Part shown: piece after piece, positions 1 to 64,000 of the stretch
Position numbering within the stretch: the stretch's first letter is position 1
Layout: every line of letters begins with the position of its first letter
Assembly (NCBI GenBank): GCA_032127875.1
Contig: JAQBHI010000177.1
Span: 2,609-66,608 of the forward strand
Reading direction: 5' to 3'
DNA length: 64,000 bases
From: Acidobacteriota bacterium
Lineage (GTDB): Bacteria; Acidobacteriota; Vicinamibacteria; Fen-336
Translations under genes and position numbers: made by a program
Notes under the pieces: generated by a model
Databases searched by the model: none
Told to the model about the DNA's origin: nothing
What the model saw: only the letters and a program-made list of their open reading frames with translations

Positions 1-1
1 G

Positions 2-1138
2 ATCGAGGGCGAACGCATCACGGCCGTCGGCTCGGGCCTGCCGATTCCAGCTGGGACGCGAGTCCTCGACCTCGGGGGCGCGACGCTGCTGCCGGGCCTG
101 ATCGACATGCACGTGCATCTCACGGCTCGCGCCGATCGGCATGGCTATCGGGCCCTCGCTGCCTCGCTGCCGAAGCAGACGCTGGACGGGGCGGCGAACG
201 CCCGCATCACGCTGCTCGCGGGCTTCACGACCGTGCGTAACGTCGGCGCCGACGGCTTCAGTGACGTGGCGCTGCGCGACGCGATCGCCGAAGGCGAGAT
301 TCCCGGCCCGCGCTTGCTGGTTTCGGGCCCCGCACTCGGGATCACGGGCGGCCACTGCGACAACAACCTGCTGCCGGCGGAATGGAACGCCAGGGGCGAG
401 GGCGTCGCCGATGGTCCCAACGCAGCCCGTGCCAGGGTGCGCGAGAACTTCAAGTATGGCGCCGACCTGATCAAGATCTGCGCGAGCGGCGGGGTGCTTT
501 CCAAGGGCGACGCCGTCGGCGCGCCGCAGTACACGATCGAGGAAATGACCGCGATCGCGAACGAGGCGCACCGCCAGGGCAAGAAGGTCGCCGCCCACGC
601 CCACGGCACGCTGTCGATCAAGGAGGCGATCGCGTCCGGCGTCGACAGCATCGAGCACTCGAGCCTGATCGACGACGAGGGCATCCGGATGGCCAAGGAG
701 CAGGGCACGGTCCTCGTCATGGACATCTACAACGACGACTACATCCTCCAGGAGGGCGAGAAGGCCGGCATCCTTCCCGAGTCGATCGAGAAGGAGAAGG
801 CGATCGGCAAGGCCCAGCGCGAAAGCTTCGAGCGAGCGACCCGGGCCGGGGCGAAGATGGCCTTCGGCACCGACGCAGGCGTCTATCCCCATGGCGACAA
901 TGCAAGGCAGTTCACGTACATGGTCCAGTACGGCATGGCGCCGATGCAGGCGATCCAGGCGGCCACCCTGAACGCGGCCGAAGCGCTCGGCTGGCGGGAT
1001 CGCGTTGGAAGCGTCGAGGCCGGAAAATTCGCGGACCTGATCGCCGTCAGCGGCGACCCGCTAGGCGAGATACGCGTTCTGGAGAGCGTGTCCTTCGTGA
1101 TGAAGGGCGGCGAGGTCGCGAAGAACACGCTGCGCTGA
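2..1138 (+). CDS. Metal-dependent amidohydrolase (Xaa-Pro dipeptidase-like, amidohydrolase_1), 5' truncated by window edge
   Basis: Frame open from base 2 (IEGERITAVG...TLLPGLIDMHVH); GFTTVRNVG, VAAHAHG, SIEH, FGTDAG, GKFADLIAV motifs. Confidence 0.9.
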   Translation: MEGERITAVGSGLPIPAGTRVLDLGGATLLPGLIDMHVHLTARADRHGYRALAASLPKQTLDGAANARITLLAGFTTVRNVGADGFSDVALRDAIAEGEIPGPRLLVSGPALGITGGHCDNNLLPAEWNARGEGVADGPNAARARVRENFKYGADLIKICASGGVLSKGDAVGAPQYTIEEMTAIANEAHRQGKKVAAHAHGTLSIKEAIASGVDSIEHSSLIDDEGIRMAKEQGTVLVMDIYNDDYILQEGEKAGILPESIEKEKAIGKAQRESFERATRAGAKMAFGTDAGVYPHGDNARQFTYMVQYGMAPMQAIQAATLNAAEALGWRDRVGSVEAGKFADLIAVSGDPLGEIRVLESVSFVMKGGEVAKNTLR

Positions 1139-1845
1139 TGGTGCTCGCCGCGCTGGTGCTGGTCACGGCGCTCTCCTATCCGATCGGGATCGCGCTGGGG
1201 AGCCCGTGGCTGCTGGCGATCCTGAACACGGCGCCGGGCTACTGGCTGATGATCACGAGGCTTCGCGCAGGCGACCGGCGTGGCGCGGTGATCGCGGTGC
1301 TGCTGTGGGCCGCCACGCTGGGCGTCTGTGGAACGTTGTGCTTCGCGCTTTGGCCGCGCGATCCGGCACAGGCAGTCTTGAACGGCCCCGGCTACCGTGA
1401 GGAGATGTTCGGCTGGATCTGCACCGGCGCCGGCTCGGAAGGCAACTGGCGGTTGTTTCTGCCGCAGCACCTGCTCCACCTGACAGCCTTCGTCGCACTG
1501 AGCCTGGCGACCGCGAGCTTGTTTTCGATCCTGTTCGGCGCGGTGCTCATGAACTACATGTCGTTCTACGTGGCGTCGCTGGCCCGAACCGGCCTGCCTG
1601 CGGGAGCGGTGCTGCTCCTGGGCTGGCAGCCCTGGGCCGTGTGCCGCGTCACGGCGTTCTGCATCCTCGGATCGGTGCTTGCCGTGCCGTTGCTGCGACG
1701 CGTTCGGCCCGGACGCTATGCGAGCCTGGCCCCGGCTCGACCCTACCTTTTCGTGGCTGCTGCCGGCATCGCAGCGGACTGGCTGCTCAAGGCCGCTTTC
1801 GCGCCGAGCTGGGGTCTCATGTTGCGGAAGTATCTGTGCCTCTGA
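1138..1845 (+). CDS. Integral membrane protein, SpoIIM/DUF95-like
   Basis: ATG overlaps upstream TGA (TGATG); about 6 hydrophobic segments; family assignment tentative. Confidence 0.65.
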   Translation: MVLAALVLVTALSYPIGIALGSPWLLAILNTAPGYWLMITRLRAGDRRGAVIAVLLWAATLGVCGTLCFALWPRDPAQAVLNGPGYREEMFGWICTGAGSEGNWRLFLPQHLLHLTAFVALSLATASLFSILFGAVLMNYMSFYVASLARTGLPAGAVLLLGWQPWAVCRVTAFCILGSVLAVPLLRRVRPGRYASLAPARPYLFVAAAGIAADWLLKAAFAPSWGLMLRKYLCL

Positions 1846-3460
1846 GCAGGGCCTTGAGCCCGCGCCAGGCGCGGCGCGGCCACGGGATGCCCGCCCGCTC
1901 CAACCGCACCAGGCCCTGACGACCGCGGACGACGAGGCTCTCACGCCACGACAGCCGACGCGCCTCGCTCGACTTGCGGACGATCGGGCAGTCTTCCGAG
2001 TCGAGGCAGTAACGATGGAATCGGCCCGCCGCCAGGTCGTGGCGGATCTCCTGCATCAGCCGACCGTTCCAGGCTTCCCGATAGCCCGTCGTCGGGGCAA
2101 TGCTCTTGCCGCCGAAGCAGCAGGGCAGCACGCCGCGGCGCAGGATGTAGAGGCTCGTCCACGGTTCGGTGCAGGCAGGCAGCCGCTCGCGACCCAGTGA
2201 CGGCAAGGGCCCCGGCGGCGTCTGGGTCGAGCCTTCCACCGGAGCCCGAGTCATCGTCTCGGCTTCGGCGCGCGGCGGCGCCTCCCTTTCGTTCACGCCG
2301 AGCGCTTCGAGGGCCTCGCGCCGGCCTTCTGCAAAGGCCTCGTGGAAGCTGGCTTCCATGGAGCCACCGAAGTCCATCTGGTCGGCGAGCGGCACTCCCA
2401 GGCGCGCGCACAGCTCGGCCACCCTGCCGCTGATGCGAACCTTCTCTTCGAAGGGCAGGATCTCCTTCTGGTAGTCGAAGCGGTAGCCCGCGCGATCCCA
2501 CGTGAGGTCGAGCGCCGTGCCGTCGTTGAGCGGCCGCAGCACCATTCGATCGGGCTTGAGATCGGCGGCGAGCCGCACGAAAGCGCCCACCTCGTGGAGG
2601 TTCGCCGGCATCGGCATGAAGACCAGGTAGACGAGCGGGAGTTTCCCCGGCCCGCCTTTGGCCGCGATCAGCCGCCGCACGTTGGCGACGAGTTGGTCGA
2701 AGCGGCCGTTGCGGAGCCGGGCATAGGTCGCCGCCGTCGCCGCATCGAAGGAGATATAGACGTGCATGTTGCGGCCGAGCAGCTTCGCGATGTGGCGGTC
2801 GGTGAGGATCTGGCCGTTGATCGTGATCTCGAGCATCTTGCCGCGCTCGCCGAAGGCATCCAGGACATCTTCGATGTTCTTGCCCATGAACGGCTCGCCG
2901 ATCGAGCAGTTCACGAGTTCGGCCGCATCGTCGAAGAAAGCGCCCCACTCGTCCAAGGTTTCGAGCGTGAACGGAAGCTCGGTGTTTGCGCCCTCCAGGT
3001 CCTTGCTGTAATCCCAGGCGCAGTAGACGCAAGGCGGCTTGACGTTGCAAGCACCCTCGACGTCGATGCCGAGCTTCACCGGCATGGACGCGAGCTGGGT
3101 AGCGCCGCGCAGCATCTCCGCGAGGTTCGTCACGGCGTTGCGTTGCTGCCGCGCGACGTGATCGTGGCGGCGGGGGTCGGCGTGCAGCCTTGGCGAGCGC
3201 ACCTCGACGGCGAGCGTCCGCTCATCCCCCGGGTAGTGCTCGCGCGGAAACGGCGGGTTCGCCTGAAGCGTCAGCCCCGCCGCGCCCGCGGGGACACCCA
3301 TCGAAACGCCGTTCCAGCCGCGCGCCAACGGCCAGACCTGGGCCGCGGGCGAGCTGACGGCGAGCCACTGTGTTAGGTCGTGAAACGGCGAGCGCACCCA
3401 CAGTTCGAGGAAGCGCTCCACCGGAGCCGGCTCGAAGCCGATCTCGCCGCGCGGTGACAT
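1817..3460 (-). CDS. Radical SAM protein with C-terminal SPASM/Twitch domain; true start may be upstream (frame open to 3577)
   Basis: CNVKPPCVYC cluster motif, GEPF, TING, ISFDAAT..TY..LR; C-terminal CTEPW...LPCC...C....CP. Confidence 0.85.
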   Translation of the reverse strand: MSPRGEIGFEPAPVERFLELWVRSPFHDLTQWLAVSSPAAQVWPLARGWNGVSMGVPAGAAGLTLQANPPFPREHYPGDERTLAVEVRSPRLHADPRRHDHVARQQRNAVTNLAEMLRGATQLASMPVKLGIDVEGACNVKPPCVYCAWDYSKDLEGANTELPFTLETLDEWGAFFDDAAELVNCSIGEPFMGKNIEDVLDAFGERGKMLEITINGQILTDRHIAKLLGRNMHVYISFDAATAATYARLRNGRFDQLVANVRRLIAAKGGPGKLPLVYLVFMPMPANLHEVGAFVRLAADLKPDRMVLRPLNDGTALDLTWDRAGYRFDYQKEILPFEEKVRISGRVAELCARLGVPLADQMDFGGSMEASFHEAFAEGRREALEALGVNEREAPPRAEAETMTRAPVEGSTQTPPGPLPSLGRERLPACTEPWTSLYILRRGVLPCCFGGKSIAPTTGYREAWNGRLMQEIRHDLAAGRFHRYCLDSEDCPIVRKSSEARRLSWRESLVVRGRQGLVRLERAGIPWPRRAWRGLKALLRGTDTSAT

Positions 3461-3577
3461 CCAGCGGAACGGAACCTCGTCGCCGCGTTCCTCGGCGTAG
3501 AAACCGTCGCCGAAACATAGTCCTCCGGGGCTCGACCGGCCCGTCGTGAGGAGCTGAGGTATTGCCGTGGCGCGACC

Positions 3578-3961
3578 CTAGGCGAGGTTCGTGCCCGACT
3601 CCAGCATCGTGTTCACGATGGTCAGGAGCTTGTTCGCCGTGAATGGCTTGTTGATGTACATGACCGCGCCCGATTCGAAGCCCTCGGCCAGCGCCTCGCC
3701 GCCGCCCTTCGCCGTCAGGAAGATCACCGGGATGTCCTTGAGCCGCGGATCTTCCTTGATCTTGCGGCAGACGGTGAAGCCATCCACCTCGGGCATCATC
3801 ACGTCGAGGAGCACGAGATCGAAGCTCTGCTCCGCCAGCAGCTTGAGCGCCTCGGCACCACCGCCGGCCCCGGTCACCTCGAAGCCCTTCTGCTCGAGGA
3901 TGCTCCGCTCCAGATTCAGGATGTTCTCGTCGTCGTCGACGACAAGGATGCGCTTCGCCAT
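3578..3961 (-). CDS. Single-domain response regulator (CheY-like receiver)
   Basis: ILVVDD, LLDVMMPEVDG, FLTAK, YINKPF; GGAGG upstream of ATG 3961. Confidence 0.95.
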   Translation of the reverse strand: MAKRILVVDDDENILNLERSILEQKGFEVTGAGGGAEALKLLAEQSFDLVLLDVMMPEVDGFTVCRKIKEDPRLKDIPVIFLTAKGGGEALAEGFESGAVMYINKPFTANKLLTIVNTMLESGTNLA

Positions 3962-4401
3962 CAGCAACCTCCGGGGTCCGACCGGCCAACGCCCGATTGC
4001 GCGGCGATTCTAGCAATCTCGCCTGGGCTTGTCAGCATCGACTCCATTTCCCACAGCAGAAAGAACAGCGTGCCCGGGCGGGTGCGAAGCGGAGCGAGCG
4101 CCGCGGCAGCGCTCAGCAGGCTTCTCGCCGCCGCCACCGCCGGCTCCTCGGCGGGGCCCAGCCACCTGTCCAGGAAACCGCGGACCAGGTTCTCGTCGCC
4201 GTCGCCCCAGGCGCCCTCGAGCTTGCGCAGGACGCGGCGGGCGAGGCGGCACTCGGCGCGTGATGGCGCCGGCCAGGCTCCCTGCCCCCTGGCGACTCCC
4301 GCCAGCGACCGAAGGCGCAGTTCGAGCAGCGCCAGATACGCGTCCCGGTCGCCGCTAGGCGGGAGGACGCGTGCCACGGCCCTGGTGAGTGGGTGAGTCA
4401 C
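3961..4401 (-). CDS. Hypothetical helical protein
   Basis: Fills the gap between lpxB and the response regulator with overlapping start/stop at both ends (GTGA, TGATG). Confidence 0.6.
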   Translation of the reverse strand: MTHPLTRAVARVLPPSGDRDAYLALLELRLRSLAGVARGQGAWPAPSRAECRLARRVLRKLEGAWGDGDENLVRGFLDRWLGPAEEPAVAAARSLLSAAAALAPLRTRPGTLFFLLWEMESMLTSPGEIARIAAQSGVGRSDPGGC

Positions 4402-5546
4402 GACGCCTGAGGCAGGTAGCCTGCCACCAGCGCCGCCGCCCTGGCCGCAGCACCCGGCTCGCCCAGCCGAAGGCGAACCTCGGCCAGGTCCTCGCGCATC
4501 TTCGCGGCACGCGCGGGGTCTCCCAGCAGTTCGAGCGCTTCGCTAGCCACGCGCTCGGCCGTGAAGTCGCCCTGCATCAGCTCAGGCACCACGCTGCGGC
4601 CGGCGATCAGGTTTACCATTGCGAACTGGCTGACACGCAGCAAGGGCCGGCCCAGCGCGTAGGTCAGCGGCGAGACTCGATACACGACGACCATTGGCAG
4701 GCCCTGGAGCGCCGCTTCGACGGTTGCCGTACCCGAAGCTACCAGCCCGGCCGAGGCCGAGGCGAGCGCCTCATGAGTGCGGCCGCGCACCAGCTGCACG
4801 CCGGATCGCGCCCGCGCCGCAGCAAAGATCTCCTCCGGCAGGCTCGGCGCTGCGGCGAGCAGGAACTGGACGTCCGGGCGCCGCGCGGCGATGTGTTCCA
4901 GCGCCCCGAGCAGAGGTGGCAGGTTGTGCCTCACCTCCTGCGGCCGGCTGCCCGGAAGCACCGCCAGGACCGGCCTGCCCGGATCGAAGCCGAGCTCCCG
5001 AAGCATGGCTGCCTTGTCCGATACGGGTTTGACGTGGTCGAGCAACGGATGGCCGACGAAGCTGACAGGCACACCCGCATCCCGATAGATCGCCTCCTCG
5101 AAGGGAAACAGCACCAGCATCCGCGCGACGCTCTCGCGGATCGTGCGGATGCGACCTGGGCGCCAGGCCCACACCTGGGGCGACACGTAGTAGACGACCG
5201 GGATGCCACGCCGCTTCAGTTCGCGGGCCAGCCGCAGGTTGAAATCGGGATAGTCGACGAGGACCGCGACATCGGGCCGGGCCCGGTCCGCTTCGGCGAG
5301 GATTCGCTTGAAGATCGTCCGCAGCTCGCCAAGATGCTTCACGACCTCGAGCAACCCGACCACGGCAACGTCGCGGACGTGGGCGACGAGTTGCACGCCG
5401 GCAGCCGCTCCATGCTCTCCGGCCAGGCCGAAGGCGCCGAGGTCGGGCCGGTTCGAGCGCAGCTCCGCGACGAGTTCGCCGCCATAGGCGTCACCCGAGG
5501 GCTCACCGCAGGACAAGAGGAGGCGCGGAGGAATTTTCAGGCTCAC
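4398..5546 (-). CDS. lpxB: Lipid-A-disaccharide synthase
   Basis: GEPSGD, DYPDFN, YYVSPQVWAWR, FPFE, FVGHPL, LPGSR, SGTATVE, VPELMQ; GTG 5546 preceded by TATACT. Confidence 0.95.
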   Translation of the reverse strand: MSLKIPPRLLLSCGEPSGDAYGGELVAELRSNRPDLGAFGLAGEHGAAAGVQLVAHVRDVAVVGLLEVVKHLGELRTIFKRILAEADRARPDVAVLVDYPDFNLRLARELKRRGIPVVYYVSPQVWAWRPGRIRTIRESVARMLVLFPFEEAIYRDAGVPVSFVGHPLLDHVKPVSDKAAMLRELGFDPGRPVLAVLPGSRPQEVRHNLPPLLGALEHIAARRPDVQFLLAAAPSLPEEIFAAARARSGVQLVRGRTHEALASASAGLVASGTATVEAALQGLPMVVVYRVSPLTYALGRPLLRVSQFAMVNLIAGRSVVPELMQGDFTAERVASEALELLGDPARAAKMREDLAEVRLRLGEPGAAARAAALVAGYLPQAS

Positions 5547-5671
5547 CGAGCCGAGTATAGAGCCTGTCCCCGGCCCGCAGGCTGCTCGCTTGTCCCCTGG
5601 GAAGGACAGCCCGACGCTCGCCTCCTGTTGCCAACCTCCTGATTCCCGAAGGCTTCCGCCTTTGGCAGTGT

Positions 5672-5687
5672 CGGCACATGGATTGCT
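5672..5687 (+). promoter_or_regulatory. Putative sigma-54 promoter (-24/-12) for the PEGA gene
   Basis: CGGCAC-ATGGA-TTGCT, GG-N10-GC spacing exact, 35 bp upstream of ATG 5723. Confidence 0.65.
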
Positions 5688-5722
5688 GTTCTGTTTGAGT
5701 GCAGAATGGTGGGGAGGAAGAA

Positions 5723-6805
5723 ATGAGCGGACGGCAACTGACGGCAGCGATGGCCTTCGTGGCGGTGATGGCGCTTCCTGTTCTCGCGGAGGACGCGAAG
5801 CAGCGCGGCTCGAGCGGTGGCTCCTCCGTCGGCTCGAGCCACGCCTCCCACGGTTCCAGCGGCAACTCCCACTCTGGCGTGAGCAACTCAGGCTACCAGC
5901 CCTCCGGCAACGCGTCCCGGCCCTCGGTCTCCCTGACCGATGCGCAGCGGCGCCACCCCCGCGCGGGGACCGGGACCGGCTCGCGCTATCCAAGTTCCGC
6001 CTACGGCGGGCGCGGCTACCGCGGCCGCGGCTACGGCTACTACCCCTACTATTCCTACTACGGCCGGCCCTACTACTCGGGATACGGCTACTATCCTTGG
6101 GGCGGTCTCTACTTCGACAGCTACTGGTACGGCGGCGGCCGCGCTCCCTACTACTACAACAGTTACGGGTACGGCTACTACTCGACGCCCTACGGCGACA
6201 CCGGTTCGATTCGGGTGCAGGTCGACGAGGAGAAGGCCAAGGTCTACGTAGACGGCTACTACGCGGGCGTCGTGGACGACTTCGACGGCTTGTTCCAGCG
6301 ACTGCACGTGTCTCCCGGCCGCCACGAGATCGCCGTCAAGCTCGACGGTTACCACACCGAGCGCTTCGAGGTCTACGTCCAGCGGGGCTCCACCGTGAAG
6401 ATCAAGCACGACATGGTTCGCGGCGAGGGCGAGCAGCGGAACATGGAATATGCGCCGCTGGCTCGCAACCAGGAGCCGGCCGAGCGCGAGGCGCCCCGTG
6501 ACGATCGCTACGCCCCGACCGAGGACAACCGCTGGCCGCGCGAAGCGGATCGTCGAGGCGACGCGCGTGAAGCTCGGGACGATCGCGACGCGCAGGGCAC
6601 CCTGCGCCTGGACGTGCGTCCCGACGACGCCTCCGTCTACGTCGACGGCACCTTCAGCGGCTCCGCCCGGGAGCTCTCGCGGCTCCAGTTGAGCCCGGGA
6701 CGCCACCGCATCGAGATCGTACGGCCGGGCTTCCGTACCTACGACCGCGACGTGGAGGTCGATTCCGGGCGCAGCTTGGATCTCAGCGTCGAGCTAGAGA
6801 AGTAA
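5723..6805 (+). CDS. Secreted PEGA-domain protein (two PEGA domains) with Ser/Gly- and Tyr/Gly-rich N-terminal region
   Basis: Signal peptide; AKVYVDGYYAG...LHVSPGRHEIAVKLDGY and ASVYVDG...LSPGRHRIEIVRPGF; GGAGG RBS. Confidence 0.9.
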   Translation: MSGRQLTAAMAFVAVMALPVLAEDAKQRGSSGGSSVGSSHASHGSSGNSHSGVSNSGYQPSGNASRPSVSLTDAQRRHPRAGTGTGSRYPSSAYGGRGYRGRGYGYYPYYSYYGRPYYSGYGYYPWGGLYFDSYWYGGGRAPYYYNSYGYGYYSTPYGDTGSIRVQVDEEKAKVYVDGYYAGVVDDFDGLFQRLHVSPGRHEIAVKLDGYHTERFEVYVQRGSTVKIKHDMVRGEGEQRNMEYAPLARNQEPAEREAPRDDRYAPTEDNRWPREADRRGDAREARDDRDAQGTLRLDVRPDDASVYVDGTFSGSARELSRLQLSPGRHRIEIVRPGFRTYDRDVEVDSGRSLDLSVELEK

Positions 6806-6830
6806 GGGGCGGGGTGCACGGCTCCGCCCC
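6806..6830. terminator. GC-rich hairpin between convergent genes
   Basis: GGGGCGGGGT-GCACG-GCTCCGCCCC directly after the PEGA stop; no U-tract. Confidence 0.4.
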
Positions 6831-6856
6831 CGAAGCCGGCATTACAACGGAGCGCG

Positions 6857-7876
6857 CTAAAACCCGCCCGCGGCGGTCGGTATCGAGGGCGTTACGGAGC
6901 GGCGCTTGTAGAGATCCTGGTAGATCTTTCCCGCGATCGACGAGGCTAGGTGCCCGTTGCCGCGACGGACGAATACCACGATCACGACCTCCGGCTGGTT
7001 GGCTGGCGCATACGAGGCGAACCAGCCTAGTTGCGAGCACGAACCGGTCTTGCCCGCGACCACAACCTCAGGATCGAAGGCCGACATCGCGCTGCCCTCG
7101 TTGACGGCGCTCAGGAAGCCCTCGGCCAGCCCGTCCAGTTTCGTTCCGCTCGGCAGGCGCCAGCGTTCCTTCGGCACGAAGCTGTCGGCGGCGCCCACCT
7201 GCGGCTGGTACACGATGCCACCGTTGATCGCGGCCGAAAGCAGGACCGCGAGCTGCACGGCCGAGGTTTGGATGCCGGCCGCATGGCTCGAGAGATGGCC
7301 AACGGCCGCAGGCGATACCCTCGAGGGCAGCCGACCCTTGCTCTCACCGGTTAGGTTGATGCCCGACGTCGCCCCCAGACCCAGCATCTGCGCGTACTGT
7401 TCGATCTTCGGGTAGCCGAGCTGCTCGCCCACCCATTCGAAGTAGGGGTTGCAGGAGACGGCCAGCGCGCGCCTCAGGTCGATGCGCCCATGGCCGGGCC
7501 AGGCCCAGCAGCCGCGCTGGCAGTTGTGCGTGCTCTCGGGCGTGATGATGCCTTCGGAGAGCCCAGCGATCGCGACGACGACCTTGAAGACCGAGCACGG
7601 CTGGTAGGCGTTGAAGAGGCCGTAGGTCGGGTTGACGAGGGCGATCACGCGGCCCGTGCGCGGATCCAGGGCGACGACCGAGCCGGCCCTGCGGCCGAGC
7701 GCGCGCTGCGCCGCTTCGGCCACGGCCTGATCCTGGGCGGAGGCGCCTGGCGGGAGGATCACCGAAGGCACGCTGACGCGGCGGGTGGTGCTGCTCGCCT
7801 TTCGGACGGCGGCCTCGGACGACGCGGCCAGCACGCAGCTGGCGGCGAGCGCGCCAGCAACTCCAAGTTTGTTCAT
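6857..7876 (-). CDS. Stand-alone penicillin-binding transpeptidase-domain protein, secreted
   Basis: SxxK (CSVFK), SxN (SCN), KTG motifs; VVALDPRTGRVIA; signal peptide MNKLGVAGALAASCVLAASSEA. Confidence 0.88.
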   Translation of the reverse strand: MNKLGVAGALAASCVLAASSEAAVRKASSTTRRVSVPSVILPPGASAQDQAVAEAAQRALGRRAGSVVALDPRTGRVIALVNPTYGLFNAYQPCSVFKVVVAIAGLSEGIITPESTHNCQRGCWAWPGHGRIDLRRALAVSCNPYFEWVGEQLGYPKIEQYAQMLGLGATSGINLTGESKGRLPSRVSPAAVGHLSSHAAGIQTSAVQLAVLLSAAINGGIVYQPQVGAADSFVPKERWRLPSGTKLDGLAEGFLSAVNEGSAMSAFDPEVVVAGKTGSCSQLGWFASYAPANQPEVVIVVFVRRGNGHLASSIAGKIYQDLYKRRSVTPSIPTAAGGF

Positions 7877-7943
7877 TCGTCCGGCAGCGTAGCATATAAT
7901 CCCCGCGTTGAACGCGCCCCCCGCTATCGAAGGAGAGACGATC

Positions 7944-9344
7944 ATGCTCGTTCGCCGCCCTCTCGGCGTGGCCTTCCTGGCCCTCGGCCTGCTGCCCGCG
8001 CCGGCCGCGCACGCCGACAAGATGAGCAAGGAAGACAAGACCTGGCTCGAGTCGGTTACTCCGATCCTGCTGAAGGACGAGGAGAAGAGCTTCAAGGAGC
8101 TGAAGGACAAGTCCGAGCGCGAGGAGTTCAAGAAGATCTTCTGGGCGCGGCGCGATCCCGATCTCGACACGCCGGAGAACGAGTATCAGGTCGAGTACCA
8201 GAAGCAGGTGGCGCTGGTCGACGTGAGGTTCAAGAAGGCCGGGCAGCCAGGCTCCAGGAACGACTGCGGCAAGGTGTTCATCCTGCTGGGCGAGCCGACC
8301 TCGATCGAGAAGGACGACGAAGGGGGCGGGGAAACCTGGACCTACAAGGACAGCCCCGGCCAGACCTTCAGTGGCGGCCAGGCCAAGATCGCTTTCACCG
8401 ACGTCTGCCGCGGGCCGGTGAGCAAGGAGTTCGAGCAGCAGATCGACCGCATCGCGGAATCCAGGCTGGCCCATCCGAACATCGACTACCGCTTCGGCTC
8501 CGATGGCAAACTCGCCAAGCTGGTCGACCTGCTGCCCAAGCCGACGCCGGCGCAGGCGCTGCTCAAGACGCCGCGCCAGGACTTCCCGCTCGAGACGCAG
8601 GCCGCGTTCCTCAAGACCGAGGGTGGCGGGACGGCCCTCGTCGGGCTGGTGCGCGGCAAGGCGGAAGGCCTCGAGGTCCAGGATGCCGGCGGCAAGAAGA
8701 CCGTGCGCGTCACCGTCGTGGCGCAAGCGGTGACCGAAGATGGCAAGAACGCCGCTTTCGCGGAGCAGGAGGAGGCGGGCGACGTGAGGCCCGACGGCAG
8801 CTTCGTGGCGAGCTACCGCATGCTCCTCAAGCCCGGCAACTACAGCTTGAAAGGCGGCGCGCTCGAAGTGAAGTCGGCCAAGGGCTCGCTCGCGCAGGTT
8901 CCGGTCGAGGTGCCCGATCTCAACAAGGGCGAGCTCACTGCGACGCTGATCGTGCTGCGCGATGTCGAGGAACTGACGGAGGGCGTCGTGGACAACAACC
9001 ACGCCTACTCAGGTCTGACGCTCGCCAAGGTGAGGCTGATCCCGTACTTCGGCGCGCTCTTCACGAAGGCCGACGCACTCCAGATCTTCTTCCAGTACTA
9101 CGACGCGAAGCTTGACGAGACGACCGGCAAGGCCTCCGTCACGACTAGCGTTGCGCTCCTCCAGGGCACCAAACCCAAAGCCAAGGCGCCCGACCAGGTG
9201 TTCGATAGCGTCGTCGGCGGCAACCTCGTCGGCCCAATTCCTCTGGCCGACTACGCGCCTGGCAACTACATCGTCCGGGTCAAGCTGACCGACAGCGTCG
9301 CCAAGAAGGACATCGTCAAGGAATTCGCTTTCGAGATGCAGTAG
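7944..9344 (+). CDS. GWxTD-domain protein
   Basis: WL..V..I...EE..F..L....ERE.F...FW.RRDP..TPENE....Y; GSRNDCGKVFILLGEP; signal peptide; AGGAG RBS. Confidence 0.88.
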   Translation: MLVRRPLGVAFLALGLLPAPAAHADKMSKEDKTWLESVTPILLKDEEKSFKELKDKSEREEFKKIFWARRDPDLDTPENEYQVEYQKQVALVDVRFKKAGQPGSRNDCGKVFILLGEPTSIEKDDEGGGETWTYKDSPGQTFSGGQAKIAFTDVCRGPVSKEFEQQIDRIAESRLAHPNIDYRFGSDGKLAKLVDLLPKPTPAQALLKTPRQDFPLETQAAFLKTEGGGTALVGLVRGKAEGLEVQDAGGKKTVRVTVVAQAVTEDGKNAAFAEQEEAGDVRPDGSFVASYRMLLKPGNYSLKGGALEVKSAKGSLAQVPVEVPDLNKGELTATLIVLRDVEELTEGVVDNNHAYSGLTLAKVRLIPYFGALFTKADALQIFFQYYDAKLDETTGKASVTTSVALLQGTKPKAKAPDQVFDSVVGGNLVGPIPLADYAPGNYIVRVKLTDSVAKKDIVKEFAFEMQ

Positions 9345-9381
9345 GCAGGGCCGAAGCGCCCAGGCTTGTTCCTTCCTGGGC

Positions 9382-10560
9382 TCAGGCTGCCTTGCTGGCC
9401 TCGAGGTCGCTCTTCAGGATTTCGATCGCCTTGTCGAGGATCACGTCGGCTGCGGGGGCCGCGGCCTGATCGTCGCCCTCCGCGGCTTCGGTGAGCGCGA
9501 CCGCAACCGAAGGCTCGACGCCCTTGCCGTGGATCGGGTTGCCCTTGGGCGAGAGGTACTTCGCCACGGTCAGAACCAGGCCGCCCTCGGGAAGCGGAAC
9601 GCGCTTTTGGATCGGGGCCGACCCGTAGGTGTGTTGGCCGACTACGGGCTTGCCGGCGTCCAGCAGGGCCGCGGCCACGACTTCGGCAGGGCCGGCGGTG
9701 CCGTAGTCCACCAGCACCACGAGCGGCAGCTCCCAACCCGAGCGCTTCGGGTCGGCCGTGAGCACTCGCTCCGCGACGCGACGACCGACCACCTTCGTCA
9801 CCGTTCCGCCCTTCAGGAAGACCGCGGCCGTGTCGACACCATCGGCGGGGTCGCCGTAGGCCGCATCGCGAAGATCGAGGACCAGACTCCTGGCGCCCTC
9901 GCGTTTGAGCGACTCCACTTCGTCCCGCACGGCGTCGGCCGTCTTCGCCGAGAACTCGGCGATCTTGAGATAGCCGGGACCCGACGGCAGGACGCGGGCC
10001 TTCAGTGTCTCGGCGACCAGGCGTTCGCGGACGATCGAGATGTCGATCGGGTCGAGGCCGGGGCGCAGCACCTGGAGCTTCACGACCGAGCCGGGAGCGC
10101 CTCGCAGCAGCCGCTCGCCAACCGGAACGCTCACGCCCCGCGTATGACGGCCGTCGATGGTCTTCACGATGTCGCCGCTCCTGACGCCCGCCCTCTCCGC
10201 TGGCGAGCCGGCGCGCGGGGCCACCACCGCGAGGAAGGTGAAGCGACGCGACAACACGACGCCGACGTCCGCCTCCGTATCCTTTGCTGGCTGCTGGTAG
10301 GCCTTCCATTCCTCCGGATCGAGGTAGGCGCTCTCCGGATCCAGGGCATCGGTGAGGCCCACGCGAGCGCCCGCCATCACGCGCTCGAGGTTCACGGGAT
10401 CGACGTACGTGTCGAGGACCAGACGGACCACTTCGCCGAACACCGAAAGCTGGCCGTAGGTCGTGTCGCCCAGGACGCGCCCGAGCACGCTGCCGAGCAG
10501 GACGTAAGCACACAGGGTCGTGGACGCGAGGGCAACAAGAAGACGGGCGCGCGGGCTCAT
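9382..10560 (-). CDS. CtpA/Prc (S41A) family PDZ protein, predicted catalytically inactive
   Basis: LDPESAYL, PDZ (GSPAERAGVRSGD), GYLKIAEFS, LVLDLR, KYLSPKG, GVEP; catalytic Ser and Lys positions substituted. Confidence 0.88.
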   Translation of the reverse strand: MSPRARLLVALASTTLCAYVLLGSVLGRVLGDTTYGQLSVFGEVVRLVLDTYVDPVNLERVMAGARVGLTDALDPESAYLDPEEWKAYQQPAKDTEADVGVVLSRRFTFLAVVAPRAGSPAERAGVRSGDIVKTIDGRHTRGVSVPVGERLLRGAPGSVVKLQVLRPGLDPIDISIVRERLVAETLKARVLPSGPGYLKIAEFSAKTADAVRDEVESLKREGARSLVLDLRDAAYGDPADGVDTAAVFLKGGTVTKVVGRRVAERVLTADPKRSGWELPLVVLVDYGTAGPAEVVAAALLDAGKPVVGQHTYGSAPIQKRVPLPEGGLVLTVAKYLSPKGNPIHGKGVEPSVAVALTEAAEGDDQAAAPAADVILDKAIEILKSDLEASKAA

Positions 10561-10578
10561 CCGACCATTATAGGCTGG

Positions 10579-11724
10579 CTATCTCTCTTCCTTCTTCAAC
10601 CACTCCGTCGGGTCTTCAGGTTTGCCCTGGAAGCGCACCTCGAAGTACAGGCCGGGGCCCTCCAGGCTGCTGCCGACAAGGCCCAGCGCCTCGCCCGCGA
10701 CGAGCCTGTGTCCAGGCGCAACCGTGGCCTGCGAGAGATTCGCGTACAGCGTGTGGTGCTTGCCGCCGTGGTCGAGAACCACCATCATGCCGTAGCCCTT
10801 GAAGCGATCGGCGAACACCACCGTGCCGTCGTAGACTGCCGCCACCGGCGTGTCCGCCGCGGCTGCGATCTGGATGCCGTTCTGGATCGTATAGGTGTCG
10901 AAGCGTGGGTGCTTGCGCAGGCCGAACGGAACGCGGATGCGCCCCCTCACCGGCCACGGCAGCGAGCCCTTGAAGACGGCTGCCGGCACGCTCACGTCGC
11001 TCGGGTCCAGGCCGGCGATCAAGTCCTGCAGGCGTGCTTCGGCTTCCCGCAGCTCCTGAACGTAGGCCGCGTTCGTCTCTTTCTTCTCGACGATCGACGT
11101 CAGCAGTTCGGTCTTCCGCTTGCGGTCGGTCTCGAGCTGCCGCTGCGTCTTCTGCAGTTCACCACGCAGCGCGACGGCCTCCTGGGTCTTCGCCTCCAGT
11201 TCGGTGCGCGTCACCGCGAGCGTCACGAGGTCGCCGCGGAATGCGGCGATGCGCTGGTTGTCGCGGTGCGCCAACGCCGTCACGTAGCGGTAGCCATTCA
11301 GGAAGTCGGAGGGTCGTTCCACCGACAGCAGCAGGCGCACGTAGGAGACCTCGCCCAGCTTGTACAGGTCGCGCGCCCGGGCTTTCAGCAGCGGTCGCTC
11401 CACCTCGACCTGGGCTTCGATCTGCTTCGAACGCTTGAGTGTGGCGTCGAGTTGGGCGTTGGTCTTCTGAAGCTGCAACTGGGCCTCGCGCAGTTCCTCG
11501 CCGCGCAGCCGTACCTCGAGATCGAGGCGCTCGACCTCCCCGAGCAGGCTCTTCTCCTCCACCCGCAGTCGCGCCACCTCGCGCTCCAGCGCGGCCCGAC
11601 GTTCCTGCACCTTCTGGAGGCGCTGGTCGGCGCTGGAGGCTGTCGAGCCAGCCGACGGCGCCTGAGCGTCCGCGACGGCGGCCAGCGAGAACGCTAGTCC
11701 CAGCAGCAGCGCTAGCCGGCTCAC
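10579..11724 (-). CDS. envC: Murein hydrolase activator EnvC-like (coiled coil + degenerate M23/LytM)
   Basis: GTG overlaps upstream TGA; signal peptide, long coiled coil, KGSLPWPVRG, NGIQI, GYGMMVVLDHG, TLYANL, LYFEVR. Confidence 0.85.
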   Translation of the reverse strand: MSRLALLLGLAFSLAAVADAQAPSAGSTASSADQRLQKVQERRAALEREVARLRVEEKSLLGEVERLDLEVRLRGEELREAQLQLQKTNAQLDATLKRSKQIEAQVEVERPLLKARARDLYKLGEVSYVRLLLSVERPSDFLNGYRYVTALAHRDNQRIAAFRGDLVTLAVTRTELEAKTQEAVALRGELQKTQRQLETDRKRKTELLTSIVEKKETNAAYVQELREAEARLQDLIAGLDPSDVSVPAAVFKGSLPWPVRGRIRVPFGLRKHPRFDTYTIQNGIQIAAAADTPVAAVYDGTVVFADRFKGYGMMVVLDHGGKHHTLYANLSQATVAPGHRLVAGEALGLVGSSLEGPGLYFEVRFQGKPEDPTEWLKKEER

Positions 11725-13799
11725 ATCAGGGGTTCGCCGTCCAGGTCGGGCGGGACGGGCGCGCCGATCAGCTTCAGGATCGTGGGCGAGAGGTCCATGA
11801 TGCCCGGGCCTTCGGTGTTGATCTTGCGGTTGCTGAAGAAGACTCCGCCGCTGATCTCCGTCGCCGTGGCGCAGTGGTCGCCGCTCCACTTGCGGTTGTT
11901 GTTCTCCACCACGGCGCGCGTCACGCCGCCGAGTGTATCCTGCCAGCCCACCCGATAGCCGTCGTTGAAGCCGACCTGCAGGTCCGGCGCGAATTGCAGG
12001 TATTCGCCCTTGTAGATGTCGTCGCGCTTGTAGATGTCGCGGAATACCGGCAGGCCCGTGTCGGGATCGGTCACGGTGACGAGCTTCGAGCGGATCTCGT
12101 CCTGCAGCGCTGTGTACTCGGCGCCGGCCGAGACGATGCCCTGGCCCTCGCGCCCGCGGAGGTTGAAGTAGATCTGGCCCAGGCCCACGGCGTAGGCCTT
12201 GGTGCGCGTCCAGTCCACGCCTTCGAAGAACTTGCCGCGCCCGAACAGATCCGCGAGGCCCTTCTTGTCGTCGAGCTGGCCGTGGAAGGACATGTAGCCG
12301 TTCTGCACCAGCCAGGTGTTGAGGTTCACGCCGCGCCGGAAGGAATGGAAGCCGTGGTCGGACATCACCATGAAGGTCGTATCCGGGGGCAGCCTGGCTT
12401 GCAGCTTGCCTACCATATCGTCGGCCCGCCGGTACACCTTCTCGATCGAATCCCCGTACTTCTGGGCGAGCGCTTCGTCGTACATCGGGTGCTCGGGATC
12501 GATCAGCCGCCACATCATGTGCGAGACCCGGTCTGTCGTCTCGATCACCGCCACGAACAGGTCCCAGTCGCTGCGCTCGAGGTTCTTGAAGATGACCCGC
12601 TCCCGATCGTCGAAGGCCTTCTCCGAGTCGTACATGAAGTCGGCCTCGCTGAGCCGGCCTTCGTTCAGGGCCTTGTCCGCGGACTCGGCCCAGCCCAGCG
12701 TACGGTACAGGCCGAGCTGCTTGGCGAGGCGCGGCGCGAAGTCGCCGGGCTTCGAGATGGGAATCGGAGGATTGCGCGGGTCGAGGTTCACGGGCGAGGC
12801 GTAGAGCTGCAGTTCCTTATCGGCGCGGACCACGTAGAACTGCGTCATCCCGTGGGCCTTCACCAGGAAGTTGAACTTGAAGGTGAGGGGCACCCAGTCG
12901 CTCCACTGACCCTGCTTCAGGGTGAGCTTCTGGCCCTCGATCTCGAGCTCGGCCTGACCGGAGTTCTCGGTCCACTTCAGCTTCAGGGGGAGGTTGACGT
13001 CCTTGCCCTTCGCGAGCTCGTCGAGGCGTGCCTTGTCGGCCTCGCTGAGCGCCCCGTTCTTCTTCTTGGCCTTGAGCTCGCGCTCCTCCTGCTTGAGGAT
13101 CGGGTTCTCGGGACCCTTGACGGAAGTGTCCGCCACGCCGCCCTCGAAGAGCAGCGTCTTCAGATAGCCGCCGAACTCAGTGTTGCCTTCTTCGAATGAC
13201 GTCAGGTCGGTAGCCCAGTAGTTGAACGTGCCGACGGTGCCGCGGATGTCGGGCAGCGGCAGGCCGGCCAGCATCTCGCCGTGCTCGATCTCCTCCGGCG
13301 GGAACGTCATGGGCACGGTCAGCACGATGCTCTTGATGCCGTCGCGACCGGCGTGAACCCAGAACGAGGTCCCGCCGCGGGTCGACGTGAGTTTCGGCCG
13401 TTTCGTCGGGAAGAAGCCCCACAGGAACTCTGGCGGCTCCTTCTTCACCATCCCAAGGTCGGGCAGGTAGGTGTCGAAGTCACGGATCAGGAAGTCGTAG
13501 ATGTTGTGCTTGCCCGGGTTCACACCGGTCGCGAAGCTCGACCAAGCGGTCGGTGACTCGGACGGCTGTGTCGAGGCCAGCGTCGCAAAGGTGCCCTGCT
13601 CGGCCAGCCTCTTCAGGTTGGGAAGCTTGCCCTCGTCCATGAACTTGCGGGCGAGCGTCGGGTCCATCCCGTCGAAGCCCATCACCATCACCTTCTGGGG
13701 AGCCTGGCGCTGGGGTTTTTGGGTTTTTGGCGCACCGGAGCAGCCGGCGACCAGGGCGGCCAAGGACAGCGGGAACAGGGCCCAGCGATTCGATACCAT
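11721..13799 (-). CDS. Alkaline phosphatase superfamily (type I phosphodiesterase/nucleotide pyrophosphatase) lipoprotein
   Basis: Lipobox LVAGC; GFDGMD, SPTAWSSFATGVNPGKHNIYDF, TDRVSH, MSDHGF, WSGDH. Confidence 0.9.
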   Translation of the reverse strand: MVSNRWALFPLSLAALVAGCSGAPKTQKPQRQAPQKVMVMGFDGMDPTLARKFMDEGKLPNLKRLAEQGTFATLASTQPSESPTAWSSFATGVNPGKHNIYDFLIRDFDTYLPDLGMVKKEPPEFLWGFFPTKRPKLTSTRGGTSFWVHAGRDGIKSIVLTVPMTFPPEEIEHGEMLAGLPLPDIRGTVGTFNYWATDLTSFEEGNTEFGGYLKTLLFEGGVADTSVKGPENPILKQEERELKAKKKNGALSEADKARLDELAKGKDVNLPLKLKWTENSGQAELEIEGQKLTLKQGQWSDWVPLTFKFNFLVKAHGMTQFYVVRADKELQLYASPVNLDPRNPPIPISKPGDFAPRLAKQLGLYRTLGWAESADKALNEGRLSEADFMYDSEKAFDDRERVIFKNLERSDWDLFVAVIETTDRVSHMMWRLIDPEHPMYDEALAQKYGDSIEKVYRRADDMVGKLQARLPPDTTFMVMSDHGFHSFRRGVNLNTWLVQNGYMSFHGQLDDKKGLADLFGRGKFFEGVDWTRTKAYAVGLGQIYFNLRGREGQGIVSAGAEYTALQDEIRSKLVTVTDPDTGLPVFRDIYKRDDIYKGEYLQFAPDLQVGFNDGYRVGWQDTLGGVTRAVVENNNRKWSGDHCATATEISGGVFFSNRKINTEGPGIMDLSPTILKLIGAPVPPDLDGEPLM

Positions 13800-13885
13800 T
13801 GTCTTCCGACTCCTCGATGGCGAAGGGCCGCTGCGCGGCCCAAAACACGCCATTCTATCCGAGCCTCAACTCCAAGGCGACGGGG

Positions 13886-14896
13886 CTAACGGGGCTGCGT
13901 GCGCCGCTTGATGCGCCGCGGCACCGCGACGGGCGTGAGGCTCGGGGCAAATCCTGTTTCGCTCGGCGCGGGCATCGGGAAAAGCGTCGGCTCGAGCTCC
14001 GTCGCGACGAGCGAAGGGCCTCCGTCCGGGAACAGCTTGCTCAGGTAGTGCTTCAGCGTGAGATTTGTCGGGCCGTAGCCCTTGTCGTAGAGGAAATGCT
14101 CGCAAGCCTCGCCCATTCGCGCGGCCGTCGCGAAGCGATGCTCGGGATCGCGCTCGAGCGCTTGTCTCAGGATCTCGAGCACCGCCTCGGGAATGTCAGG
14201 GTTGAGGGCGCGCGGCGAGGGCTGGGTGTCGCTGATCACGCGTTCCAGAACCTCGGCCGTCGAGCGGCCTCTGAACAGCCGCTCCCCCGTGAGCATCTCG
14301 AAGAGCACGGTGCCCAGGCTGAAGATGTCGCTGCGGTTGTCCGCCCGCAGTTCCACGATCGTCTCCGGCGCCATGTACGCAGGCTTCCCCGTGAGGCTCT
14401 CGTCCCGGTCGCCGCTGCGCGTCGCGATCCCGAAATCAATCAACTTCACGGTGCCCTCGCGGGTCATCATGATGTTGCTGGGGCTGATGTCGCGGTGGAC
14501 GATCGCTGCGCCCTCGAAGACGTACTGCAAGGCGCGGCAAACGCGACTCGCGATAAACACCGCCAACTCGATCTCGGGTTTTTGGCCCAGCTGCCTATGC
14601 CGCTCGCCGTACTCCACGAGGCTCCAGCCGTCGATGAACTCGAGAATCATGCTGAGCTCGCCGCCAACCTCCTCGAAATCGAACATGCGGCCGATGTTCT
14701 CGTGGTCCAGCACCGCGTAGCGTCGCGCCTCCTCCACGAACAGGCGGACCTGCTCGGGCTCCCCCAGCTGCCTCAGTTTCTTGATCACGATCGGGCGCTG
14801 GAAACCTGCCTGGCCGACGAGCGCGCCCTTGTGGATGGTGCCCATCCCACCAGCGCCAAGCTCGTGGTGAATCACGTACTTCGCGGAGTCCGGCAT
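13886..14896 (-). CDS. Hanks-type Ser/Thr protein kinase, cytoplasmic, kinase domain only
   Basis: LGAGGMG, VIKK, HRDISPSN, DFG, YMAPE, SDIFSLG. Confidence 0.93.
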   Translation of the reverse strand: MPDSAKYVIHHELGAGGMGTIHKGALVGQAGFQRPIVIKKLRQLGEPEQVRLFVEEARRYAVLDHENIGRMFDFEEVGGELSMILEFIDGWSLVEYGERHRQLGQKPEIELAVFIASRVCRALQYVFEGAAIVHRDISPSNIMMTREGTVKLIDFGIATRSGDRDESLTGKPAYMAPETIVELRADNRSDIFSLGTVLFEMLTGERLFRGRSTAEVLERVISDTQPSPRALNPDIPEAVLEILRQALERDPEHRFATAARMGEACEHFLYDKGYGPTNLTLKHYLSKLFPDGGPSLVATELEPTLFPMPAPSETGFAPSLTPVAVPRRIKRRTQPR

Positions 14897-14944
14897 GAGC
14901 ACCTTCCCCGCCAAAGGGGGCGAGCAGTATACTGCCGTTTTGCG

Positions 14945-15388
14945 ATGCGGTACCTGGGTCTCGACGTCGGCGACGTTCGCATCGGAGTCGCGCTTTCCGA
15001 CGCCAGCGCGACGATCGCGGGCGGCCTGGCGACCCTGACGCGGGTCGGTCCGCGCAAGGATGTGAAGGCCGTGGCGGCGCTGATTCGCGAGCACCAGGCC
15101 GGCGAGGTGGTGGTGGGACTGCCGCGCCGCCTCGATGGCTCGGTCGGCATCCAGGCGCAGAAGGTGCTCGACTTCATGGACGCGGTACGCGCGGCCGTGA
15201 AGGTGCCGGTGGTGGCCTGGGACGAGCGCTTCACCTCCGCGTTGGCGCAGCAGGCCCTGCTCGAAGCAGACGTCTCGCGCAAGGCACGCAAGGGCGCCGT
15301 GGACAAGGTGGCGGCCATCCTGATCCTCCAGAACTACCTGGATTACCGGAAGGTCGCCGATTCCGAGGCCCACAAGCCTGAGGCCTAG
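14945..15388 (+). CDS. ruvX: YqgF/RuvX family nuclease (pre-16S rRNA processing / resolvase-like)
   Basis: LGLDVGDVRIGVALSD, VVGLP, DERFTS, VDKVAAILILQ. Confidence 0.95.
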   Translation: MRYLGLDVGDVRIGVALSDASATIAGGLATLTRVGPRKDVKAVAALIREHQAGEVVVGLPRRLDGSVGIQAQKVLDFMDAVRAAVKVPVVAWDERFTSALAQQALLEADVSRKARKGAVDKVAAILILQNYLDYRKVADSEAHKPEA

Positions 15389-15410
15389 CGCGCTCAGAAA
15401 GCAGTTCCGG

Positions 15411-16415
15411 TTGGCGCTCCTGCTGGCGGCGCTAGCCTTTACCGTGAAGTACGCCTGGGAGTACGAGACGACGCGCCGCGCGCTCCGGCTCGCGAGCGAG
15501 GCGCCGCATGCTTTCCGCGTGGAGCCCGGCGCGAACGCCGAGTCGATCGGGCAGGGCCTTCACGAGCTCGGCCTGGTTTCCTACCCATGGCTGTTCCGCG
15601 CCTACGTTCTCCAGCGCGGCGACGGCGCCCGGCTGCGAGCGGGCGACTACTCCTTCTCCGGCACCCTGACCCTCGAGGAGCTCGTGAATCGGCTCGTCGA
15701 GGGCGCGGTGGTCCGCCACGACGTCACTTTTCCGGAGGGCCGAGCCCTCGTCGAGATGGCGGAGATCGCTGCCGCGAAGGGTCTGCCGGCCGACGAGTTC
15801 CTGAAGGCCGCGCGCGATCCGGCCACGATCCGCGATCTCGACCCCGAGGCCGCGGATCTCGAGGGCTATCTGTTCCCCGACACCTACGACGTAAGCCGGC
15901 GGCCTGGTGCCGCCGCGGTGCTCGTGGCCCGCATGCTGCATCGCTTCCGCGAAGTGATCCGACCCGAGCTGCCGCGGCTAGTGAGTCGAGGTCTGCGCGT
16001 TCGCGAGCTCGTCACGCTCGCGTCGCTCGTGGAGCTCGAGACGGCCCGCGCCGACGAGCGGCCCCGGATCGCCGCCGTGTTCCTGAACCGGTTGAAGAAA
16101 GGCATGCTGTTGCAGACAGACCCCACCATCATCTACGCGCTGCGCGAGGCAGGAAGTTGGGACGGCAACATCCGCAAGCGCGACCTCGCGATCGAGTCGC
16201 CCTACAACACCTACCGCTACCCGGGTCTGCCACCCGGGCCGATCGGCTCGCCGGGGCGCGAAGCGCTGCTCGCGGTGATTGCGCCCGCGGACGTGAAGGA
16301 CCTCTACTTCGTGAGCCGCAACGACGGCAGCCACGAGTTCAGCGAGACGCTCGGGCAGCACGAACGAGCAGTCGACCGATTCCAGCGCCGCCGTCCGCGC
16401 GTGCAGGGGAGCTGA
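15411..16415 (+). CDS. mltG: Endolytic transglycosylase MltG (start may be slightly upstream)
   Basis: TFPEG, LEGYLFPDTY, LASLVELE, VFLNRL, LQTDPT, SPYNTY, GLPPGPI, LYFV. Confidence 0.95.
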   Translation: MALLLAALAFTVKYAWEYETTRRALRLASEAPHAFRVEPGANAESIGQGLHELGLVSYPWLFRAYVLQRGDGARLRAGDYSFSGTLTLEELVNRLVEGAVVRHDVTFPEGRALVEMAEIAAAKGLPADEFLKAARDPATIRDLDPEAADLEGYLFPDTYDVSRRPGAAAVLVARMLHRFREVIRPELPRLVSRGLRVRELVTLASLVELETARADERPRIAAVFLNRLKKGMLLQTDPTIIYALREAGSWDGNIRKRDLAIESPYNTYRYPGLPPGPIGSPGREALLAVIAPADVKDLYFVSRNDGSHEFSETLGQHERAVDRFQRRRPRVQGS

Positions 16416-18181
16416 TGGGGGTCCGGACGCCCGAGTCCGCCGCGCGCTCCGGCTCGCTCTACGATTCACGACGGGCCGGGCCCGGCCTGCCTGCGGCATG
16501 CTTTCTTTTCCTGGTTGTGTTCTTGCTCCTCATCTCGAATGGGCGCCCCATCGAGTCGGGCGACACGCGGGTGAATGCACGTGTGGCGGCGAGCCTCGTG
16601 CAACAAGGCAACTTCGATCTCGACGAGTATCCCGACGCCGAGTTTCCGTTCGCCCGCGAAGCGAATGGCCACCGCGTCTCCATCTACCCGGCCTTGCCCG
16701 CGCTGCTCGCGGCGCCGGTCTTCCTGGCCTGCCGGTTCTTCGTGGCGCTCGACGAGACGGGGGTTGCGCTCGCGGGAAAGCTCGCCGCTTCTCTGCTCTC
16801 GGCGCTGGCCGCCGCCGTGCTGTTCTGCGCGATCGGCCGGCGCCATCCGGCCGCCGACGCGCGCTTCGCAGCCGTTGTGTTCGCGCTGGGCACCAGCGTC
16901 TGGTCCACCAGTCAGGCGCTCTGGCAGCACCCTGCGGCGGTGCTGTTTCTCGCCACCGCCGTGCTGTTCCTGCTCAAGGGCGAGGACGACGAGGCGTGGG
17001 TTGGACGCGCGGGGCTGCCGCTCGCGCTGGCGCTGGCGGCGAGGCAGGCCGACGTGGCGCTGGTCGCGGCGTTGGCGCTTGCGATCGTCGTGCGTTGGCC
17101 GCGCCGAAGCGCTTCGCTCGTCTTGTGGGGCCTGGGGCCCGTGCTCTTCGTGCTCGCGTACCAATGGGTCTATTTCGGGTCGCCCCTCGAGCACGGCTTT
17201 TCGGGCAGCCTCGGTCGCTTTTCGGCGCCCTGGGGCAGCGGCCACCTGGGCCTGTTGGTCTCGCCCGCCAAGGGCCTGCTGGTATTCACGCCGGTCGTGA
17301 TCGTGACTTTGCTGGGCCTCGCGCGCGCCTTTCGGCGCGGTGAGCGCTGGCTCGCGCTGGCGTTGGGCGGCGCGGCGTTCGCACATTTCGCGCTGATGGG
17401 GCGCTGGAGCGAATGGGACGGCGGTGAGAGCTTCGGCCCACGCCTCATGACCGATGCGCTGCCGCTGCTGCTGTTGTTTCTGCCCGAGGGCATTTCCGTC
17501 GCGGGTGGCTGGGGCGCGGCACTCGCCGTGCTTGGCATCGGTGTACAAGCGCTCGGAGCATTCGCCGACGATGGCCGCTGGGAACGGCTTTATCAGCGGC
17601 CCTCGGCCCCTGGCCACCCCGAGCTGTGGGACGTGGCCAGAAGCCCGATCCCGCTGTACGCGCGTCGCGCCGCCTTCGTCGCGGCCCTGCCTGGCGTTCG
17701 TGCGGGGCAGGTCGTACTGCGGGAGCATCCGTTCGTGTGGTTCAGCCCCAGCGGCTCGCGTTTTGGCTTTTTGGATCCCGACAAGATCGAGGTCAAGGGC
17801 GCCGATGCCACGGCCAGCGACGCGTACCTGATGCGCGGCGCGCGAGTCGATGAAGGCTATCTGCGGCTGCGCGGGCGCTGGGATGGCTTGTTCTTGCGCG
17901 TCACACCCGAGGCGCGGCTCCGACGCCTTGAGTTGCGCGTGAATGGCCACGGCAACGGCTCGCTGTACGTCGGCGAGCGCTCCTTCTGGAGCGACAAGAC
18001 GCGCTTTCGCGAATACCGAATGTCTGGAGTCTTTCGGATCCGGCACCCATACCTGTTCGCGGACTCGGGCGGATCGGATCTCGTGATCACGCTTGGGCGC
18101 GGCGCCGGCACGGCTTCGATCGACTCGGTCGCGCTGGTTCCGCCAAGCGAGCCCGAGAACGTGATCGAACTGCGGCCGTAA
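16415..18181 (+). CDS. GT-C fold multi-pass membrane glycosyltransferase-like protein with C-terminal soluble domain
   Basis: ATG overlaps mltG TGA; SGDT loop after TM1, SQALWQH, GLLVSP.KGLL.FTP, W.GG.SFGPR. Confidence 0.75.
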   Translation: MGVRTPESAARSGSLYDSRRAGPGLPAACFLFLVVFLLLISNGRPIESGDTRVNARVAASLVQQGNFDLDEYPDAEFPFAREANGHRVSIYPALPALLAAPVFLACRFFVALDETGVALAGKLAASLLSALAAAVLFCAIGRRHPAADARFAAVVFALGTSVWSTSQALWQHPAAVLFLATAVLFLLKGEDDEAWVGRAGLPLALALAARQADVALVAALALAIVVRWPRRSASLVLWGLGPVLFVLAYQWVYFGSPLEHGFSGSLGRFSAPWGSGHLGLLVSPAKGLLVFTPVVIVTLLGLARAFRRGERWLALALGGAAFAHFALMGRWSEWDGGESFGPRLMTDALPLLLLFLPEGISVAGGWGAALAVLGIGVQALGAFADDGRWERLYQRPSAPGHPELWDVARSPIPLYARRAAFVAALPGVRAGQVVLREHPFVWFSPSGSRFGFLDPDKIEVKGADATASDAYLMRGARVDEGYLRLRGRWDGLFLRVTPEARLRRLELRVNGHGNGSLYVGERSFWSDKTRFREYRMSGVFRIRHPYLFADSGGSDLVITLGRGAGTASIDSVALVPPSEPENVIELRP

Positions 18182-18214
18182 CCTCTGACACTGACGTCTC
18201 GTGGCTCCGAGGCC

Positions 18215-20290
18215 TCAACGAAGGCCGCGGATCTGCTCGGGCTGTAGGCGCGCGCCCACGATCAACGCCCGCCCTTGCAGTCCCTCGGTGGCGAGCACGA
18301 GGCGGCTCGCGCCGTGGGGGAGCCTCAGAACCAGTTCCGGCGCCGGAGCCCCCTCCGCCAGGTACGCTTCCGCCACGTCGCCCTCGGCGGACGAGACGCC
18401 GAATCGCACCACCCGATCTGCGACGCCAGCCTCGAGGACGCGCGCCGCGAGCACTAGCCGGTAGACTCCGGGCGGCAGAGCGAGCTTGCGTGAGAAGCGA
18501 GTCTCGCGCGCTGTCAGCTCCCAGGGAGCGCCCGGCAGATCGAGGGGCAGCGACAATTCCTGCATGCGCAACGGGTCCGAGATTCCGACGACCCGCCTCT
18601 TGCCCAGGGCCTGGATCAACTCCATAGCGGCGCGGCGTTCGTGAACGCTCGTCTCCCGCGGCCCCGTTTCGGGCAGAAACGAAGGCCACATCGCGTCCAG
18701 GCTCAAGGCCGGCGCCAACACCTTGAGCAGCGCGCTCTCGCCGTCGGGTCGATTGTGGATGGCGCGCGGCGCCGCGGCGGCCAGCAGCGTGACGCCTAGG
18801 CTCGCGCCGAAGAGCCCGGCGGCGAGCATACGCCAACGCGAGAGCGCGGGCGCCAGCAACACCGCGAGTGCTGGCAGGGCGGGCACCACGAAGCGCGCGG
18901 GCGGGCAGGTGCCGCCCCACCACATGCTGAAAGAGGCACCCACGCCGAGCGTGGCGGCGGCGCACAGGCCGGCGCGCATGCTGTCGCCCGGGGCGCGCCC
19001 AAAGAGCAGCACGCAGCCGGGCAGCGCCAACAACCACAACGGGGCGAGCGCCAGGAGTCCGAACTGCCGATCCAGCAGGAGCGCGGCGAAGCCCCAGGGA
19101 ATACGCCCCAGCGAGACGTCGGAGTCGAAGCCGGGGCCATAGGCGGCCGACAACGAAGCGCGACCATAATTCGAATGGAAGAGCACGAGCAGGCCGACAA
19201 GGCCCGCGAGCCCGAGACTCGCTGCTACGACTCGGGCCAGCGGCTTCCCGCGCCGCACGAGCGTCAGGCCGAGGCCAAGTACGGCCAGCGGGAGAAACTT
19301 CGGATGCAGCCAGGGCAGGACGGCGGCCATCGTGGCCGCCAAGAGCATTCTGCGGGGCGAAGGATCCGTGCGGCTCATGAGCAGGAATAGCGCGGTAGCC
19401 AGGGCGGCCACCGCCTCGGGATAGATCGACACGGCGTAGAACGCCATCGGTGGGAGAAAGGCGAACGCCGCCCAAGCGGCGCGGGCGGTCCATTCCTCTT
19501 CCGTGACGTCGCGCACCAATTGGAACACCAGCGCCCCCGCGAGGGCCGCGAGCGCCGCGATCAGCAGTTGCGCGCCACGGAAGCCAAGCGCGGCGTAAGC
19601 TGGCAGGATCAGCAGGGGCAGGCCCGGGGCGTGGATCGAATACGTCGTGCCTTTGGGGCTTGCCGGTGACTTGTGCGCGCCCAGGCGTCCTGGATAGAAG
19701 CTGCGGTACGCGCGGTTGTCGTGCTCGTCGCGCAGATCAAGATCGCCGTCGCTGCGCAGACTCTCCGCCATGACGAGGTAGTGTGGCTCGTCGCCCTGCG
19801 GACCCGCCGCGCCGGGCAATTGTGTCGTGAGCGCGGCATAGAAGAGGAATGCAAGGGCGAAGAGCCTGCGCGGAGAGGCGGGCTTCGGCTGAGTTTCGGC
19901 ACAGCCGCGCACGAGGGCGATCGCGAGGGCCGCGAGGCCGACCAGAAGCAGACCCGGGCCCTGAAAGAGCAGCAGCGGCAGGCCGTGGCCGGTGAACAGC
20001 GGCACGAGCGGCAGCGCCGCCACCCCCAGCGCGAGCAGCGGCCTGGAGATAGCGCGCCGCCGGCGCAATCCTGCGGCGGCAAGCGTCCCGACACCCGCCG
20101 CCAGCACGAGCCGGCCGAGATCCGGTGGATCGAGGATCCCGCGCCAGATTCCGCCCGCCACTGGCGCGACGACGATCTGCGACCCGCCCAGGGCGATTGG
20201 CAGGCCCAGCGCGAGAGCCAATAGCACATCGCGGGCGAAGCCTCGGGACGCCGCGAGCCTCACCGGCGGCGGGTCGTCGATTCGCCCCAC
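18215..20290 (-). CDS. GT-C fold multi-pass membrane glycosyltransferase-like protein
   Basis: GDEPHYL..A.SL..DGDLDL, H.PGLP, IYPE, LPWLH.KF, LLDRQFGLL, WWGG..PPARF. Confidence 0.78.
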   Translation of the reverse strand: MGRIDDPPPVRLAASRGFARDVLLALALGLPIALGGSQIVVAPVAGGIWRGILDPPDLGRLVLAAGVGTLAAAGLRRRRAISRPLLALGVAALPLVPLFTGHGLPLLLFQGPGLLLVGLAALAIALVRGCAETQPKPASPRRLFALAFLFYAALTTQLPGAAGPQGDEPHYLVMAESLRSDGDLDLRDEHDNRAYRSFYPGRLGAHKSPASPKGTTYSIHAPGLPLLILPAYAALGFRGAQLLIAALAALAGALVFQLVRDVTEEEWTARAAWAAFAFLPPMAFYAVSIYPEAVAALATALFLLMSRTDPSPRRMLLAATMAAVLPWLHPKFLPLAVLGLGLTLVRRGKPLARVVAASLGLAGLVGLLVLFHSNYGRASLSAAYGPGFDSDVSLGRIPWGFAALLLDRQFGLLALAPLWLLALPGCVLLFGRAPGDSMRAGLCAAATLGVGASFSMWWGGTCPPARFVVPALPALAVLLAPALSRWRMLAAGLFGASLGVTLLAAAAPRAIHNRPDGESALLKVLAPALSLDAMWPSFLPETGPRETSVHERRAAMELIQALGKRRVVGISDPLRMQELSLPLDLPGAPWELTARETRFSRKLALPPGVYRLVLAARVLEAGVADRVVRFGVSSAEGDVAEAYLAEGAPAPELVLRLPHGASRLVLATEGLQGRALIVGARLQPEQIRGLR

Positions 20291-21141
20291 TTCAGTTTGG
20301 TGCGCAGCACGGCGAAGAAATCGCGCGCAGGCGCGCGCACCAGGCGCAGCTTGCGCGCGCTGCGCGTCACGGTCACGGAGTCCCTGCCCGAGAGCGCGAA
20401 GCCGAGTTGACCGTCGAAGGTGGCGTGCAGCTCGACGTCCCGCACGGGCCGCAGGCGCACTCCGATCGTGGCCTTGTCGCCCACCACCAAAGGGCGGTTC
20501 GTCAGCATGTGCGGGCAGATCGGCGTGATCGCGATCGCGGGCAACGAGGGGTGGAGGATTGGCCCGCCCGCGGCCAGGTTGTAGGCCGTCGAGCCAGTGG
20601 GTGACGAGACGATCAGGCCGTCGGCCCGAAAGGCCGAGACGAACAGGTCGTCCACGAACACGTCCAGCTCGATGATTCGCGAGAGCGCCGCCTTCGTGAT
20701 CACCACGTCGTTCAGCACGTCGCCCGAAGCGTCGGGCTGGCCCTCCCGTCTCACGACGGCGCGTAACATCCGGCGCTCGTCGTATTCGTAGTTCCCGTCG
20801 AGCACGGACGTGAGCGCCGGGTACAGCTCGGGGAGCGCTATCTCCGTCAGGAAGCCGAGGCTTCCGAAGTTGACGCCGAGCACCGGTACGTTGCGGCGCG
20901 CCAGCAAGTGGCTGACGCGAAGCAGCGTGCCATCGCCCCCGAGCACGACCAGGGCGTCGGCCTGCCCTGCGACGTCGCGGGCCTCGGCCGTCGCCACGCG
21001 CGCAGGGCTGTTTGCTAGCAGCGCGGTGCTTTGCTCGAGCAGCACCTTGACCTTGCGCTTGCGCAGCCAGGTCACCAGCTTGCGCAGGGCGGGGCCAGCT
21101 TCTCGCAGGTCGGGACGGGCGAACACGCCGATCGTGGTCAT
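20260..21141 (-). CDS. nadK: NAD+ kinase
   Basis: LGGDGTLL, GVNFGSLGFL, LND, DGLIVSSPTGSTAYNLAAGGP. Confidence 0.96.
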   Translation of the reverse strand: MTTIGVFARPDLREAGPALRKLVTWLRKRKVKVLLEQSTALLANSPARVATAEARDVAGQADALVVLGGDGTLLRVSHLLARRNVPVLGVNFGSLGFLTEIALPELYPALTSVLDGNYEYDERRMLRAVVRREGQPDASGDVLNDVVITKAALSRIIELDVFVDDLFVSAFRADGLIVSSPTGSTAYNLAAGGPILHPSLPAIAITPICPHMLTNRPLVVGDKATIGVRLRPVRDVELHATFDGQLGFALSGRDSVTVTRSARKLRLVRAPARDFFAVLRTKLKWGESTTRRR

Positions 21142-21947
21142 GGCCGGAGCGCTTGCGAGATCATCGCATCAAACGCGGCGGGCGCGAGCGGCGCGCCGTC
21201 GCGCGCAAGAGCGAGGAAGAACTCGCGGTTGCCCTCGGCGCCCTCGATCGGCGAGGCGCACGCGCCGCGCAGGCCGTAGCCGAACGCCTGCGCGCCCCGC
21301 GCGACGTCTTCGAGCGCCTGGCGGTGGAGCGCCGCGTCGCGCACGATCCCACCGCGGCCCACCTGGCCGCGCCCAACCTCGAACTGCGGCTTCACGAGCA
21401 GTGCGAGCGTCGCGTCCGGTGCGAGCACGCCGCGCAGCCCCGGCAGGATCTTGAGGGCGGAAATGAAGGAGACGTCCAGCGTCGCGAAGCCACATGCCTC
21501 GGGGAGCTCACGCGCCGACAGTGTCCTCGCGTTCACGCCCTCGAGTACCACCACGCGCGGATCGGCACGCAGCTTCTCGTGAAGCTGGGCCTTGCCCACG
21601 TCGACGGCGTAGACGCGACGGGCGCCGCGGGCGAGCAAGACCTCGGTGAAGCCGCCGGTGGAAGCGCCGACGTCCACGGCGATGAGGCCGGCCGGGTCGA
21701 GCGCGAGCGTATCCAGGGCACCCGCCAGCTTGAGAGCACCCCGCCCCACGTGTTGCGGCCCCGGCAGCACGTCCACCGCTGCATCGCCGCGGATCGGGGT
21801 GCCCGGCTTGCCGGCCGGGCTGCCGCCCACGCGCACGCGGCCGGCCATGATCAACGCTTGGGCCTTCTCGCGAGAAACTGCCAGGCCCCGATCGACGAGC
21901 GCCAGGTCGAGACGTCTGCGCGCCGGCGCTCGCGGCGCTGGCCTCAC
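21138..21947 (-). CDS. tlyA: TlyA family rRNA 2'-O-methyltransferase (S4 + FtsJ)
   Basis: RLD, SREKAQALI, DVGASTGGFT, DVSFIS, LVKPQFE, SPI.G.EGN.EF. Confidence 0.95.
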   Translation of the reverse strand: MRPAPRAPARRRLDLALVDRGLAVSREKAQALIMAGRVRVGGSPAGKPGTPIRGDAAVDVLPGPQHVGRGALKLAGALDTLALDPAGLIAVDVGASTGGFTEVLLARGARRVYAVDVGKAQLHEKLRADPRVVVLEGVNARTLSARELPEACGFATLDVSFISALKILPGLRGVLAPDATLALLVKPQFEVGRGQVGRGGIVRDAALHRQALEDVARGAQAFGYGLRGACASPIEGAEGNREFFLALARDGAPLAPAAFDAMISQALRP

Positions 21948-22849
21948 GCGCGGCGGTCCACGATCGCCCGCGCCAGCTCACCGAGCAGTTCGGCCTGCGG
22001 CTGGAGCGGTTCGAGCGCTTCGAGCGCGTCGCCCAACAGCTCACGAGCCATACTTCGGGCTCGCTCCAGGCCGTGGATGCTGACGTAGGTGGCCTTGCCC
22101 GCGGCCTGGTCCTTGCCCGCGGTCTTGCCGAGCCGCTCCGCAGCCTCGGTTGCGTCGAGGACGTCGTCCACGACCTGGAACGCCAGCCCGATCGCGTCCG
22201 CATAGCGACACAGCCGCGTCAGGGGCCCCGGCCCGGCGCCGGCCAAAGTCGCGCCGCCACGTACGCAGGCCCCGAGCAGCGCTCCGGTCTTGGCCCGGTG
22301 CAACTGCTCGAGCTCGGCGGGCAGGATCGCCCGCCCCTCCGATTCGAGATCGATCACCTGGCCGCCGATCAAGCCGGTGGTGCCGCAGGCCTGGCCAAGG
22401 ATGGCGCTCGCCGAGAGCCTTCGTCGCAAGCGCTCGACGCCTTCAGCTGGCGGCAGCTCGCTCATCAGATGAAAGGCTCGCGTCAAGAGAGCGTCGCCCG
22501 CGAGGATCGCCATGGCCTCGCCGAAGACCTTGTGCGACGTCGGCTTGCCGCGGCGCAGGTCGTCGTCGTCCATGGCTGGCAGGTCGTCGTGGATCAGGCT
22601 GTAGGTGTGGATCATCTCGACGGCGCAAGCGAGCGGCATGGCGTCGGCGCGCTTGCCTCCCACCGCGTCGCAGGCGGCTAGAACCAGCAGCGGCCGGATC
22701 CGCTTGCCGCCGGCAAACAGGCTGTAGCGCACGGCCCGGTGGATCGTCTCGGGCCAGGCGCTTTCGCCGGGAAGGGCCTGGTCGAGCGCCGCCTCGACCT
22801 CGCGGCGAGCCTGATCGAGCGCCTCCCGGGCGCTAGAGTTCCCGCTCAT
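21944..22849 (-). CDS. ispA: Geranyltranstransferase / farnesyl diphosphate synthase
   Basis: GGKRIRP, HTYSLIHDDLPAMDDDDLRRGKPT, FQVVDDVLD, GKTAGKD, KATY. Confidence 0.95.
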   Translation of the reverse strand: MSGNSSAREALDQARREVEAALDQALPGESAWPETIHRAVRYSLFAGGKRIRPLLVLAACDAVGGKRADAMPLACAVEMIHTYSLIHDDLPAMDDDDLRRGKPTSHKVFGEAMAILAGDALLTRAFHLMSELPPAEGVERLRRRLSASAILGQACGTTGLIGGQVIDLESEGRAILPAELEQLHRAKTGALLGACVRGGATLAGAGPGPLTRLCRYADAIGLAFQVVDDVLDATEAAERLGKTAGKDQAAGKATYVSIHGLERARSMARELLGDALEALEPLQPQAELLGELARAIVDRRA

Positions 22850-23108
22850 CCCCGGCGGGCGTGAGCGGCGTCGTCTTGGGCTTGCCGTCGGCGTCCAGAA
22901 TCAGTTCGCCGCGGGCGTCCTTCAGAAGCTGCTCGATCCGGCCCTCGGCCTCGTCGAGCTTGGCATGGCACAGCCGTGAGAGGCGGATCCCTTCCTCGTA
23001 GAGCTTCAGGGAATCCTCGAGGCTGAGCTCGCCTTTTTCGAGGCGCTGCACGATCTCCTCGAGTTGCTTCAAGGCGGCTTCGAACTGCGGCGCTTCGGGC
23101 TTGGTCAC
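22833..23108 (-). CDS. xseB: Exodeoxyribonuclease VII small subunit
   Basis: [33 protein letters not shown]...C..KL..AE; GTG overlapping xseA stop, GGAG RBS. Confidence 0.93.
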
Positions 23109-24480
23109 TCGTTCTCCTTCGCCGTCACTCTCGCGTGAAGCGCTCCCCGGTGGAGGCGGAGGCGAATCAAGTCGCCGGCATCCACGTCGCTCGCTTGCCG
23201 CAGCAAGTGCTCGCCCTTCCACGCGAGCGCATAGCCGCGACCCAGCACCGCCAGCGGAGACAGGCTGGCTAGCCGTGCCGCGTTCTGGCCGAGGCTGGCG
23301 CGCCTCGCCTCGAGGCTCGCGGCCAACTGCCTGCGGAGCCTCTCGACGTGACGCGCCACGGCCTGGCGGCCATCGTCCATCTGCCGTTCGAAACGAAACG
23401 CGGCGAGCCGCGCCTGTACCTGTCGGAGTCGGTCGCGGCCGCGCTCCCGCTGGCGGGTGAGCCCGGTCCTGGCACGGCGCGCGAGGTCGTCGACGCGCTG
23501 GGCGGCGTTGCGCAAGCGGCCACGCTCGGCCTCGAACACGCGATGCGAGGTGAGCGCAAGGGCACGCGCTCGGACGCGCGTCAGCCGGAGCCGGAGCGCC
23601 GCATCCAAGTGCTTGTCGAGCGCCCCCAGGTGCGCCTCCAGATCGGCCTTGGCCTTCACCACCTGCTCGGCCGCGGCCGAAGGCGTCGGCGCACGCACAT
23701 CGGCGACGAAGTCGGCGATCGTGAAGTCGGTCTCGTGGCCCACGGCCGAGATCGTCGGTACGCGGGACGCGGCGAGCGCTCGCGCCACGCTCTCTTCGTT
23801 GAACGCCCATGGTCCTCGAGGCCGCCGCCGCCGCGGGCCACGATCAGCACGTCGAGGCCCGTCACGCGGCCGAGCGCGCGGATGCCCTGCACGATCTCGG
23901 CCGCGGCGCCTTCACCCTGGACACGGGCGGGATAGAGGAGCACTTCCAGGTTGCGATAGCGGGAGCGCAGCACGCGCAGGATGTCGCGAAGCACCGCCCC
24001 GGTCGGCGAGGTCACGACGCCGATCCGGCGCGGCAACATCGGCAGCGGCCGCTTGCGCTTCGTGTCGAAGAGTCCCTCTTTCTCGAGCTTCTCCTTCAGC
24101 TCCTCGAACGCCTGCTGCAGCGAACCCTTGCCCAGAGGCTCGAGGGTCTCGACCGAGAGTTGGTAGTCGCCGCGCGGCGCATAGACGCGGACGCCGCCGC
24201 GGGCCAGGACCTTCATGCCGTCCTTCGGGCGGAAGCGGATGCCTCGCGCAGCGGTTTTCCAAACCATGGCGCGGATCTGGGCGCGCTCGTCCTTGAGCGA
24301 GAAGTACCAGTGGCCCGAGTCGGCGAACTTGAGGTTCGAGATCTCGCCCTCGACCCACACGTCGCCAAACTCGACTTCCAGTGCGCCCTGGATGCGGTCG
24401 GTCAACTCGGAGACGCTCATGGCCCTGCGCGCCGTGGCCGGCCGCGGGCCGGCGCCAAAGTCGAGACCCTTCTGCTGCAC
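23105..24480 (-). pseudogene. xseA: Exodeoxyribonuclease VII large subunit, frameshifted near 23810 (1-nt deletion or sequencing error)
   Basis: VWVEGEISN, SGHWYFSLKD, VTSPTGA, RGGG.LED in one frame; [36 protein letters not shown] in the next. Confidence 0.9.
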
Positions 24481-24524
24481 TGGCGGGATTCTACAGCGGT
24501 GGGACGCCTGCGGGCGGCCGCCGC

Positions 24525-25909
<1,385 letters not shown>

Positions 25910-25913
<4 letters not shown>

Positions 25914-27427
25914 GAGACGAGCGCCTCGCTCGCCGTCTCGGTCACCCGTCGGGCTACGAGCGGCAGTACGAGGCGCGCCCGGGTGCCGGCGCCAGGCGTG
26001 CTCTCGAGCGCGATCCTCCCGCCGTGGTCGCTCACGATCTTGCGTGTCAGCGCGAGGCCGAGCCCGAGGCCCGTCTCCTTCGTCGAGAAATAGGGCTCGA
26101 AGGCGGTGGAAATTTCTTCGGGCGTCATGCCCTGGCCGGTGTCCGCGACCGTGACCAGCACCACCTCGCCGCCGGTCTCACGCTCCCGCCGTGCCTTTAC
26201 GGAGAGCACGCCGCCCTTGGGCATCGCGTCTACGGCGTTGATCATCAGGTTCAGGAAGCAGGTCTTGAGCAGCTCCGGATCGGCGAGGGTCTCGGGGAAC
26301 TCGGCCTCGGTGTCGATCTCCAGAATGATGCCTTGGTCGCGGGCCTTGTGATCCACCAGCTCCGCCACCTCGCGCAGCACCGAGTCCACGCGACACGGCC
26401 GGGTGTCGAGGCGCATCGGCTTGCCGAACGAGAGGAAGTTGCCGACCAGTCGGTTGAGCCGGCTGATCTCGGCCTTGACGTTGCCGAGAATGCGATCGAA
26501 GGCCTCGCGGCGCAGGGCGTCCTCGGGAGCCAGCTTCGTGCGCATGTGGTCGATCGAAAGGTTCATGAAGTTGAGCGGGTTGCGGATCTCGTGGGCGACC
26601 GCGGTGGCAAGCTGGCCCATCGCGGTCGAGCGCTCGGCGAAATGCAGCCGCTCCTCCAACAGGCGCTTCTCGCGCAGCCGCTCGACCATCTCGTTGAAGG
26701 TCCGGGAAAGCGCGCCGATCTCGTCGCTGCCCCGAGCCGCAACCTGCACTGAGAGATCGCCGGCCGCGACCGAGCGCGAGGCCTCGGTGAGCTTCTCGAG
26801 GGGCCGGCTGAAGGACCAGGAGAGGTACAAGGCGAGCGCGATCCCGAAAGCGAACACGGCAAAGGTCGCGATCAGCCGATTGACGAACGCCGCCTTCGAG
26901 AGCGCCGAGAAGTCGTCGAGGTAGCGGGTGATGACGACGTAGCCAACGCGGCGGTCCGCGACCACGATCGGGATCGTCAGCGTCGAGGTCTTCTGCGTGC
27001 CGGGCGGCCCCGAGTCGTCGCCCAGCACGCCGCGGATCACGTACTCCTTCGGCCCGCGCCGCTTCACGCTGGCGCGGACCAGCGGCTTGCCGACGTTTTG
27101 AGGGTTGGTCGAGGCCTTTACCTCCTCGGCCGCATCGGCGATCGACACGTCCTTGACGCCCAGCGAGGTGAGCTTCTCGGCGTAGGCCTTCAGCACCACC
27201 TGCGGATCGCCCGGACCGGCGGGCTGTTCCTGGGCCACTTCGATCGTGGTCGACAGCTCCTCAGTGTAGTCGCGCACCTGGGAGAGCAGCTGCCGCTCGT
27301 TGAGGAGGTGGAGAAAGAACAACGAGGACACGGAGAGAATCAGCAGCGACAGCATCATCAGGAGCAGCTTGGTCTTGATGCTGGCGTTGCCGAGCCGGAA
27401 GACGGGGGCGCCCCTGGAACGAGCCAT
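25910..27427 (-). CDS. Membrane sensor histidine kinase with HAMP domain
   Basis: Two TM segments, HAMP (DEIG.L..TFN.M), AHEIRNPL, NL..NA, DTG.GM, F.PYFSTK, GLGLGL. Confidence 0.95.
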
Positions 27428-27488
27428 GCCACGAGTCTACCGCACCCGCTCCGCCTGTATAATCAGGGTTTGGAGGTGAAGTAAGAGC

Positions 27489-29336
27489 ATGGCCACTGCC
27501 GAGGCACCGACGAGAAAGCGCGAAATCATCGAGCAGGCCGTGATCCGGTTCTGCGGAGACTCCGGCGACGGCATGCAGATTACCGGCAGCCAGTTCACCA
27601 ACACCGTGGCGCTCTATGGCAACGACATCGCCACGTTCCCCGACTTCCCGGCCGAGATCCGCGCCCCCGCCGGCACGCTGCCGGGCGTTTCCGGGTTCCA
27701 GCTCCATTTCGCGTCGGGCGACATCTACACCCCGGGCGATGCCGTGGACGCGCTGATCGCCATGAACCCCGCCGCACTCAAGACCAACGTGGCGGACCTC
27801 AAGACCAACGGGATCTTGATCGTCAACACGGACAGCTTCAAGGAAGTCGACCTCAAGAAGGCGCAGCTCACCGTGAACCCGCTGGAGGACGGCAGCCTCC
27901 AGGGCTACCGGCTGTTCCCTGTCGCGCTCAACAAGCTGACGCGGGCAGCGCTCAAGGACCTGGGCCTCGACGCCAGGAGCATGGACCGCTGCAAGAATTT
28001 CTTCGCGCTGGGGATGTGCTACTGGCTCTACAACAGGGCGATGGACGCGACCGACCGCTGGCTCGACGACAAGTTCAAGAACAAGCCGGCGCTGGTCCAG
28101 GCCAACAAGCTCGCGATGAAGGCCGGCTACTCGTTCTGCGAGGCGACGGAGGCGTTCCAGACGAGCTATGAGATCCCGCCGGCGAAGCTGGCGCCCGGCA
28201 CGTACCGCAACATCAGCGGCAACAGTGCGCTCGCGCTGGGCTTCGTGGCGGCCTCGCAGCGCAGCGGGCTGCCGCTCTTCCAGGGCAGCTACCCGATTAC
28301 GCCGGCCTCCGACATCCTGCACGAGCTCGCGATGTTCAAGAACTTCGGTGTCGTGACATTCCAGGCCGAGGACGAGATCGCGGCCATGACCTCGGCGATC
28401 GGGGCGGCCTACGGGGGCTCGCTCTCGATCACCACCACCTCCGGGCCCGGCATGGCGCTCAAGATGGAGGCGATCGGCCTCGCGATCGCGGTCGAGCTGC
28501 CCGTGGTGATCTGTAACATCCAACGCGGCGGTCCTTCGACCGGGCTGCCGACCAAGACCGAGCAGGCCGACCTGCTGCAGGCGCTCTACGGACGCAACTC
28601 CGAGGCGCCCGTGCCGGTGCTCGCGCCGCAGACGCCGGGCGATTGCTTCTGGGTCGCGCTCGAAGCCAGCCGCATCGCGCTCAAGTACATGGTTCCGGTC
28701 ATCATCCTTTCCGACGGCTACCTCGCGAACGGGGCGGAGCCGTGGAAGATCCCGAGCCTCGACGAGCTGCCGAAGTTCCCCGTGAAGTTCCGCACCGATC
28801 CCGAGGGCTTCATGCCCTACCTGCGCAACCCCGAGACGCTGGCGCGGCCCTGGGCCGTGCCCGGCACGCCAGGGCTCGAGCATCGCGTCGGCGGCCTAGA
28901 AAAACAGGACGTCACCGGCAACGTCAACTACGAGCCGCTCAACCACGAGCGCATGGTGCAGTTGCGCGCCGCCAAGGTTGCGGCTGTCGTGGAGGAAGTG
29001 CCCGACGTCGTACCGATGGGGGATCCTGACGGCGACCTACTGCTGGTGGGTTGGGGCTCGACCTACGGCGCCATCACCGTGGCGCTGCGTGCCCAGCGGG
29101 CGAAGGGCCGGCGCATCGGCCACGTCCACCTGCGCCACCTGAACCCGCTGCCGAAGAACCTGGGCGAGGTCCTGAAGCGCTACAAGAAGATCGTCGTGCC
29201 CGAGATGAACATGGGCCAGCTGGTGTGGGTGCTGCGCGCGAAGTACCTGGTCGATGCCGAGGCCTTTGGCAAGATCCAGGGCAAGCCGTTCAAGCAGTCG
29301 GAGATCGAAGCCAAGATCGAGGAGAGCCTTCAGTGA
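27489..29336 (+). CDS. korA: 2-oxoacid:ferredoxin oxidoreductase alpha subunit (gamma-alpha fusion)
   Basis: GDSGDGMQ, FPAEIRAPAG, YPITPAS, QAEDEIAA, QRGGPSTGLPTK; TATAAT at 27458-27463 and GGAGG RBS. Confidence 0.95.
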   Translation: MATAEAPTRKREIIEQAVIRFCGDSGDGMQITGSQFTNTVALYGNDIATFPDFPAEIRAPAGTLPGVSGFQLHFASGDIYTPGDAVDALIAMNPAALKTNVADLKTNGILIVNTDSFKEVDLKKAQLTVNPLEDGSLQGYRLFPVALNKLTRAALKDLGLDARSMDRCKNFFALGMCYWLYNRAMDATDRWLDDKFKNKPALVQANKLAMKAGYSFCEATEAFQTSYEIPPAKLAPGTYRNISGNSALALGFVAASQRSGLPLFQGSYPITPASDILHELAMFKNFGVVTFQAEDEIAAMTSAIGAAYGGSLSITTTSGPGMALKMEAIGLAIAVELPVVICNIQRGGPSTGLPTKTEQADLLQALYGRNSEAPVPVLAPQTPGDCFWVALEASRIALKYMVPVIILSDGYLANGAEPWKIPSLDELPKFPVKFRTDPEGFMPYLRNPETLARPWAVPGTPGLEHRVGGLEKQDVTGNVNYEPLNHERMVQLRAAKVAAVVEEVPDVVPMGDPDGDLLLVGWGSTYGAITVALRAQRAKGRRIGHVHLRHLNPLPKNLGEVLKRYKKIVVPEMNMGQLVWVLRAKYLVDAEAFGKIQGKPFKQSEIEAKIEESLQ

Positions 29337-30352
29337 CTACGACGCTGCCGGTCTACACGAAGAAGGATTTCCAGACCGACCAGGAAGTTCGCTGGTGCCC
29401 CGGCTGCGGGGACTACGCGATCCTCGCGGCGGTCCAGTCGGTGTTTCCCGAGTTGGGGGTGCCGCGCGAGAAGTTCGTCGTGGTTTCGGGAATTGGCTGC
29501 TCCAGCCGCTTTCCGTACTACATGAATACCTACGGCTTTCACACCATTCACGGCCGCGCGCCTGCCGTGGCGACCGGCCTCAAGATCGCCAGGCCCGAGC
29601 TCGAGGTGTGGATCGCCACCGGCGACGGCGACGCCCTGTCGATCGGCGGCAATCACACGATCCACATGCTGCGTCGGAACGTCGGCCTCAAGGTCCTGCT
29701 CTTCAACAACCGGATCTACGGGCTCACCAAGGGCCAGTACTCGCCGACCTCCGAAGTGGGCAAGAAGGCGAAGTCGACGCCCTACGGTTCGGTCGATCGG
29801 CCTTTCAACGTGCTCTCGCTTGCGCTCGGCGCCGAGGCCACGTTCGTCGCGCGCTCGGTGGACGTGTTCCAGGCGCACTTGAAGGCGACGCTGCGCAGCG
29901 CCGCGGCTCACAAGGGCTCGGCCTTCGTCGAGATCCTGCAGAACTGCAACATCTTCAACGACGGCGCCTGGGAGTCGCTCGTGGAGAAGGAAGCAAAAGA
30001 CGACCACCTGCTTCTCCTCGAGCACGGCCAGCCGCTGATCTTCGGCAAGGACAAGGACAAAGGCATCCGGATGCGCGGCCTGAACCTCGAGGTCGTCAGT
30101 CTCGGGAACGGCACGAGCGAAAAGGAACTGATCGTCCACGACGAGCGGCATCCCAATTCCGCCTATGCTTTCCTGCTCTCGCGCATGGAGATGATGCCGG
30201 GGTTCCCAACGCCGCTCGGCGTGCTGCGCGCCGTCGATGCGCCGTGCTATGAGGAACAAGCGACGCGACAGATCCAGGAGATCATCGCGAAGAAGGGAGC
30301 CGGAGATCTGGGCAAGCTGCTGCGCGCAGGCGACACCTGGGAAGTGAAATAG
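29333..30352 (+). CDS. korB: 2-oxoacid:ferredoxin oxidoreductase beta subunit (TPP-binding)
   Basis: GTG overlaps korA TGA; WCPGCGD, SGIGCSSR, HGRA, GDGD.LSIGGNH, YGLTKGQ.SPT. Confidence 0.95.
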   Translation: MTTTLPVYTKKDFQTDQEVRWCPGCGDYAILAAVQSVFPELGVPREKFVVVSGIGCSSRFPYYMNTYGFHTIHGRAPAVATGLKIARPELEVWIATGDGDALSIGGNHTIHMLRRNVGLKVLLFNNRIYGLTKGQYSPTSEVGKKAKSTPYGSVDRPFNVLSLALGAEATFVARSVDVFQAHLKATLRSAAAHKGSAFVEILQNCNIFNDGAWESLVEKEAKDDHLLLLEHGQPLIFGKDKDKGIRMRGLNLEVVSLGNGTSEKELIVHDERHPNSAYAFLLSRMEMMPGFPTPLGVLRAVDAPCYEEQATRQIQEIIAKKGAGDLGKLLRAGDTWEVK

Positions 30353-30359
30353 GTTTCTC

Positions 30360-30388
30360 TTGACAGCCGGCGAGCAAGGGACGATATT
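30360..30388 (+). promoter_or_regulatory. Sigma-70 promoter driving the intergenic RNA
   Basis: TTGACA (30360-30365), 17 bp, GATATT (30383-30388). Confidence 0.7.
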
Positions 30389-30508
30389 CGAGAGTCAGGA
30401 GGCGTCTTCGAAATGAGGGCGTTGGCGAATCACGGAGGTGCTGTGATGGAGAGCACTCCGCCGGGCCTGTAGGGGGGCCGCTGTCAGGCCCCGAAACGGA
30501 CTTGGTCG

Positions 30509-30536
30509 AAAAAAAGAGCGCGCCTTCCGGCGCGCT
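30509..30536 (-). terminator. Possible minus-strand intrinsic terminator
   Basis: Minus strand reads AGCGCGCC-GGAA-GGCGCGCT-CTTTTTTT. Confidence 0.5.
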
Positions 30537-30565
30537 GTCAGGGGGTCTTGAACCCCCGACGACGT

Positions 30566-30597
30566 GAGGCCCGGAGCCAAAGGTTCCGGGCCTCTTT
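30566..30597 (+). terminator. Intrinsic terminator
   Basis: GAGGCCCGGAGCC-AAA-GGTTCCGGGCCTC followed by TTT. Confidence 0.7.
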
Positions 30598-30614
30598 AAA
30601 TGGTTAGTCATCGA

Positions 30615-30779
30615 CCCCCCACCCTGTCCCTCCCCCCGTAGGGGGAGGGAACCGCCACGCCGACGACCTCGCCCCGCATCCGTTGCTTCGCTCACCCCGC
30701 CTCCCCACGTTAGGGGGAGGGAACCGCCCTTGGAGCTACGACCGCCCATTCCCCCTGCTTCGCGGGAGGGAACGGGCGG
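30615..30779. repeat. Cluster of REP-like palindromic repeats (2 clear copies, 1 degenerate)
   Basis: Exact 18-mer TAGGGGGAGGGAACCGCC at 30639-30656 and 30711-30728; stem TCCCTCCCCC-CGTA-GGGGGAGGGA; third GGGAGGGAAC at 30764-30773. Confidence 0.7.
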
Positions 30780-30816
30780 CGGCTTGCGGGCCCTGCGTTC
30801 CCGGCTGCTGCGGGCG

Positions 30817-32523
30817 CTACTTGGGAAGCGGCGGAATGCTGATCCGCAGGTCTCCGTCGTCAGTCTCGAGCAGCACGTCGGTCGACTCGACAGCCTTCAC
30901 GACCGCGTTCGCCAGCCGCTCGCCCGCGCGGTAGGTGAGCAGCGCGCCATTGGGCGAGTACGCGAAGACCGAGTACCCGGCGCCGCTGGTGGCGATCCCC
31001 GCGGGCTCGAACTCCAGGAGCGAGAGATCCGGCGCGCGCAGCACCAACCGCGGCGCAACCCCTTCCGCCGCCACGGGCAGCGGCGTTTCGCCCGAGCCTC
31101 CGGGGCGTGTGAGCGTGCGGCGGTCCTCCTCGAGTCGTTCTGTGAGGCCTGCGCACTCGAGGACGGCGGCACGCAGGGCCGCCAGCGGCATGTCCCTGAC
31201 CCAAACGGAGGCGCGCCCAAGGAAGCCAGGCGGCCCGAGTGAGGCGAGGCCCGGGTCCACGTCGGTCATTACCGCGAGGATGTCCCGGACGCTGGCGCGC
31301 TTCAGCTCGAAACTGGCGATGGCGGTCGAAAGCGGCGGCGCCTGGTCGACGGGCGCGGGCCGGCTCCCTTTCGGCGCCGACTTCTTCGCCGGCGGGTTCT
31401 CCCCATTCGCCTTCGAGACGCGCCGGATCAGCCCAGCTTCGGAGATGCGCAGGTTGGCGCTCTTCGCGAGGCCGGCCAGCGCCTCCTCGAGGCTCACCCG
31501 TGCGAACTCCACGTGGACTCGGCCCGCGACATCGCCGTCCACGAGAAAGCCCTGGCCTGTCAGGTTGTGCAGGACGCGAAAGACGTCGGGAAGATCGGTG
31601 TCCCGCAGCCGCAGGCTGAGCGGCCCGTGGCCAGGCGTCCTGGGGGTCGCTCCGCGCACGACGGCGATGCGCGTGGCGTCGCGATCGACGGCGCACGAGG
31701 CATCCTGCTCTTCGAAAGGATCCTCCGTCGGGAGCGGCAACTCGGCCTCGGGCCCCACCACCGGGCTCGTGCCGCGCGCCTCGAAGCGCAGACAGGCCCC
31801 CTGGCGGGTCATCAGGAACTGCGAGAGCCGGAAGAAGCCGCGTTCGAGCCGGGACTCCAGCCCATGGGCCGAGGCATTGCCGATGGTCAGGCCACGGATC
31901 GAGAACTCTTCTCCGAGCACTGCCGAGATCAGCAGCACCGGCCGGTCGCGGACGACCGCCGACAGTTCCGACAGGAACACGCGCGGGTTACGGCGCGCGC
32001 GTCTCAGGGCGGCGATCATCTCCGACTTCGCGAGGGCCAGCGCCTGATCCGCCACGAACGCGTCGGCTTGCGGCCGCGGCATCCCGCTCGCGCGGGCTCG
32101 CGTGCCTTCGGGTGGCTGAGGCAGCGGCGCCCGCAGTGGTCGAAACGGAACCCTGATCACCGCCGTCAGCCGCACCGCATCGCCCGGGGTTGCCGTGAGC
32201 GTGAGGTTGTCGACGTCGAGCAGCCGGTGAGAGAGGGCCACCTGCCGGAAGAATCGGTCTATGTCGGCGTAGCGCCCGACGCCGGAGACATCGACGAGCA
32301 CGTCTCCACGCGGGCCGTTTTCGATCGGCGGGCGCGCGAGGGCCTCCACCGAGAACAGCTGTGCGGCGTCGGCGAGGTCGTGAACCAGTGCGGCATCGCC
32401 TGTGGGATTCGCGGCATCGGGCAGGATTCGCCGCAACGTCTCCAGGCGCCGGTCGAGAAGCAGGCGTTCCTCGCTGAAGGGACGTACCACCGAAGACGCG
32501 GCCAGCACCAGGGCAAGAAGCAT
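30817..32523 (-). CDS. Multidomain type IV pilus alignment-like fusion protein (PilO-like, PilN-like, two secretin N0/STN-like, PilP-like)
   Basis: LRRILP...G.Y.DI.RFF..VA...RLL.V.NL.L (PilO); RRNP..FL.EL...V.L.S...F.IRG (PilN); LSL.LRD.DL.DVFR.L...TG..F.VDGDV.GRV (N0); LSL.EF...GI......Y..GE.L.N.VV..V....V (PilP). Confidence 0.7.
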   Translation of the reverse strand: MLLALVLAASSVVRPFSEERLLLDRRLETLRRILPDAANPTGDAALVHDLADAAQLFSVEALARPPIENGPRGDVLVDVSGVGRYADIDRFFRQVALSHRLLDVDNLTLTATPGDAVRLTAVIRVPFRPLRAPLPQPPEGTRARASGMPRPQADAFVADQALALAKSEMIAALRRARRNPRVFLSELSAVVRDRPVLLISAVLGEEFSIRGLTIGNASAHGLESRLERGFFRLSQFLMTRQGACLRFEARGTSPVVGPEAELPLPTEDPFEEQDASCAVDRDATRIAVVRGATPRTPGHGPLSLRLRDTDLPDVFRVLHNLTGQGFLVDGDVAGRVHVEFARVSLEEALAGLAKSANLRISEAGLIRRVSKANGENPPAKKSAPKGSRPAPVDQAPPLSTAIASFELKRASVRDILAVMTDVDPGLASLGPPGFLGRASVWVRDMPLAALRAAVLECAGLTERLEEDRRTLTRPGGSGETPLPVAAEGVAPRLVLRAPDLSLLEFEPAGIATSGAGYSVFAYSPNGALLTYRAGERLANAVVKAVESTDVLLETDDGDLRISIPPLPK

Positions 32524-32588
32524 GAGCGCCGCATCTTACACCGCGCTCTCGGAGCTTCCGATGGCCGGCGAGCTGAGCGAGGCGGCGG

Positions 32589-32849
32589 CTATTGTGCCTT
32601 GTCGGTGGCGATCTCGACGGCCACCGTGGTGAAGTCGCTCTCCCACTCGCCGCCGCAGGTCGGTTGCGGGCAGCAGCCAGGGGCCGCCGTGGTCGAACAC
32701 GAATTGGACCCAGCGCTCGGCGTCGGGTGTCAGCAGCCTGCGCCGGGGGCGACGAACGTTCCGCGCGCTCGGAGCCAGGTGTCGTGCGCATGGACACTCG
32801 CCGCGCTGGTCATAAGCGCGACAGCCAGACAACTGCTCCAAGCTTTCAC
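32589..32849 (-). pseudogene. DUF4198-family periplasmic metal-binding protein remnant, internally deleted and frameshifted
   Basis: Signal peptide + AHDTWL....FVAPG; then out of frame DAERWVQFVFDHGGPWLL.ATDLR; then EWESDFTTVAVEI*. Confidence 0.6.
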
Positions 32850-32884
32850 GACTCTGATCTTGAGGCGAGTCGAGCCTTTCACGC

Positions 32885-32938
32885 TTGACAAGCGCCGGCC
32901 CGGATCGCTAGCATTATGAATATGAAACTCACGTTCAT
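32885..32938 (+). promoter_or_regulatory. Sigma-70 promoter with adjacent Fur-box-like inverted repeat
   Basis: TTGACA (32885-32890), 18 bp, TAGCAT (32909-32914); ATGAATATGA-AAC-TCACGTTCAT (32916-32938), 8/10 inverted repeat. Confidence 0.65.
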
Positions 32939-34292
32939 GTTCAGCAAGGTCGCGATTCTGGCGGCACTGCTCCTGGCGGCTCCGGCCGGTGCGGAGGAGT
33001 CGCTCGCCGATCTGAAAGAGACGGTGACGGCGCTGCAGGCAGAAGTCGCGCGGCTGCGGGCCGAAGGCGCGTCGGCCGACCGGTTGTCCGAGATCGAACG
33101 GCGCATCGACTTGCTGGCTGCGGAGCTCGAGAAGCTGCGCACAGGCGGAGCGACCGAGACGGAAGCCCCCGCGAAAGGGGAACATGGCTTCGCACCCGCG
33201 GCCTCCAAGGTCTACCGCAAGGCGAGTGGCGTCTCACTCGGTGGCTATGGCGAGGCGCTCTACCAGAATTTCGCGAAGCAGGCGCAAGACGGCTCGGCCG
33301 CGGAGCAACGGAACCAACTCGACCTGGTGCGAGTCATTCTCTACGCGGGCTACAAGTTCAGCGACAGCATCCTGTTCAATTCCGAGATCGAGTTCGAGCA
33401 CGCCACCACTGGCGAGGGCGCCGAGGAGCGTGGGGAAGTGTCCGTCGAGTTCGGGTATCTCGACTTCAAGCCGTGGCAAAAGGTCGGCCTCCGTGCGGGC
33501 ATGGTCCTGCTGCCGCTGGGCTTCGTCAACGAGCTGCACGAGCCGCCGATCTTTCTCGGTGCGCGGCGGCCGGAGGTCGCTCGGGCCATCGTCCCCACGA
33601 CCTGGAGAGAGGTCGGCGCGGGCCTCTTCGGCGAGACCGGACCGCTGCAATGGAGGGCCTACGTCGTGGCGGGGCTGAACTCGTCCGGCTTTTCGGACGC
33701 GGGCCTCAGGGAGGGGCGCCAGCAGGGCTCGCAGAGCCTCGCCGAGGATCTTGCTCTCACCGGGCGCCTCGACTATGTCGGCGCGCCGGGGCTGCTGCTC
33801 GGCGCGTCGGTGTTCACCGGCAACTCAGGGCAGGGCGCGAGCGTCGACGGCCAGACGATCAAGGGCCGCGTCACGCTGTTCGACGTGCACGGCCAATACG
33901 AACGCCGCGGGCTTTGGCTGCGGGCGCTCTACGCGCAGTCGAGTGTCGGGGACGCGGCGCTGATCAACGCCCAGAACGGCCTCCATGGCGACAAATCGGT
34001 GGGCAGCCGCCAGAACGGCTTCTACGCCGAGGTCGGCTATGACGTATTGACCGCACACCCAAGAGGGCAATGGGCCGTCATACCCTTCATCCGCTACGAA
34101 AAACTCGATACGCAGCAGCGCCTGCCGGCCGGTTTCGAGAAAAACCCTGCGCGCGACCGGAAAGTGCTCACGGCAGGCATCTCGGTCAAGCCCGTCACGA
34201 ATGTCGTCCTCAAGGCGGACTACCAGGCGCATCCGAACCAGGCTCGAACGGGGGTCAGCCAGTTCAACCTGGCCGTCGGGTTCCTGTTCTAG
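32922..34292 (+). CDS. Outer-membrane beta-barrel porin with N-terminal coiled coil (start 32916, 32922 or 32937)
   Basis: Signal peptide; SLGGYGE, R.ILY.GY.F...I.FNSEIEFEH, EVSVEF.YLDF, NELHEP..F....RP, IVPTTWRE.G, LREGRQ.GS; C-terminal Phe (LAVGFLF). Confidence 0.85.
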   Translation: MKLTFMFSKVAILAALLLAAPAGAEESLADLKETVTALQAEVARLRAEGASADRLSEIERRIDLLAAELEKLRTGGATETEAPAKGEHGFAPAASKVYRKASGVSLGGYGEALYQNFAKQAQDGSAAEQRNQLDLVRVILYAGYKFSDSILFNSEIEFEHATTGEGAEERGEVSVEFGYLDFKPWQKVGLRAGMVLLPLGFVNELHEPPIFLGARRPEVARAIVPTTWREVGAGLFGETGPLQWRAYVVAGLNSSGFSDAGLREGRQQGSQSLAEDLALTGRLDYVGAPGLLLGASVFTGNSGQGASVDGQTIKGRVTLFDVHGQYERRGLWLRALYAQSSVGDAALINAQNGLHGDKSVGSRQNGFYAEVGYDVLTAHPRGQWAVIPFIRYEKLDTQQRLPAGFEKNPARDRKVLTAGISVKPVTNVVLKADYQAHPNQARTGVSQFNLAVGFLF

Positions 34293-34369
34293 GCCCGCGG
34301 GCAATCTTCGCGGCGCGAGCAGGCACAGGTTCGAGGATGCAGTACGCTTTGCCTTCCCGAGGTCGTTGA

Positions 34370-34936
34370 ATGAGGACTTTCGCCAACTCCGGCTCCGGTC
34401 GCCTGCGCAGCGTGCTCCTGGCGACAGCGCTGTTTGTAGCGACGAGCGGACGGGCGGATGCCGAGGTCGTGATGACCGAGAAGGCCGCACTGGCGCGCGC
34501 CTTCCCCGGCGCAAGTCCTGAGCGGCGGACCCTCTTCCTCACGTCGGAGCAGGTCTCGGCGGTGGAAGAAGCAGCGCGCTCCCGGTTGCCCTCGGCGGTC
34601 GTCACGGTCTTCGAGGCGCGGGCCGAAGGCAAGCTGACGGGCCGCGCCATTCTCGACACGCACCTGGTCCGGACCATGCCCGAGACCCTGCTCACGGTCG
34701 TCGAACCCGATGGTCACCTGCGCCTGGCGCTCGTCTTGCAGTTCGGCGAGCCGCCGGACTACCTGCCGCGCGAGGGCTGGCTCAAGACGATGGAGGGCAA
34801 GTCTCTCGACGACGAGCTGTGGCCCGGGCGCGGCGTGCGGCGAGTGACGGGATCGACACTCACGGTCCAGGCGCTCACCGAGGCGCTGCGGCGCTCCCTC
34901 GCGATCGAGAAGCTCGTGCTGGCGGCGGCGCCATGA
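34370..34936 (+). CDS. Exported FMN-binding domain protein (putative ApbE flavinylation substrate)
   Basis: AL..AFP, H.VRT, F.EP.DY.P...WL....GK, VTGSTLT (variant of the [S/T]GA[S/T] motif). Confidence 0.8.
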   Translation: MRTFANSGSGRLRSVLLATALFVATSGRADAEVVMTEKAALARAFPGASPERRTLFLTSEQVSAVEEAARSRLPSAVVTVFEARAEGKLTGRAILDTHLVRTMPETLLTVVEPDGHLRLALVLQFGEPPDYLPREGWLKTMEGKSLDDELWPGRGVRRVTGSTLTVQALTEALRRSLAIEKLVLAAAP

Positions 34937-35490
34937 AGTACATGCAGGAGGGCGGCTTCCAAAACAACCCGCTGATGCGACTCACGCTGGGGCTGACGCT
35001 CGCCCTGCTGCTCGGCTTCTGGGCCACGAACCTGGCGATGTACTTCTCGCGGATGAACCTCAAGCCCAGTTCCGTGGTGACCTACTACAACGGTTCGGAA
35101 GAGGACTTTCGGGCACCCCGCTCTGCCGGCTCGATGCTCGAGACGACGCACATGCACCTGCCCATGATGGGCGTGGTGCTGTTGCTGCTCACGCATCTCG
35201 CTATCTTCGTGCCGCTGTCGCGCGGCGCCAGGGTCGGTCTGATCCTCACCGCGTTCGGATCGGCGGTTTTCGAGGAGGCGGGGGGGTGGCTCGTCCGCTT
35301 CGTGAGCCCGGACTTCGCCCCGCTCAAGGTGATCGGCTTCGTTGGCCTGCAGTCCGCGATCGCCTTGTTGATCTTCGCTCTGGGCGTGTTCCTCTTCGGG
35401 GCCTCGCGACGCCCGGCGGCGGCCCGCGCGAATGGCGGCGCTCCGGTCGACGCTGCCGAGGATGCCGCCGAGCCCCGGGGCGGGGTATAG
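34933..35490 (+). CDS. Four-TM membrane protein with His residues (possible heme/redox partner)
   Basis: ATG overlaps upstream TGA; YYNG.E, LETTHMHL..M......LTHL, WLVRF. Confidence 0.75.
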   Translation: MKYMQEGGFQNNPLMRLTLGLTLALLLGFWATNLAMYFSRMNLKPSSVVTYYNGSEEDFRAPRSAGSMLETTHMHLPMMGVVLLLLTHLAIFVPLSRGARVGLILTAFGSAVFEEAGGWLVRFVSPDFAPLKVIGFVGLQSAIALLIFALGVFLFGASRRPAAARANGGAPVDAAEDAAEPRGGV

Positions 35491-35606
35491 CGCGTCCAAG
35501 GGGACCGCCACGATTGGATGAAGCAGCCCTGGCTGATCGAGCACTGGGCCACTTGAGCAATGCTCGCCTTCGGTCAACATCGAGAGCGAGCCCTCCCGAG
35601 CACCCT

Positions 35607-36599
35607 TCACTCGCGCAGGCTGACGCCGGGGGCTAGTTCGAGCCCGTGGTCGCGGGCAAAGCCCCGAGTCGCCCGCAACACTCTCACGCCGGATTCGCGC
35701 AGCAGGACGAAGCCTGCCGCTCCTCGGTGCTTGAGCAATCGCAGGCCAGCATCCGCGCCGAGAACCAGGACCGCAGTCGACAGAGCGTCGGCTTCGATGC
35801 CTTTGGACGTGACCACCGTGGACGAGAGCAGGCTGCGCGCTGGCTGACCGGTTCGCGGATCGAGAACGTGGACGCCTTTCTGGTCGGAACCGGAAGTCGA
35901 TACCGCCCCGCCATCAACGCGAAAGACCGCCCAGGGCGCGCCGGGGTCGCCAGCTCGCGCCTCGGGATCGCGCACTTCCAGATCGATGCTCTTGCCGAAC
36001 ACGCCCAGTGTGCTCTCGCCTAGCGACACGAATCCCGTGTCTACGCCCGCCGAGCGGAGCGCCGCGAGAGCCAGGTCCGCCGCATAGCCCTTGGCGATGC
36101 CACCGAGATCGAGACGCGTGCCCGGATCGAGACGCACGCTCCCCGAGTCCGGATCCAGATGAACTTTGCGGTACCCGACGCGTGCCAAGAGCGCGGCGCG
36201 TTCGTCGGGTGACAGCTTGAGAGGCGATTGGCCGAGGCCACCCCCCGCGCGGACGAGTGGCTCCACCGAGGGATCGAAGGCGCCGCCCGAAACTGCGGCG
36301 ATCTCGAGCGCGCTCTCGAGGACCACCCGCAGAACGTGGCTGGGCTGGCCCTCGCCCGCGTCGTTGAGTCGTTGCAGCTCGCTCGGTCTCCAAAGCGACA
36401 TCGCTTCGTCGACGCGGGTGAGGGCCGAAAAGGCGGCTGCCAGCGCGAGGCTGGCCTCGGTCGGGCCTGCCGCTTCGATCTCGGCAGTCGTGCCCATGAC
36501 GAGCCGAATCTCGCGCACCACCGGAGTCGAGCCCGCTTGCGTGGCGTTCCCGCAAGCCAGCGCCATCGCGATCGACAGCGCGTGGACGAAGGCCCTCAT
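35607..36599 (-). CDS. apbE: FAD:protein FMN transferase, lipoprotein
   Basis: Lipobox ALAC; MGT, SEL..LN, GAFDP.V, DLGGIAKG, STSG, H.LDPRTG, ADALSTA. Confidence 0.93.
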   Translation of the reverse strand: MRAFVHALSIAMALACGNATQAGSTPVVREIRLVMGTTAEIEAAGPTEASLALAAAFSALTRVDEAMSLWRPSELQRLNDAGEGQPSHVLRVVLESALEIAAVSGGAFDPSVEPLVRAGGGLGQSPLKLSPDERAALLARVGYRKVHLDPDSGSVRLDPGTRLDLGGIAKGYAADLALAALRSAGVDTGFVSLGESTLGVFGKSIDLEVRDPEARAGDPGAPWAVFRVDGGAVSTSGSDQKGVHVLDPRTGQPARSLLSSTVVTSKGIEADALSTAVLVLGADAGLRLLKHRGAAGFVLLRESGVRVLRATRGFARDHGLELAPGVSLRE

Positions 36600-36667
36600 C
36601 GATTCGATTGTAGTGCGTCACGCACCGGGAATTGCCCAGTCTGGGTCGCGCCTTTAGACTGACCCGC

Positions 36668-37828
36668 GTGTCGTCCGCGCGGCAGACTGCCCTGGGCGTG
36701 CTGGCGGCCGCGCTGCTCGTGGCCCTGAACGTCGCCTGGGTCGCTCGGGCGCTCGGCCCGCCGCCGCATCGGCCCCGCGAAGTGCTCGAGCTCGACCACC
36801 GTCGCTACATCGCGATGGCCGGCGAGCTGCCCGGGGCCTCCCCGAGCGCGCACAGCCGCGAGGCCCCGTTCTGCTGGCGCATCCTGTCGCCACTGCTCGT
36901 CCACGGTGCGACGCGCGCCGGGGTCGACTTGCATCTCGGCTACTGGGCCTCGACGACGCTGTTCCTGATCCTGTTTCTGCTGGCGCTGTTTCGGTATCTC
37001 GTGGCGCTTGGTCTCGACACGGCGCAGGCGCTCTTCGGCATGGCTCTCGCCAGCCTGATGCCGGGGGCCCTGCGTTGGTACACCTACCAGTACTGGATGC
37101 CTGATCCGTTGTGCCTGTTCCTGGTCGTCCTCGGCCTGCACCTCGTGCACCGTGGCCGCCACGCAGCACTGTCGCTCGTCGCCCTGGCAGGTCTGCTCAC
37201 ACGCGAGACCTGGCTGCTGGTGATCGTCTACGCGCTCGTGCGCTGGACCCGCGTCGAGGGCCTGCGCGCGTCGCTGCGTCGCGGGCTCACGCTCTTCGCG
37301 CTGCCGCTCGTGGCGTTCGGCGTGGTGAGGGTGCTGATCCTCCCACAGGCTGGGCCGACGCTGCTGGACGCTGCGCGCGAGATGCTCGCCTTCCGTGCGC
37401 GACACCTGTTCGAGAACCAGCTGTACTTCGCGACCCTCGGCAGCTTCGGCGTGCTGGTCCCGCTACTGCTCGCGCGCGCGGCAAGAATTCCCCGCTTTGC
37501 GCGCGAGCACCCCGAGGACGTGGCGCTGGTTGCGATGGCCTATGCATCGCTCGCGTTTGCGAACAACACCGACCGGCTGCTGGTCTACGCGCTGCCGGTT
37601 CTGATTCCAGCTTCGCTGCGAGTTATCGGTTCGCTGTCCCGAGAGGAGCGCTGGTCGAGAGCGGGCCTGATGCTCGCGGTTCTGTTGTTGCAGGCTCTCG
37701 TCTACGTACAGACGCCGTTTTACGGCACGCCTGGGCTCAGCATGCTCCAGCCCATACAGTGGACGGTGATCGCCGGGCTGGGGTGCTTCTGGCTGCTGTT
37801 GTGTCGTCGCGCCGCGCGTCGGGCCTAG
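36668..37828 (+). CDS. Multi-pass membrane protein, GT-C-like
   Basis: D...YIAMA after TM1, PF.WRIL.P, DP, RET; about 10 TM; GTG 7 nt after TAGACT. Confidence 0.7.
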   Translation: MSSARQTALGVLAAALLVALNVAWVARALGPPPHRPREVLELDHRRYIAMAGELPGASPSAHSREAPFCWRILSPLLVHGATRAGVDLHLGYWASTTLFLILFLLALFRYLVALGLDTAQALFGMALASLMPGALRWYTYQYWMPDPLCLFLVVLGLHLVHRGRHAALSLVALAGLLTRETWLLVIVYALVRWTRVEGLRASLRRGLTLFALPLVAFGVVRVLILPQAGPTLLDAAREMLAFRARHLFENQLYFATLGSFGVLVPLLLARAARIPRFAREHPEDVALVAMAYASLAFANNTDRLLVYALPVLIPASLRVIGSLSREERWSRAGLMLAVLLLQALVYVQTPFYGTPGLSMLQPIQWTVIAGLGCFWLLLCRRAARRA

Positions 37829-38323
37829 CTACTCGTCGTAGTCGTCGTAGCCGCCGCCCCGCCGCCGGGTAGGAACCGCCTTGTTGACGCTGCGCGCCGG
37901 CTTTTGCTTGAAGCGGCGCCCTTCGCGCTTCTCTTCCTTGAAGTCGGGCGGCGGGAAAGGCATCTCGCCGGTTCCGCCACGGCCGAACGAAGGCCGGTCG
38001 GGCCGGAAGGCTGGCCGGACCGGGGCCGCCCCTACCGGTCGGGGCGGGCGGCTGTCGGCCTCGTTGACGCGCAGCGGCCGTCCCTTCATGTCCTTGCCGT
38101 TCAGCAACTCGATCGACTTGGCCGCCGACTCGTCGCTGTCGAACTCGACGAACGCGAAGCCGCGGGGCCGACCCGTCTCGCGGTCGGTTGGGACCTTGGC
38201 GTCCACCACCTTGCCGGCCGCGCCAAAAATCTGCATGAGCTCGTCGCGAGTCACGTCATAGCTGAGGTTCCCCACGAACACCTTGTTCGAAATGGCCCTG
38301 ATCTCCCCGAAAGCAACCGCCAT
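37829..38323 (-). CDS. RRM-domain RNA-binding protein (start probably ATT at 38293)
   Basis: RNP2 VFVGNL, RNP1 RGFAFVEF, DRETGR, LNG..GR.LRVNEA. Confidence 0.93.
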   Translation of the reverse strand: MAVAFGEIRAISNKVFVGNLSYDVTRDELMQIFGAAGKVVDAKVPTDRETGRPRGFAFVEFDSDESAAKSIELLNGKDMKGRPLRVNEADSRPPRPVGAAPVRPAFRPDRPSFGRGGTGEMPFPPPDFKEEKREGRRFKQKPARSVNKAVPTRRRGGGYDDYDE

Positions 38324-38488
38324 ACGGTCGCGAAATCTCGCAGGACTGTAGCAGAAAGCCCGCAGGATGCCAATGTTCGCTGGATTCTGATCCAGCGCCT
38401 GCCAACCCTCCTCGGGCGAGCGGCGTCTACCGCCGAGCCTAACCTCGGCACCGCGAGGCCCAAACTGTGTCCCATATACTGGCGGCAC

Positions 38489-39265
38489 GTGCTCCTGCTC
38501 CGCCAGACGGCCGTGCTGGTCCTCGTCCTCGCGCGCATGGCGGCCGCCGCCGACCTCGAGACGCCCGCCGGGGACGTGCATGAGCTGCCACGCCGTGTGC
38601 GCCGCATCGTGATCCACGCGCTCGGCAACCCCGCATACGAGGAGCCTCGACGCCGCTGGATGTTCCTGACGCCCCCGCAGACCCAGCGACTCTGGCGTCC
38701 AGGGTTCGGGGCGCATTGGATCGTCTGGACGGACGGCTCGATCTGGCCACGGCATCCCCGGCCAGGCGAGGATCCCTCGTTCCTGCCCGCGGCTGGTCCC
38801 ACGGATGAGGAGTCGCGTCGCCGCCTGGCCATGCAGGCGGCGCCTGTCTACTCCCACCTCCATCACGGCAACTCGAACTCCATCGGCATCGAGGTCGCGC
38901 ATTCGGGCCGAGCGGACGATCCGGTCCCGCCGGCACAGGCACGCGCGCTGGCCTGGCTGCTCGGAACCCTGTTGGAGATATCGCGCGGGCGCCTCACCAC
39001 CGCGGACGTCTATGGCCACAAAGACCTGGATCTCCGGCCCGCCTACGTCGAAGCAAGCTGCGTACGCCCGGGATGTCCGGTGTTTGCGGATGCAGAGGGG
39101 CGGACCTATCGCCGCCGCGTCGATCCACCGGAAGCGATCTTCGCGGCACTCGCCAGAGAGGGTCTGGTGATCTCTCGGCGAGCACGCGAGGACGACGGCG
39201 AGCTGCTCCGCGCGGAAGCCCTCGGCGCTCTGCGAGCACAGGTTGCCCGCGAACGGGCCCCCTGA
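38489..39265 (+). CDS. N-acetylmuramoyl-L-alanine amidase (Amidase_2), secreted
   Basis: IVIH, HWIV..DG.I, H..GN..SIGIE, AQ...L..L, YGHKD; signal peptide from GTG 38489. Confidence 0.8.
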   Translation: MLLLRQTAVLVLVLARMAAAADLETPAGDVHELPRRVRRIVIHALGNPAYEEPRRRWMFLTPPQTQRLWRPGFGAHWIVWTDGSIWPRHPRPGEDPSFLPAAGPTDEESRRRLAMQAAPVYSHLHHGNSNSIGIEVAHSGRADDPVPPAQARALAWLLGTLLEISRGRLTTADVYGHKDLDLRPAYVEASCVRPGCPVFADAEGRTYRRRVDPPEAIFAALAREGLVISRRAREDDGELLRAEALGALRAQVARERAP

Positions 39266-39448
39266 GCGGCCAGCTCGTTACCTGCCGCTCCCGGCCTAGG
39301 CCACGCCGTCGTCCAAGGGCCCCACGGACCGCTTGGCGTCCCTGCGTCTTGGCCGTCGTCGGCGCTTCGTACGCTGCGCCGGCGGGCCTAGCCAACCCTC
39401 CCCGGGTGGCCGGCGTCTCAGGGGCAACGTGGAGCGAACAGCCAGACG

Positions 39449-40506
39449 ATGACGCCGATCCTCACATCCATCCTCTTGCATGCCGGACTCGCGGCGGCCT
39501 CCGACGAGGCGGCTCGCCAGCTCCACGCGGTCCGGCTCACCGAACCGGTGGCGGTCGACGGCGAGCTCAGCGAGGCGGTGTGGATGAGCGCACCGGCAGC
39601 CACCGGCTTCACGCAGCGCGAACCGAATGAAGACGCCGCACCGAGCGAGAAGACCGAGGTGCGGCTCGCCTACGACGACGACGCGCTCTACGTCGCGGCC
39701 CGCATGCACGATTCGCAGCCGAGGGCGATCGTGGCGCGGCTGGGTCGCCGCGATGCCCGGCTCCAGGCCGACGCCTTCACGCTCTACGTGGACGGCTATC
39801 GCGATCGGCGCAGCGGCTTGTACTTCTCGGTGAACGCCGCCGGCACGCTCGTCGCCGGCACGCTCTACAACGACGACTGGGACGACGACACGTGGGACGG
39901 CGTATGGGAAGGTCGGGCCCGCATCGACGTCGAGGGCTGGACCGTGGAGATGCGCATCCCGTACTCGCAGCTGCGTTTCAAGAAGCAGCCCGATCTCGTC
40001 TTCGGCGTCAACTGTCGCCGCTTCCAGTCGCGGACCAAAGAGGATTCGTACCTGGCGATCCGGCCCAAGAAGGAGAACGGCTTCGTGTCGCGCTTCCCGG
40101 AGCTCCACGGCATCGCCGGCATCGCGCCGCCGCACCGGATCTCGATCACGCCCTACGCCACAGGCAAGGGCAGCCATTCGCCCCATGATCTGGCGAACCC
40201 GTTGAGCGACGGCTCCGAGCTTGCCCCTGCGTTGGGCGCCGACGCCAAGATCGGTATCGGCACCGGCCTGACTGTGGACGCAAGCGTCAACCCGGACTTC
40301 GGCCAGGTAGAAGTGGACCCGGCTGTCGTCAACCTCTCCGACGTCGAAACCTTCTTCGACGAAAAGCGTCCCTTCTTCGTCGAGGGTTCGAGTCTCTTCA
40401 ACTTCGGCTACGGGGGCGCCAGCAACTTTTTCGGCTTGGCCGGCTGCTCAAGGCCAAGGCGGACAACATTTTCCTGGTCAAGTTCGCCTACCGCTTCGGC
40501 AAGTAG
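39449..40506 (+). pseudogene. CBM9-like/DUF5916 outer-membrane protein with large internal deletion and frameshift
   Basis: VDG.L.E..W, YDDDALYV, F.VN.AG, WD.VW, W.VEMRIP.SQLRF, NPDFGQVE.D..V.NL, EKRPFF.EG; the C-terminal signature DNIFLVKFAYRF* follows immediately out of frame (40438-40506). Confidence 0.8.
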
Positions 40507-40575
40507 CAAGCACTGCTTGTCGGCGGCTCTCGCGCGGTGTAGAACTCCGCCATCCTTTCCGCCGAGGTCGAGCCC

Positions 40576-41757
40576 TTGGAAGAGTTCATTCAGCGGCAGA
40601 TCCTGGGGTTGCGCGCTACGCCCAACACGCCGCTGCCGCGGCCGGCGCAATGCCTGATCGTGAAGCGGCTCGCCAAACGCTGCGTCGCGAGCCAGGCGGG
40701 GGTGGCCGAGAAGGATCTGCTCGTCGAGATCGACGGCCAACCGGCCATCGGCTTCATCCCGAAGCTGTATTTGTATCGCGCGACCGAGCGCCGCTACCTG
40801 TTCTATTCGCGCCCCCGCCACGAGCGGATCGAGCTCGCCACCAGCGGGATCGAGATCGGCGTCGAGCTGGCGAAGACTCTCGACGCCATCAAGCTCCTCT
40901 ACGATCCGCGCAAGCCGGACCACACGGCGCTCGAGCAGGTCTGGGAGGCGCGCGACTGGCGCAGCCTGGAGAAGCTCGCGAGCGCCTCGCTCGCGGCAGA
41001 TAAACAGCGCGGGACTCCCGCGCTCGTCTTCGAAGGCGCTGCGCTGTGGGAAACCGGCCGCACGGAAGAGGGGATGCGGTGCGTCTCCGAGTACATGGAC
41101 AAGTACGCGTCCTGGTGGACGATGAACTTCACTGCCGTCGGCTACTACTATTTTGCGATGGAGTGGCTTCGCAAGACAGACAAGCAGAAAGCCAGGCAGC
41201 TGGTCGACCTTGCCTACGAGAATCAGCCCTCCGAGGCGGTGGCACGCGGCGTCGAGAAGGTGACCGGCGAGAAGCCGCGACCACCCGCACCCGAATGGGT
41301 GCAAAAGCGTTTTCCCGTCGACTACTCGCTGCCGCGGCTGGATGGAGGCGAAGGCGAGGTGTCGCTGGTCTCGACACTTCACAGCATGCCGAAGGACAAG
41401 CTGCTGATCGTCTGCCTGCTCGCGAACTACCGAGGCAACGGGCCGTACAACGATTTCATGAGCCGCTACCATAACTACGCTCGCTACTTTTCCGAGCACC
41501 TGCATGCCTTGCACGTGATCACGATGGAGGCGGAGCGCAAGGCCGACCGCGCCCACTACTACACGAGTGAAGACGAGGCGCGAGCCGCCCGCTTCCCGGT
41601 TTCGATCCTGCTCGAGCCCGGTGAAGTCACGGACAAGGTCGCGCCGCACGGGAGCCCGCTCGTACTGCTGCTCGATCGCAGCGCCACGGTCGTCTACGAA
41701 GGCGAGCTCGACGCCGTCGAGCTCTGGGATACGCTCGCCAGCGTCAGCGCAGCCTAG
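40576..41757 (+). CDS. Hypothetical protein: PDZ-like, helical repeats, thioredoxin-like domain without CxxC
   Basis: ASQAGV..KDLLVEIDG; helical middle; YSLP.LDG...VSL......GSPLVLLLD....VVY.G. Confidence 0.7.
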   Translation: MEEFIQRQILGLRATPNTPLPRPAQCLIVKRLAKRCVASQAGVAEKDLLVEIDGQPAIGFIPKLYLYRATERRYLFYSRPRHERIELATSGIEIGVELAKTLDAIKLLYDPRKPDHTALEQVWEARDWRSLEKLASASLAADKQRGTPALVFEGAALWETGRTEEGMRCVSEYMDKYASWWTMNFTAVGYYYFAMEWLRKTDKQKARQLVDLAYENQPSEAVARGVEKVTGEKPRPPAPEWVQKRFPVDYSLPRLDGGEGEVSLVSTLHSMPKDKLLIVCLLANYRGNGPYNDFMSRYHNYARYFSEHLHALHVITMEAERKADRAHYYTSEDEARAARFPVSILLEPGEVTDKVAPHGSPLVLLLDRSATVVYEGELDAVELWDTLASVSAA

Positions 41758-42488
41758 TGCCGTTTCCTGTGCTGCTGCTGGATGGGGGCCTGGTGCTCGT
41801 CACGCTGGGTGTCTCGAGCCTGCCGGTCCGCACGACGCAGGACCTCAGCGGGCCGATGATTGGCCTGGGCTTGATGCTCGTCGTCATCGCGCTGGCCCTG
41901 CCGGCGCGGGCGCTCCGGATCGAGGGTCCGCCGATGGCCCTCGATCGGCTGATACCGGAGTACGAATTCGGCGAGTTCCACGAGATCCGGGTTCGCGCTC
42001 CCGCCGAACGCGTCTACCGCGCTATCCGGGAGGTGACGGCGCCCGAGATCCGGTTCTTCCGGCTGCTCACCTGGATCCGCGCTCCGCGCCTGCCCGGACC
42101 CGGAAAGGAGAGCGTCCTCAACCCGGGCGCGACGCGGCCGATACTCGAGGTCGCGCTGAGCTCAGGCTTCTTGCTCGTACACGAGGAAGCGGGCCGCGAG
42201 GTCGTCGTCGGCACGCTGGTCGGTCGTGGGAACGCGTCGCGGCCGAAGACCGGCGCCGAGCTCGTCGCGATGCAGGACGGGGACCTCACGAAGGCGTTCA
42301 TGAACTTCGCCGTGATCGACGCTGGCGGCGACTTCATGCGCGTCGTCACGCAGACGCGCATCCATGCGACGAGCGCCGCCGCCTCGCGCCGCTTCGCCGC
42401 GTATTGGCGGCTCATCTACCCCGGTAGCGCGTTCATTCGGCGCATGTGGTTGCGCGCGATTCGCGACCGCGCCGAGGCCACGAGCTAG
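41757..42488 (+). CDS. Membrane-anchored DUF2867/SRPBCC-like protein
   Basis: LD.LIP.Y.F.E.H...V.A..E.VY.A; T.TRI.AT......RF..YW..I.PGS..IRR.WL. Confidence 0.7.
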   Translation: MPFPVLLLDGGLVLVTLGVSSLPVRTTQDLSGPMIGLGLMLVVIALALPARALRIEGPPMALDRLIPEYEFGEFHEIRVRAPAERVYRAIREVTAPEIRFFRLLTWIRAPRLPGPGKESVLNPGATRPILEVALSSGFLLVHEEAGREVVVGTLVGRGNASRPKTGAELVAMQDGDLTKAFMNFAVIDAGGDFMRVVTQTRIHATSAAASRRFAAYWRLIYPGSAFIRRMWLRAIRDRAEATS

Positions 42489-42513
42489 AATCGCCGCCTC
42501 GGAGGTCACGCTC

Positions 42514-44136
42514 ATGATCCTTCCTCTCCTCGCGCTGCTCGCGGCCACCACCCCGGCGGCGCCGGCTTACGACCTGGTGTTCTCGGGCGGGCGGGTCGTG
42601 GACGGAACCGGCGCGCCCTGGTTCCGCGCCGACGTGGGCGTCGCAGGCGACCGGATCGTGGCCGTGGGCGATCTGGCCTCGGCACAGGCCAGCAGGCGCA
42701 TCGATGCCAGCGGCCTGGTAATCGCGCCGGGCTTCATCGACATGCTGGGGCAGTCGGAATACAACGTGCTCGTCGATCCGCGCGCCGCCAGCAAGATCAC
42801 TCAGGGCATCACCACGGAGATCACGGGCGAAGGCAAGGCCATAGCACCGCTCTCGGCCAGGATGATCGAGGATGGCCGCGAGACCTGGCAGCGCTATGGT
42901 GTCACGCCCGATTGGACGAGCCTCGCCGGCTACTGGAGCGCCTTCGAAAAGGCGCGCCCGACGATCAACCTCGGCACCTTCGTGGGCGCGGGCGGTCTGC
43001 GCGCGATGGTCGTGGGCAACGAGGATCGGCCGGCGACTCCCGGCGAGCTCGCTGCGATGGAGACGGCGGCAGCCCAGGCGATGGAGGAAGGCGCTCTCGG
43101 GCTTTCGACGTCGCTGATCTACGTGCCGGGACGCTTTGCCTCGACCGAGGAGATCGTAGCGCTCGCCAAAGTCGTGGCGCGCTATGGCGGCAGCTATATC
43201 ACGCACCAACGCGACGAAGGCGACGGCATCGACCAGAGCCTCGACGAGGTATTCCGCATCGCACGCGAGGCGAGGCTTCCGGCCGAGATCTATCACCTCA
43301 AGACCGGGGGCACCAAGAACTGGGGCCGCATGCCGGCGGTTCTGGCAAGAATCGAGGCGGCGCGGGCCGAAGGCCTCGACGTCACGGCCGACCAGTACCC
43401 GTGGACCGCCAGCTCGAACAATCTCGACGCCAGCCTGCCCGCCTGGGTGCGCGAGGGTGGCCGCAACAAGCTCGTGGAGCGGCTGCGCGACCCGCTTCAG
43501 CGGCAGCGCGCGCACGCCGAGGTCGCCGCCGACGATTTCCGGGGCGAGAACGTGCTGATCACGAGTGTCCTGAACCCGGCGCTCAAGGAGTACGAAGGCC
43601 AGACGCTGTCCGATATCGGGAAAGCCGAGGGCAAGGACCCGATCGACGCGATGATCGAGATCGTGATCGCCGACAAAGGCAACACCGGCCGCATCACCTT
43701 CAGCATGAGCGAGGGCGACGTGCGCGCAGCGCTGCGCCATCCGCTCGTCGGTTTTTGCACCGACTCCGGGGCCTCGGCCGAGGACGGGATCTTCTCGCAG
43801 GAAAAATCCCACCCGCGCGCCTGGGCCTCGACGGCACGCATCCTCGGCAAGTACGTCCGCGACGAGAAGCTGCTCAGCCTCGAGGAGGCGATCCGCAAGA
43901 TGACGTCGCTGCCGGCCTCGCGCATGCGGCTTGCGGATCGCGGCATCGTCCGGGCCGGCATGGCCGCGGACCTCGTCGTCTTCGATCCGGCCAGCGTCCG
44001 CGAGCGTTCGACCTACGCCGATCCCAATCGCTACAGCGAAGGCTTCCGCTACGTCGCGGTGAACGGTCAACTGGTCGTCGACGAGGGCCGACTCACGGCC
44101 GCCCGTCCTGGCCGCCCCCTGAAGCATCGGAAATAG
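42514..44136 (+). CDS. N-acyl-D-amino-acid deacylase family amidohydrolase, secreted
   Basis: GGRVVDGTG.P...ADVGV.GDRI, PGFID, QGITT, G.STSL.Y.PG, DQYP, HPR, RKMTSLPA, ADLVVFDP. Confidence 0.92.
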   Translation: MILPLLALLAATTPAAPAYDLVFSGGRVVDGTGAPWFRADVGVAGDRIVAVGDLASAQASRRIDASGLVIAPGFIDMLGQSEYNVLVDPRAASKITQGITTEITGEGKAIAPLSARMIEDGRETWQRYGVTPDWTSLAGYWSAFEKARPTINLGTFVGAGGLRAMVVGNEDRPATPGELAAMETAAAQAMEEGALGLSTSLIYVPGRFASTEEIVALAKVVARYGGSYITHQRDEGDGIDQSLDEVFRIAREARLPAEIYHLKTGGTKNWGRMPAVLARIEAARAEGLDVTADQYPWTASSNNLDASLPAWVREGGRNKLVERLRDPLQRQRAHAEVAADDFRGENVLITSVLNPALKEYEGQTLSDIGKAEGKDPIDAMIEIVIADKGNTGRITFSMSEGDVRAALRHPLVGFCTDSGASAEDGIFSQEKSHPRAWASTARILGKYVRDEKLLSLEEAIRKMTSLPASRMRLADRGIVRAGMAADLVVFDPASVRERSTYADPNRYSEGFRYVAVNGQLVVDEGRLTAARPGRPLKHRK

Positions 44137-44199
44137 CTCCGGCAGCCCGTCGAGCGTGGCGCGATCGGCCTTTGGCCAACCGGGGTAAGATGCGAAGCG

Positions 44200-44835
44200 A
44201 TGATCGTGCGCACGTTTCCGGTGGGGCTCCTCCAGTGCAACTGCACCGTGATCGGGGATGAGACGACGAAGCAGGCGATCGTCATCGATCCCGGTGATGA
44301 CCCGGAAACGGTGCTCGCGGCGCTGCGCGAGGAGGGTCTCACGTGCATGGCGATCCTGATCACGCACACGCACCTCGATCACGTCGGCGGCAACCAGGCC
44401 GTGAAGGACGGGACGGGCGCGCGGCTGATGCTGCACGAGGCCGACCTGCCGCTGTACGACAACCTGAAGGCGCAGGCCGAGTGGATGGGCGGCATGCTGC
44501 GGCCTCCGATCCGCGCCGAAGTCGACGAGCACATTCACCAGGGCGATCTCGTGAGCGCGGGCGCGCTCACGGCCGAGGTCCTGCACACCCCCGGACACAC
44601 CCCCGGGAGCCTGTGTTTCCACCTGGACGGCGCCGAGCCGCTGCTGCTCTCGGGCGACACGCTGTTCGCCGGCAGCATCGGTCGGACTGATCTGTGGGGC
44701 GGCGACTTCGACCAGGAAATTGCCTCGATCCGCACCCGCCTGCTCGCCCTCGACGACAAGACCCGTGTCATCCCGGGCCATGGCCCGGAGACGACGATCG
44801 GCCGCGAGCGCCGCAAGAACCCGTTTCTCACCTGA
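44200..44835 (+). CDS. MBL-fold metallo-hydrolase (glyoxalase II-like)
   Basis: THTHLDHVGG, TPGHTPG, SGDTLF.GSIGRTD, PGHG. Confidence 0.93.
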   Translation: MIVRTFPVGLLQCNCTVIGDETTKQAIVIDPGDDPETVLAALREEGLTCMAILITHTHLDHVGGNQAVKDGTGARLMLHEADLPLYDNLKAQAEWMGGMLRPPIRAEVDEHIHQGDLVSAGALTAEVLHTPGHTPGSLCFHLDGAEPLLLSGDTLFAGSIGRTDLWGGDFDQEIASIRTRLLALDDKTRVIPGHGPETTIGRERRKNPFLT

Positions 44836-44928
44836 GCCCGGAGCTCGACCCACGATGAAGACCTCGATGCTGTTTGCTGCCCTGCGCGACGAGTGCCTGC
44901 CGCGCAAGCCGCTGCCTCGGAGGTGAAC

Positions 44929-45306
44929 GTGGCGACCGAACGCATCCCGGCGATCAAGGTCCTGCTCCTGCCCAAGGACACCAACGCTTACGGCACGATA
45001 TTCGGCGGCGTGATCCTGTCGCACATCGACCTCGCCTCGGCCGTCGAGGCGCGCAAGATCGCGGCCCGCCGCTACGTGACCAAGGCCATGCGCGAGGTGG
45101 AGTTCTACGCTCCCGTATTTCTCGGCGACATCGTGAATTTCTTCACCGAGACTGTGCGCGTCGGCAGGACGTCTGTCACCGTGAAAGTGACCGTCGAGGC
45201 CGAGCGCTGGGGCGCCGGCAGCGGCGAGCGCGTGAAGGTGACCGAGGCCGAGGTCGTGCTGGTGGCTGTGGACGAGCGCGGGCAGCCGCGCCTGGTCAAG
45301 GACTAG
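44929..45306 (+). CDS. Acyl-CoA thioesterase (hotdog fold, YciA-like)
   Basis: P.DTN..G.IFGG.ILS.ID.A, F..PV..GD, GRTS; GGAGG RBS before GTG. Confidence 0.92.
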   Translation: MATERIPAIKVLLLPKDTNAYGTIFGGVILSHIDLASAVEARKIAARRYVTKAMREVEFYAPVFLGDIVNFFTETVRVGRTSVTVKVTVEAERWGAGSGERVKVTEAEVVLVAVDERGQPRLVKD

Positions 45307-45349
45307 TCCCCCCCGGCGGCCGCGAGTGGTAGGATCGAAACCTTCGCCC

Positions 45350-47425
45350 ATGGACGCCGCCCGCGCCGAGCGCCGCACGCTGAAGGTCGTCTGCCCCCAC
45401 GATTGCCCCGACACGTGCGTCATGACCGTGGACGTGGAGAATGGGAAGGCCGTCTCGATCGGCGGCGATCCCGAGCACAGCTTCACGCAAGGCTTCTTGT
45501 GCGCGAAGGTGAACCACTATCTCGAGCGCGTCTACAGCCCCGATCGAATCCTCCGTCCGATGCGGCGGGTCGGCCGCAAGGGCGAAGGCCGCTTCGAGCC
45601 GATCTCCTGGGACGACGCCCTGGGCGAGATCGCGGCGCGCTTCAAGGCCATCATCACCGAGCACGGCAGCCAGGCGATCCTGCCGTACTCGTACGCAGGC
45701 AACATGGGTCTGCTCTCGTACGGGAGCATGGACCGGCGCTTCTTCCAGGCCCTGGGCGCGAGCCTGCTCGACAGGACGATCTGCGCCTCGGCCGGCGCGG
45801 CCGGCTACAAGGCGACCGTGGGCAGGTCGATCGGCTTCGACCCCGAGGCGATTGTCCACGCGCGCTACATCGTGGCGTGGGGAGCCAACATCGTGAGCTC
45901 CAACGTCCACCTGTGGCCCTTCATCGAAGAGGCGCGCCGGCGCGGCGCCAAGCTGATCGCCATCGACCCGTACCGTTCGCGCACCGCCGAAAAAGCCGAT
46001 CAGCATCTGGCCGTCCTGCCAGGAACGGACGCGGCGCTGGCCCTCGCGATGATGCACGTAATGTTCCGCGACCGTCTCGAGGACCGAGACTACATCGAGC
46101 GCTACTGCGTCGGCGGGGAGCCGCTGCGCGAGCGCGTACGCGAGTGGACCCCCGGTCGAGCCGCAGAGATCACCGGCCTTCCGGCCGTGGCCATCGAGGC
46201 CTTCGCCCGCGAGTATGCGACCACCCAGCCGTCGGCGTTGCGCATCAACTACGGCCTCAATCGCCACGCCGGCGCCGGGATGGCCGTCCGAACCATCTCC
46301 TGCCTGCCGGCCATCAGCGGGGCCTGGCGGCACGCTGGCGGCGGCATCCTGCTTTCGACCTCGGGCACATTCCCGGTCCGCAGCCAGCTTCTCGAGGGGC
46401 AGGCGCTGGTACAGCCGGGCACCCGGACGCTCAACATGAGCGAGATCGGCCGCATCCTGAACGATACAGCCTTGAGCCCTCCCGTGAAGGCGATCTTCGT
46501 GTACAACGCGAACCCGGTCGCCGTGGCCCCCGAACAGGAGAGCGTGCGCCGCGGCTTCGGGCGCGAAGACCTGTTCGTCGTGGTTCACGACCTGTTCCGC
46601 ACCGACAGCGTCGACTTCGCGGATCTCGTGCTGCCGGCGACGACGACCCTCGAGCACTACGACCTGCACAAGGCCTACGGTCATCTGTACCTGAGCCTGA
46701 GCCGGCCTGCGATCGAACCGCTCGGGGAAGCGAAGTCCAACACCGAGCTGTTCCGCCTGCTGGCCGCTCGTCTCGGGCTCGAGCATCCCAGCCTGCGCGA
46801 GAGCGACGCCCAGATGGCCCGCGCGGCGCTAGACTGGTCGCACCCGACCCTCTCGGGGATCTCGTTCGAGAGGCTAGAGAGCGAAGGCTCCATCCGGCTG
46901 AACCTGCCGCAGGCCTACGCGCCGTTTGCCCAGGGCGGCTTCCCGACGCCCTCGGGCAAGTGCGAGCTGTATTCGGAGAGCCTCGCGCGCAAGGGCCACG
47001 ACCCGCTCCCCACGTTCACGCCGCCCCGCGAGAGCGTCGGCAGCGCGCCGCAGCTCGCAAAGAAGTATCCGCTCGCGTTCATTTCTCCGCCCGCTCATCA
47101 CTTCCTCAACTCGACGTTTTCCGCGCAGCCCACCTTGGTGCGTCGCGAGGGCGAGCCGTTGCTCACGATCCACCCGGAGGACGCTTCGGCCCGTGGCATC
47201 CGCGACGGCCAGAACGTGCGTACCTTCAATGACCGGGGCGCGTTCCTGGCCAGGGCTCGCGTCTCCGAGGACGCGCGACGCGGCGTGGTCGTCGGCCTGT
47301 CCGTGTGGTGGTCGAAGCTGTGCCCCGGCGGCCGCAACGCCAACGCCGTCACGAGCCAGGGCCTCACGGACCTGGGCGGAGGCGCCACCTTCTACGACGT
47401 GCTCGTCGAGGTCGCGCCGGCTTGA
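45350..47425 (+). CDS. Molybdopterin oxidoreductase (MopB_3/YoaE-like), cytoplasmic
   Basis: CPHDCPDTC...LCAK Fe-S motif, TIC, IDPYRS.TA, AD.VLPAT, TPSGK, NSTF, HP.DA..RGI. Confidence 0.92.
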   Translation: MDAARAERRTLKVVCPHDCPDTCVMTVDVENGKAVSIGGDPEHSFTQGFLCAKVNHYLERVYSPDRILRPMRRVGRKGEGRFEPISWDDALGEIAARFKAIITEHGSQAILPYSYAGNMGLLSYGSMDRRFFQALGASLLDRTICASAGAAGYKATVGRSIGFDPEAIVHARYIVAWGANIVSSNVHLWPFIEEARRRGAKLIAIDPYRSRTAEKADQHLAVLPGTDAALALAMMHVMFRDRLEDRDYIERYCVGGEPLRERVREWTPGRAAEITGLPAVAIEAFAREYATTQPSALRINYGLNRHAGAGMAVRTISCLPAISGAWRHAGGGILLSTSGTFPVRSQLLEGQALVQPGTRTLNMSEIGRILNDTALSPPVKAIFVYNANPVAVAPEQESVRRGFGREDLFVVVHDLFRTDSVDFADLVLPATTTLEHYDLHKAYGHLYLSLSRPAIEPLGEAKSNTELFRLLAARLGLEHPSLRESDAQMARAALDWSHPTLSGISFERLESEGSIRLNLPQAYAPFAQGGFPTPSGKCELYSESLARKGHDPLPTFTPPRESVGSAPQLAKKYPLAFISPPAHHFLNSTFSAQPTLVRREGEPLLTIHPEDASARGIRDGQNVRTFNDRGAFLARARVSEDARRGVVVGLSVWWSKLCPGGRNANAVTSQGLTDLGGGATFYDVLVEVAPA

Positions 47426-47634
47426 GTCTGCAATCGTTCTGGATCGCCGCCGCGGTGGTGGCGCTGCTGCAACTGGCGCGCACGCGCGACGTCCGCATCG
47501 CTCCGCTCGCCGCATTGTTCGTATTCCAGGCCGTCGCGCATAGTCAAACAGATTGGTTCGCTGCCCGCCCCTGGCACTTTGCCGCGGGCTTCGCCGGACT
47601 CGCGACGCTGGCCATGCTCAGAAAGGCAGCCTAG
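47422..47634 (+). CDS. Small (70 aa) membrane protein
   Basis: TTG overlaps upstream TGA; three hydrophobic stretches; stop abuts the next GTG. Confidence 0.6.
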   Translation: MSLQSFWIAAAVVALLQLARTRDVRIAPLAALFVFQAVAHSQTDWFAARPWHFAAGFAGLATLAMLRKAA

Positions 47635-49317
47635 GTGACTCAGACTCTTCCCGCCGCCCTGCTTCTTGCCTTCACGCTTTCGTCGGCCTCCGCCTTCGCG
47701 GCTGAACCAGAGCAGGCGCCCGATCTCGAGCGCCTGAGCGCGATGACGGCTCGCTTCGTTCCGGTCGAGATCAGGGCCGACATCGCCCCTCTTCCCGACA
47801 GCGAGAAGCGGGCGCTCGCCAAGCTCGTGGAGGCTGCCAAGCTGATCGACGCGCTGTTCCTGCGGCAGGTGTCGGCCCAGAACGAGGCGCTGCTGCTCGA
47901 TCTGGTCCGGGACGAAACGCCACTGGGCAAGGCCCGCCTCCACTATTTCCTGATCAACAAGGGTCCGTGGTCGCGGATCGACCACGATGCGCCGTTTCTT
48001 CCCGGCGTCGGCCCCAAGGACGCGCAGGCGAACTTCTATCCTGCAGCGGCGACGCGCGAGGAGGTCGAGGCCTGGATGAGCGGCCTGCCCACGAAGGAAA
48101 AGACCGCGGCCACCGGCTTCTTCACCACCATCCGGCGCTCGCCCGAGGGCGGCCTGATGGCCGTTCCGTACGATCTCGAGTACCAGGGAGAGCTCGGCCG
48201 GCTTTCGGCGCTTCTCTCCGAGGCCGCGGCTCTCACGACGCAACCCACGCTCAAGGCGTATCTCGAGAAGCGCGCCCGCGCCTTCGCAACGAACGACTAC
48301 TACCACAGCGACGTGGCCTGGATGGAGTTGGACGCGTCGATCGAGCCGACGATCGGCCCCTACGAGGTGTATGAGGACGGCTGGTTCAACTACAAGGCCG
48401 CCTTCGAGGCCTTCATCACCGTGCGCGACGATGCCGAGACGGCCAAACTCGGGAAGTTCAGCGCGGAGCTGCAGGAGCTCGAGGACCACCTGCCGATCGA
48501 GGCGAAGTACCGCAGGCCGAAGCTCGGCGGCCTCTCGCCGATCCGCGTCGTGAACGTCGTGATCTCTTCGGGCGACGGCAACCGCGGCGTGCAGACGATC
48601 GCCTTCAATCTCCCGAACGACGAGCGCGTGGTCGCCGAGCGAGGCTCCAAGCGGACCATGCTCAAGAACTCCAACGAGGTGAAATTCCAGCACGTGCTGA
48701 TCCCGATCTCGAGGGTCGCCCTGGCTCCTGCGGATCAGGCGCGCGTCTCCTTCGAAGCCTTCTTCACGCACGTCTTGATGCACGAGCTGATGCACGGCCT
48801 GGGCCCGCAGACGATCCGTGTGGCGGGGCGCGACACGACGGTGCGGCAGGAGCTGAAGGAAGTGAGTGGCCCGTTGGAGGAGGCCAAGGCCGACATCGCC
48901 GGCCTGTGGGCGCTCCAGTACCTCGCCGACAAGCACGTCGTCGACAAGAGCCTCGCCGACTCGATGTACACGACCTTCCTCGCCTCCGCGTTCCGCTCCA
49001 TCCGCTTCGGCGTGAACGAGGCCCACGGCCGCGGCATCGCTCTCCAGCTCAACTACCTCCTGGATCAGGGTGGTTTCAAGCTGAGCCCCGACGGCACCTT
49101 CGCGATCGATGCTACGAGGATCCGGGCCGGGGTCGCCTCACTCACGGGCGAGATCATGACGCTCCAGGCCACGGGCGACTACGCCAAGGCGAAGGCCTGG
49201 CTCGAGCGGATGGCGGTCGTGCGTCCTTCGGTGCAAAAGCTTCTCGACCGGCTGTCAGGCGTTCCGGTGGACATCGAGCCGCGCTTTCCCACGGCCGAGG
49301 CGCTCACGGCCCGCTGA
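47635..49317 (+). CDS. Peptidase M49 (dipeptidyl-peptidase III-like), secreted
   Basis: NKGPW, IGPYE.YED, AFNLPND, HELMH, EEAKAD, RSIRFG..EAHG. Confidence 0.9.
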   Translation: MTQTLPAALLLAFTLSSASAFAAEPEQAPDLERLSAMTARFVPVEIRADIAPLPDSEKRALAKLVEAAKLIDALFLRQVSAQNEALLLDLVRDETPLGKARLHYFLINKGPWSRIDHDAPFLPGVGPKDAQANFYPAAATREEVEAWMSGLPTKEKTAATGFFTTIRRSPEGGLMAVPYDLEYQGELGRLSALLSEAAALTTQPTLKAYLEKRARAFATNDYYHSDVAWMELDASIEPTIGPYEVYEDGWFNYKAAFEAFITVRDDAETAKLGKFSAELQELEDHLPIEAKYRRPKLGGLSPIRVVNVVISSGDGNRGVQTIAFNLPNDERVVAERGSKRTMLKNSNEVKFQHVLIPISRVALAPADQARVSFEAFFTHVLMHELMHGLGPQTIRVAGRDTTVRQELKEVSGPLEEAKADIAGLWALQYLADKHVVDKSLADSMYTTFLASAFRSIRFGVNEAHGRGIALQLNYLLDQGGFKLSPDGTFAIDATRIRAGVASLTGEIMTLQATGDYAKAKAWLERMAVVRPSVQKLLDRLSGVPVDIEPRFPTAEALTAR

Positions 49318-50788
49318 GCCCTTCGGCCGGGGCCGGGGTCGCACAGTTCGATGCCCGTCTGCGGTAGAGAGCAAAGTCCGTGGTCGCGAAGCGGCCGTAT
49401 GTCGCCGAACGCAACAACAACTCGACGTCCGTCGCCGCGACTCGCAAGCCTCCGAAATCCACGAGCGTGTCCGTGTCCGCGCGACGGTTGAGGATCAGGT
49501 AGCAAACCTGCGCCTCGTCGAGAAACCCGTCCAAGCGTCCTTCCCGCATCCTCCGAAAGTATTCGTAGGAGTTGACCAGGCCGTCGCCATCGACGACCGA
49601 GCGTTCGGAAAAGAAGCCCGTGAACCCTGATCCGTCGATCTGATAGATCCGCCCCTGGGGCGGAACGTGGCGCTGGATCCCGGCGACGAACCCGCGCGCG
49701 CCACGGACTACGTCGAGATGAGCCCGGTAGATGTGCAACTTGTACAGTGCGAGCGCCACACCCAGCATGGCCGTCGCCGCGACCACCAGCGTGCGCACGC
49801 GAGCCAGGGCGGGGCTGTGCAGCCGGCAGCGCGTCAAACCGAAGAACAGCACGAGATAGGCGGGCAGGTAGCACCAGAACGGCATCAGCTGAGAGACGAA
49901 GTGCATGGCACTGAAGGCCGTCGCACCGAGGCCCAGATACAGCAGCCGTCGGTTGCAGGCGTCGTGCCGCTCCCTGGCACACAGCAGGACCAGTGTCGCG
50001 GCCAAGCCCAGGCAGAGCAGGGCGCGCACAACGTACCCGAGGGCAATCCCCTCCGCGCCGACGAAACTCGTCCACAGCGCGGCGCCAAAGGGCGCTGCAT
50101 TCGAGGCCTTGATCATCGACGAGACCGAGAAGGGCTTCCCGAAGAGCAGGTACATGAGCGTCAGTTGCGTCACTACGCCGGCGCTGACGGACAACGACAG
50201 TTGCAGTGCGCTTCGCCGTTCGCGCTCGAAGACGAAGAGCGAGACGGCGTACACGACCAGGATCAGCGCCGCGTCGACCCGGGCCAGCGGGATCAGCCAT
50301 GCCAGCAACCAGCTTCGCCACGGGCGTTCGGCCGCTCCCGGGCCCCGCTCCGTCTGCTCGCAGGCCAGGGCGAGCAACAGGCACGAGAGCAGCAGGGTTT
50401 CCATCAGCAGGGTGCCCAGGACGACCAGGGCGACGAAGCCTAGCCGCTCCACGGCGCGCCGGTGGTAGCGGAACGCGGCGCCGAGGGCCAGGGCCACGAA
50501 GCTGACCTCGAACGCGTACAGATGGGTCGCCTTGTCCGTGCTCCACGGAGCCAACGCCGCTGACACGAGCCCGAGCACACCGCCCCAGAGCAGGTGGTAG
50601 CCACTCGTGGTGCTGAAGCCGTCGAAGCTCGAGTGTCCGCTCGTTCCGAGGTTGTAGGCGATCTGCGCATAGAAGTAGCCATCGTCGTAGGTGAGCCCGT
50701 ACGGGAAACCATTGATGAGGTCGAAGCCGAGCGCGCAGAGCGTCAGCGCGAGAGCCACGAGCAGCGCGCCGCGGAGCACGCCGCTCAT
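49304..50788 (-). CDS. GT-C fold membrane glycosyltransferase-like protein
   Basis: DDGYFY.QIA.N...G.SSFDG...T.GYH.LW, MET, ARVD, DG.VNS. Confidence 0.75.
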   Translation of the reverse strand: MSGVLRGALLVALALTLCALGFDLINGFPYGLTYDDGYFYAQIAYNLGTSGHSSFDGFSTTSGYHLLWGGVLGLVSAALAPWSTDKATHLYAFEVSFVALALGAAFRYHRRAVERLGFVALVVLGTLLMETLLLSCLLLALACEQTERGPGAAERPWRSWLLAWLIPLARVDAALILVVYAVSLFVFERERRSALQLSLSVSAGVVTQLTLMYLLFGKPFSVSSMIKASNAAPFGAALWTSFVGAEGIALGYVVRALLCLGLAATLVLLCARERHDACNRRLLYLGLGATAFSAMHFVSQLMPFWCYLPAYLVLFFGLTRCRLHSPALARVRTLVVAATAMLGVALALYKLHIYRAHLDVVRGARGFVAGIQRHVPPQGRIYQIDGSGFTGFFSERSVVDGDGLVNSYEYFRRMREGRLDGFLDEAQVCYLILNRRADTDTLVDFGGLRVAATDVELLLRSATYGRFATTDFALYRRRASNCATPAPAEGLSGP

Positions 50789-52158
50789 CGTGCCAGGCGC
50801 AGCAGGACGGCATCTCCCCATTCGATCACGGTCTGAAAACGGGCCAGGACTTCGATCTCACCGCGGCGGTCTTTGTCCACTAACAGCAGCCCCGAGTTAG
50901 AGTCGGCCTGGGCCAGGGCGCCGGCCGCGTCGTACTGCGTCGCATCGAGCGGGCGCTCGGCATAGTAGAGCAGGGGATTTGCCACCCCCCAGTAGCGGGT
51001 GCCCAGATAGGGGATCGCCTGGCCAGCGGGCGCCGCATCCCGAAGCGCGCCCGCCGCGCGCTTGAGCGGGTCGTTGCCCGGATGCGCCAGCAGGTCCGGC
51101 TTCGTCCAGAACGCGACGGCGGCCAGAGCGAGCACGCCCGGCGCCGCACGCCTCAGCCAGGGCGTGAAGCGCGGAAGCGCGTGGCTCGACCAGAGCGCGG
51201 CGACCAACGCCATGGCGGGCAGCGTCGGGAAGAGGTAACGCGGCGACTGCGCGCTCGAGAAACTGTAGAGGGCGATGGGTGCGAGGATCCAGGCCACGAG
51301 CAGGCGTTCTGCGAGGCCTCGGGTACGCCACAGTAGCGGGATGCCCGCTAACGCCGGGAGAACGACGGGCTGGAAGGAGCCGAGCAGGGCCATTGGATAC
51401 CCCGTCAGGACACGCGCCAGGCTGAAGCCGGCGCTGGTGCGCGAAGCGATCTCCCCGACATAGTGCTCGCGCAGCGCGAAAACGCCATGGACCAGATACT
51501 GGTGCAGCGGCCACGTCAGGCCGATCCCCAACCCGCCGAGGACGCCCACCAAGAGCCACGGCTGCTTCACCAGCCGTCGAGCCCCGGAGTCGAACACGCA
51601 GGCGCTCGCCAACACCAACAGGGGGAGCAAGCCCAGGACGCTTTTCGTCAGCAGCGCAGCCCCCAGTGGGATGGCGAAGAATCCCAGCAGGCGGGGTCGC
51701 CGCTCGCCCTCGGTGAGGAGCACAAATGCGACGACGACCCAGAACGTCAGAGCGACGTCCAGCATGCAGCGTCGGGCGTGGTTGCAGAAGAACGGAGCGA
51801 TGGCCAGCAGCGCGGCTGCCGTGCCCGCGACTTCTTCCCCCGCGAGGCGGCGCCCAAGCCAGAACACGCCGCACAGCGTGCCCAGCGCCATCAGCGCAGA
51901 GGGCAGGCGCGCCGCGAAGTCGTTCTCGCCGAACACGGAGAAAGAGGCCGCCAGGATTGCGATCTGAAGCGGAGGGTTCTGGAACGTCGGATGAGCGTTC
52001 CATGTGACGGTGGAGAGGTCTCCGGAGCGGGCCATCTCGACCCCCTTCCTCGCATAGAAGCAGTCGTCCAGCGAGGGCAGGCTGAGCCCAGGATTCGCAG
52101 TGAAAAGCAGCGCGGCCGCGGCCAGCAGCAGCAGCCACTGGCGCCGGAGGGCTCTCAC
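50785..52158 (-). CDS. ArnT/PMT (GT39-like) glycosyltransferase
   Basis: DD..YA....EM, NPPL, FG..FAARLPS, LD, TK, PRY..P..P. Confidence 0.88.
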   Translation of the reverse strand: MRALRRQWLLLLAAAALLFTANPGLSLPSLDDCFYARKGVEMARSGDLSTVTWNAHPTFQNPPLQIAILAASFSVFGENDFAARLPSALMALGTLCGVFWLGRRLAGEEVAGTAAALLAIAPFFCNHARRCMLDVALTFWVVVAFVLLTEGERRPRLLGFFAIPLGAALLTKSVLGLLPLLVLASACVFDSGARRLVKQPWLLVGVLGGLGIGLTWPLHQYLVHGVFALREHYVGEIASRTSAGFSLARVLTGYPMALLGSFQPVVLPALAGIPLLWRTRGLAERLLVAWILAPIALYSFSSAQSPRYLFPTLPAMALVAALWSSHALPRFTPWLRRAAPGVLALAAVAFWTKPDLLAHPGNDPLKRAAGALRDAAPAGQAIPYLGTRYWGVANPLLYYAERPLDATQYDAAGALAQADSNSGLLLVDKDRRGEIEVLARFQTVIEWGDAVLLRLAR

Positions 52159-52166
52159 GCCCGCGA

Positions 52167-53054
52167 CTATAGGCGACTTCCGTCCAGGAAGCCCAGCACC
52201 GTGGCCCAGTAATCGGGGCGCAGCGGCGCGCCGGCGTGATCGACACCCGCGGCTATCCACAACTTCTTCGGCCCCGGATGCGCGTCGTAGACGCGCCGCA
52301 CGACGGCCTCCGGCATGCGCGGATCGTTGCCGTCGACGATGGCGAGCAGCGGCGCCTTCACGCGGCGCGCGGCCGCAACAGCGTCCACCTCATCGGCATC
52401 GAAGCCGGCCCGCCATTCGGCGATGGCCACGGCGATCGGGATGAGCGGCACCCAGGCGGGGAGGCCGAAGCGCAGGCGCGCGTGATGCTTCACGGTGCCG
52501 CGATAGGAGTCGAAGGGCGCCTCGGCGATCACCACCCGCACGTCATCACGATCGGCGGCGGCGCGGATCACGGCGACGGCGCCCATCGAAACGCCGCTCA
52601 GGATGAATCCCGCGCTCGCAAGGCCGCGTTCCTTCAACAGCGCCATCGCCGAGCGCACGTCTTCGCGTTCACGCCCGCCGAGCGTCGTGTAGCGGCCTTC
52701 ACTTCCGCCGTGGGCGCGCAGGTCGAGCAGCAGCACGCTGTGGCCTCGCCGCCCGTAGGCGTCGCCGGCCCCCGTGAGGCTCTCGAGCGAATCGGCGAGG
52801 CCGTGAACGGCGACCACCGCCGCGCGTTCCGGACGCCCAGGCCGAAGCCACGCTCGCAGCCGAAGGCCTTCGGCGACGGGGTGAACCTCCTCGTAGCCCC
52901 ATGGTGCCGGGTCAGTGGCTTGGCGGTGGCTTTCGATCAGGATCTGCGAGAACGAGCAGGGGATCGCCAGGAAGAGCGCAAGCGAGTAGAAGGCCGCCCG
53001 CGCCAGGATCCGCCCCCGCCGGGTCTGTGGGCCCCGCCAAAGAGTCAGCGCCAT
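52167..53054 (-). CDS. Alpha/beta hydrolase, membrane-anchored
   Basis: VHG, DLRAHG.SEG, GVSMG nucleophile elbow, D and H of the triad near the C-terminus. Confidence 0.9.
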   Translation of the reverse strand: MALTLWRGPQTRRGRILARAAFYSLALFLAIPCSFSQILIESHRQATDPAPWGYEEVHPVAEGLRLRAWLRPGRPERAAVVAVHGLADSLESLTGAGDAYGRRGHSVLLLDLRAHGGSEGRYTTLGGREREDVRSAMALLKERGLASAGFILSGVSMGAVAVIRAAADRDDVRVVIAEAPFDSYRGTVKHHARLRFGLPAWVPLIPIAVAIAEWRAGFDADEVDAVAAARRVKAPLLAIVDGNDPRMPEAVVRRVYDAHPGPKKLWIAAGVDHAGAPLRPDYWATVLGFLDGSRL

Positions 53055-53075
53055 GGCTCATAATGTGCCCAAACC

Positions 53076-54005
53076 ATGGACATCGTGCTGAGTCGCCGCG
53101 GCGGTGGGCCGCTGCGCGATCAGCTCAAGGCTCAGATCGAGCTCAAGATCCTGGGCGGTGAGATCCAGGCCGGGGAGCGCCTGCCCAGCGTGCGCGCGCT
53201 CGCTCGCCGGCTGAAGGTTCATCCCAACACCGTCTCGGCGGCCTACCAATCTCTCGAGGAAGCCGGCCATCTGCAGCTGCGCTCGGGCTCGGGCGTCTTC
53301 GTGCGGCCTAGCGGCCCGCGTTTGCCGCAAGAAGCGCGAGATCTTGATGAGATGATGCGGCTCGCCCTGATGATGGCGCTCCGAAAGGGCTACTCCGGGG
53401 CCCAGGTGCGTGGCGCCGTCCAGCGCTGGCTTGCGGCGGCGCCGCCCGATCGGATCGTGGTCGTGGATCCCTCCCGCGAGATGGCCGACTTGATGGTCCG
53501 GGAGATCGGCGAATCCCTCAAGCGCCCCGCGTCCTCCGCGGCGATCGATGATCTCGAGCGTCATCCCGGCCTGGTCTCGGGAGCGCTGGCGGCGGCCTTG
53601 CCGTACCACGTGGAGACCGTGCGGCGCCTGGTACCCGGCGCCGCGATCTTCCGGCTCACGCTCGAGGTGTCTCCCGAAGACCGGGCCGCGGTGATAGCCC
53701 TGCCATCGGGGGCGATCGTGCTGGTGGTGTCCCACTCGCCGACGGTTCTGCCGTTCGCCTCGGTGCTGATCCGCAGCCTGCGCGGCGACGACGTGCTCGT
53801 CGAGGCCCGGCCGCTCGCGGCGCGAGCCGAGTGGCAGCGCCTGCTGCGTGCCGCGGACGCCGTCTTCGCCGACGTGCTCGCCTATCCGGAGGTCCGGCGC
53901 GGGCAGCCAAGGCGCGTACGCGAGGTGCGCTTCATTCCGAAGCCTGTTCTCGCCAGAATGGCGGACGCGATGACGGTAGTGGTAGCAAGGAGCAGCGTCG
54001 AATGA
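53076..54005 (+). CDS. GntR (YtrA-like) transcriptional regulator with C-terminal extension
   Basis: GERLPSVRALARRLKVHPNTVS.AY..L...G......GSG.FV. Confidence 0.9.
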   Translation: MDIVLSRRGGGPLRDQLKAQIELKILGGEIQAGERLPSVRALARRLKVHPNTVSAAYQSLEEAGHLQLRSGSGVFVRPSGPRLPQEARDLDEMMRLALMMALRKGYSGAQVRGAVQRWLAAAPPDRIVVVDPSREMADLMVREIGESLKRPASSAAIDDLERHPGLVSGALAAALPYHVETVRRLVPGAAIFRLTLEVSPEDRAAVIALPSGAIVLVVSHSPTVLPFASVLIRSLRGDDVLVEARPLAARAEWQRLLRAADAVFADVLAYPEVRRGQPRRVREVRFIPKPVLARMADAMTVVVARSSVE

Positions 54006-54008
54006 ATT

Positions 54009-54563
54009 TCAGGAGCGTCGGGGAGGGCGGTCATCATCGCCGGCGCGCCGCACCGAGGTTGCGAGCGCGAACAACTTGATCTCCGCAGCGCCCTCGGACA
54101 AGCGAGCCATGCGCTCGAAGGAAAAGCCCAGCTTCACCAGAAGACCGATCGAGGCGGGGTTGTCCGGGGAGGTGATTGCGACGATACGCTTCAGGCCAAG
54201 GCCGTCTCGCGCCTGGGCCAGCACCGCCGAAGCGGACTCGAAGGCATAGCCTCTCGACCAGAAGCGCTTCAGGAAGGCGAAGCCGAGGTCCGCGTCCGGA
54301 AGGGACTCCCTCTTCAGCAGGCCGCAGATCCCGATCGGCTCGCGTATCTGCTTCAATGTCACGCGATACAGCCCAAAACCAAAGCGCTCGTAACTGGCCA
54401 CCGGCCCCGCCAGGATGTACCGGTCCGCATCCGCCCGGGTCCTCACCCCTTTGTCTCCGATATTCAGGACGAAGGGCGGCTCGTTCAACAGCTCGAGGAC
54501 GAAGGCGCTGTCATCGACGCTGAGCCTTTCGAGCGACAGCCGCTTGGTTTCGAGCACGAGCAT
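54009..54563 (-). CDS. GNAT N-acetyltransferase, RimJ/RimL family
   Basis: LET.RL.L, IG.CGL, DLGFAF...FW.RGYA.E, N.ASI.LL.KLGF. Confidence 0.92.
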   Translation of the reverse strand: MLVLETKRLSLERLSVDDSAFVLELLNEPPFVLNIGDKGVRTRADADRYILAGPVASYERFGFGLYRVTLKQIREPIGICGLLKRESLPDADLGFAFLKRFWSRGYAFESASAVLAQARDGLGLKRIVAITSPDNPASIGLLVKLGFSFERMARLSEGAAEIKLFALATSVRRAGDDDRPPRRS

Positions 54564-54791
54564 CCTATGCCGATCTGCGGCCCACGAAGATCCGCTTCAC
54601 AGCTCCACCTTCAGCTTCTACCAGGCGGGCGAGGCTCACCTCGAACGGCAGCCCAGAGGCGGCCGACGGTAGAAGAGAGCATGGCTTTGCGGCGAGGCTA
54701 ATCCGCGGGACCACGGCCGGTCAAACGAGTCGAGAGCGGAGGGCCGACTTTCGGTTGTACACTCGGCCTTCCCAGCAAGCTCGGAGGATCC

Positions 54792-57700
54792 ATGGGGATG
54801 AACCCCACTGCCATGCACCGTGCCGTCGTCGTCGTGTTGAGCCTGAGCCTCGCGCCTGCCGTTCGCGCCGGGATCGATCCGGACACCCTGGCCGGCCTGA
54901 AGGCGCGCTCGATCGGCCCCGCGGGCATGAGCGGGCGCATCGCCGCGATCGACGCCTCGGTCTCGAACCCGGACCTGGTCTGGGCCGGCGCCGCCACGGG
55001 AGGCGTGTGGAAATCCACGAACGGGGCCCTGAGCTTCTCACCGATGTTCGACGATCAGCCGGTGCACGCAATCGGTGCGGTGGCCATCTATCAGGCGAAC
55101 CCGGACATCGTCTGGGTGGGCACCGGCGAAGGCAACACCCGGAACAGCGTGTCGGTGGGCAACGGCATCTACCGGACGATCGACGGCGGCAAGAGCTGGT
55201 CTCACGTCGGGCTGGAGAATACAGAGCGCATCTACCGGATCGTGCTACATCCTTCGAATTCCGACACGGCGTGGGTGTGCGCCCCGGGCCAGGAGTGGGG
55301 AGAAAACGCCGAGCGCGGCGTCTTCAAGACCGAGGATGGCGGCAGGAAGTGGACGAAGATCCTCTACGTCGACGAGAAGACAGGCTGCGGCGACCTGGTC
55401 CTCGACCCGAAGAACCCCGGCAAGTTGTTCGCGTCGATGTGGCAGTTCCGGCGCTGGCCGTGGTTCTTCAAGTCGGGCGGGCCGGGTTCGAGCCTCCACG
55501 TCACGTACGACGGCGGCGCGAGCTGGAAGAAGCTCCAGGAGGAAGACGGCCTGCCCGAGGGCGAGTTGGGGCGCATCGGCCTTGCGATCGCAGCCTCGGA
55601 CCCGCAGATCGTCTACGCCCTCGTGGAGGCCGAGAAGAGCGCCATGTTGCGCTCGACCGATGGCGGCCGCACTTTCAAGACCATGAACGACCGGCCCAAC
55701 GTCAACCCCCGGCCCTTCTACTTCTGCGATCTGCGCGTGGACCCGCAGACGCCCAACCGCGTCTACAACCTCGAGTACAACCCGCGCGTCTCCGAGGACG
55801 GCGGCAAGACCTGGGCCGTGCTGCCGGGCGCGACCTGGGCGCTGATCCACGGCGACCATCACGCGATGTGGATCGATCCGAACGAACCGGCCCACATCTA
55901 CGTCGGCAGCGACGGCGGCATCGCCGAAAGCCGCGACCGCGGCAAGAGCTTCCGCTTCGTCTCGAGCGTGCCGCTCGCGCAGTACTACCACGTCGCCGTC
56001 GACGACGATCGTCCGTATCACGTGTACGGCGGCCTCCAGGACAACGGCTCCTGGCGCGGCCCCTCCCAGGTCTACCAGAGTGGTGGGATCCGCAACCATC
56101 ACTTCGAGGTGGTGGGCGACGGTGACGGCTTCGAGACGCTGCCCGACCCCCGCGACTCCTCGCGCGGCTACTCGCTCTGGCAAGGTGGCTTCCTGATGCG
56201 CTGGAACCTCGTGACCGGCGAACAGAAACTGGTGAAGCCGGCGCCTCCCGAAGGCACGCGGCTGCGCTTCAACTGGAACGCCGGCATGGCGATCGATCCT
56301 TTCGATCCAGACACGGTGCTTCTCGGCAGCCAGTTCCTGCACCGCTCGAAGGACCGTGGCGAGACCTGGGAGATCGCGAGCCCCGACCTGACCTCGAACA
56401 ACCCCGAGTGGCAGAAGCAGGACCGAAGCGGCGGTCTGACCCCCGACGTGAGCGGCGCCGAGAATTTCACGACCATCATCGCGATCGCTCCCAGCCCGCT
56501 CGAGAAGGGGCTGCTCTGGGTCGGTACCGACGATGGCCGCGTGCAGTTGACTCGCGACGCCGGCCAGACCTGGACTTCGGTCGAGAAGAACATTCCCGGC
56601 GCTCCGGCGAACACTTGGGTGCCGGAGATCCGCCCGTCACGCTTCGATGCCGGCACGGCTTTCATCCTGCTCGACAACCACCGGCGCTCCGACTGGACCC
56701 CCTACGTGTACAGGACCACGGACTACGGCAAGACCTGGAAGAGCCTCGCGACGAACGAACTGCGCGGCTACAGCCTCACGCTCGAGCAGGACGTCGTGAA
56801 GAAGGACCTGCTGTTCCTCGGCACCGAGTTCGGCCTGTACGTTTCCTGGGACGGCGGCGCTTCCTGGAGTCACCTGAAGAAGACCGTGCCCACCGCGTCC
56901 GTGATGGACCTTCGGGTCCATCCGCGAGACCACGACCTGGTGATCGCCACCCATGGCCGCGCCCTCTACATCCTCGATGACATCCGCCCGCTGCGTGCGA
57001 TGACGGCCGAGGCGCTGGCCGAGCCGCTGCACTTCTACGATGTCGCCGATGCGCAAGGCTATTGGAGCAGGCCCGAGGAGGGCGGTTTCGGATTCGGAGC
57101 CGGCGAATTCCGAGGCGAGAACCGGCCCTATGGAGCGATCCTCACCTACTCGATGAACCTGCCGGGGCTGCCTGTCCAGGACGACGACAAGGAGCGCGCT
57201 CGCAAGGAAAAGGAACGGGCCGACAAGCGCCGCGCCGCCGCCGCCGAAAAGGGCGAGAAGAAAGAAGAGAAGAAGGCCAAGGACGAGGACAAGGGACCGA
57301 AGGTCGAGATCGCCGTGAAGGACGCCTCGGGCAAGCTGATCCGGAACTTCAAGGCGCCGGCGCGTCTGGGGGTCAACCGGGCCGCTTGGGACCTCACGCG
57401 CGATGACTTCAAGGAGCTGCCGCGGGCCGAAGACGACCCGCGTGAGGAGAACGAGAATCCGTCCGGACCCGAAGTTCCGCCCGGCATTTACACGATCTCG
57501 ATGAAGTACGCGGGGCACGAAGCCAGTCAGCTCGTCACGGTGCGGCCCGACCCGCGCTCGAAGAACACGCCGGCCGACTGGGCGGCGCGCTACCAGGCGA
57601 TCCTGGAGGCGGGCGCTCTTTCCGACGGCGTCGCGGATGCGGTCGCGCGTCTGCGCCGGACGAAACAGGACATTGAAGCCGTTCAGGAGCGGGTGCGCCG

Positions 57701-58067
57701 TGCGGCCGAAGATGCGGGCGAGAAGGATAAGAAGAAGATCGCCGAGCAGCCGCTCGTGAAGAACGGCGACGAACTCGTGCGTGCGCTCGATGGGCTGGAG
57801 AAGCGTCTCTGGCAATCCCCGGAGACCAAGGGCATCGTTCCGGATCTCGACGTCAACTCACGGGTTGGCGAGGCGTACTACTTCCTATCGTCCTCGATGG
57901 ACCCGCCAAGCCCCACACAGCGGGAGCTGCTCAAACAGGCGGGTGCCAGGCTCGTGGCCTTCCAGGCCGAGATGGAAAAGGTGTTCGCGACCGACGTGGC
58001 CGCGTACCGTAAGCTCGCCGTGGAGGCGAAGATCGGCCTGCTTCCGGAGCCCGCGTCGAAGCAGTAG
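54792..58067 (+). CDS. VPS10/sortilin-like BNR-repeat beta-propeller protein (glycosyl hydrolase-like), secreted
   Basis: RSIGPA.MSGRI, repeated S.DGG.TW Asp-boxes, HGDHHA.WIDP, GGLQDNG, R.NWN, GTEFG, ATHGR. Confidence 0.92.
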   Translation: MGMNPTAMHRAVVVVLSLSLAPAVRAGIDPDTLAGLKARSIGPAGMSGRIAAIDASVSNPDLVWAGAATGGVWKSTNGALSFSPMFDDQPVHAIGAVAIYQANPDIVWVGTGEGNTRNSVSVGNGIYRTIDGGKSWSHVGLENTERIYRIVLHPSNSDTAWVCAPGQEWGENAERGVFKTEDGGRKWTKILYVDEKTGCGDLVLDPKNPGKLFASMWQFRRWPWFFKSGGPGSSLHVTYDGGASWKKLQEEDGLPEGELGRIGLAIAASDPQIVYALVEAEKSAMLRSTDGGRTFKTMNDRPNVNPRPFYFCDLRVDPQTPNRVYNLEYNPRVSEDGGKTWAVLPGATWALIHGDHHAMWIDPNEPAHIYVGSDGGIAESRDRGKSFRFVSSVPLAQYYHVAVDDDRPYHVYGGLQDNGSWRGPSQVYQSGGIRNHHFEVVGDGDGFETLPDPRDSSRGYSLWQGGFLMRWNLVTGEQKLVKPAPPEGTRLRFNWNAGMAIDPFDPDTVLLGSQFLHRSKDRGETWEIASPDLTSNNPEWQKQDRSGGLTPDVSGAENFTTIIAIAPSPLEKGLLWVGTDDGRVQLTRDAGQTWTSVEKNIPGAPANTWVPEIRPSRFDAGTAFILLDNHRRSDWTPYVYRTTDYGKTWKSLATNELRGYSLTLEQDVVKKDLLFLGTEFGLYVSWDGGASWSHLKKTVPTASVMDLRVHPRDHDLVIATHGRALYILDDIRPLRAMTAEALAEPLHFYDVADAQGYWSRPEEGGFGFGAGEFRGENRPYGAILTYSMNLPGLPVQDDDKERARKEKERADKRRAAAAEKGEKKEEKKAKDEDKGPKVEIAVKDASGKLIRNFKAPARLGVNRAAWDLTRDDFKELPRAEDDPREENENPSGPEVPPGIYTISMKYAGHEASQLVTVRPDPRSKNTPADWAARYQAILEAGALSDGVADAVARLRRTKQDIEAVQERVRRAAEDAGEKDKKKIAEQPLVKNGDELVRALDGLEKRLWQSPETKGIVPDLDVNSRVGEAYYFLSSSMDPPSPTQRELLKQAGARLVAFQAEMEKVFATDVAAYRKLAVEAKIGLLPEPASKQ

Positions 58068-58076
58068 AGTTCGGGT

Positions 58077-58439
58077 GTGAAGGCCAAGCCGCGAGCTTCC
58101 CGCCGACGCGCTGCCGATCACAGCCACGGCGCTCGCGTCCCGCGCTATGGGACCGAAGCGCTCGAGCGCGCCGGGCGGCTCTTCAAGAGCCTCGGCGATT
58201 CGGAGCGGCTGCAGATCCTGGAACTGCTGGCAGCGGGGGAGTCGTGCGTGTCGGAGATCGCGGAATCGACGCGCGCCGAGCTCTCGACCGTCTCTCAGCG
58301 GTTGCGACTGCTGCGCACCGAGGGGCTCGTGCATCGCCGCCGCGAAGGCAAGCATATCTTCTACTCGCTCTCCGACCGCCACGTCGCCGGCCTGATCCAG
58401 AACGCCCTCGAGCACATTAGTGAAAGAACGGGGGAGTAA
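58077..58439 (+). CDS. ArsR/SmtB family metal-sensing repressor with alpha5 site
   Basis: FK.LGD..RL.IL, CV.EIA, VSQ.LR.LR..GLV..RREGK...Y; DxH-x10-HxxE. Confidence 0.92.
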   Translation: MKAKPRASRRRAADHSHGARVPRYGTEALERAGRLFKSLGDSERLQILELLAAGESCVSEIAESTRAELSTVSQRLRLLRTEGLVHRRREGKHIFYSLSDRHVAGLIQNALEHISERTGE

Positions 58440-58526
58440 CGGCAAAGCGCACCTTCGCGCGCCCTAGCTACGGGTTGCGCTCCCACGGGCCGTACATCGC
58501 GAAGCCAAGCCCCGCGCTCACGGAAG

Positions 58527-58555
58527 TTGACAACGGTGCGGCTGCCCGGGACGAT
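58527..58555 (+). promoter_or_regulatory. Sigma-70 promoter, leaderless for the aminopeptidase P gene
   Basis: TTGACA, 17 bp, GACGAT, 6 nt, ATG 58562. Confidence 0.55.
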
Positions 58556-58561
58556 CGGGCG

Positions 58562-59890
58562 ATGTCGACAAGGCTCTACCGGCGGCATCGCCTCGCCCTC
58601 ATGCAGCGGTTGCCCGACGGGCTGATCGTTCTCGGGGCGGCGCCCGAGCGGTTTCGCAACGGTGACGTGCACTTCGCCTATCGCCAGTCCTCCGACCTCC
58701 TGTACTTGACCGGTGTCTCCGAACCCGGCTGCCTGCTCCTGCTCGATCCGGCACGCGGCAGCGAGACGCTGTTCGTGCCACGACTCACGCAGCAGCATGC
58801 CGTCTGGCTGGGACACATCCCGAGCGCTCGCGAGGCCCGCATGCGCTTTGGCATCCGCTCCGTGCGCTATCGCGACGAGCTGGCTGCGGTGCTCCAGGCT
58901 CGCGCTCATCGGCTCGTGCATGTCGATGCGTTTGCCGCCCACTTCGTGAAGAGGCTGCGCCCTGGCGTCCGGCTGCAGCGCAGGGAACTGCGAGTCGCGC
59001 TCGACGAGGCGCGCCTCGTGAAGGATGCGGAAGAGCTCGCACTGCTGCGGCGGGCGAGCGCCGCCACGGCAGCGGGCCATCTGGCCGCGATGCGCTTCGC
59101 GCGCGCCGGGCTCTACGAATACCAGGTGCAGGCCGAGCTCGAACGCCACTTCCGGCATGCCGGCGGCACCGATCTCGGTTACACGTCGATCGTGGCGGCG
59201 GGGCGCAGTAGCGCTGTGCTGCACTACCGGACGAACAACGCGCGGCTACGCCGCGGCGAACTGCTGCTGATCGACGCCGGTTCCGAGTACCGTGGCTACA
59301 CGGCTGACGTGACACGCACCTTCCCCGTGAGCGGTCGTTTCAGCGCGCGGCAGCGCGACGTCTATTCGATCGTTCTCGAAACGCAGGAGCGCTGCATCGA
59401 CTTCGCACGCGCCGGCAATACCAGCGTGGACTTGCAGCGGCTCGCCGAGCGTTGCCTGGCGGAGGGGCTTCGGGATCTCGGGCTGCTGCGCGGCAGCCTC
59501 GACGAGCTGACGCACAGCGAAGCCGTGCGGCTGTTCTTTCCCCACGGCATTGGCCACACGCTGGGCCTCGATGTCCACGATACCCAGGGCAGCCCAACCC
59601 GGCAGCTTCGCAAGACCAAGGCTGCTCGCATCCGCTTCCGCGCGCGCCTCGATCCGGGCTTCGTGATCACGATCGAACCGGGGATCTATTTCATCGCGGC
59701 GCTGCTCTACGACCGCGCGCTGCGCCGCAGGCATCGCAGCCGGATCGACTTCACGAAGGCCGAGCGCTTTCTCGACTTCGGCGGCGTTCGCATCGAGGAC
59801 GACGTGGTGGTGCGGCGCAAGGGCCCGCCCGAGAACCTGACCCGCGTCCCGAAGAGCCTCGGAGACATCGAGGTGGCGTGCGACGCTTGA
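58562..59890 (+). CDS. pepP: Xaa-Pro aminopeptidase (M24B)
   Basis: RQ.S...YLTG, LHY, LLIDAG.E..GY.ADVTRTFP, HG.GH.LGLDVHD, TIEPGIY, GVRIEDD. Confidence 0.9.
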   Translation: MSTRLYRRHRLALMQRLPDGLIVLGAAPERFRNGDVHFAYRQSSDLLYLTGVSEPGCLLLLDPARGSETLFVPRLTQQHAVWLGHIPSAREARMRFGIRSVRYRDELAAVLQARAHRLVHVDAFAAHFVKRLRPGVRLQRRELRVALDEARLVKDAEELALLRRASAATAAGHLAAMRFARAGLYEYQVQAELERHFRHAGGTDLGYTSIVAAGRSSAVLHYRTNNARLRRGELLLIDAGSEYRGYTADVTRTFPVSGRFSARQRDVYSIVLETQERCIDFARAGNTSVDLQRLAERCLAEGLRDLGLLRGSLDELTHSEAVRLFFPHGIGHTLGLDVHDTQGSPTRQLRKTKAARIRFRARLDPGFVITIEPGIYFIAALLYDRALRRRHRSRIDFTKAERFLDFGGVRIEDDVVVRRKGPPENLTRVPKSLGDIEVACDA

Positions 59891-60026
59891 GCAGACTTTG
59901 TTGCATCAGGCGCCTCGCCTAGACTCCCGCGCCGAGCCCTTGCCTCGGCCACGCGGTACTTCTAGTAAGCTAACGAACGTGCAAGCCATCTCGGATCCCA
60001 CTTCCAGCACTCAGAAGGTGGACCTG

Positions 60027-61241
60027 ATGCGCCGTTTGCTTCCCGGGCTCCTCGCTCCGACCACGCTGCTGTTTCTGGCCGCTTCACCGGCTGCCGATCC
60101 CGTCGAGCAGGCGCGCGCCCTGATGCGGGGCACGCCGCTCATCGATGGCCACAACGACTACCCGTGGCAGGTCCGCGAGAAGGCCGGTCTCGAGCTCGCG
60201 AAGCTCGATCTGCGGCAGCCGCAGCCGGCGCTCCACACCGATCTCGCCCGGCTGCGGGCCGGGCAGCTCGGCGGTCAGTTCTGGTCGGTCTACGTGCCGG
60301 TCGAGATGAAAGGCCCCGAGGCGACGCGCGCCACGCTGGAGCAGATCGATCTCGTCTACGGGATGGTGCGGCGCTATCCGGACGTCTTCGAGATTGCGCA
60401 GAGCGCCGCCGATGTCGAACGCATCTTCAAGGCCGGCAAGATCGCGTCGATGATCGGCGTCGAAGGCGGCCACTCGATCGACTCTTCGCTGGGAGCGCTG
60501 CGGATGCTCTACCGCCTGGGCGCGCGCTACATGACGCTCACCCACACCTCCAACACGCCGTGGGCCGACTCGGCGACCGACGATCCGAAGAGCGGCGGGC
60601 TCACGCCCTTCGGCGAGGACATCGTGCGTGAGATGAATCGGCTCGGCATGCTGGTCGATCTCTCCCACGTTTCTCCGGACACGATGCGCGCGGCGCTGCG
60701 GGTGTCGAAGTCGCCCGTGATCTTCTCCCACTCCTCGGCGCGGGGTGTCTGCGACTCGCCGCGCAACGTCCCCGACGACGTGCTGGCGCTCGTCGCGAAG
60801 AACGGGGGCGTCGTGATGGTGACCTTCGTGCCCGCCTTCACGGCACCCGAAGGCGCCCATGTGGTAAACGAGGTCCTGGCCGAGAAACGCCGTCTCGAGG
60901 CGCTGCATCCCGACGACGCCAAGGCAGCGGAAGCGGCCCTGAAGGTATGGCGCACGGCGCATCCTGAACCGAAGGCGACGCTCGCCCAGGTTGCCGATCA
61001 CATCGACCACATCCGCAAGCTGGCGGGCATCGATCACATCGGCATCGGTGGTGATTTCGACGGCACCGAGTCGCTGCCGCAGGGCCTCGAGGACGTCTCG
61101 AAGTACCCGGATCTGATCGCCGAATTGATCCGTCGCGGCTACTCCGACGACGACGTCCAGAAGATCCTCGGCAAGAACGTGCTGCGAGCCATGCGGGGCG
61201 CGGAGGACGTCGCGACCCGCCTCGCGAGCCAGAAGCCCTAG
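60027..61241 (+). CDS. Membrane dipeptidase (M19, renal dipeptidase family), secreted
   Basis: IDGHND, QFWSVY, EGGH, TLTH, DLSH, FSHS, G.GGDFDG. Confidence 0.93.
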   Translation: MRRLLPGLLAPTTLLFLAASPAADPVEQARALMRGTPLIDGHNDYPWQVREKAGLELAKLDLRQPQPALHTDLARLRAGQLGGQFWSVYVPVEMKGPEATRATLEQIDLVYGMVRRYPDVFEIAQSAADVERIFKAGKIASMIGVEGGHSIDSSLGALRMLYRLGARYMTLTHTSNTPWADSATDDPKSGGLTPFGEDIVREMNRLGMLVDLSHVSPDTMRAALRVSKSPVIFSHSSARGVCDSPRNVPDDVLALVAKNGGVVMVTFVPAFTAPEGAHVVNEVLAEKRRLEALHPDDAKAAEAALKVWRTAHPEPKATLAQVADHIDHIRKLAGIDHIGIGGDFDGTESLPQGLEDVSKYPDLIAELIRRGYSDDDVQKILGKNVLRAMRGAEDVATRLASQKP

Positions 61242-61321
61242 GAAACTCGGGGGGGGGCACGGAACCACGCACCCGCCGCGTTCCCCCCAGCCGCTCCGCG
61301 CCCGAGGAATCCGGCACTCCG

Positions 61322-62875
61322 CTACGCTTCGTCGAGCGAGCCGCGCACGGCGCGCAGCAACGCCTCGGTTGTGAACGGCTTCGCCAGGATCAACGTGCCC
61401 GGGTTGAGGCGCTCCGTGCTGATCGATTCGTCCGAGTATCCCGACATATACAGGACGCGAGTCGTGGGACGTTCCTGCCGCAACTGGTCGGCGACAGCTT
61501 GCCCGCTCGCACCCGGCATGACCACGTCGGTGAGGACGAGGTGGATCGGCCCCAGGTGTGTGGTGCCGATACGCTCGGCGGCCTCGGGACCGCTGGCCTC
61601 GATCACCGTGTAGCCGGCCTCCACCAGGATCTCCCCGACCATCTCGCGCAGCGCCGCCTCGTCTTCCACTATCAGGATCGTCTCCTGGCCCTGGGAAGGA
61701 GGCGCGACACTCGCTTTTTCCGCAGCTGGGGCGCTGGCGCTCGCAGCGCGCGGAAGGTGGATCAGGAAGGTGGCGCCCTCGCCTGGAGCGCTGGCCACGT
61801 CGATCGTGCCACCGGCCTGCTGGACGATTCCGAAGACCATGGCCAGGCCCAGGCCGGTGCCCTTGTCCTTGGCCTTCGTCGTGAAGAACGGCTCGAAGAT
61901 TCGCGACATCGTGGCGCCATCCATTCCGGTGCCCGTGTCGCTCACCTTGAGCTGCACGTAGGAGGCGGCCGGCTTTGTGAAGTCCGGCCCAGGCCGCGTT
62001 ACGTTGGCGGTTTCGACGACGACCCGGCCCCCCCGCGGCATGGCATCGCGGGCGTTCACCGCCAGGTTCATGACCACCTGCTCCATCTGTCCGGCATCGG
62101 CGAGCACGGGCCAGAGATCCGGGGCTGGAGAAAAGACCAGCCGCATGTCTTCCCCGATCAGGCGGCGCAGCATCGCCTCCATGTCGCCGATCACCGTGTT
62201 GAGGTCGAGCGGCCCGGCTTCGACGACCTGCTTGCGGCTGAACATGAGCAGGCGGCGCGTGAGCTGGGCGGCCCGTTCTGCGGCCCGCCGCACCTGCTCG
62301 ATCCGCGCCTGCCCCTTGTGATCCGCTGGAAGCTCGCGCGTCAACAGCTCCGCATAACCCGTGATCACGTTCAGTAGGTTGTTGAAATCGTGCGCGACAC
62401 CGCCGGCGAGACGGCCCACGGCCTCCATCTTTTGCGCCTGCAACAGTTGGGCTTCGCTATGCCGCATGGCTTCGCCGGCCTGGTGCCGCTGAGTCTCGTC
62501 CTCCACGATGCCGATCGTCCACAGCAGCCTGCCGTCGAGCCGCACTGGCGCCGTGCGCAGATGCCACCAGGCGATCTTCCCGTCGGCGTGCAGGTAGCGG
62601 GCGACCTCATCGTAGTCCCGGCCCGCCTCCGAGGAAGCTGTGGCCGCAGCCACGATGCGGGAGCGGTCTTCGGGGTGTATGGCCTCGAGCCATGCGCCGC
62701 CGAGGATCTTGGAGACAGGTTGCCTTGCCAGCCGCTCGAGGCTCGGGTTGACGTAGATGGTCCGGCCCGCAGGCTCGTTCAGAAAGATCCCGACCGGCGC
62801 GGCATCGCACAAGGCGCGGAACACGCGGTCCTCAGAGCTGCCGTCAGGCGCTGCGCTCAGGCCCGGAACGATCAT
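61322..62875 (-). CDS. Cytoplasmic hybrid histidine kinase (PAS-HisKA-HATPase-receiver, CckA-like)
   Basis: HPEDR PAS, QKMEAVGRLAGGVAHDFNNLL, NARDAMP.GG, FEPFFTTK, GTGLGL, TDVVMP receiver. Confidence 0.95.
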   Translation of the reverse strand: MIVPGLSAAPDGSSEDRVFRALCDAAPVGIFLNEPAGRTIYVNPSLERLARQPVSKILGGAWLEAIHPEDRSRIVAAATASSEAGRDYDEVARYLHADGKIAWWHLRTAPVRLDGRLLWTIGIVEDETQRHQAGEAMRHSEAQLLQAQKMEAVGRLAGGVAHDFNNLLNVITGYAELLTRELPADHKGQARIEQVRRAAERAAQLTRRLLMFSRKQVVEAGPLDLNTVIGDMEAMLRRLIGEDMRLVFSPAPDLWPVLADAGQMEQVVMNLAVNARDAMPRGGRVVVETANVTRPGPDFTKPAASYVQLKVSDTGTGMDGATMSRIFEPFFTTKAKDKGTGLGLAMVFGIVQQAGGTIDVASAPGEGATFLIHLPRAASASAPAAEKASVAPPSQGQETILIVEDEAALREMVGEILVEAGYTVIEASGPEAAERIGTTHLGPIHLVLTDVVMPGASGQAVADQLRQERPTTRVLYMSGYSDESISTERLNPGTLILAKPFTTEALLRAVRGSLDEA

Positions 62876-63016
62876 GCTGTCGACTTGGGCGCCGGAGCCG
62901 CAAGGTTCTCGGCGGCGCGGCGCACCCGGCTCGCGAGGAATGAAACTGCGACAGGCCAGGACGGATCTGACATCGACCCCCCGCGCTTACTGGAACCGGC
63001 AAAGCAGTAGCTGCCG

Positions 63017-63040
63017 GAACGTATAGTCTACTATACATTC
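63017..63040. promoter_or_regulatory. AT-rich inverted repeat, candidate operator
   Basis: GAAC-GTATAGT-CT-ACTATAC-ATTC (10 of 11 arm positions complementary) in a divergent intergenic region. Confidence 0.5.
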
Positions 63041-63248
63041 AACCTCGATCAGCCCCCGACCACCGCTTAGGGCAATTCTCCCGGGCCTGGCCGCGAAGCG
63101 CCCGACTGGCCAGGCGTCGTCCCGCGTCGGAAAGCTGGTAAGACACTGAATCAAAAGACGAAGGAGCCATACCGGGCCGCGGCACGGGCTTGCTTCATGG
63201 GTTTGTCGAAGTCGGGCCCCGCGGGAGGGCGTGCCCCGGATCGCCCCG

Positions 63249-63401
63249 GTGGGCGTCCCCGGGGCTGGGAAACAGGGATTTGCCCTGAAGCCTTCTGCGC
63301 GCATACTCGTCGTCGACGATCAAGTGGAGAACGTCGATCTGCTGAGCGAAATGCTTCAGGCCGAGCGGCTGCACGCCGCGTTCACGGCCTGCCCGTCGTG
63401 A
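63249..63401 (+). pseudogene. Truncated response-regulator receiver remnant
   Basis: ARILVVDDQVENVDLLSEMLQAE (beta1-alpha1) then stop after 11 more codons; no phosphoacceptor Asp or conserved Lys. Confidence 0.55.
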
Positions 63402-64000
63402 TTCCGAGGCCCGGTCTTCGCATCACGCTGGGGGGTGACCGCCGGGCCGTGGCTGCGTGGACGCAGCTGCTCCAATCACCCGGCACCCAAATCGTCCAGG
63501 TAGTCAGCCCCGATGCGGCCGCCGCGGAGGATCCGACGCTCGCCGTGTTTTTCGCTGCGCCCGAGGACGCGGCTTCGGTCGCCCAGGAGGTTTCGGCCAC
63601 CGGGCTCGCCTTCTCTCTGGTGGTCGGCGACGGGGTGGATCACCCCCACACACGGCTTTTGCACGACCTGATCGAGGCGAAGCGCGACTGGCAGGGCGCC
63701 TTCGATGCGATGGTCGATCCCCTCGCCGTGGTCGACTTGCACGGAACCATCGTCCGCGCCAATCTGGCGCTCGCGCGTGCCCTGGGCTGCCCTGTGACCG
63801 CCGTCGTCGGCGCCGACTACCGCTCGCTCCTCGGCGAAGCCGAAGCGCCCCTCGAAGATCCGATCGTGCGCAGCATCGCGAGCGCTCTCGCCACCACCGC
63901 CGAGGGCCGCTTCGCGCACCTGCCGGGGACCCGGCAGATCACGGTCTCGCCGCTGCAAAGCGAAGAAGGCCACGTCCGCGGGGCTGCGGTAGTGCTGAAG
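63398..64000 (+). CDS. PAS-domain sensor protein (probably histidine kinase), 3' truncated by window edge
   Basis: GTG overlapping upstream TGA; AKRDWQGAFDAMVDPLAVVD..G.IVRAN.A; frame open to the end. Confidence 0.75.
   Translation, partial: MIPRPGLRITLGGDRRAVAAWTQLLQSPGTQIVQVVSPDAAAAEDPTLAVFFAAPEDAASVAQEVSATGLAFSLVVGDGVDHPHTRLLHDLIEAKRDWQGAFDAMVDPLAVVDLHGTIVRANLALARALGCPVTAVVGADYRSLLGEAEAPLEDPIVRSIASALATTAEGRFAHLPGTRQITVSPLQSEEGHVRGAAVVLK

Follow-up and report, generated by a model that had tools for sequence, protein, structure and literature searches.

A single-chain fusion gene and its conservation

Within the window, the whole 64,000-nucleotide stretch of acidobacterial DNA analysed here, a 568-aa open reading frame (ORF) occupies positions 30817-32523, as claimed in a first-pass annotation; the strand, which that annotation did not state, is minus. 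The frame opens with an ATG at 32523; five codons upstream, an in-frame TAA precludes a longer start. The gene is convergent with the downstream POR genes and divergent from the upstream ORF at 32916. Its features, in the order of the encoded protein and with the basis of each in brackets, are as follows.

30817..32523, minus strand: whole coding sequence, 568 codons plus stop, monocistronic (homologues)
32485..32523, minus strand: residues 1-13, hydrophobic N-terminus MLLALVLAASSVV (sequence; distant relatives)
32134..32484, minus strand: D1, residues 14-130, PilO-like (Pfam, Foldseek, hhalign, model)
31759..32091, minus strand: D2, residues 145-255, PilN-like, holding the invariant C244 (model topology, hhalign)
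31633..31758, minus strand: residues 256-297, conserved linker with ELPLP.EDPF and C277 (alignments, model)
31405..31632, minus strand: D3, residues 298-373, secretin-type N0/STN domain (Pfam, Foldseek, hhalign)
31099..31332, minus strand: D4, residues 398-475, second N0/STN domain (hhalign, model)
30820..31041, minus strand: D5, residues 495-568, PilP/GspC homology-region (HR) beta domain (model, Foldseek, hhalign)

A homologue search with the fusion protein returned 611 proteins at E<=0.001 among 8000 scored, and the best 120 of these were 551-607 aa long, with 56-100% identity and 91-100% query coverage. The AlphaFold2 model, built with 44 homologues, displayed five folded domains (mean pLDDT 81, pTM 0.52). 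A full-length, single-copy orthologue was present in 68 of the 78 genomes of the order, whereas the fusion was found in 0 of 128 genomes from other families of the class; full-length relatives with 21-29% identity occur elsewhere. Mean column identity over 44 members was 64%. The first-pass annotation had named a fusion confined to one assembly as the sign of a chimeric join, and the distribution across the order speaks against this. A chance ORF, or a join of several genes arising from misassembly or the loss of a stop codon, has in its favour the 68% G+C of the local DNA and its long shadow ORFs (one on the opposite strand reaches 468 aa), but is refuted, and its probability made negligible, by the same-length, mostly stop-free orthologues of the order, by the 43 related loci from independent assemblies, by the presence of the DNA in sediment metagenomes from at least three studies beyond the possible source, and by the confident prediction of a five-domain fold. 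We therefore regard it as nearly certain that the gene is real and has the five-module architecture described. None of the 11 runs listed as containing the fusion DNA was an RNA run, and they are uninformative on expression.

Two further groups of sequences were noted among the relatives. Very long ones (1551-1959 aa) matched only STN/N0, PilO and, once, an Rce1-like profile, and some shorter sequences that seem fused to peptidase S9 or pyridoxamine oxidase resemble run-on gene calls.

Domains of the fusion protein

The domain profiles D1-D5 were compared by hhalign with the pilus proteins of the same genome. The diagonal of the resulting matrix was clean, with off-diagonal values of at most 2.4%, except for D1 against the T2SSM_b protein of the genome's own secretion-like operon (62%).

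D1 comprises a coiled-coil helix and an alpha-beta-beta-alpha-beta-beta core, and the helix ERLLLDRRLETLRRILPD is nearly invariant. The Pfam PilO profile (PF04350) scored 14.4 bits on the fusion protein itself (E=0.042; curated cut-off 22), and it matched 15 of 44 close members at E<=0.01 and 9 of 35 diverse members at E<=1, with a best value of 1.6e-6. The PilO structures 2rjz and 5uvr were the top Foldseek matches, and the two hhalign comparisons with own-genome PilO gave 93.8% and 90.3% (E 1.8e-7 and 1.5e-6). The earlier PilO-like reading of residues 16-128 is thereby confirmed: by profile and fold comparison, D1 is homologous to PilO, and the protein as a whole lies outside the PilO family.

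For D2 the evidence is thinner. Its predicted topology is that of D1 (helix-alpha-beta-beta-alpha-beta-beta), and hhalign gave 49%, 28% and 14% against own-genome PilN (E 1.7e-4 to 2e-3 over 70-89 columns) versus 0.4-2.4% against own-genome PilO. The Pfam PilN profile (PF05137) was unmatched in the 44 close and 35 diverse members, the D2 profile found chance-level matches only among PDB sequences (E>=0.55), and the atlas neighbours of D2, PilN and PilO2, scored only 0.80, a weak lead. The assignment of residues 160-253 to a PilN-like module is thus weakly borne out. An origin of D1 and D2 by internal duplication was rejected, their similarity being undetectable (0.1-0.3%).

PilN bears an N-terminal PilM-binding motif. 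Since D2 is internal, neither a transmembrane (TM) helix nor a PilM-binding N-terminus is possible in it. PilO and PilN are described in PMC10823254 as bitopic inner-membrane proteins with a short cytoplasmic N-terminus, one TM helix, and a periplasmic coiled coil plus core; the fusion protein departs from this topology, with just 13 hydrophobic residues before D1. The short hydrophobic N-terminus reported in the first-pass annotation is present, and is more likely an export signal than a PilO-type membrane anchor: classic n-h-c signal peptides occupy the matching position in distant relatives, so the fusion protein, whose signal peptide would be cleaved, is probably soluble and periplasmic. 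The stretch MLLALVLAASSVV has no positively charged n-region, and this lack of the usual signal-peptide charge in the close family counts against export.

The model has low confidence in the linker at residues 256-297. Its DPF motif (residues 268-270), previously read as reminiscent of PilP, is invariant or near-invariant in the close family, but distant relatives have LFD instead. C244 and C277 are invariant in all four alignments and constitute a candidate periplasmic disulfide; their invariance also speaks for export.

D3 and D4 matched secretin N0 domains by several routes, in agreement with the two N0 domains claimed at residues 300-370 and 402-473. Across the 35 diverse members, Pfam GspD_N0 matched 26 (best 7.9e-13) and STN matched 23; the family profile matched PDB GspD N0-N1 at E=3.7e-4, and PDB N0 structures were among the top Foldseek matches. 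Against the N0 domain of own-genome PilQ, hhalign gave 95% for D3 and 98.5% for D4 (the latter on the diverse alignment), and both map to PilQ residues 367-441, which is N0 and not N1. D4, which is preceded by a variable low-complexity linker (residues 374-397), is a diverged duplicate of D3 (hhalign 97.6%, E 1.4e-11). A tandem of this kind also occurs outside secretins: a BlaR1/M56-type membrane protein encoded in another Acidobacteriota genome finishes with a pair of STN domains, and this pair carries a D.PWD..L motif like that in D4 of distant fusion relatives. A 'docking target' for PilP is therefore one reading of the N0 pair among others.

D5 was modelled with a pLDDT of 86.6. The first 12 PDB structures listed by Foldseek were all PilP, GspC-HR, LspC or GspB, with probabilities of 0.99-1.00; the best target-normalised TM-score was to the GspC HR 3oss_C (TM 0.78, rmsd 2.6 A, 27% identity), and hhalign against own-genome PilP gave 89.3% (E 2.1e-6). 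Pfam PilP (PF04351) matched nothing, control genomes included, and is uninformative here. The PilP/GspC-HR assignment of residues 499-565 accordingly stands. The fusion presumably lacks the PDZ or coiled-coil tail of GspC. D5 is C-terminal in an exported chain, which makes anchoring by a lipobox or a TM segment impossible.

The comparisons support a single chain with modules in the order PilO - PilN - N0 - N0 - PilP, each apparently homologous to a periplasmic part of the type IVa pilus. Whole-model Foldseek searches also ranked PilO and N0 structures top, so that the segments match both Pil and secretin folds, and all five modules first proposed from motifs are supported by homology to own-genome pilus proteins and by fold searches, the PilN-like one weakly. 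A secretin barrel is missing, as had been noted: neither PF00263 nor Secretin_N matched the fusion protein at E<=10 in the Pfam search, and the chain terminates in the HR domain, whereas the genome's three true secretins all match PF00263. A paralogue in genome G335 has the N0-N0-HR unit joined to TPR repeats, with D1-D2 absent, which suggests that these three domains work together. In type IVa pili, PilN, PilO and PilP are separate proteins, and the literature yielded no description of a protein such as the fusion, in keeping with the earlier remark that none was known.

Genomic neighbourhood and secretin machines of the genome

Three reference loci were compared with 1949 ORFs of at least 110 aa. 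Pilus and secretion genes were absent beside the fusion in the 43 related loci, in two distant loci and in the flanks of the window. The only widely conserved neighbours were convergent 2-oxoacid:ferredoxin oxidoreductase genes (28/43 and 29/43), and an ORF overlapping an RRM gene, about 5 kb upstream, recurs in 32 of the 43 loci. In the two long distant loci, out of nine found in a metagenome scan, the neighbours encode an Na/H exchanger, RecO, a phosphatase and a PD40 protein. In a whole-genome Pfam search for Secretin, PilO, PilN and PilM_2, the window's contig matched at the fusion gene only. The gene is thus an orphan, as first described, in that its contig holds no Secretin, PilN or PilM_2 gene beside it in this search.

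The genome has a complete pilus set elsewhere: pilM, pilN, pilO, a gene for a 254-aa PilP, and pilQ lie in a row on a separate contig (C158). It also encodes a type II secretion-like operon and an orphan lipoprotein TPR-secretin (contig C93), the latter present in 198 of 201 genomes of the class. FliG_C and flagellin were not found in this genome, which is 97.4% complete. Three roles could be discarded on these grounds. A replacement for missing PilN, PilO and PilP is ruled out by the complete pilMNOPQ. A split secretin, in which the fusion would supply N0 in trans to the C93 secretin, where Pfam saw no N0, was rejected because that secretin has an N0-like stretch by eye and because it is class-wide whereas the fusion belongs to one order. 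A flagellar-cage role is ruled out by the absence of FliG_C and flagellin.

Co-occurrence with pilus genes, which the first-pass annotation had raised, holds in part: the complete pilMNOPQ is in the same genome, but no strict coupling of the fusion to PilM was seen in the order. Of its 78 genomes, 58 carry both, 10 have the fusion without PilM, 6 have PilM without the fusion and 4 lack the two; this table rests on fragmented metagenome-assembled genomes and is confounded by their gaps. A PilQ orthologue is kept in at least four of five fusion-less genomes of the order, one of which is a single contig. The core of the earlier interpretation, in which copies of PilO, PilN and PilP and their N0 docking target are joined in an orphan gene without a pore, is supported by homology, folds and synteny.

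Predicted self-docking and proposed role

In a complex prediction, D3-D4 with D5 scored 0.52 compared with 0.00 for the best control, a result classed as 'weak support'; the runs shared at least 77% of contacts, with a partner pLDDT of at least 74. Among solved complexes 58 of 80 attain the mark for docking, as do 2 of 110 mismatched pairs, but scores of 0.60 or lower include only 7 of the 80 solved complexes and both of the two mismatches that pass. Because GspC-GspD and PilP-PilQ complexes are already solved, the pass of D5 may reflect likeness only. The prediction thus weakly suggests that the PilP-like D5 may dock on the N0 pair of its own chain. The first-pass annotation had offered an adaptor, decoy, modulator or self-assembling scaffold as possible functions, and this docking is the one functional feature with computational backing, itself weak.

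We propose, tentatively and at somewhat less than even probability, that the fusion is a soluble, single-chain replica of the periplasmic pilus connection and serves secretin machines as an accessory. Lacking membrane anchors, a PilM-binding tail and a pore, it would be an exported replica in the periplasm. D1 would pair with D2 as PilO does with PilN, inside one chain, and D5 would dock on one N0 as PilP docks on the N0 of PilQ. One N0 would be left free, together with the N-terminal helix and the linker, both of them conserved, and these parts might allow the protein to serve the type IVa pilus, the type II secretion-like system or the orphan lipoprotein secretin, possibly by standing in, or acting as a spacer, at the N0/HR ring while the inner-membrane platform is undocked. 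The link to secretin machines is drawn from homology, and the SlkA/SlkB proteins that occupy undocked PilQ, described below, offer a precedent. The more specific proposal that the fusion is a soluble self-docking surrogate under uncoupled secretin rings, holding their N0 ring in shape or sealing it much as the Slk plugs would, or else forms its own head-to-tail periplasmic ring, is unlikely.

Several observations run against this proposal. No genomic linkage to pilus or secretion genes appeared in the 43 plus 2 loci, and secretin machines manage without the fusion (secretin in 198/201 genomes, fusion in 0/128 outside the order). N0/STN tandems in a BlaR1/M56-like sensor show that N0 need not mean pili. 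As to the proposed assembly, similarity between D1 and D2 is undetectable, and the evidence relating D2 to PilN is modest.

Alternative roles

The strongest alternative, which we consider doubtful but deserving of weight, is a stand-alone envelope scaffold in which pilus domains were recruited to a process outside pili and type II secretion, and which may self-assemble head to tail. Its HR domain could sit on the free N0 of the next chain, there being two N0 domains for one HR. The orphan position at all 45 loci examined, a spread that is order-specific, unlike that of the class-wide secretin, and the absence of strict coupling to PilM or PilQ all fit this reading, as does our impression that a mean column identity of 64% is high for alignment-complex proteins. 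A precedent for such exaptation exists in the PilM, PilN and PilO proteins of the Helicobacter flagellar cage, as reported in PMC10823254. However, no partner or structure can be named for the scaffold, and its flagellar version is excluded here, since neither FliG_C nor flagellin was found in this 97.4% complete genome. Moreover, among the proteins of this genome that were compared, each domain has its closest relative in the type IVa pilus protein to which it corresponds.

A negative regulator or decoy, that is, a soluble mimic that titrates PilP, PilN/O or secretin N0 and so limits assembly or docking, is considerably less probable. The fusion does hold all the periplasmic alignment interfaces and none of the anchoring or force-bearing parts (TM anchor, PilM-binding tail, pore), and its gene stands apart from the operon, an arrangement often seen for regulators under separate control. 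However, if its own N0 occupies D5, for which the docking prediction is weak, and D2 occupies D1, little remains for titration. A decoy should also track the sequence of its target, whereas the identity of the fusion to own-genome Pil proteins is below BLAST level and detected by profile methods only, and a single-copy core gene of the order suits a constitutive structural role better.

Slightly less probable again is a role in periplasmic signalling or sensing, with the N0/STN pair acting as in TonB-dependent transducers, FecR or a BlaR1-like sensor and the PilO/N part as an oligomerisation platform. The BlaR1/M56-type Acidobacteriota protein ending in two STN domains, whose D.PWD..L motif is shared with D4 of distant relatives, and a weak FecR_C match in one member (E=0.045) point in this direction. 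However, the protein has no transmembrane or cytoplasmic output domain, and sigma, anti-sigma and TonB-receptor genes are absent beside the fusion in the loci read. To our knowledge, an HR domain and PilO/PilN modules do not occur in TonB-, FecR- or BlaR1-type signalling pathways.

Comparison with known systems

All five modules are homologous to parts of the type IVa complex of PilN, PilO and PilP on PilQ N0 in P. aeruginosa, N. meningitidis and M. xanthus (2rjz, 5uvr, 2lc4, 2y4y, 4ar0, 3jc8). In that complex, the C-terminal domain of PilP binds the first alpha/beta domain of PilQ, according to Berry et al. 2012 (PMC3441751). The fusion differs from it in being one polypeptide instead of four, with N0 doubled and export probably by a signal peptide; in having no TM anchors, PilM-binding N-terminus, lipobox, AMIN, N1 or secretin pore; and in being encoded alone, far from the pilus genes, in a genome with a complete canonical set elsewhere. 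In type II secretion, with GspL/GspM and the HR of GspC on GspD N0 (3oss, 6hcg, 4e9j; PMC3169554), GspC HR resembles D5, and the fusion differs from that system as it does from the pilus complex.

GspB/OutB of Dickeya (4wfw), an accessory HR protein whose binding partner is secretin N0 and which assists in positioning the pore (PMC9239104), is comparable in being an extra HR-domain protein besides GspC/PilP, and 4wfw ranked 12 among the fold matches of D5. Unlike the fusion, OutB has an inner-membrane anchor, cross-links to peptidoglycan, and contains neither N0 nor PilO/N modules. In P. aeruginosa, the soluble periplasmic proteins SlkA and SlkB occupy the PilQ channel until the inner-membrane complex docks; Slk is reported to occur mainly in Gammaproteobacteria, and the authors speculate that bacteria without Slk have plugs of a different kind (PMC13392014). 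The likeness of SlkA/SlkB to the fusion is in concept alone, and no homology is claimed.

The folds of RcpC we take to be unrelated to those of PilN, PilO and PilP. RcpC is a one-protein alignment complex of the Tad pilus, a membrane-anchored dodecamer encoded in the tad operon, and it resembles the fusion in that a single protein spans the periplasm from the inner membrane to the secretin (PMC12307814). The Helicobacter flagellar cage likewise places pilus alignment proteins outside a pilus, but there they are separate, membrane-anchored and encoded in an operon.

Discussion

It is only gradually becoming clear how the inner-membrane platform of type IV pili and type II secretion systems lines up with the secretin and docks to it; the contacts involved are weak and spread over four proteins. 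In the fusion, the PilO:PilN and PilP-on-N0 contacts appear to be written into one soluble chain that has been selected across a whole order. The puzzle is that a cell with pilMNOPQ retains a membrane-free copy of this interface. If the internal pairings hold, the protein would be a ready-made and probably well-behaved object for determining the structure of a complete alignment interface. Were it a surrogate, an alignment complex could exist as an autonomous, membrane-free module, and the fusion would be a natural single-chain PilNOP-N0. Should it prove to plug undocked secretins or to keep their place, a principle of barrier protection known so far from Pseudomonas would become more general. 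If instead it works elsewhere, the reuse of pilus alignment parts would have a second example beside the Helicobacter flagellar cage.

A five-module protein in a single reading frame

The fusion is encoded by a 568-codon ORF at 30817-32523 on the minus strand, and its start is fixed by an in-frame TAA five codons 5' of the ATG. Because the DNA at this locus is ~68% G+C and its opposite strand contains long shadow ORFs, the choice of frame needs backing, and that backing is strong. Of 8000 proteins scored in a word-indexed search, 611 reached E<=0.001, and the best 120 matches were 551-607 aa long with 56-100% identity and 91-100% query coverage. When 1.84 billion cluster representatives were searched exhaustively with HMMER, 323 matched at E<=0.001, of which 187 passed 1e-10 and 50 passed 1e-30; the matches include full-length relatives of 550-630 aa with 21-29% identity by alignment A2. 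The AlphaFold2 model, built on an alignment of 44 homologues (mean pLDDT 81, pTM 0.52), contains five folded domains separated by linkers of low confidence. It is extremely improbable that the fusion is an artefact.

Alignments of 44 close family members (A1) and of 35 members including distant ones (A2) were each cut into five domains, and the resulting profiles were compared by hhalign with five proteins of the same assembly, namely PilN, PilO, an unnamed 254-aa ORF in the gap between pilO and pilQ, PilQ and a T2SSM_b protein. The matrix showed a clean diagonal.

Modules of the fusion and their own-genome counterparts (hhalign probability and E-value, A1/A2)
D1, residues 14-130: PilO; 93.8%/90.3%, E 1.8e-7/1.5e-6, 107-108 columns
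D2, residues 145-255: PilN; 28%/14%, E 6e-4/2e-3
D3, residues 298-373: PilQ 370-440 (N0); 95.4%/95.3%, E 1.7e-8/2.3e-8
D4, residues 398-475: PilQ 367-441 (N0); 9.6%/98.5%, E 0.0034/3.4e-15
D5, residues 495-568: 254-aa ORF, residues 165-230; 5.6%/89.3%, E 0.0068/2.1e-6

The match of D5 indicates that the 254-aa ORF is the genome's own PilP. The remaining cells were <=2.4%, except for D1 against T2SSM_b (62%), an expected exception given that GspM is a relative of PilO. D3 is homologous to D4 (97.6%, E 1.4e-11 on A2; controls D1-D3 and D2-D5 <=0.1%), and a profile comparison of D1 with D2 found no mutual similarity. On the fusion alone, Pfam matches stayed below threshold (GspD_N0, E=0.011; PilO, E=0.042) and NCBIfam PilQ reached E=5.8e-4. 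Across the family, Pfam detected PilO in 15, STN in 13 and N0 in 9 of the 44 close members, and N0 in 26 (best 7.9e-13), STN in 23 and PilO in 9 of the 35 diverse members. PDB chains matched by the family profile were GspD N0-N1 and PilQ (E=3.7e-4 to 2e-2), and a Foldseek search with the whole model placed PilO (2rjz, 5uvr, 3jc8_O) and N0 domains (4ar0, 7pmp, 4e9j) at the top. When the last 95 residues were modelled separately from 30 sequences (pLDDT 86.6), the first 12 PDB matches listed were all PilP, GspC homology region, LspC or GspB/OutB (3oss_C: TM 0.78, rmsd 2.6 A).

D2 is the weakest-supported of the five modules. It had no Pfam PilN match, its PDB sequence matches were at chance level, and its Atlas neighbours PilO2 and PilN scored only 0.80. 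Against PilO, hhalign gave 2.4% (A1) and 0.4% (A2); on A6, a third alignment of D2, PilN reached 49% (E 1.7e-4) and PilO 1.4%. In the AlphaFold2 model its topology, helix-alpha-beta-beta-alpha-beta-beta, is that of D1. The first-pass annotation had parsed the chain as PilO, PilN, N0, N0 and PilP, and the own-genome diagonal, Pfam over the families and Foldseek bear this parse out and support the structural interpretation; it was also right that the secretin barrel is missing, as Pfam found no pore domain in the fusion.

Distribution of the family

With the fusion as query, full-length matches were found in 68 of the 78 genomes of the order, nearly always in single copy, and in 30/33 of those >=90% complete and <=5% contaminated. 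In a 201-genome sample of the class, the fusion occurred in 62/72 genomes of the order (genome G000 not counted) and in 0/128 genomes of the 16 other families. Full-length matches to a diverse profile in a 301-genome sample of the phylum were confined to the window's family (3/3). Every other match fell on the N0 region, in ORFs the size of a secretin, or in a single case on a BlaR1-like protein. This tally and that of secretins in the class include four genomes flagged as unpublished, on which no specific claim depends. One member of the distant branch is labelled Thermoanaerobaculia by its source, and, apart from the possible source, at least three studies have sediment metagenomes that contain the fusion DNA. 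The source databases name the family 'hypothetical protein' and once 'PilO'.

Three database proteins, P0170 (1959 aa), P0169 (1557 aa) and P0183 (1551 aa), carry the family region beside other parts, which in P0170 include an Rce1-like protease domain (418-509) and an additional PilO match (1187-1300). These long proteins may be genuine fusions, or else gene calls that ran on in G+C-rich contigs.

Probable export and the conserved linker

D1 is preceded by only 13 hydrophobic residues, with no basic n-region; at the same position, distant relatives carry textbook signal peptides, for instance with a basic start followed by a hydrophobic core and an A-x-A-like end. All four alignments show two invariant cysteines, one in the last strand of D2 (C244) and one in the linker after it (C277). 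From these sequence features, we infer that the fusion is probably exported through Sec and soluble in the periplasm, with a candidate disulfide. The linker, residues 256-297, is conserved (ELPLP.EDPF, CxxDRD) and modelled with low confidence, as binding segments typically are. The DPF motif, previously likened to PilP, is indeed present but is confined to the close family and is not kept in distant relatives.

Genomic neighbourhood

The fusion is convergent with two 2-oxoacid:ferredoxin oxidoreductase genes (POR_N/POR/PFOR_II and TPP_enzyme_C) and divergent from an ORF that Pfam does not recognise. Across 43 related loci, these two genes were the sole conserved adjoining neighbours (28/43 and 29/43), and no pilus or secretion gene recurred. 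Two long loci of distant relatives contain an Na/H exchanger, RecO, a phosphatase and a PD40 protein. An ORF overlapping an RRM gene ~5 kb upstream of the fusion recurs in 32/43 loci, though the match may also stem from low-complexity sequence. Two regions of the window, the first of them this RRM locus, deserve comment:
37829-39019, minus strand: long ORF whose RRM_1 RNA-binding domain is confined to residues 247-317; probably only its short C-terminal part is a real gene
24525-25913, minus strand: NtrC-type sigma-54 activator split over two ORFs in different frames, 25218-25913 (receiver and Sigma54_activat positions 1-83) and 24525-25169 (positions 103-167, lid and HTH), with ~20 profile positions absent around 25170-25217; a frameshift, sequencing error or pseudogene

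Secretin machines of the same genome

The genome encodes pilM-pilN-pilO-pilP-pilQ on contig C158, a type II secretion-like operon (ATPase, T2SSM_b, secretin with a cohesin tail, transglycosylase and pseudopilin) and an orphan lipoprotein secretin that has TPR repeats and follows a LolA-like ORF. Orthologues of the orphan secretin occur in 198/201 genomes of the class, and its locus on contig C93 has no adjoining pilus or secretion genes. Details of the C93 loci are as follows:
L088, 6017-8320, plus strand: type II secretion-like secretin; C-terminal cohesin (PF00963, E 3.3e-10), N-terminal stretch matching FecR_C
L087, 6714-8483, minus strand: orphan secretin; lipobox (LGAC), TPR repeats, Secretin_N, Secretin and an N0-like stretch undetected by Pfam
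8480-11275, minus strand: ORF upstream of the orphan secretin, overlapping it by 4 bases; C-terminus LolA-like
A cohesin on a secretin is unusual.

Proposed working of the fusion

Because interacting proteins, once fused, usually interact within the chain, D1 and D2 would form an internal PilO:PilN pair and D5 would dock on one N0 domain of the same chain. For the predicted complex of D3-D4 and D5 the score was 0.52 (0.48-0.59 across runs), and each of the three controls scored 0.00; in the benchmark, passes at <=0.60 occurred in only 7/80 solved complexes and in both of 2 passing mismatches; at least 77% of contacts were shared, with partner pLDDT >=74. This prediction lends weak support to the docking, and since the GspC-GspD and PilP-PilQ complexes are solved structures, the pass may reflect likeness to them. 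A paralogue in another genome of the order (L098, G335:C54, ORF 726-2321, minus strand) has a hydrophobic N-terminus, N0-N0-HR and then, by eye, a C-terminal TPR-like region, without PilO/PilN modules; further matches lie at G303:C20 and G334:C63. As the G335 paralogue keeps the three domains together with TPR instead of D1-D2, its composition suggests that N0-N0-HR is a functional, movable cassette.

Such pairing would leave one N0 domain, the near-invariant N-terminal helix and the conserved linker free. We tentatively propose that the fusion is a soluble accessory of secretin machines acting at the N0/HR level, which, on undocked secretins, could take the place of the inner-membrane platform; a conceptual precedent for such a stand-in is provided by the Slk plugs of Pseudomonas (PMC13392014). 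However, the fusion has no genomic linkage to secretin machines, and such machines occur throughout the class without it. PilQ is kept in at least 4/5 fusion-less genomes of the order, including the single-contig genome G354, where at C1:3701463-3706724 the PilM match covers only residues 89-242 (E 2.4e-72; 319-aa ORF) and the pil operon may be partly degraded. Nor is there strict coupling to PilM, with 58 genomes having both, 10 the fusion only, 6 PilM only and 4 neither, counts that MAG gaps confound.

The fusion could instead be an autonomous scaffold recruited for another envelope task, which we regard as somewhat unlikely; a flagellar version was excluded, there being no FliG_C and no flagellin in the genome. 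A decoy role is improbable. An STN-type signalling module, a reading suggested by the two STN domains of the BlaR1-like protein, appears slightly more improbable still. In L059 (G161:C4, ORF 493-2085, plus strand), a BlaR1/M56-type membrane protein with, by eye, an HExxH-like 'AHEVAHI' region carries two tandem STN/N0-like domains with a D.PWD..L motif at its end; the use of N0/STN pairs as periplasmic modules is therefore not limited to secretins in Acidobacteriota.

No description of a protein combining PilO/PilN-type, N0 and HR domains was found in full-text literature searches. The nearest described systems are the PilNOP-PilQ N0 complex (PMC3441751), GspC-GspD (PMC3169554), OutB (PMC9239104), RcpC (PMC12307814), the Helicobacter PilMNO cage (PMC10823254) and the Slk plugs. 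All parts of the fusion are already known; its architecture, membrane-free state and orphan position are new. The architecture would surprise specialists, who could make use of it, though it is built of known parts and the role proposed for it is putative.
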